10,757 nt of DNA. It comes from a virus. Its lineage: Duplodnaviria; Heunggongvirae; Uroviricota; Caudoviricetes. This document shows, one piece after another, positions 1 to 10,757 of the stretch (positions within the stretch are counted from its first letter, which is position 1; every line of letters begins with the position of its first letter). The notes beneath the pieces are model-generated. The model worked only from the letters and a program-made list of their open reading frames with translations. It had not been told where the DNA came from and did not search any database. The stretch spans positions 1-10,757 of IMG/VR virus record IMGVR_UViG_2693429677_000014; one strand, 5' to 3'. The position numbers were made by a program, and so were the translations under genes.

Positions 1-682
1 ATACAGAATAATCATCAAAATCAAGTGGGCTATCAGCACCCGGCGTCAGGCTTGCAATATATCCTCTTCCCATAACTTCTGATGCTGGTATTTCTTTTGT
101 ACGATAATCACTAACTCTGAAGAGCTGCCCTTGGTGGGTGTGTAATTCCACTCCTCCATTCTGAAGACTTAGCAAGGCACGTACAGCATCAATACCACGC
201 CCGTCATCCCAGCCACGAATAAACTCACCACGTAAATCAGGCAATTTATTTGTCGGATAAGCCTTTGCCAGTTCCGGGTATTCTTCAGCAGAAAAAGCGG
301 CACCGTTGCATTTCAGCCAGCCTGTTGGCGGAGTGGCTGAAGGCCACGGAACAGGCACCCCAACCGGTAATGCAGAGCCTTCTCCCAAACCAAGGTTTTC
401 GAGAGCCGTTTTCACCGTGCCATCCGATTTGATATCACCAAACGGATTCTTGCGGCTTAACAGCAGAGCACGAAGCGCGGTAAGCAACTGGTCGTGCCGC
501 GCCTTCTCCAGACTGGCACCGGATGCCTCAACAACGCTACAAAGTTCTTCCTGCAACATGTCAAAGTAGTCATCATCCAGATCGGTGGCAGGCGTGCCAG
601 TCTGGGGGTTACCACGGGTAAAACCGTTCTTACCCGCGCCGAACTTATCCTTCTGCGCGGTTTTCGTGTCTATACGATGCAT
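1..682 (-). CDS. stfP: Side tail fibre protein, N-terminal part (e14/Mu S-type, with phage tail-collar domain); CDS is open at the window start
   Basis: Absent from the ORF track because it runs off the window edge. Own minus-strand translation from ATG at 682-680: [47 protein letters not shown]...[72 protein letters not shown]..., no stop down to position 1. Start lies 4 nt after the ymfQ stop. The PWPS...GWLKCNG...YP motif is the tail-collar domain seen in Stf proteins. Confidence 0.75.
230..393. repeat. 164-bp perfect direct repeat, copy 1 (tail-collar coding segment inside stfP)
   Basis: Base-by-base comparison: 230-393 is identical to 1369-1532 in the same orientation; mismatches immediately outside both ends. 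Confidence 0.9.
380..405. promoter_or_regulatory. Hin/Gin/Cin/Pin-type DNA-invertase crossover site (pix-like), inside stfP
   Basis: TTCTCCCAAACC-AA-GGTTTTCGAGAG: two near-palindromic 12-bp half-sites around an AA core, close to remembered hixL (TTCTTGAAAACCAAGGTTTTTGATAA). The repeat boundary falls exactly after the AA core. Confidence 0.6.
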
Positions 683-685
683 GGA

Positions 686-1270
686 TTACTCCGGATATTT
701 AAAAATTACGTAGGTATGCGACGGGCAGAGTTTGTTAAGCACACACTCGACAACGGTGTCGCCCCAGATACGCAGTGCGGAATCACAGGGATCGCCACAT
801 GTCATCCAGGTGGTGTTGGTGGCGGCTGGCATGTTGACCTGCCAGTAATACCGCCATTCCGGCGCATTCACCGCGTCAGTACAGGCCGATGAGCAGGTGA
901 AAGTGCTTTTGTCGTATCGCGTGATGGTGGCATCTGGTCTGCCCAGGGCAGCAAGCTGTGCAAGATAAAAATCCTCGTTGATGCCGCCCGCCAGGTTAAC
1001 CTTCGCATCCAGCCGTTGCTGACGCTGGCGAAGGGTCTGTGTCCCTGCGGGAATACATTCATCCGGCAGACCGCACAGACGCTCCCAGCGGTTTATCAGT
1101 TCATTGGTGGTGCGCGGATCCAGCTCCCGCATAAGGGCATCCGCACGCTGATGAACGCGGGTTAATGACGGTGCCGCACCGGCAATCGCCGGATCGCTGG
1201 CTGACCACGCCGGACCGGGGGGCAACAGTGCCGACAACAGACGGATGTAATCATCGTTTGTCACGTCCAT
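686..1270 (-). CDS. ymfQ: Phage tail protein, DUF2313 / Mu gp48-like (e14 YmfQ-like)
   Basis: ORF track 686..1270, 194 aa, [34 protein letters not shown]...; matches remembered e14 YmfQ in length and sequence; sits immediately upstream of the tail fibre gene as in Mu-like tail modules. Confidence 0.8.
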
Positions 1271-1368
1271 GAAATCGTCCCCAGTACCGCCAGTTCATTT
1301 TTTGCAATGGAGATATTGTCTGCCGGTGCAAGCAACTGATGGCTGTATTCCCCGTTCGCACCGGAAAT

Positions 1369-1532
1369 ACGTAAATCAGGCAATTTATTTGTCGGATAAG
1401 CCTTTGCCAGTTCCGGGTATTCTTCAGCAGAAAAAGCGGCACCGTTGCATTTCAGCCAGCCTGTTGGCGGAGTGGCTGAAGGCCACGGAACAGGCACCCC
1501 AACCGGTAATGCAGAGCCTTCTCCCAAACCAA
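1369..1532. repeat. 164-bp perfect direct repeat, copy 2
   Basis: Identical to 230-393 (checked in 10-nt blocks). Confidence 0.9.
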
Positions 1533-1544
1533 CATTTATGAAAA
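1519..1544. promoter_or_regulatory. Second invertase crossover-type site (pin-proximal), same orientation as the site at 380-405
   Basis: TTCTCCCAAACC-AA-CATTTATGAAAA: left half and core identical to site 1; right half retains the TTT..TGA.AA pattern of hix/gix right halves; lies about 55 bp upstream of the divergent pin start. Confidence 0.45.
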
Positions 1545-1598
1545 TGCAGAAATAACGAGCAAATGGCATCATTCCTGCTTTTGTCAGGGGGCGCTACC

Positions 1599-1727
1599 AT
1601 GCTTATTGGCTATGTACGCGTATCAACAAATGACCAGAACACCGATCTACAACGTAATGCGTTGAGCTGTGCAGGATGCGAGCTGATTTTTGAAGACAAG
1701 ATAAGCGGTACAAAGTCCGAAACCTAG
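1599..1727 (+). pseudogene. pin: Serine DNA invertase (Pin/Hin/Gin family), 5' fragment only; truncated after about 40 codons
   Basis: Own translation: MLIGYVRVSTNDQNTDLQRNALSCAGCELIFEDKISGTKSET*, matching the conserved invertase N-terminus (catalytic Ser in YVRVSTNDQ); homology ends around codon 38-40, then TAG at 1725-1727. Confidence 0.75.
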
Positions 1728-1774
1728 GGCTGACACTGCTGTTCTTATTGCAAATTAAAGGATTTAATAGTGAG

Positions 1775-1802
1775 TAGCGGCCTTACTAATGTAAGGCCGC
1801 TA
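1775..1802. terminator. Hairpin between the convergent pin remnant and the GmrSD gene; possible bidirectional terminator
   Basis: Perfect 11-12 bp stem AGCGGCCTTAC / GTAAGGCCGCT with TAAT loop, 21 nt after the GmrSD stop; T-rich run (CATTTTATT) follows on the plus strand, no clear U-tract on the minus strand. Confidence 0.4.
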
Positions 1803-1822
1803 TAATCATTTTATTAATTGCA

Positions 1823-3712
1823 TTAATCGTGTTTTGGCCATACTTTCAATGCAATTTCCCCCAACTTTTTACCCCGCTCCAGGATTTCATCCTCATCCCA
1901 TTTATCCTTAACTATAAGTGGAATGTTCAGTCGTAGATTGGTGTGGACGATGAGAGCATCACGTTTTTTCAGAAATACAGCATTCTGAACAGAACGGTTT
2001 ACGCTAAGGTTAAGCAAAGTTAGATTTCCCAACGTAGTTATCGCTTGTTGCCGTTTCCTTACCAGTAGCTGTTCTGGGGTAAGATCGGTTCCAGACAGAA
2101 CAATTTGGTTCAATACCGTAGCATCTGAATTTGTCACCATATGACCATTTTCGAGAGGCCAACAGGAATACCAACTTTGAGGCATAAGATGATCGATATC
2201 GAGGTTAGAAAGATTTGGAACATCAGGCTTCTCTGTCTTCACTTGGCGACAAAGTTCTCTTTCAAGTTCCGTTAACATTGAGCGCATTTTCGGTGCGTCG
2301 AGCCTGCCAGGATAAAGTGGAGCATTGATGCAAGCGTTGAGAAATTCTGAGTCCCCAGGCCAACGTGAGGCTTCGCCATTTAAGCTATTGAGGATATTAC
2401 GTAACTCAACACTGGAAATTTCTGTTTTAGACAAGTGCCGCAATACATTCATAAATACATTGTTGTAATTCTTTGGCGTCAGGCCACATACGGCTCTTCG
2501 TACTACGTAGGAGACAAGATCATTATACATGGCTGCTTTCTCATCATCGGCGATGTTAGCTATCGAAATGAACAAAGCAAGCGGATAAAGTGTCGTCACA
2601 TCATAGGCTGCGATGCGATGTCCAAAGTGTGAGATGGGGGTTGTGCCAAAACCACCAACCAATTCTTTATATTGTGATGCATATTGTTTGAGGCGCTTTA
2701 CTTGCAGATCTGCTCGTTGTGAAGGCAAGTCCTTACTTACATAATCACGATACTCATTGTAAAGACGAGACAGATCGATTTCACGTTGCCTTTCTGATTG
2801 CAATGTTGCATGCACTAGCCACTCCATGCGTGGTTTATTAATACGACCACGACGTTGTCTTTCTGACCAGTACGTATCTTCAAAGATCTTCCACTCATTC
2901 TCATATAATTCAACAGCATTAATATTTTCATGTTCAGCGCACATAAAAATATAATTGCGAATAAGATCTGTGGCATGAAGTTCCGCACCTCTGCCATTTA
3001 ATGTTTCAAAAATTATTTGAGCGTCATCTTCAGCCTCGAGAAATATGCTTACTAGTTTCAGATCCGTCAAGACAGCCTCAATTAATGCTACAGCATTTTC
3101 TCGTGGTGAGTGATTTTCTATTTTAATCCACTTTATAAAGGCTTCAGTAAAAAAACATAATGCTTCTAGTGATGGCGGGTGATTAAAATGCTTACGCAAC
3201 GTACCATGCTGCGTGAAACTATCAGAGAATACATTCCGGATATCGTCAATATTTTCAACATTAAAACTTTGAATAAAATGAGTTTGATCCCGAAAAGTTG
3301 GCCACAGTTTGAAGCGCTCTACTTCTTTATTTCGCATTGTGTCTTCGTTTGAGTTTTTCAGGCAAGACGAAATGAGAGGCTCTAAGTTGGAAAGATCTGT
3401 TGCACGTAATGCTAATCGGATGGATGCCAGAACATATTGAAGAGTGGTCAATCGTTGCTGACCATCAATAATATGTATGGAATCTACACCGAATAATCCT
3501 TTTTTTGGTTGAGGTTCCAGTACAACTGCACCAAGGAAATGGGGAGTTGGTTTTGTACCCGAGAGCCGGGATTGTGCTTTCTCTAGGATATCCTCCAGTA
3601 GAGCTGACCATTGGTTTCGCTGAGTCCATACATAGGCACGTTGATAGAATGGAACACAGTATTGTCGGCGGTCTTGAAAAAGTTGTTGGACAGTTAGCGT
3701 CTCGGATTTCAT
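1823..3712 (-). CDS. GmrSD-family putative type IV (modification-dependent) restriction endonuclease: N-terminal DUF262 (ParB-like, DGQQR motif) + C-terminal DUF1524 (HNH/His-Me finger)
   Basis: ORF track 1823..3772 (649 aa). Motifs YCVPFYQRAYVW and IIDGQQRLTTL (DUF262); C-terminal DIDHLMPQSW ... LGNLTLLNLSVNRS (DUF1524). Start chosen at ATG 3712 (MKSETLTV..., AGG 7 nt upstream); the upstream ATG at 3772 has no Shine-Dalgarno and overlaps a TAAAAT -10-like hexamer. Confidence 0.8.
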   Translation of the reverse strand: MKSETLTVQQLFQDRRQYCVPFYQRAYVWTQRNQWSALLEDILEKAQSRLSGTKPTPHFLGAVVLEPQPKKGLFGVDSIHIIDGQQRLTTLQYVLASIRLALRATDLSNLEPLISSCLKNSNEDTMRNKEVERFKLWPTFRDQTHFIQSFNVENIDDIRNVFSDSFTQHGTLRKHFNHPPSLEALCFFTEAFIKWIKIENHSPRENAVALIEAVLTDLKLVSIFLEAEDDAQIIFETLNGRGAELHATDLIRNYIFMCAEHENINAVELYENEWKIFEDTYWSERQRRGRINKPRMEWLVHATLQSERQREIDLSRLYNEYRDYVSKDLPSQRADLQVKRLKQYASQYKELVGGFGTTPISHFGHRIAAYDVTTLYPLALFISIANIADDEKAAMYNDLVSYVVRRAVCGLTPKNYNNVFMNVLRHLSKTEISSVELRNILNSLNGEASRWPGDSEFLNACINAPLYPGRLDAPKMRSMLTELERELCRQVKTEKPDVPNLSNLDIDHLMPQSWYSCWPLENGHMVTNSDATVLNQIVLSGTDLTPEQLLVRKRQQAITTLGNLTLLNLSVNRSVQNAVFLKKRDALIVHTNLRLNIPLIVKDKWDEDEILERGKKLGEIALKVWPKHD

Positions 3713-4169
3713 GGTATACCTGTAAGCGACATTGTACAAAAGTGAGGAGTTAATCTGATTTAGAACAATCATTTTATGTTGCTATGATACAACGTATTTG
3801 TTACCGGTTAAGTAAAAAACGCGTCTGAACGCTGACGTTTTAGGGCTTTACTAGTTATTCTTTCTTATCTCTTCATCATCCCATCGGCATCCTGTCGAGG
3901 TTGTTGACTTGTTGTTATTTATTTTGTTTAGGCGCTGTTTAATTATTATTGATGGGACTGGTGGTGAGAGGTGATTGAAACCGCAGACAGGTCGTATGCA
4001 AGACGTGCTGCGGTTGGCTGATGCACTTTTGATAGTGCAAGTATTGAATGATTGCCAGTCACAGCGGATTGTACTTAGGTAATATGACGGTTCAAGGCGT
4101 TTAAACTGAAACCATCCACATATCAGTCTCTTCAAACATTTCCTAAATCGTTCGGCTTATCTGTTCTTT

Positions 4170-4605
4170 CTCACGTTTGCTGACGTCAGTGCTGATTGCC
4201 GGCAGTGTCATCATCGGTTTTACACGATACCCTTTGCGTTGAACGAGTCGTACTACTGTAACAACGCGTCGGTGAAGCTCCTCATCCCGACACAGGACAG
4301 TCGGGATATCATTGCAGTAGCAACGGGGAGTCTGGATGCAATATGGAAAGACGGACACCGATATCAGAAAGCCGGGGTAATGCTGGGGGACTTCTTCAGT
4401 CAGAGCATGCCCTAACCTATTCGACGATAACGCGCTGGGTCCTGGGAGCGAAAAGTTAATGAGCGTGCTGGAGCACCTCAACGCAAAAGACGGGAAGGAA
4501 ACACTCTGTTTCGCTGGGCAGGGCATTCAGCAGCAGTGGCAGATGAAACGCGAGATATTTTCGCACCGGTATACAACTAGATTTTCTGGCATTTTAGGTG
4601 GTTAG
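4170..4605 (+). pseudogene. umuC: umuC-like (Y-family translesion polymerase Pol V catalytic subunit) 3' remnant; frameshifted, 5' two-thirds missing
   Basis: Own translation: ...PFALNESYYCNNASVKLLIPTQDSRDIIAVATGSLDAIWKDGHRYQKAGVMLGDFFSQ then frame change, then FDDNALGPGSEKLMSVLEHLNAKDGKETLCFAGQGIQQQWQMKREIFSHRYTTR..., which parallels the remembered UmuC C-terminus (ASVKLLTPTQDSRDII ... FAGQGIQQQWQMKRAMLSPRYTTR). 17 nt where about 21 are expected between FFSQ and FDDNA. Confidence 0.65.
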
Positions 4606-4642
4606 ATAGATATTTATGCTCTACGCAATGAATATGAGAGAA

Positions 4643-5308
4643 TTAATTGTCTAAGCTGGTATAATATGAATAAAGGCTTTTTCCCATTATTTTCTCTAAA
4701 TCCTTTTTGTTTCTAAAGAAAATGTTTGAGATATGCTGATGATAATACTTTATAATGATTCTCATCAGCGCCGATACTACCTCATGAAGTTTTTTCACCA
4801 TTTTATGCTGTGTTGAATTACAATCTCCCTCCATAAGTGATATAAATGTTGATGTAACATTTAGGTTCGCTTGGGGGGAGGAGTGAACATAATAACAGGC
4901 GTTGATATAGACATTATGTAAATAAGACCAGCCTTCATCGACTTGTTGGGCTTTTAAGAAGTCAAAGTCTCTACGACGTACAGTTTGGTCAAAATCCCCA
5001 CCATTGTAGTTCTTATTGAGGCTTATTCTGGCCACATGCTCCACCATTGAGCGGAAGTTCAGTTGGAGATACCGTTCTCTTTTTTTTATAATGGCAATTA
5101 AGGAGTTTAAGGTATCATATATAAAACCTTTTATATAAGAAGAGTGATTTAGATTAGGATTGTGACTTAAAATTGTATTACAAAGACTTATTTGCCTAAA
5201 TATTGATACTGATTTGTTTATTTCATCAGTGGTTCTGAGGTGCTTTTGCACCTCCGCTCTAAAATAATTTACATCTCTTCCAATGTTGAAGGGATCCTGC
5301 GTGAGCAT
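4643..5308 (-). CDS. Hypothetical protein (221 aa), third gene of the AT-rich operon; no recognisable domain
   Basis: ORF track 4643..5308; start ATG overlaps the upstream stop as TAATG (translational coupling); AT-rich codon usage consistent with its neighbours. Confidence 0.6.
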   Translation of the reverse strand: MLTQDPFNIGRDVNYFRAEVQKHLRTTDEINKSVSIFRQISLCNTILSHNPNLNHSSYIKGFIYDTLNSLIAIIKKRERYLQLNFRSMVEHVARISLNKNYNGGDFDQTVRRRDFDFLKAQQVDEGWSYLHNVYINACYYVHSSPQANLNVTSTFISLMEGDCNSTQHKMVKKLHEVVSALMRIIIKYYHQHISNIFFRNKKDLEKIMGKSLYSYYTSLDN

Positions 5309-5706
5309 TATTCTTCTTCCTTTTTATTTGCATTAATCCAAATATTTAAATTCCTTATAGCATGCTTGCTTTTAGATGTGGATTTTTGGCTTGTTTTATT
5401 TGCATCATTAAAAATAATGTCTAATGTGTTAATGTTGTTTAAGAAATGCGTATAAGCCATCTTTATGTCATTCTCACTTAATTCATTAATATGTTTGCAA
5501 ATTTTAGCGCACATCAAAGTTCTTGACCGTACAGCATAATTCAAAAAAGATATTTTGAAGGTTTTGTTAATAAATTTACTAACATCAAAATTTGATCTAA
5601 AAACCTCTTTTGAAAGAATCAACATAATTACCAAGCCTAAGAAGTTTTCTTTGGTCATGGGCATATTGTTAGCTTTATTGAGCGCTTTAATTAATTGTTT
5701 ATTCAT
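5308..5706 (-). CDS. Hypothetical protein (132 aa), Lys/Asn-rich; second gene of the AT-rich operon
   Basis: ORF track 5308..5706; overlaps the ParA-like stop by 8 nt and the downstream start by 1 nt; no motif recognised. Confidence 0.55.
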   Translation of the reverse strand: MNKQLIKALNKANNMPMTKENFLGLVIMLILSKEVFRSNFDVSKFINKTFKISFLNYAVRSRTLMCAKICKHINELSENDIKMAYTHFLNNINTLDIIFNDANKTSQKSTSKSKHAIRNLNIWINANKKEEE

Positions 5707-6544
5707 TTGTGTTACCTTCCAAGTGAGCCACTCTGTTAATAAATTCGTTACAGATCTTTTCTATATCTTGGCGTGACTTTGAATAACAAGAAGGAATATT
5801 TCCTTGATAACCTACCATTAAATCACGCACGTAGGTTAATTGATTTTCAAAGAAATAAAAATTTGTAAATTGAGTATGGTTTTCGAATTGTTCTTTAATT
5901 TCCCTTGTTTTATTGGTCATTTCAGCATCAGTGTTTGTATAAATGTAACCGACTTGCTTGATTTCTTTCTCATGATGTGTGCGCATATTTCTTATAACGC
6001 TATTTAAACTGCTTGCTCCAAGCACCGAGTAGTGATCAATTTTAACCGGAGTAAGATAATAATCAGAAGCAAGGAGTGCGGTATCTGTAAATAATGAGAT
6101 TGTTGGGGGGCTATCGATAAAGATATAGTCGTAACTTTCTTTTAAGTCATTTTCGGTGATGAATTTACGCAACATTTTTATTCTAATACCCTCTTGGTTA
6201 GTATCAAAGATAATGTTTATATCACCTAAGATAATATCAAGATTGTCTGAAACTTTAGTAATGACCTGTTCTGGTGTCACTTTCTTTTCATCTTCCATTA
6301 ATGAATTTGGAAGCTCAAAAATCTTTCGAATGGTTTGATTATTAGGGCGAAGGGCAGTCATATATTCTTCTACTCGATCATAATGCCCCATTAAGGACTG
6401 AGTGGCATTAAATTGAGGATCAATATCGATAACTAGAACCTTGCGCCCCATATGGTTGGCTAAAAACTCAGCAATCCCAACGCATAAAGTTGTTTTACCA
6501 ACCCCACCTTTCATATTGATAAAACTAATTACTGGTGCAGTCAT
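5699..6544 (-). CDS. ParA/MinD/Soj-family P-loop ATPase (deviant Walker A)
   Basis: ORF track 5699..6544 (281 aa): MTAPVISFINMKGGVGKTTLCVGIAEFLANHMGRKVLVIDIDPQFNATQSL (KGGVGKTT deviant Walker A, DxDPQ) and YDYIFIDSPP (Walker B); AAGGA Shine-Dalgarno about 10 nt upstream of the ATG. Confidence 0.85.
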   Translation of the reverse strand: MTAPVISFINMKGGVGKTTLCVGIAEFLANHMGRKVLVIDIDPQFNATQSLMGHYDRVEEYMTALRPNNQTIRKIFELPNSLMEDEKKVTPEQVITKVSDNLDIILGDINIIFDTNQEGIRIKMLRKFITENDLKESYDYIFIDSPPTISLFTDTALLASDYYLTPVKIDHYSVLGASSLNSVIRNMRTHHEKEIKQVGYIYTNTDAEMTNKTREIKEQFENHTQFTNFYFFENQLTYVRDLMVGYQGNIPSCYSKSRQDIEKICNEFINRVAHLEGNTNE

Positions 6545-7291
6545 TTTTTCATCCTTAATTATGTAGTGTGAAATAGATTCACTATGCTGAAAGCATTTTT
6601 TAGCTTGATTTTTATACTGCGCGTTGACTTATCACCCTATCATATATGATTTTTAGGTGTTGCATAGACTGGTTTTATATCAGGGGCTTAGGTTGTATGT
6701 GGCGTCACAGAATCACTAATCATTGAACTTTGTACATGTAACGGTCCTGTTAAATAATATATAATGGGTTGTTAAGTTGGCTCTCTGATTCCTGATGCCC
6801 CAAGGACGCGCGTCATTGCGTGCCAGATTAACTTTTCGGCGGGCACAGTGCTATCGGCAATTATTTCCTCAGCCTCTTTCCCGCATAGGTCTTGGCGCAT
6901 CCATTTTCTTGCTATGAAATCTCCAGCCGGTCAGACTGAAAGTATAGAAGAGAATATGCGAATCGCTGTTCCGGTGTTTCTGGGAGAGCTTATGTCGGAG
7001 TAATTCCCCGGTAATTGAATCTCTTTTGCTCGCTCATAACAGACATTCACTACAGTTATGGTAGAAAGTATGTATGCTGATTGGGGAAAGTGTGAAAGAA
7101 AAGAAGACTGCTGCGCTGTTTGTCGTCACGTTTATCTTCATTGGCTATGCAAGTCATAATACAAGGTGGGACAAAACTGAGACACATAAGGCCTCACAAT
7201 GGCTTGCAAGGCTTTACATGTTTTGATGTGGTGGGACGTGTGAGCACAGTGTTGATGGGGTAATACTTTGAATTAGAAGCGGATTCTTATA

Positions 7292-7337
7292 ATTCGTAAT
7301 GCGAAGGTCGTAGGTTCGACTCCTATTATCGGCACCA
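7292..7337 (+). pseudogene. tRNA-Thr(CGU) 3' fragment (anticodon loop to CCA), thrW-like; integrase attachment-site duplicate, not a complete tRNA
   Basis: ATTCGTAATGCGAAGGTCGTAGGTTCGACTCCTATTATCGGCACCA: CGT anticodon, T-arm GTAGG-TTCGACT-CCTAT, acceptor 3' strand plus discriminator A plus CCA; no D-arm or 5' acceptor strand upstream. Ends 14 nt from the integrase stop. Confidence 0.7.
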
Positions 7338-7351
7338 TTTAAATCAATAAA

Positions 7352-8512
7352 TTACCTCACATTTAAGTAAACCACGTTCACCTCTTGTGCCGTATTTGTG
7401 CCATTGCGACTTATAATCGCATCGATTTTGCTCGCGTGCTCGGTGAGATGCCCGGCTGAAAGGTGGGCGTATCTTTGAACCATTTCGAGAGTTTCCCATC
7501 CTCCCATCTCTTTAAGTGCAAGAAGAGAGACACCGGACTGAACCAGCCAGCTTGCCCAGGTATGCCTCAGGTCATGGAAGCGGAAGTTGCTAATGCCCGC
7601 CCGCTTTAACGCTCCCTTCCATGCCTTGTTGCTGTCGGTTCTCATCTTCCTTACCGCTGCTGTTTTTGTTCCGTCGCTTCGGTAGGCAGGTCTGGTGTGG
7701 ACAAATACCCATCTCTTATGGAGCCCCTGCTGTTTTCTTAATATCTGGCATGCGGTTTCGTTAAGAGGAACTCCGATCGCATTGCCAGCTTTTGTTTCAT
7801 CAGGGTGCATCCATGCCATTTTCTTATCCAGATCGACCTGTGACCACTCAAGGTCTGTAACGTTGGAACGGCGAAGGCCTGTCGTGATTGCAAACATGAC
7901 CACAGGGAAGAAATGAGGAGCAATTTCTGCAAACAGGTGCTTCGATTCCTCCTCTGTAAGCCATCTGATTCGTCCATTCTTAACGCGTGGTGTTGATATT
8001 TTGGGCGCCCTGTCAAGCCATCCCCATTCAACAGCTATATTGAGAATAGCGCGAAGTATTGCCAGATGCCGCGTCTTCGTTCCTTTGCTTGCCAGCTTTG
8101 GTTTATACTCCGGCACTGGCTTGCCAAGCCGCAAACACCTGTCCCGGCTCATCTCCCAGTTCAGGCGATGGCGGCGGTTTTCCATCCCGTCTACCGCCTC
8201 CATTATTTTTTCTGTTGTTATGTTAGAGAGAATGGTTTCTCTGAAGTGCAACATCCAGAACGATATAATGCTCTTGTCATCATCAATGGACTTCTTATCC
8301 GATTTCTCACGCAGCCACCGTATGCAGGCTTCCTTGAATAGCTTTTTCGGTGATTCCCCGAGATTTTTTACTCTCCACGCTTCTGCTTTCAGACGATCGT
8401 GAAATTCTTGCGCTTGCCTTTTGTCCGATATTTTAAGTGAGCGTCTAACTCTTGATCCATCTGGCGCGACGAAATCGCAGTGCCACGTGCCACCGCGTAG
8501 TTTGATTGACAT
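7352..8512 (-). CDS. int: Tyrosine site-specific integrase, lambdoid IntF/IntD (HK620/Sf6/SfV) family
   Basis: ORF track 7352..8512 (386 aa); AGGAGG 8 nt upstream of the ATG; catalytic boxes RFHDLRHTWASW and VQRYAHL; overall resemblance to remembered IntD/IntF-type integrases; 3' end abuts the tRNA-Thr fragment. Confidence 0.9.
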   Translation of the reverse strand: MSIKLRGGTWHCDFVAPDGSRVRRSLKISDKRQAQEFHDRLKAEAWRVKNLGESPKKLFKEACIRWLREKSDKKSIDDDKSIISFWMLHFRETILSNITTEKIMEAVDGMENRRHRLNWEMSRDRCLRLGKPVPEYKPKLASKGTKTRHLAILRAILNIAVEWGWLDRAPKISTPRVKNGRIRWLTEEESKHLFAEIAPHFFPVVMFAITTGLRRSNVTDLEWSQVDLDKKMAWMHPDETKAGNAIGVPLNETACQILRKQQGLHKRWVFVHTRPAYRSDGTKTAAVRKMRTDSNKAWKGALKRAGISNFRFHDLRHTWASWLVQSGVSLLALKEMGGWETLEMVQRYAHLSAGHLTEHASKIDAIISRNGTNTAQEVNVVYLNVR

Positions 8513-8687
8513 GCTTTAACCTCCTGCACATCAACCGCATTCACCGCGCTATTGTGTCTTACAGACTTAAGCGCCGCAATGCAGTCTGACTTGCAAATGC
8601 GATATGGGCTTTTAGGTTTATCTGGATTTATCTTTGCGGCCTGAAGTCGTCCACTTCGTATCCACTGCGTGATAGTGTCTTTGTCTA
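8389..8687 (-). pseudogene. Excisionase-family (AlpA/Xis-like) HTH DNA-binding protein, 5' end cut by IS911; reading frame overlaps the integrase start
   Basis: Minus-strand translation from the IS911 boundary: ...IDKDTITQWIRSGRLQAAKINPDKPKSPYRICKSDCIAALKS..., fitting the excisionase-family winged-helix pattern; no start codon in the flank, first helix missing; frame runs through the integrase RBS and ATG to a stop at 8389. Confidence 0.5.
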
Positions 8688-8759
8688 TGTAGTGGCACAC
8701 TGAATTTGGCCACCTGAACAGAGGTGATATGCTCACCTCAGAACAACACAGGTGCTCCA

Positions 8760-9930
<1,171 letters not shown>

Positions 9931-9968
9931 CCACTACAAATTGGCGACGTTAGCGTTACAGATATTAA

Positions 9969-10757
<789 letters not shown>

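Follow-up and report, generated by a model that had tools for sequence, protein, structure and literature searches.

The window, by which we mean the whole 10,757-bp stretch of DNA analyzed here, is the entire contig CYBT01000044.1 (reversed) of the draft assembly GCA_001277775.1. Its left end carries a phage fibre gene with one intact baseplate gene and the end of another, followed by a truncated invertase gene and a restriction gene; all genes of this region apart from the truncated invertase gene, pin', lie on the minus strand, and ARAGORN found no tRNA in the window. The features with which we are concerned are the following:

1 to 682, minus strand: stfP-like fibre gene, recognized by its translation, with its start codon at 682-680 and a Collar domain (Pfam, E = 7.7e-16)
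1 to 393, minus strand: variable Collar-type cassette within the stfP-like fibre gene
406 to 682, minus strand: constant fibre part, the 5' part of the stfP-like gene
230 to 393, minus strand: first copy of the repeat (block R), fused to the constant fibre part
380 to 405, plus strand: pix site of the fibre gene (pixL type), TTCTCCCAAACC-AA-GGTTTTCGAGAG, with the AA core at 392-393
686 to 1270, minus strand: ymfQ, intact, 194 aa, encoding a Mu Gp48-like baseplate protein (Pfam Phage_Mu_Gp48, E = 4e-26)
1261 to 1368, minus strand: 3' end of jayE (baseplate J), the last 35 codons and the stop (108 nt), collinear with the jayE CDS of FDAARGOS_1284 (locus L001)
1368 to 1369, no strand: joint between the jayE 3' end and block R, GGAAAT/ACGTAAAT
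1369 to 1532, minus strand: second copy of the repeat (block R), parked beside pin' and 100% identical to the first copy and to L001
1261 to 1569, minus strand: chimeric open reading frame CTU37236.1, 102 aa (103 codons to 1572), consisting of an orphan start in the pix-pin spacer, 55 codons of R and 35 codons of JayE
1519 to 1544, plus strand: pin-proximal pix site (pixR type), TTCTCCCAAACC-AA-CATTTATGAAAA, with the AA core at 1531-1532
1599 to 1727, plus strand: pin', which retains 41 codons from the start of a Pin-family serine invertase gene, closed by one foreign codon and a stop (Pfam Resolvase, E = 4e-9)
1823 to 3772, minus strand: GmrSD (DUF262/DUF1524) type IV restriction gene (Pfam GmrSD_N and GmrSD_C; PADLOC mREase_IV, 1437 bits)

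The fibre gene runs past the left end of the contig, with about 110 nt missing, and the exact YmfQ protein is found on 306 contigs. The remainder of jayE is absent from the window; what is left is the authentic C-terminus of JayE, read in the frame of jayE, the native overlap of 10 nt between jayE and ymfQ is kept, and the corresponding CDS of FDAARGOS_1284 ends at position 10261 of that locus. A preliminary description of this DNA, made from the letters alone, had counted this tail behind the pin-side repeat copy as 37 codons, which is corrected here to the 35 codons and stop of JayE. It had also placed ymfQ and the constant fibre part between the two crossover sites, which is right as far as it goes: the interval holds the constant part (406-682), ymfQ (686-1270), the jayE end (1261-1368) and, in addition, the second copy of the repeat.

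Block R corresponds to the first 55 codons of the Collar-type variable fibre cassette. The perfect direct repeat reported in the preliminary description, in which the 164 bp at 230-393 recur at 1369-1532, is confirmed, and with two mismatches it extends to 169 bp; the copies diverge directly 3' of the AA core (at 393/394 and 1532/1533). A 164-bp repeat cannot have arisen by chance in 10.7 kb, and since canonical relatives, in which the inverted repeat measures about 20 bp, hold block R in a single copy, it must be truly duplicated in the window.

When the window was searched for the half-site TTCTCCCAAACCAA with up to two substitutions allowed, there were two matches only, both on the plus strand; the two sites do therefore read the same way, as had been claimed, whereas every canonical locus examined has one site on the plus and one on the minus strand. 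Each is 26 bp long, with a 2-bp core between 12-bp half-sites that are imperfectly symmetric. The site at 380-405, which encodes LENLGLGE in frame, is identical at 26/26 positions to the K-12 e14 stfP site and equally to the sites of the compared loci L001-L003, L006 and L007, and the site at 1519-1544 agrees with the pinE-proximal site of K-12 at 25/26 positions, the one difference being the A at 1534. We rejected the idea that this G>A is a unique, possibly inactivating change, the exact allele being present in 50 complete genomes (exact 42-mer 1519-1560), where either cassette type adjoins it. Both window sites contain the published e14 inverted repeat CCTTCTCCCAAACCAA, which flanks the 1,797-bp e14 P segment (PMC12529663), and the window sites match K-12 e14 and six other loci. 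In the alignment with e14 that had been proposed as a check, the earlier statement that both copies of the repeat stop at the AA core of an invertase site of 26 bp stands, with sites identical or allelic to those of K-12 e14, and both are genuine e14-type pix sites of the Pin/Din family.

The invertase gene beside the second site is dead, as had been described. Its similarity to K-12 pinE stops at 1722 in the alignment, the GmrSD gene stands where the rest of pin was, and this truncation joint (pin'-GmrSD) is common to 289 complete genomes. The window therefore has no functional invertase in cis, pin being cut after codon 41, and it is possible that one is supplied to this locus in trans: PinE, PinQ and PinR all invert the e14 P segment, with PinQ and PinR acting in trans (PMC12529663). 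The Fis-binding recombinational enhancer of such systems lies about 100 bp from one site, inside the 5' coding region of the invertase (PMC3798978). Beyond the pin-proximal core 190 bp are kept, with one strict match to the Fis consensus at 1669 (from an unspecific scan of pin'), and the flipping of other pin' loci, set out below, suggests that the cis elements survive in loci of this kind.

The locus is a member of the serine-invertase fibre-switch class formed by e14 P, Mu G and P1 C. The nearest of these, the e14 P segment of K-12 (stfP-tfaP / tfaE-stfE, with pinE), reportedly described by Plasterk and van de Putte in 1985, shares with the window the gene set of jayE, ymfQ and a fibre gene with a constant 5' part, a Collar-type cassette that is 96% identical over window positions 188-398, and the first 41 Pin codons, which are the same as in pin'. 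The two differ in that the e14 sites are inverted and 1,797 bp apart, whereas the visible sites of the window are direct and 1,139 bp apart; in that the e14 sites flank two cassettes and two tfa genes, but those of the window the constant part, ymfQ and the jayE stub; and in that pinE is intact and followed by mcrA, whereas in the window pin breaks off at codon 41, with GmrSD behind it. The tail module at 379-1368 is 96.8-96.9% identical to that of SfV-like temperate myophages (SfV, SfI, SfII and SfIV), the records of which match the jayE end, ymfQ and the constant part, homology stopping at 379, the pix site; the cassette and pin' module of the window are of e14 type. The likeness to the Mu G, P1 C and p15B Min segments, with their Fis/enhancer-dependent invertases Gin, Cin and Min, is one of organization: they too have a 26-bp site with its 2-bp core at the boundary between the constant and the variable fibre parts, and an invertase that adjoins one site.

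On the right-hand side, positions 1369-4053 are 96-99% collinear with the pin'-GmrSD module of the 289 complete E. coli genomes, for instance IHE3034, GPEC1189 and PK8276, which have the same truncation point. In 67 of the 289 the parked cassette is also the same, block R adjoining pin', but in all of these genomes, unlike the window, the cassette is continued by its own 3' part and tfaE, and beyond it, on the far side, comes the fibre operon, oppositely oriented. Inverted sites flanking 3' cassettes and tfa genes, by which an invertible fibre segment is recognized, are not seen within the window, and neither are the Rci tyrosine recombinase and the 19-bp sfx repeats in pilV by which an R64-type shufflon is recognized. 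Given the serine Resolvase-family N-terminus, the pix sites and the phage fibre target, the locus is not a shufflon, the term chosen in the preliminary description, which belongs to the Rci/sfx family, but a serine-invertase segment of the Din/Pin type. It is no new kind of system, but an unverified, strain-specific variant of the long-known e14 P/Pin/pix biology.

The same cassette is found in both Pin contexts in other genomes. Positions 1-1368 of the window are collinear at 99.85% with FDAARGOS_1284, in which cassette and constant fibre part are fused; the cassette of PK8276, which matches positions 1-393 with 99.75% identity, adjoins pin'-DUF262 instead, just as the cassette is parked at pin' in GPEC1189 and IHE3034. 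Annotated K-12 derivatives likewise have either cassette type adjoining pinE. A direct comparison is afforded by IHE3034 and strain 10035004-3, which carry the same prophage with the same pin'-DUF262 joint: the flanks are 99.96-100% identical and in the same orientation, whereas the 1.9-kb segment that the sites enclose is inverted at 99.9% identity, with 20-bp overlaps at both sites. The segment is thus seen in both orientations with its breakpoints at the core, and Pin inversion alternately fuses the cassette to the constant 5' part of the fibre gene or parks it beside pin. The identity of the two repeat copies ends at the AA core because block R is present in the window in both of these contexts at once. 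The earlier interpretation of the ends of identity as an invertase footprint accordingly holds at the core; it fails at the other end, 1368/1369, which has no pix features.

Because the pin' loci of IHE3034 and 10035004-3 differ in orientation, local loss of pin does not stop inversion, and the most economical reading of the two sequences would be that this inversion came after the truncation of pin, by way of an invertase acting in trans. The statement that the locus can no longer invert is plausible for the visible direct pair, but less secure for the locus as a whole, the pin-truncated relatives of which still flip. What sets the window apart is that positions 394-1368 are inverted relative to pin' in comparison with all relatives.

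The departure from the canonical layout comes down to one joint. To its left jayE is collinear with L001, L002 and L003 exactly up to 1368. The window reads ...CACCGGAAAT/ACGTAAATCAGG... across the joint, where the parental jayE has ...GGAAAT/CGCCTCAC... and the parental cassette ...CTCACC/ACGTAAAT...; in this comparison there is no microhomology at 1368/1369, the parents share no dinucleotide there, and no pix-like half-site is present at 229/230 or 1368/1369, where by eye at most 4/12 positions agree with TTCTCCCAAACC. Since the parents share no dinucleotide, and since the products of an exchange between two pix sites invariably pair a cassette-side half with one from outside, the joint was not made by Pin; an origin at a Pin quasi-site was considered and rejected for want of half-site similarity and of a shared core dinucleotide. 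The direct arrangement, which the preliminary description had attributed to the invertase, is for the same reasons not its product: a joint with neither pix sequence, core dinucleotide nor microhomology calls for at least one illegitimate event or for an assembly chimera.

The joint has been found on this contig alone. None of 5,426 complete E. coli genomes spans 1368/1369 (megablast with 68 nt and with 701 nt), the 24-mer across it is absent in exact searches of the GTDB representative genomes, IMG/VR and the JGI metagenomes, and the phage collection contains no record that spans it. For each of the remaining joints of the contig there is a complete genome that spans it, and tiles from such genomes cover 1700-7406, 7025-8687, 7292-9938 and 8685-10667, so that 1368/1369 is the sole exception. 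The joint fuses codon 55 of the cassette in frame to the jayE tail, for which the probability by chance is one in three; the resulting chimeric reading frame cuts the Collar domain four residues short of its end, forms a singleton 90% cluster on one contig among some 15 billion proteins, and is unlikely to give a functional product.

We consider it fairly probable (about 0.6) that the window preserves a real, strain-specific secondary rearrangement of an e14/SfV-type Pin fibre-tip locus that was not made by Pin, for which two routes fit about equally well. The first would require one prophage, with the starting arrangement

jayE> ymfQ> constant part> pix [R> X> tfa> <tfa <other cassette] pix pin'>

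in which a tandem duplication of a 1,139-bp unit, comprising the 108 nt of the jayE 3' end, ymfQ, the constant part, pix and R, would create exactly one new joint, that between the jayE 3' end and R. An ordinary inversion by trans-acting Pin, with the outer fibre site and the pin-proximal one as its crossover points, would then give

<X <R pix <constant part <ymfQ <jayE' / <R pix pin'>

which would be the window base for base, and would predict that a third site, in inverted orientation, lies some 1.7 kb beyond the left end of the contig. A recent duplication fits the 0/164 mismatches between the two copies of R as against 6/164 between the second copy and GPEC1189 (which has 3 more in the next 228 nt), and the weak point of this route is the two-copy inverted repeat of 975 bp, through which short reads would have had to be assembled. 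Min is a multi-site system, which the three sites of this route would recall; known multi-site systems, however, multiply variable cassettes, whereas here the constant part and a baseplate gene would be multiplied. That the strain has such a three-site Pin system, with a second ymfQ, constant fibre 5' part and pix inside the invertible segment, we regard as doubtful.

In the second route there would have been two prophages, one of them with a truncated pin, and an illegitimate deletion or inversion would have brought the parked cassette of the latter up to the jayE 3' end of the other. This would be in keeping with the continuity of the contig, and its weak point is the need for two prophages carrying an identical cassette, which is made plausible by FDAARGOS_1284 and PK8276, as these share both the cassette and the tfa proteins. 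A simple inversion within a single prophage was also considered and rejected, the inverted repeat of the relatives being about 20 bp, not 164 bp, and R being single-copy in them.

Against a real rearrangement, whichever its route, count the singleton status of the joint in every collection searched and the source of the sequence, a 10.7-kb contig of a draft assembly, and these same two facts, with the chimeric reading frame a singleton as well, favor an assembly chimera. In that case the prophage would be canonical, with its segment in both orientations in the culture, and chimeric reads or a join made by the pipeline would have produced the fusion of jayE and R. Joints with zero microhomology are uncommon in illegitimate recombination in vivo in E. 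coli and typical of ligation chimeras, so that the joint fits an origin in vitro. A culture of mixed orientation, moreover, gives two 100% identical copies of R with no duplication, and the orientations of the e14 segment are mixed in clonal cultures (PMC4272514). The preliminary description had taken a canonical inverted arrangement in reads or related genomes as a sign of misassembly, and the part of this that concerns genomes is borne out, all complete relatives being canonical and inverted and none like the window.

Several features nevertheless speak for a real joint. Contigs would end at a known repeat or homology boundary, and there is none at either breakpoint; the mosaics of the cassette have their breaks at 157, 188 or 195 and not at 230, and breakpoints that lie off the usual homology boundaries count in favor of the joint. 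In the graph of a mixed-orientation culture the breaks would be expected to coincide with the pix sites, from which the actual ones are 164 bp and 975 bp distant, and complete genomes tile the rest of the contig. A de Bruijn assembler would be expected to write a joint with no shared k-mer only if the reads contain it, and k-mers of low-coverage chimeras would normally have been removed from a graph that needs supporting k-mers at the joint. On this evidence we hold an assembly chimera to be a credible but unlikely explanation. That the direct layout was made by the invertase throughout, through exchange in a multi-site module or through its collapse, Pin having crossed over at either end of the repeat, is very improbable: one end of each copy does stop exactly at the AA core, and Pin-family invertases can use secondary sites (the quasi-sites of Cin), but the other end is without likeness to a pix half-site and without the common dinucleotide that serine-recombinase exchange requires, and an exchange between pix sites can never join jayE to the interior of a cassette.

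Turning to the present state of the locus on the reading that we prefer, a real secondary rearrangement, wild-type Fis/enhancer-dependent invertases carry out inversion only, between sites on the same molecule, and deletion between direct sites at a comparable rate is confined to hyperactive mutants (PMC3798978, PMC4817059). Since the visible sites are direct, this pair should be inert, and the fibre gene would be fixed in its R-X form unless a third site exists; because the contig stops 393 bp into the cassette, there is room for a third, inverted site at the leftward position given above. If the duplication route is the true one, Pin could flip either the whole region or a sub-segment in the manner of a nested multi-site switch, and the contig would show one isomer out of several that interconvert. 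Were the DNA between the two visible sites deleted, which would be a rare event, ymfQ and the constant part would be lost and the canonical parked end regained.

The locus is also a cautionary case, in that invertible segments in draft assemblies yield contigs which resemble 'fossil' arrangements, the tell-tale boundary here being the repeat end that lies away from the crossover site. If the joint is real, it means that a small, ordinary duplication or deletion, and not the invertase, can lock or re-wire an invertase switch, and it adds to the evidence for pin-less segments that are driven in trans.

In the window, the gene for the Pin-family serine invertase is reduced to a remnant, pin', which is broken after codon 41, with a GmrSD type IV restriction gene abutting it, and the two are followed by a small island of three genes:

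1599-3772: pin' (1599-1727, + strand) and the GmrSD (DUF262/DUF1524) type IV restriction gene (1823-3772, - strand)
4643-6544: three-gene island, a ParA-like ATPase and then two ORFs
5699-6544: ParA-like ATPase
5308-5706 and 4643-5308: the two ORFs after the ATPase, co-oriented and overlapping

GmrSD occupies the position at which, in the e14 element of K-12, McrA, also a type IV enzyme, lies downstream of pinE. Among the 5,426 complete E. coli genomes compared, 289 carry the pin'-GmrSD joint of the window; the tail modules joined to it vary (SfV-like, lambda-like side fibre, or DUF2612 baseplate), as do its chromosomal locations (ssrA, icd, and pao), and the pin'-GmrSD unit looks like a mobile end piece that carries defence cargo. 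The ATPase and two-ORF island is kept at 99.5% beside GmrSD in many genomes, and Pfam and PADLOC searches with the two ORFs gave no match.

The other end of the window is built of integrase and insertion-sequence material:

7292-10757: stretch with two integrases (one partial) and an IS3-family remnant
7352-8512: tyrosine integrase
about 8760-9930: IS3-family remnant
contig end: second integrase, partial

In relatives, a tRNA-Thr is annotated next to the counterpart of the tyrosine integrase; ARAGORN found no tRNA in the window. Within the IS3-family remnant, positions 9294-9341 hold a 20-nt perfect palindrome with a spacer of 8 nt.

Two bases past the core of the pin-proximal crossover site, position 1534 is A where the usual base is G; since this allele is matched exactly in 50 complete genomes, with either type of cassette (the exchanged 3' fibre part) adjoining, it is probably compatible with inversion. 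A 1.9-kb fibre segment lies in opposite orientations, at 99.9% identity, in the loci of strains IHE3034 (L003, 8231-10169) and 10035004-3 (L006, 2565-4503), and because these strains have both the prophage and the truncated pin in common, the comparison of their sequences implies that the segment would have been inverted in trans, after the local invertase was lost.

Follow-up and report, generated by a model that had tools for sequence, protein, structure and literature searches.

Gene content and composition of the locus

The window, by which we mean the whole stretch of 10,757 nucleotides that was analysed, carries three adjacent minus-strand genes (hereafter, the triad), a leader, a type IV restriction gene, an integrase and fragments of other genes. 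The features are listed below, with the evidence for each given in parentheses.

1823 to 3772, minus strand: GmrSD-type type IV restriction enzyme, DUF262 plus DUF1524 (Pfam GmrSD_N and GmrSD_C; PADLOC mREase_IV, 1437 bits)
4143 to 4229, minus strand: DinI fragment (PM4 annotation mapped via alignment)
4224 to 4605, plus strand: UmuC C-terminal fragment, frameshifted (PM4 annotation; IMS_C match at 4239 to 4415, plus strand)
4643 to 5308, minus strand: gene 3, basic all-helical protein, probably with a HEPN-like fold, 221 aa, pI 9.3 (predicted structure)
5308 to 5706, minus strand: gene 2, basic helical protein, 132 aa, pI 9.8 (no family or fold match)
5699 to 6544, minus strand: gene 1, ParA/Soj-type deviant Walker-A ATPase, 281 aa, pI 5.4 (Pfam, PHROGs, alignment to Soj structures)
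6545 to 6780, minus strand: AT-rich untranslated leader 5' of parA (AAGGAT ribosome-binding site; no iterons)
6772 to 6912, minus strand: C-terminal part of a gene for an SOS-response-associated peptidase, SRAP (RefSeq annotation of the PM4 block that is 99% identical)
7293 to 7337, minus strand: 3' fragment of thrW (tRNA-Thr), the attR of the triad-carrying element (matches annotated tRNA-Thr in E. coli genomes)
7352 to 8512: integrase (Pfam search)

ORF calling returned the three minus-strand ORFs at 5699-6544, 5308-5706 and 4643-5308, where the preliminary description had placed them. All three have an ATG start and a TAA stop, and the parA start is preceded by the AAGGAT ribosome-binding site. 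The junction of genes 1 and 2 reads ATGAATAA, an overlap of 8 nt, and that of genes 2 and 3 reads TAATG, an overlap of 1 nt, in agreement with the tight coupling claimed earlier. Homologs of all three genes are conserved across phyla at 25-90% identity; therefore, the ORFs of the triad are real genes.

The claim that the triad is more AT-rich than its surroundings was likewise borne out. The GC content of 4643-6544 was 0.331, compared to 0.52 for positions 1-1800, 0.495 for 7352-10757 and, over the whole window, 0.445 (i.e. 33% in the triad versus about 50% in the outer flanks), while the lowest value in a sliding window was 0.29. In a promoter scan of the leader (6545-6780), promoter-like sites were no more common than in shuffled sequence. 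The only repeats observed in the leader were short ones in two copies and an imperfect inverted pair of 26 nt (6627-6652 and 6752-6777).

The neighbors of the triad agree with the earlier description of a type IV restriction gene, prophage debris and an integrase with a tRNA: besides the GmrSD gene, the integrase and the thrW fragment, the window has tail-fibre and Pin remnants. Of the 52 E. coli genomes with the triad of the window, 43 have the GmrSD gene contiguous with it. A 99%-identical block (3968-7406) is common to the PM4 lambdoid prophage and ends just past the thrW fragment. A 127-aa minus-strand ORF at 4143-4526 was rejected as a gene, being antisense noise. In a related prophage (L027), an intact umuC-like gene adjoins the triad and an intact SRAP gene precedes it. 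Rfam and tRNA scans of the window found nothing, an intact tRNA included.

The three proteins

Judged by its sequence, gene 1 is an intact Soj/ParA-type ATPase, as had been proposed. It matched the Pfam families AAA_31 (8e-38) and CbiA (7e-17) as well as phrog_164, "ParA-like partition protein" (2e-57, PHROGs), and it aligned to the Soj structures 6iub and 1wcv (1e-18), with ParF and delta structures as sequence-level relatives. The motifs KGGVGKT (12-18), DIDPQ (40-44) and IFIDSPP (131-137) align to the Soj structures, so that the deviant Walker A with its signature lysine, the Walker A' and the Walker B of the ParA/MinD ATPases are all present. The protein is 44% identical to the ParA of the Bacillus triad over its full length, and its C-terminal 60 aa or so are specific to the family. 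All its scores against the partition equivalogs of NCBIfam were far below the cut-offs.

Gene 2 is the fastest-evolving gene of the triad. Its product has a helical domain (1-95), a disordered linker (100-110) and a conserved C-terminal helix (112-130) that holds an invariant tryptophan, Trp123. The protein is all-helical, and no match to a ribbon-helix-helix, helix-turn-helix or ParB fold was found; candidate assignments as a ParB, a ParG or a ribbon-helix-helix protein were rejected on this absence of a fold match. The earlier statement that no ParB-like partner accompanies the ATPase thus holds for gene 2, which has neither a ribbon-helix-helix nor a ParB fold.

For both gene 2 and gene 3, searches of Pfam, NCBIfam and PADLOC returned nothing significant, and the matches in PHROGs were to families of unknown function only. 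The preliminary description had called both proteins unplaceable. This still applies to gene 2, which has no sequence or fold match; gene 3, judged by its structure model (pLDDT 89.5), probably has the fold of the HEPN RNase toxins. The Foldseek comparison proposed earlier, run with this model against the PDB, gave no significant match, and sequence-profile searches of the PDB with gene 3 were empty or returned noise.

Four residues of gene 3, R86, E90, Y134 and H142, are invariant in its family (88 representatives), a pattern that suggests an enzyme. In the window the protein reads RSMVEH at 86-91, a literal Rx4H located in helix four (78-96) of the model. A literal Rx4-6H is kept in 11 of the 88 representatives, with position 91 being Asn in 67 and His in 10 of them. 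Because the motif His is not conserved, the label of a canonical HEPN RNase was rejected for gene 3. The HEPN families of Pfam had no match at E<=10 among 31 close or 85 diverse members of the gene 3 family, and the absent models include the one that we take to be MAE_28990/MAE_18760-like. A single family member had a weak MC3 match (E 0.012), which we regard as noise. We propose that gene 3 is the effector of the triad, probably an RNase.

We found that no protein of the triad had a significant match in PADLOC-DB v2 (2023), and gene 3 had no match at all, in line with the earlier reading of the triad as a candidate undescribed system. The weak matches were those of gene 2 to PD-T4-2_B (E 0.0027 over 40 residues) and of the ParA Walker-A segment only to PDC-M28B.

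Co-inheritance and genomic slots

The three genes diverge together and are strictly co-inherited, which substantiates the co-conservation that had been in question. In all 46 loci retrieved outside the window, ParA is followed by gene 2 and then by a gene-3-type ORF, although in one of them, a Lactococcus phage, the third gene is only doubtfully related. The same order with tight spacing was observed whether a locus was reached through gene 3, gene 2 or ParA, and the same arrangement was present on 29 of 29 IMG/VR viral contigs. Triad loci occur in Dickeya, Yersinia, Pantoea, Erwinia, Xenorhabdus, Vibrio, Bacillus and the Streptococcus phage Javan1. Across the triads, identity to the proteins of the window was 44-78% for ParA, 25-67% for gene 3 and 32-44% for gene 2.

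The distribution of the module is patchy and rare. Among 5426 complete E. coli genomes, 68 carry it, never with two copies per genome, and 67 of these 68 copies are chromosomal, in integrated prophages. The remaining copy belongs to a circular record of 44.6 kb that was entered as a plasmid and is a circular copy of a phage integrated in 15 other genomes. At 50% identity, a set of 1.84 billion proteins yielded only some 100 clusters of the family. A narrower search with the gene 3 alignment detected only three loci among GTDB species representatives; therefore, the breadth of species is under-sampled. A DNA-level search of phage and plasmid collections returned one variant triad and otherwise just the Walker-A region of ParA.

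We also observed that IS elements or a frameshift had independently disrupted the triad. In Dickeya, in Erwinia and in one E. coli strain, ParA is broken but gene 3 is intact. On account of these ParA-only disruptions, ParA as the sole antitoxin was rejected, and a simple arrangement with gene 3 as a constitutive toxin and ParA as its antitoxin is disfavoured, unless the insertions are polar.

The sites of the triad are lysogen-expressed cargo slots of unrelated phage backbones. For example, the triad is located directly downstream of a CI-type repressor, on the same strand, in L028 and phage Javan1. On the far side of the repressor, L028 has the divergently oriented cII and O, and the position of the triad is therefore that of the rexAB slot of lambda; in Javan1, the triad stands between repressor and integrase. 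In other prophages the triad lies at the end of the prophage, downstream of the integrase (L037, L041, L043, L049), or between the tail-fibre genes and att (the window, PM4, L021, L038, L046), in Pantoea it is antisense within the morphogenesis module, and in a PBSX-like prophage of Bacillus it comes after the lysis cassette. With five kinds of slot on at least six phage backbones, further copies in non-phage islands, and a GC content of 0.33 compared to 0.445 for the window, the triad has the variable accessory sites and the deviant composition of a moron, i.e. of lysogen-expressed cargo.

The setting had been described earlier as one typical of anti-phage systems. A prophage and integration hotspot next to a type IV restriction gene is indeed what the window shows; nonetheless, the triad is prophage cargo rather than content of a host defence island, and its neighbors are mostly ordinary phage genes, not recognised defence genes, apart from GmrSD in E. 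coli.

Possible functions and comparison with known systems

Most likely, the triad is a self-contained module that temperate phages carry as cargo, expressed in lysogens and acting as a superinfection exclusion, abortive infection or toxin-type system. The more specific reading, a prophage-borne conflict system with an HEPN-like effector gated by ParA, we hold at about even probability. The points that speak for a conflict system are the co-inheritance of the genes, the cargo slots, the confident model and invariant residues of gene 3, the basic products of genes 2 and 3 (pI 9.8 and 9.3), the patchy rarity, the GC content of 33%, the contiguity with GmrSD in E. coli, the independent disruptions and the predicted ParA/Soj-HEPN pairs; from these we infer a defence role for the triad. 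The lack of a significant PADLOC match, the scarcity of a literal Rx4-6H in the gene 3 family (11 of 88) and the mostly ordinary phage neighbors speak against it.

We propose the following protein contacts, trigger, RNase activity and defence phenotype. The ParA/Soj-type ATPase would be a nucleotide-dependent switch, dimerising as an ATP sandwich and perhaps located on the nucleoid. Gene 2 would be an adaptor, regulator or sensor, docking via its conserved C-terminal Trp helix, and together with ParA it would hold the gene 3 protein inactive. A cue from an infecting phage would alter the state of ParA and gene 2; the freed basic HEPN-like protein could then cut RNA via the faces formed by Arg86/Glu90 and Tyr134/His142. 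Cutting of RNA would stop translation, and the infection would fail.

A bolder version, in which a ParA/Soj-class ATPase, from a class known so far for arranging cargo and DNA on the nucleoid, is an immune sensing switch of prophages that monitors the nucleoid or incoming DNA and licenses a divergent HEPN-type RNase via an adaptor, seems rather unlikely to us. If true, it would add a sensing principle and an NTPase class new to bacterial immunity, spread from Enterobacterales to Firmicutes.

The alternative offered earlier was a type Ib partition cassette. Here, ParA and gene 2, as a novel centromere-binding protein, would segregate an extrachromosomal phage, and gene 3 would be an accessory. 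The ATPase, complete, of type Ib size and with its PHROGs family labelled "ParA-like partition protein", would suit such a role, as would a small basic protein encoded directly 3' of parA, like ParG and ParB. However, ParA scored far below the partition equivalog cut-offs of NCBIfam, gene 2 is all-helical with no match to a ribbon-helix-helix, helix-turn-helix or ParB fold, and repeat arrays (at least three copies) that could form a centromere were absent upstream of parA in nine loci and throughout 4300-7400 of the window. The copy on the 44.6-kb plasmid record also fits partition, yet the same phage is integrated in 15 other genomes; the triad is carried by integrative prophages, next to integrases, and all but one of the 68 E. 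coli copies are on the chromosome. The presence of the triad in a PBSX-like prophage and antisense in a structural operon, as well as the strict co-conservation of a third gene with enzyme-like invariant residues, also argue against partition, which we consider very unlikely.

An addiction module that stabilises the prophage or island with no anti-phage role, with gene 3 as the toxin and ParA, gene 2 or both as the antitoxin, is an unlikely explanation, even though dyads of ParA/Soj and HEPN genes were predicted to be toxin-antitoxin systems (PMC3710099). The probable HEPN-like fold of gene 3, the tight translational coupling, the placement at prophage ends next to integrases and the fast evolution of gene 2, as is frequent for antitoxins, are consistent with it. 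On the other hand, there are three components rather than two, parA is disrupted with genes 2 and 3 intact in at least three lineages, and gene 3 had no match to the MAE_18760/MAE_28990 family of Pfam. Since many toxin-antitoxin systems also act in phage defence, this explanation overlaps with that of a conflict system. A non-immune function in lysogeny is quite unlikely. In that case ParA could, for example, place or sequester a factor of phage or host on the nucleoid and so control induction, excision or host physiology, and gene 3 would be a non-catalytic HEPN-like binder. It is typical of ParA-class ATPases to position cargo, the module is linked to repressor and integrase, the E. coli triad is flanked by SOS-type cargo (SRAP, umuDC-like, dinI), and most members of the gene 3 family lack the canonical catalytic His of HEPN. 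Still, the invariance of R86, E90, Y134 and H142 in very divergent members suggests catalysis, and the module moves as an autonomous unit among unrelated phage backbones and non-phage islands, which would not be expected of a core regulator. It is also rare within closely related prophages and, therefore, dispensable.

If the conflict module protects lysogens, a P-loop class unvalidated in phage defence (ParA/SIMIBI) would join the NTPases that gate toxic effectors, and the ParA-HEPN prediction of 2013 would gain its first experimental handle. The triad could also reveal how a nucleoid-binding ATPase detects infection. The module is compact (1.9 kb), is present in E. coli and has clear targets for point mutation, and is thus directly testable. 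The annotation "ParA family protein" in a prophage should not be taken to mean a function in partition.

The closest precedent is a dyad of ParA/Soj and a MAE_18760-family HEPN gene, predicted computationally by Anantharaman et al. in 2013 to be a toxin-antitoxin-like conflict system (PMC3710099). In both cases a ParA/Soj-type (SIMIBI-class) ATPase gene is in an operon with a HEPN-fold gene (a probably HEPN-like one in the triad), and the ATPase would control the RNase. Unlike the dyad, the triad has an obligatory gene between the two and is prophage cargo; gene 3 has no Pfam HEPN match (85 members, compared via Pfam models only) and Rx4-6H is not conserved in its family. Our literature search found no ParA-containing triad reported as tested; it found ParA/Soj with HEPN only in the 2013 prediction, and found no experimental test of that dyad. 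DefensePredictor and an anti-conjugation preprint mention no ParA-containing system. Because the ParA/Soj-HEPN pair had been predicted, the earlier claim of an undescribed system is limited to this family and the three-gene form and does not extend to the idea of ParA/Soj plus HEPN (PMC3710099).

The type Ib partition loci (ParF/ParG of TP228, ParA/ParB of pB171 par2, delta/omega of pSM19035) also have a small ParA followed by a small basic protein. In contrast to them, the triad has no ribbon-helix-helix centromere-binding fold or centromere repeat array, and it has a third, enzyme-like gene and a chromosomal prophage setting. The HEPN toxins AbiV, HepT/MntA and RnlA/LsoA differ in their partners, an RNA or MNT antitoxin in place of the ParA ATPase and helical protein of the triad, and gene 3 has no match to HEPN_AbiV or HepT of Pfam.

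RexAB of lambda is a two-gene system of a sensor and a membrane effector, in the slot next to cI; other exclusion genes of prophages likewise adjoin cI or int. The triad shares this slot and the expression logic, directly following the repressor in L028 and Javan1; however, the two are not related in sequence or fold, and the triad comprises an ATPase of the cytoplasm and a probably HEPN-like protein. The ABC-3C systems, reportedly described by Krishnan et al. in 2020, are said to combine an ABC ATPase, a helical middle component and an effector. The triad resembles them in its three-part logic, in which an NTPase is joined by a middle protein that is small, helical and evolves fast and by an effector (in ABC-3C often a nuclease or HEPN), while its NTPase belongs to the ParA/SIMIBI P-loop class and not to the ABC class.

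Gene structure and protein families

The triad, which the preliminary description had presented as three co-directional, overlapping and AT-rich genes, was confirmed as such by the ORF calls and the GC content:

5699-6544, minus strand: gene 1 (parA), 281 aa
5308-5706, minus strand: gene 2, 132 aa
4643-5308, minus strand: gene 3, 221 aa

The junction of genes 1 and 2 reads ATGAATAA (8-nt overlap), that of genes 2 and 3 reads TAATG (1-nt overlap). Each of the genes has an ATG start and a TAA stop, and an AAGGAT ribosome-binding site is located 5' of the parA start. The GC content of the triad was 0.331 compared to 0.445 window-wide, 0.52 in 1-1800 and 0.495 in 7352-10757; the sliding-window minimum was 0.29.

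Sequence comparison identified gene 1 as a complete ATPase of the Soj/ParA type, in line with the earlier reading as a ParA/MinD-type ATPase: it matched Pfam AAA_31 at 8e-38 and phrog_164 at 2e-57, and its KGGVGKT, DIDPQ, and IFIDSPP motifs aligned to Soj crystal structures (1e-18). The score was far under the cut-off of every NCBIfam partition equivalog. A Bacillus homologue was 44% identical over the full length; even there the C-terminal stretch of ~60 residues was kept.

The claim that genes 2 and 3 are unplaceable held as well, since neither had a Pfam or NCBIfam match and both fell into PHROGs families of unknown function (phrog_6264 and phrog_7540, respectively). In PADLOC, gene 2 had only a sub-threshold 40-residue match to PD-T4-2_B (E 0.0027), and gene 3 had none. 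Gene 2, the fastest-evolving of the three, codes for a basic protein (pI 9.8), with homologues found by profile search in the Bacillus pumilus group. In the AlphaFold model of this protein (pLDDT 79.9), residues 1-95 form a helical domain, followed by a disordered linker and by a C-terminal helix that is conserved and carries the invariant Trp123. No centromere-binder fold was matched; given this modelled architecture, gene 2 is not a centromere binder of the ribbon-helix-helix or ParB type.

When 1.84 billion representative proteins were scanned exhaustively with HMMER, only 102 came up as relatives of gene 3, nearly all of ~220 aa. The AlphaFold model is all-helical (pLDDT 89.5, pTM 0.87), with helices that include 78-96 and 127-142. 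Among 88 family representatives R86, E90, Y134, and H142 are invariant, while S87, R94, D65, K38, and C138 are kept in >90%. Both R86/E90/R94 and Y134/C138/H142 have i, i+4, i+8 spacing, which, together with the model helices, places each set on one helix face. This residue set, divergent from the HEPN canon, is probably catalytic. In the fourth helix the window protein has the sequence RSMVEH, which is a literal Rx4H; a motif of this type was present in only 11 of 88 members, with position 91 mostly Asn. Foldseek searches with the model gave no fold confirmation (best E 0.17, HepT at E 1), and none of 85 diverse family members matched a HEPN Pfam family. For these reasons we do not place gene 3 in a described HEPN family and call it putatively HEPN-like, an assignment that comes from one method. 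A subgroup (P0107, P0134, P0136, P0145, P0156, P0174) has an additional C-terminal extension of ~75 aa; the residue equivalent to His91 is Gly, Ser, Gln, Ala or Leu there.

Genomic setting and distribution

The window is E. coli DNA. Region 3968-7406 matches, at 99% identity, the right end of a lambdoid prophage of E. coli strain PM4, where the order is tail fibre, tail-fibre assembly, DinI fragment, UmuC fragment, triad, a fragment of SRAP (SOS-response-associated peptidase) and the host genes yagP/paoD. The 3' part of thrW tRNA-Thr occupies 7293-7337, which was therefore assigned as attR; the tRNA scan found no intact tRNA in the window. The surrounding features were as follows:

1823-3772, minus strand: intact GmrSD-type type IV restriction enzyme, modified DNA as target (PADLOC mREase_IV, 1437 bits)
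7352-8512: second integrase, complete
8724-9930: IS3-family element with split transposase
10143-10688: third integrase fragment

The part to the right of attR indicates a tandem hotspot with serial integration at one tRNA site. The setting described earlier (a type IV restriction gene, prophage remains and an integrase/tRNA hotspot) is recognizable in the GmrSD hit, the PM4 match, and attR with its integrases.

Fragments of SOS-type cargo (dinI, the umuC C-terminus, SRAP) lie on both sides of the triad (4143-4605, 6772-6912). In a related viral contig (L027, 1242-5785) the same triad has intact neighbours, an SRAP gene on one side and umuC/umuD-like genes on the other, so the window arrangement is a deletion derivative. 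To the left of GmrSD, a 169-nt direct repeat (230-398 and 1369-1537, 99% identical) flanks a tail-fibre assembly gene, Mu Gp48-like, together with a fibre-tip ORF with a tail-collar domain, next to which is a truncated Pin/resolvase N-terminus; the ORFs of this region are 686-1270(-), 1261-1572(-), and 1563-1727(+). The region looks like the remnant of a decayed invertible host-range switch for tail fibres.

The window-type triad was found at ≥99% identity in 52 of 5426 complete E. coli genomes, contiguous with the GmrSD gene in 43 of the 52. A second variant (gene 3 ~53% identical) occurred in 16 further genomes, 15 times on the chromosome and once on a circular 44.6-kb phage record. No complete E. 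coli genome among the 5426 had both variants. Overall, the triad ranges over Gammaproteobacteria and Firmicutes.

A check of co-occurrence, proposed in the preliminary description, found the three genes together, tightly packed in the order ParA, gene 2, gene 3, in every locus examined. These loci were reached via gene 3 (Dickeya, Yersinia, Pantoea, Erwinia, Xenorhabdus, Vibrio), gene 2 (Bacillus) or ParA (the E. coli variant and Streptococcus phage Javan1, whose gene 2 ORF is present, merely unannotated). Among the IMG/VR viral contigs, all 29 that carry gene 3 had genes 1 and 2 directly upstream of it. In Lactococcus phage PLg-TB25, ParA is accompanied by a gene 2 relative (E 5e-9) and by a third protein of 251 aa (4734-5486), which could hardly be aligned to gene 3 (hhalign probability 19%) yet kept RSxIE..R and Y...VH.N in order. 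This third gene would be either a member that has diverged to an extreme degree or the result of an effector swap; its relationship to gene 3 is doubtful.

In locus L028 the triad comes next after a CI-type repressor and shares its strand, with cII and O diverging opposite, which is the rexAB position in lambda. In Javan1 it separates a CI-like S24 repressor from the integrase; in L037, L041, L043, and L049 it directly follows the integrase, at the end of the prophage; and in the window, PM4, L021, L038, and L046 it is between tail-fibre genes and att. A Pantoea prophage has it antisense within the morphogenesis module, a PBSX-like Bacillus prophage directly after the holin/amidase cassette, and Dickeya and Yersinia in islands bounded by integrases. 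These slots are temperate-phage sites for dispensable lysogen-expressed cargo. In Yersinia (L003-L005, 10942-19263) the neighbours are a pRha-type regulator and a giant 2773-aa protein of polymorphic-toxin or mobile-element type (domains LPD5, LPD1, MuF_C, LPD38).

Candidate functions and relation to known systems

Of the readings considered, a prophage-borne conflict system has the best support, and we give it about an even chance. We infer the protein contacts, trigger, RNase activity, and phenotype: a ParA-type ATP switch, with gene 2 as a fast-evolving adaptor/sensor, would control gene 3, a HEPN-like effector with RNA as its most likely target. Dyads of a ParA/Soj ATPase and a MAE_18760-family HEPN protein were predicted to be toxin-antitoxin-like, the RNase being under the control of the ATPase (PMC3710099), and the proposed mechanism matches this logic; no experimental follow-up was found in the literature searched. 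Caution towards this reading comes from the HEPN assignment, made by one method, from the His of canonical HEPN catalysis, which is not conserved in the gene 3 family, and from disruptions of the triad.

With genes 2 and 3 intact, parA is broken in Dickeya (L002, IS1), Erwinia sp. S63 (L012, frameshift) and E. coli SCEC020023 (L018, IS903B), while IS3 truncates gene 3 in E. coli strains p10A (L019) and p10B. These repeated independent knockouts may reflect a fitness cost and are in keeping with an immune or toxic module that is costly to carry. The ParA-only disruptions disfavour ParA as a sole antidote. A pure addiction module is, in our judgement, unlikely. Some other function in lysogeny is rather improbable. 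The partition alternative, a type Ib-like cassette, we regard as improbable: a repeat array was detected neither within window positions 4300-7400 nor 5' of parA in the eight other loci, only single short palindromes that are more operator-like; gene 2 is without a centromere-binder fold; the carriers are integrative, with 67 of 68 E. coli copies chromosomal; and the third gene is obligatory and enzyme-like.

The proposal of an undescribed system stands in part. The triad belongs to none of the PADLOC 2023 systems, it differs from the MAE_18760 dyad in its HEPN family, and none of three defining features of type Ib partition systems was found; however, its logic had been predicted for the ParA/Soj-HEPN dyads (PMC3710099). 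In working, the triad would be most like NTPase-gated HEPN or Abi-type systems, and in location it occupies the place of RexAB-type exclusion genes. We would classify it as a three-gene module of prophages, made of ParA, a proposed helical adaptor, and a proposed HEPN-like effector.

Follow-up and report, generated by a model that had tools for sequence, protein, structure and literature searches.

The window, i.e., the whole stretch of 10,757 nt that was analysed, contains part of a tRNA gene, 46 nt in length, at positions 7292–7337 on the plus strand (ATTCGTAATGCGAAGGTCGTAGGTTCGACTCCTATTATCGGCACCA). This fragment matches exactly the 3' 46 nt of thrW, the gene for tRNA-Thr(CGU), and corresponds to thrW positions 31–76, from the anticodon loop through CCA. 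Comparison with the host thrW gave 46 identical positions out of 46 in K-12 and in five other genomes. In K-12 the same 46 nt end the annotated thrW gene, and a second copy, known as ptwF, is found at the right end of the cryptic prophage CP4-6. Within the window the 46-mer had a single match, even when 3 mismatches were allowed (0 expected, as estimated from 200 dinucleotide shuffles); a second or degenerate att copy was not detected in scans of the window permitting up to 14 mismatches, nor in scans with the last 20–25 nt.

ARAGORN reported 0 tRNA genes in the window, and Rfam gave no tRNA at E ≤ 1 across its whole length. When the region 7200–7420 was searched with the tRNA model under lax conditions, a weak match of 14.9 bits (gathering score 29) was obtained, in which the T arm alone was aligned and an insertion of 31 nt stood in place of the anticodon arm. 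The fold of 7262–7340 was no better than that of shuffled sequence (z = 0.06), and the fragment lacks the acceptor stem and D arm which a functional tRNA gene, with its complete cloverleaf, would have. Otherwise the Rfam scan of the whole window yielded only a sub-threshold match to the archaeal C/D snoRNA sR41 at 2477–2551 on the minus strand (26 bits, gathering score 54); it is located inside the GmrSD coding region and we take it as a chance match. The first-pass annotation had described a 46-nt 3' half of a thrW-like tRNA-Thr(CGU), preceded by sequence which cannot form a 5' half, with the stop codon of an integrase gene 14 nt away. The stop codon, TAA, lies at 7352–7354, 14 nt past CCA, and this description of fragment and integrase was right in every detail.

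The integrase gene occupies 7352–8512 on the minus strand and is intact; its product of 386 aa is a tyrosine integrase (PF00589, Phage_integrase, 3e-34), and the motifs RRS, HDLRH and RYAH were found in the translation. It is of the SfX/mEp213/HK542 type: the DNA is 98.3–98.5% identical to that of mEp213, HK542 and SfX (98.3% for SfX), and the protein matches mEp213 Int in 377 of 387 aligned positions, with the stop counted. The same protein, without any difference, is encoded by E. coli 2015C-4136CT1, and only 55% protein identity is shared with the Int of SfII. An excisionase gene, xis, follows at 8389–8687 on the minus strand. It is cut at the 5' end, since its alignment to mEp213 Xis begins at residue 17 and the first 16 codons are replaced by IS sequence; the homology to phages ends at 8687. 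We take the lost codons to include the first HTH helix, so that the excisionase is probably dead.

The insertion sequence (8688–9938, plus strand) is an IS911-like member of the IS3 family, 1251 bp in length, with the Pfam domains HTH_Tnp_1 and rve, and is 90% identical to IS911 of Sf6 and K-12. Its 3-bp flanks, compared as potential target-site duplications, are unequal in the window (CTA and AAT), and the flanks differ in both comparator loci, too. Beyond it lies a pseudogene for the C-terminal part of a P4-like integrase (9940–10667, plus strand; PF00589 on 10143–10484). The junction of this pseudogene with the IS is 99.5% identical to the corresponding junction beside the EspC island in 2015C-4136CT1, where the P4-like pseudogene is 2.3 Mb away from thrW. 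The join of cut xis, IS and pseudogene was found in 0 of 5426 complete E. coli genomes, and it reflects either rearrangement by the IS or a join made at a repeat in the assembly. The pseudogene lies outside the att system and shows that the right element is truncated there: phage homology stops at the IS and an unrelated pseudogene follows, so the right element is a stub of intact int and cut xis. The prediction that the integrase-side element extends rightwards was borne out, int being followed by xis, with the genes on the left belonging to a different element.

Exactly this Int protein was found in 725 blocks of the assembly collection. The orphan SfX-type Int is still intact, next to a hybrid attP-like site, despite the loss of its excisionase and of the remainder of its phage. 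It is quite improbable that it has been kept for a function, e.g., as a resident helper which captures or rearranges incoming thrW-targeting elements or affects how the upstream prophage excises; its conservation is accounted for just as well if the remnant is recent and was inherited clonally.

The SfII-like element and its cargo

The cargo genes left of the fragment were assigned by transfer of the RefSeq annotation from strain 4012, with Pfam and PADLOC results added. The cargo block of the left prophage (1519–7166) is contiguous across the matched complete E. coli genomes. It comprises a truncated pin invertase gene (pin', 1599–1721), the gene for GmrSD (DUF262; 1823–3772, minus strand), which PADLOC assigned to mREase_IV with 1437 bits, dinI' (4143–4229), umuC' (DUF4113; 4224–4605), two ORFs without assigned function (4643–5308 and 5308–5706, both on the minus strand), the gene for a ParA-family ATPase (5699–6544, minus strand) and yedK' (6772–6912). 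Extended to position 7338, this block of 5.8 kb was contiguous, with 99.3–99.8% identity, in all complete E. coli genomes among the matches listed. No match of the cargo genes was found in deposited phage genomes, and just the two ends of the block match phage records.

The relation to a known phage type became apparent from strain 4012. There, proB and proA are followed by intact thrW, 14 nt, an int which is 99.7% identical to SfII Int, and xis; next come lambdoid early genes, an HK97-type head, a contractile tail and truncated pin. The prophage ends with DUF262/GmrSD, dinI', umuC', the two hypothetical genes, ParA and yedK', and then the 46-nt fragment. Over its structural region of 13 kb, identities of 97.8% with SfII, 97.7% with SfI and 97.5% with SfV were obtained, and the prophage is bounded by two att copies only, with none inside. 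SfII has an acyltransferase gene and gtrA/B/II in the slot which separates its tail-fibre genes from attP; in the window the gtr slot contains instead the GmrSD type IV restriction enzyme and the ParA operon. The left element is an SfII-like myovirus prophage, its cargo filling the gtr slot of SfII. In the first-pass annotation, GmrSD, umuC' and ParA had been assigned to different acquisitions, stacked at this hotspot. This did not hold: they form a single block with 99.3–99.8% identity and without att copies in its interior, and are cargo of one prophage, not separate islands.

Three of the gene remnants, dinI' and umuC' (4143–4605) and yedK' (for an SOS response-associated peptidase), are SOS-related and were kept as pseudogenes across many genomes. 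They show a mosaic history of the cargo block, and their conservation suggests an older plasmid- or phage-derived fragment which was fixed inside it.

The ParA gene and the two ORFs without assigned function form an overlapping operon on the minus strand, next to GmrSD in the cargo slot. For these two ORFs, matches were obtained neither with Pfam nor with NCBIfam or PADLOC. The operon could be an uncharacterised defence or partition-like module.

At the tail-fibre end, a direct repeat of 169 nt (99% identical; 230–398 and 1369–1537) flanks a segment of 970 nt (399–1368), which is inverted relative to strain 4012. Through the inversion, the minus strand now carries a tail-collar ORF and a gene of the Mu gp48-like (YmfQ) type. 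Since this end is rearranged, the left prophage may be defective or scrambled.

The att core and its arms

The 46 nt at 7292–7337 are an exact match not only to thrW and ptwF, but also to the attP cores of mEp213, SfX and SfII, in all of which they adjoin int. In the SfII genome they are situated between gtrA and int. In mEp213 the region is annotated as a prophage attachment site (48 nt), "similar to thrW tRNA and ptwF", and integrase and excisionase genes come after the core in the same order and spacing as in the window. The phage matches obtained by megablast of the window against phage genomes all start exactly at 7292 and run to 8687; they comprise mEp213, mEp043, HK542, HK446, mEpX2, HK75, ECP1 and an int-xis fragment of SfX, with identities of 98.1–98.5%. 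For the serotype-converting Shigella phages SfI, SfIV and SfV, a 46-bp attP and integration into thrW were described, and Int and Xis of SfII were reported to be conserved with those of SfI (PMC3851460). Since the exact core is present in mEp213, SfX and SfII and an attP of 46 bp is on record, the fragment is the known common att core of thrW-targeting phages (SfI/SfII/SfIV/SfV, SfX, mEp213, HK542), and as such the crossover region for tyrosine integrases. Identity to thrW, the position beside int in the attP sites of phages and an adjacent tyrosine recombinase gene are found here together.

The sequence to the left of the core, about 125 nt (7167–7291, plus strand), is of the kind flanking attP in SfII and represents the P arm of the left SfII-type prophage, i.e., the phage-side flank of its attR. 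Homology to SfII left of the core begins near 7167, and the 80 nt left of 7292 show 4 differences (95% identity) from the SfII attP flank beside gtrA. Strain 4012 has the same left arm at its attR, and so have the tandem junctions of strain 2017.15.02CC and of two other loci (L013 and L022). To the right of the core, the spacer of 14 nt (7338–7351, plus strand) is the start of the P' arm of the right SfX-type element, which presumably continues into the 3' end of int. This spacer is identical to the sequence past intact thrW in 2015C-4136CT1 and in loci L015–L020, and the distance of 14 nt between int stop codon and CCA is the same in L006 and L015–L020. A search for arm-type binding repeats of the integrase in 6900–7460 gave just short two-copy matches without clear meaning.

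With a left arm of the SfII type and a right side of the SfX/mEp213 type, the site is a hybrid, in which the common core joins the P arm of one phage type to the P' arm, with int, of the other. The middle att copy of a tandem array is built in this way, its core lying between the P arm from the upstream phage and, from the downstream phage, the P' arm and int. The site is attR of the left prophage and attL of the right one.

Comparator genomes and order of integration

A look-up of the exact Int protein yielded ten different contexts. In L015–L020 the order is int, 14 nt, complete tRNA-Thr (confirmed by ARAGORN in L015 and L016) and proA; identity to the window extends over 63 nt from the int stop codon and breaks exactly at 7292. 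In 2015C-4136CT1, int adjoins intact thrW, the homology to the window breaks again exactly at 7292, and in the other direction an identity of 99.7% continues through xis' and the IS to 9940. These loci are empty sites for the left prophage. Occupied and empty states diverge exactly at the boundary of the core. In the genomes with the left block, homology ends at 7335–7359, or at 7406 where a remnant of the int 3' end follows. Comparison with empty-site genomes had been proposed as a check by the first-pass annotation, and the identical int behind intact thrW, with the break exactly at 7292, supports its view of the fragment as an att duplicate which belongs to an integrase system targeting thrW and lies at the boundary of an element, as do the matches of the core. 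Its further specification, the integrase-proximal duplicate of one island, was correct as far as the duplicate is concerned, but a single SfX-type prophage has an intact thrW in that place (L006, L015–L020). A half tRNA beside int arises only if a second element entered between the 5' half of thrW and the core; the site is thus shared.

Other loci carry different elements beside this int. In L013 and L022 the same half tRNA with the same SfII-type arm stands between int and a lambdoid prophage which has nleB and nleF among its genes. L014 was entered by an element whose integrase (444 aa) is of the DUF6538 kind, and only 19 nt of the thrW 3' end are left there beside int (11159–11194), and L021 has a P4-like satellite beside int with a degenerate copy of about 17 nt (11159–11180). 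From these short copies it follows that several integrase families with different core lengths share thrW. Whole prophages in tandem were found in 2017.15.02CC, in the order thrW, lambda-like prophage, 46 nt, SfX-type int with a whole P22-like prophage, 46 nt; three direct copies of the 46 nt bound the two prophages, of which the middle one lies in a junction with 97.6% identity to the window at 7025–8687. In the complete E. coli genomes, a 286-nt query of arm, core and arm was covered by at least 80% in 490 of 5426. The exact junction of 82 nt had 0 matches in species-representative genomes and 0 in JGI metagenomes, and the maximum coverage of the window by any complete E. coli genome was 58%.

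In L015, an int stub is located between thrW and a second 46-nt copy 2.7 kb away (8385–8430 and 11176–11221), beyond which genes of the yagU side follow. This minimal att-bounded remnant shows a position at which an SfX-type element can end on its right.

As is established for tyrosine-integrase phages, an attP consisting of P arm, core and P' arm recombines with attB, here the thrW 3' end. The phage's own 46 nt thereby restore thrW, at attL, and the chromosomal 46 nt are displaced as a half tRNA to the opposite end of the prophage, at attR. We consider it very probable that two prophages integrated in this manner, one behind the other, meet at the half tRNA of the window, and that an SfX-type phage (B) came first and decayed, and an SfII-like phage (A) came second. 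In a first step, phage B would integrate at thrW and decay to int and cut xis. In a second step, attP of phage A would recombine with the rebuilt thrW next to B, which could be entered because it again offers a complete core. The product would be a hybrid site, with A's P arm on one side of the core and B's P' arm on the other; in general, at the junction between two such prophages the newcomer contributes its P arm, and the resident its P' arm and int. Most likely, the array is arranged as proA-thrW, SfII-like prophage A, 46-nt core, and int with truncated xis of prophage B. Of prophage A, the window covers the tail-fibre end and the cargo; we infer that intact thrW and an SfII-type int are present upstream of the window in the source genome. 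Also, the site may still be able to recombine. When an SfX lysogen was infected with SfI, the latter integrated at the attL of SfX, so that the two prophages stood in tandem at thrW, separated by an att site, which is precisely the layout considered here (PMC3306764).

The arrival of B before A is most likely, an order which is argued from parsimony only. The final structure would be identical if A had been resident first and B had entered its attR and decayed later; the core at attR should hold all that attB offers to a core-binding integrase, and tandem arrays at thrW are common, considering the 490 genomes mentioned above. Nevertheless, this sequence of events is unlikely, since 2015C-4136CT1 possesses the B stub, cut by the IS at the same base, behind intact thrW and without A, and since the identical Int occurs with quite different elements in A's place (L013, L014, L021). 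A precise excision of A after the IS hit, and then new arrivals, would have to be assumed. Moreover, in the laboratory it was attL of resident SfX which SfI entered (PMC3306764).

Arm, core and arm in succession formally have the layout of an attP, and vegetative phage maps run from tail fibres through cargo and attP to int and xis. One match was located on a plasmid-type record of 64 kb (H156). That the site is an actual attP, carried by a phage in its free or circular form or by a plasmid-like element, and not a chromosomal junction, is very improbable and was rejected. The arms belong to different integrase families, the SfX-type int being 55% identical to that which goes with the SfII-type arm, and the int side is a stub which is cut by the IS after 1.3 kb and followed by a pseudogene of a chromosomal island. 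Close relatives of either half are all chromosomal, at proA-thrW. Equally rejected, and hardly credible, is a decayed duplicate tRNA gene, i.e., a 5'-deleted pseudogene formed without site-specific recombination, for which the incomplete tRNA is the sole support, as the 5' end coincides to the base with the attP core boundary in independent phages and genomes, the fragment is free of mutations and the integrase gene is found at the canonical distance of 14 nt.

The result has mainly a value for annotation: the site fixes to the base where an SfII-like prophage stops on its right and where an SfX-type remnant starts on its left. It also identifies the ParA operon and the gene of the type IV restriction enzyme GmrSD as phage cargo, located in the slot which Shigella phages use for their serotype-converting genes. 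thrW appears as a landing site which is reused repeatedly, where newcomers enter beside the rebuilt tRNA gene and older remnants are pushed downstream. Both site and tandem arrangement have been described already; the case is ordinary, with nothing new, and no open question is touched by it.

Relation to known systems at thrW

The attP regions of the lambdoid phages mEp213, mEp043, HK542, HK446 and mEpX2 and of SfX are collinear with the right side of the window in core, spacer, int and xis (98.1–98.5% identity), whereas their arm on the tail-fibre side is unrelated to 7167–7291. The reverse applies to attP of SfII (and of SfI, SfIV and SfV), which has the same core, the same P arm on the cargo side and a cargo slot before attP, but its own int past the core, with 55% protein identity to the int of the window.

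In K-12, the identical 46 nt of ptwF are in direct orientation with thrW and end the inserted element CP4-6; the identity to thrW reaches 3 nt further in the 5' direction than in the window. An analogy to intF-ptwF had been drawn in the first-pass annotation. It is valid for the core, but not for side, type, orientation and spacing of the integrase. IntF has 466 aa, and its gene is located inside CP4-6, on the thrW-proximal side of ptwF, with the start codon 112 nt away; the int of the window encodes a 386-aa protein of the SfX type and is found distally, 14 nt separating its stop codon from CCA. The geometry is thus opposite, and an intF-type integrase inside the element, as in the intF-ptwF arrangement of CP4-6, was not found in the window. 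The 68 nt past ptwF (K-12, 297255–297322; L005, 37256–37323) are 90% identical to 7338–7406 of the window. They are left over from an SfX-type int, whose 3' end they represent, and therefore K-12, too, once had such a phage downstream of ptwF. The same remnant probably explains why matches of the left block reach 7406 in many genomes.

A close counterpart in arrangement, already described, is the SfI-SfX tandem of S. flexneri serotype 1d (PMC3306764). Target (thrW) and 46-nt core are the same, and as in the window a myovirus of the SfI/SfII type is upstream and an SfX-type int directly past the middle att. The downstream prophage of the window differs in being a stub only, consisting of int and IS-cut xis, and the upstream prophage carries GmrSD, ParA and gene remnants, not the gtr O-antigen genes. 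The host is apparently E. coli, not Shigella.

Follow-up and report, generated by a model that had tools for sequence, protein, structure and literature searches.

A lambdoid excisionase gene of the P22/HK446 type truncated by an IS911-like element beside an intact integrase gene at thrW

Described excisionase-integrase modules and the locus at thrW

In phage lambda, the excisionase gene xis is found immediately upstream of the integrase gene int, with which it overlaps, in the early-left operon of this lambdoid phage. The lambda Xis protein is a 72-aa winged-helix protein belonging to another family than the excisionases discussed here, and the overlap between lambda xis and int measures only ~20 nt. 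In phage P22, the gene order is xis-int-attP with a thrW core, and the GenBank feature coordinates of both the RefSeq entry NC_002371 and the 1986 entry X04052 (Leong et al. 1986) place the frame of a 116-aa Xis in a 124-nt overlap with that of a 387-aa Int. PMC7498355 cites Mattis et al. (2008) for the purification and characterisation of P22 Xis, a recombination directionality factor, and among the proteins compared here it is for P22 Xis only that the activity is established. The thrW-integrating phage HK446, together with its mEpX2/mEp213/SfX-type relatives, offers the nearest comparison. Its annotated xis (1801-2148, product AFH20654.1) and int (2025-3185) also overlap by 124 nt.

The stretch of DNA analysed here (the window, 10,757 nt) carries such a module between a fragment of the tRNA gene thrW and an IS911-like insertion sequence (Table 1). 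As in lambda and P22, the 3' end of xis runs into int, which follows directly downstream. The module agrees with HK446 in its thrW-derived attachment sequence and in how far the two genes overlap, and the integrases are identical in 378 of 386 residues. The locus differs from HK446 in that the xis gene is devoid of its first 17 codons, its GTG start, and the preceding GGAG, and has an IS911-like element in their place; from P22 it differs in that the gene is a diverged orthologue and truncated. It is very likely that 8389-8687 represents the 3' 85% of the xis gene of a thrW-integrated lambdoid prophage of the HK446/P22 type, i.e., a pseudogene beheaded by an IS911-like element, with a native int overlap and an exchanged flank. 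The comparisons described below show directly that and exactly where xis is truncated, that the ancestral event was a simple insertion, that the overlap is native, and that the right flank is foreign.

Table 1. Coordinates of the features discussed, in window positions
Feature	Position	Strand	Size and composition	Basis
thrW (tRNA-Thr) 3' fragment, ptwF-like	7292..7337	+	46 nt	Comparison with intact thrW in the IS-free locus L001 and with HK446 attP
Tyrosine integrase gene, P22/HK446 type, intact	7352..8512	minus	386 codons, 386 aa	PF00589, comparison with HK446 Int
Dual-frame coding region	8389..8512	minus	124 nt; Xis C-terminal tail (41 codons) and Int N-terminus	
Chimeric ORF	8389..8760	minus	123 codons; TTG start at 8760-8758	ORF listing
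Native xis remnant	8389..8687	minus	Codons 18-115 of a 115-codon gene; stop 8389-8391	HK446 Xis alignment, PHROG 2907
Spurious 5' part of the chimeric ORF	8688..8760	minus	24 IS-derived codons, without Shine-Dalgarno sequence	
IS911-like IS3-family element	8688..9938	+	1251 bp; ends TGTAGTGG.../...CCACTACA	
orfA of the element	8760-9062	+	100 aa	
A6G frameshift motif	9011-9017		Within the IS	
Decayed P4-type integrase pseudogene, 3' part	9939..10667	+	Frameshift and internal stop	

The P22 attP/attB core ATGCGAAGGTCGTAGGTTCGACT, whose sequence is quoted in PMC8022706, is located at 7299-7321 inside the thrW fragment. No second copy of this core was found within the window, and ARAGORN detected no intact tRNA in it. 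The fragment forms the attL side of what is left of the prophage and doubles as the right end of the element upstream. The integrase gene is preceded by an AGGAGG Shine-Dalgarno sequence 7 nt upstream of its ATG and encodes a full-length protein with a catalytic domain (PF00589, 118.7 bits); the tRNA-derived core follows 15 nt beyond its stop codon. We class this protein with the integrases of the P22/HK446/SfX type, for which 'IntD-like', after the IntF/IntD integrases named in the first-pass annotation, is a fair description. In the assembly collection, 725 blocks list a protein identical to this Int. Since int is transcribed towards the thrW fragment, as it is in HK446 and P22, the body of the prophage was formerly situated to the right of xis.

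The thrW site also carries a trace of an older occupant. At ~9820-9890 of the corresponding locus of E. coli 23CRST010, ~70 nt of a diverged integrase 3' end align with window positions 7338-7406, and prophage-free genomes retain an integrase 3' remnant directly after the ptwF thrW fragment and before the yagP/paoD region. It is this ~70-nt remnant that the older occupant left behind.

Left of 7292, the window contains a type IV restriction enzyme gene, a ParA-like cluster, and tail-fibre/invertase remnants, which belong to a different element that in other E. coli ends at the ptwF-like fragment. The 649-aa DUF262 protein encoded there shows an end-to-end match to the PADLOC model of type IV methyl-directed restriction enzymes (1437 bits). 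Its gene and the neighbouring three-gene cluster are located at 1823-3772 and 4643-6544, both on the minus strand; the cluster encodes a ParA-like ATPase and two proteins without matches, and might be another defence or partition module. The tail-fibre/DNA-invertase remnant region includes a perfect 164-nt direct repeat (230-393 and 1369-1532), and an N-terminal fragment of an invertase is found at 1563-1727.

The truncated excisionase gene and its overlap with int

The motif TITQWIRSGRL...YRICKSDCIAAL is found within the minus-strand ORF 8389..8760, which the first-pass annotation had interpreted as an excisionase gene whose 5' end consists of IS911 terminal sequence and which has thereby lost its start codon and its first helix. 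This interpretation was borne out by the comparisons. The IS end TGTAGTGGCACACTGAATTTGGCCACC starts at 8688, so that codons 1-24 of the ORF are IS-derived and codons 25-123 (8687 down to 8389) are native. Residues 25-123 match the PHROG 2907 profile 'excisionase' with E = 1.3e-42 and are identical to residues 17-115 of the HK446 excisionase at 95 of 99 positions, which points to a homology far in excess of chance. Residues 1-24, when aligned, are unrelated to the excisionase family.

A megablast search with positions 8300-8687 against 5,426 complete E. coli genomes returned the region in 126 records, in most of which a 'helix-turn-helix domain-containing protein' is annotated upstream of the integrase. 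One of the loci compared (L001) is free of the IS and has the order proA-thrW-int-HTH gene. Here, xis comprises 115 codons with a GTG start seven bases after GGAG; its product, which begins with VEEEIFTREEAASYLKVDKGTITQW..., is 100% identical to the annotated HK446 excisionase and aligns by tblastn with P22 Xis (116 aa) over residues 1-112 with 41.6% identity (E = 4e-21). When the window is compared with this allele, the two sequences break between ...CTTTGTCTA and CCTTCAG.... The peptide VEEEIFTREEAASYLKV, which intact alleles encode after the GTG start, is missing from the window ORF, and the remnant is thus left without the GTG, the GGAG ribosome-binding site, and the N-terminal 17 residues. 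As the intact gene has 115 codons and a different N-terminus, the window ORF is not complete as it stands.

The same loss is apparent from the profiles. Of the 117 positions of PHROG 2907, the intact allele covers 2-117 and the window ORF 18-117, positions 1-17 being lost. The Pfam profile HTH_17 (cut-off 27 bits) scores 35.3 bits with the intact allele versus 17.6 bits with the window ORF, and TIGR01764 'excise' (cut-off 28.8 bits) scores 31.8 bits with the intact allele and does not match the window ORF. The ORF is best regarded as a P22-type excisionase by descent that is a truncated rather than a complete member of its family. A search of solved structures gave weak matches to BldC and Pukovnik Xis (E = 0.14-1.5), which are useful for the fold class only. 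Based on these alignments and the profile coordinates, the 17 lost residues would correspond to the N-terminal strand and the first helix of a MerR-like winged helix-turn-helix.

No in-frame start codon that would spare the DNA-binding domain was found in the native part, where the only GTG/ATG codons are at codons 73, 78, 90, and 101, none of them preceded by a Shine-Dalgarno sequence. Nor does any Shine-Dalgarno-like sequence stand before the candidate starts of the IS-derived part (TTG at codon 1, GTG at codons 9 and 21).

The window xis is placed directly upstream of a P22-type int and ends inside it. With the int start at 8512 and the stop of the xis frame at 8389-8391, the overlap amounts to 124 nt, close to the 'about 120' nt originally given, which had been ascribed to either an unusual overlap or a frameshift that removed the native stop codon. 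Neither explanation holds. The stop position and the 124-nt overlap are identical in IS-free E. coli alleles, and all 12 related phages compared, from nine host genera (Escherichia, Salmonella, Shigella, Citrobacter, Hafnia, Serratia, Edwardsiella, Klebsiella, and Hamiltonella), show an overlap of either 124 nt (n=7) or 145 nt (n=5) at a constant frame offset of 2. The Xis proteins of intact family members are 110-123 aa long; their tails can be aligned to the very end and share the motif L..LL.QRTKGK.... In the 12 phages, the Int N-terminus MS(I/L)..R..W is conserved from residue 1, and because this conservation begins at Met1 the int start is not in doubt. Where two phages have the same Int residue, the fraction of wholly identical codons is 0.56 in int codons 1-41 versus 0.39-0.42 elsewhere in int. 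The phage pairs compared are not independent of each other, and this higher synonymous conservation is a rough test for dual coding that is supportive only. The overlap, which HK446 and P22 share at the same 124 nt and which has one of two lengths (124 or 145 nt) in each of the 12 phages, is thus a native and long-known layout in which no stop codon has been lost. In this layout, the xis frame extends 124 nt into int, with the Xis tail and the Int N-terminus encoded by shared DNA in two frames.

Within 8300-8687, the window differs from the IS-free allele L001 at six nucleotides, four of which are located at 8403-8436 in the overlap. The changes in this cluster alter both proteins (Int E27K, T28I, and L37F; Xis L to H and H to Y), and they could stem from a recombination patch or from relaxed constraint after the death of xis.

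The xis ORF overlapping int is present but unannotated in several of the deposited phage genomes compared, namely yong1, 2G7b, 75/02 Stx, GF-2, and Klebsiella phi13.1. The annotators of phage L added xis by hand (PMC8022706).

The IS911-like element and its foreign right flank

The element that interrupts xis is called IS911-like because its right end is identical to the published right inverted repeat (IRR) of IS911 (PMC2909936) in 33 of 36 positions, its OrfA has 100 aa, and it contains an A6G motif. Its terminal sequences in the window are TGTAGTGGCACACTGAATTTGGCCACC on the left and GGTGGCCAGTTTTTGTTGACCACTACA on the right. Both ends carry TGTAGTGG as terminal bases, whereas IS911 has TGAAGTGG. 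Further differences from IS911 are the length of 1251 bp, a broken orfB, and flanks that do not form a target duplication, since CTA is found left of the IS and AAT right of it. Its orfA and the A6G motif are in place. Its orfB, judged against a 1249-bp IS copy with an intact 389-aa OrfAB, has been broken at 9326-9334 by small indels and now reads as two frames, 9089-9412 and 9409-9930. The transposase of the window copy is probably defective. The same indels create the inverted repeat GGCTCATGAAAGAACT...AGTTCTTTCATGAGCC. An identical copy of the 1251-bp variant is present in the xis gene of two E. coli loci (L011 and L014).

How the element came to xis can be seen in the relatives. The xis/IS junction occurs at 100% identity in seven complete E. 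coli genomes. In five loci (L007, L008, L011, L012, and L014), the IS occupies the same nucleotide position as in the window and the order is xis'-CTA-IS-CTA-CCTTCAGATACG...CAC, in which the part beyond the IS is the missing 5' end of xis, followed by the upstream prophage genes. These loci are the product of a plain IS transposition with a 3-bp CTA target duplication, which fits the IS3 family. In some of the seven genomes (L002 and L013), a deletion has since removed the far flank as far as a PACE-transporter/LysR cargo region.

Two further loci (GCA_043762885.1 and GCA_002247965.2, at ~5600-5830) share with the window both its truncated xis allele and the nucleotide of the junction (window position 8688). 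Joined to it is another IS3-family member, which shows ~64% identity to the element of the window across 1.25 kb and has the same terminal TGTAGTGGCACA. The presence of two different IS at one exact xis junction hints that a resident IS was replaced by one targeted to the IS end, as opposed to independent hits.

To the right of the IS, the window differs from all of these loci. Positions 9939-10667 are 100% identical to the 3' part of the decayed P4-type integrase beside ssrA that belongs to the EspC island of EPEC E2348/69. This segment is not the missing 5' xis end, and a simple IS insertion in the window itself was rejected, given this foreign flank and the absence of a target duplication. 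In strain 2015C-4136CT1, the ssrA-side integrase bears an IS911 copy whose junction coincides exactly with the right one of the window. The window thus joins the left junction of the thrW IS copy to the right junction of the ssrA IS copy. From 10666 onward, the sequence is that bordering an IS21-like element next to ssrA in E2348/69, and the end of the window, at 10757, falls inside repeat-associated DNA.

A 2.3-kb query across both junctions found them at a single site in none of the 5,426 complete E. coli genomes. The window as a whole is covered to no more than 58% by any complete E. coli genome, and the exact left junction gave no match among genomes taken one per species. Four genomes hold both parental IS copies, in every case on the same strand and in direct orientation. 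An inversion between the two IS911 copies is therefore an unlikely origin of the join, and a simple exchange between them would delete or duplicate megabases. The remaining options are an IS-homology-mediated translocation, a duplication junction, a genome that is laid out differently, and an assembly chimera.

The present state of the locus very probably arose as follows. An IS911-like element transposed into codon 17/18 of xis, so that the remainder of the gene lost its promoter, its ribosome-binding site, its GTG start, and the codons for the first 17 residues. What lay beyond the IS was subsequently replaced by part of the ssrA/EspC-island integrase, either by recombination that involved another IS911 copy or through an error of assembly. 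The 123-codon ORF is an accident, the IS end happening to be open in the xis frame, and the window retains only a stub consisting of the thrW fragment, the intact int, and the truncated xis.

Alternative readings and consequences for the prophage

The alternatives to a dead xis remnant start from the features that make the ORF look alive. With 123 open codons, its length is close to the 110-123 aa of intact family members, and one could propose that it is complete and functional, the IS-derived N-terminus having replaced the native one. This is extremely improbable and effectively refuted: residues 1-24 bear no relation to the family, the TTG and GTG codons that would have to serve as starts are without a Shine-Dalgarno sequence, HTH_17 falls under its cut-off and TIGR01764 is lost, and the relatives that carry the 5' xis piece across the IS reveal a disruption. 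The proposal that a frameshift removed the native xis stop and that the int overlap is a lesion draws on the length of the overlap alone; it is refuted by the conserved overlap, i.e., the same stop position and 124 nt in IS-free alleles, HK446, and P22, the 124 or 145 nt in 12 of 12 related phages, and the conserved tail motif, and deserves practically no credence. Very unlikely, if slightly less so, is that a C-terminal Xis fragment, with its tail encoded within int, is still made and modulates the intact integrase. In its favour, int is intact, the identical Int recurs in the assembly collection, the tail is conserved in the family, and the in-frame codons 73, 78, 90, and 101 could provide starts. 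These codons, however, have no Shine-Dalgarno sequence, a scan of 8350-9100 for sigma-70-like promoters on both strands (a consensus scan, which is an insensitive method) found none, the wide occurrence of Int can be clonal, and two of the four Xis differences of the window allele fall in the tail. A related idea with a slim chance of being correct is that the stub is not inert: an intact, widespread int with a disabled xis could persist as an integration-only module that might help incoming thrW-targeting phages or give them a landing pad, or a residual Xis tail peptide encoded inside int could tune Int. The locus is, in our reading, an ordinary IS-disrupted prophage pseudogene of an already known kind.

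A weightier alternative concerns the right flank. The join of xis', IS911, and the ssrA-island integrase could be an assembly chimera across the repeated IS that corresponds to no real chromosomal arrangement, in which case the IS would in truth adjoin either the 5' piece of xis or the end-point of a deletion. This is unlikely on balance but has to be taken seriously, considering that the complete genomes lack the double junction, that a simple reciprocal exchange between the same-strand parental copies would have the drastic outcome noted above, and that the window, like contigs assembled from short reads, stops in IS-associated sequence. On the other hand, short-read assemblers seldom produce a contig that crosses a repeat of 1.25 kb, the 1251-bp variant of the window IS is also found in the xis of L011 and L014, and real routes to such a join exist, e.g., a duplication junction or the excision of a circle between IS copies followed by its re-integration through homology of the IS. 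A chimeric assembly would leave the xis truncation untouched.

For the prophage, we infer that no functional Xis is made from the remnant and that int is now poorly transcribed because it has been cut off from the early-left operon. IS read-through transcripts could in principle allow some translation, with the TTG/GTG codons or the internal ATG (codon 101) serving as starts. The stub should be incapable of excision. The loss of Xis would block excision in a P22-type system, since P22 Xis is a characterised directionality factor according to the work cited in PMC7498355. The first-pass annotation had concluded that the excision control is probably inactive, which would lock the island in place. 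Its core can be kept, as xis is truncated and such a loss would have this effect. Its scope has to be revised: the prophage body to the right of xis is already gone, the element itself and not just its control is largely lost, and what was treated as one island comprises a different element left of the thrW fragment and the decayed integrase of another island past the IS. The loss of xis is one lesion among several, and nothing excisable remains attached.

In practical terms, the proper annotation of this locus is a xis pseudogene at 8389-8687 that is disrupted by an IS911-like element and adjoins an intact P22-type int; the annotation of a 123-aa protein is wrong, the overlap is no frameshift, and beyond the correct annotation the importance of the locus is small. 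In P22-type modules, xis natively stops 124 or 145 nt inside int. Gene callers often omit xis owing to this overlap, and readers can misjudge the overlap as damage. The locus furthermore provides a small worked example of how IS elements dismantle a prophage stepwise, by an insertion that is followed by loss or exchange of the flank.
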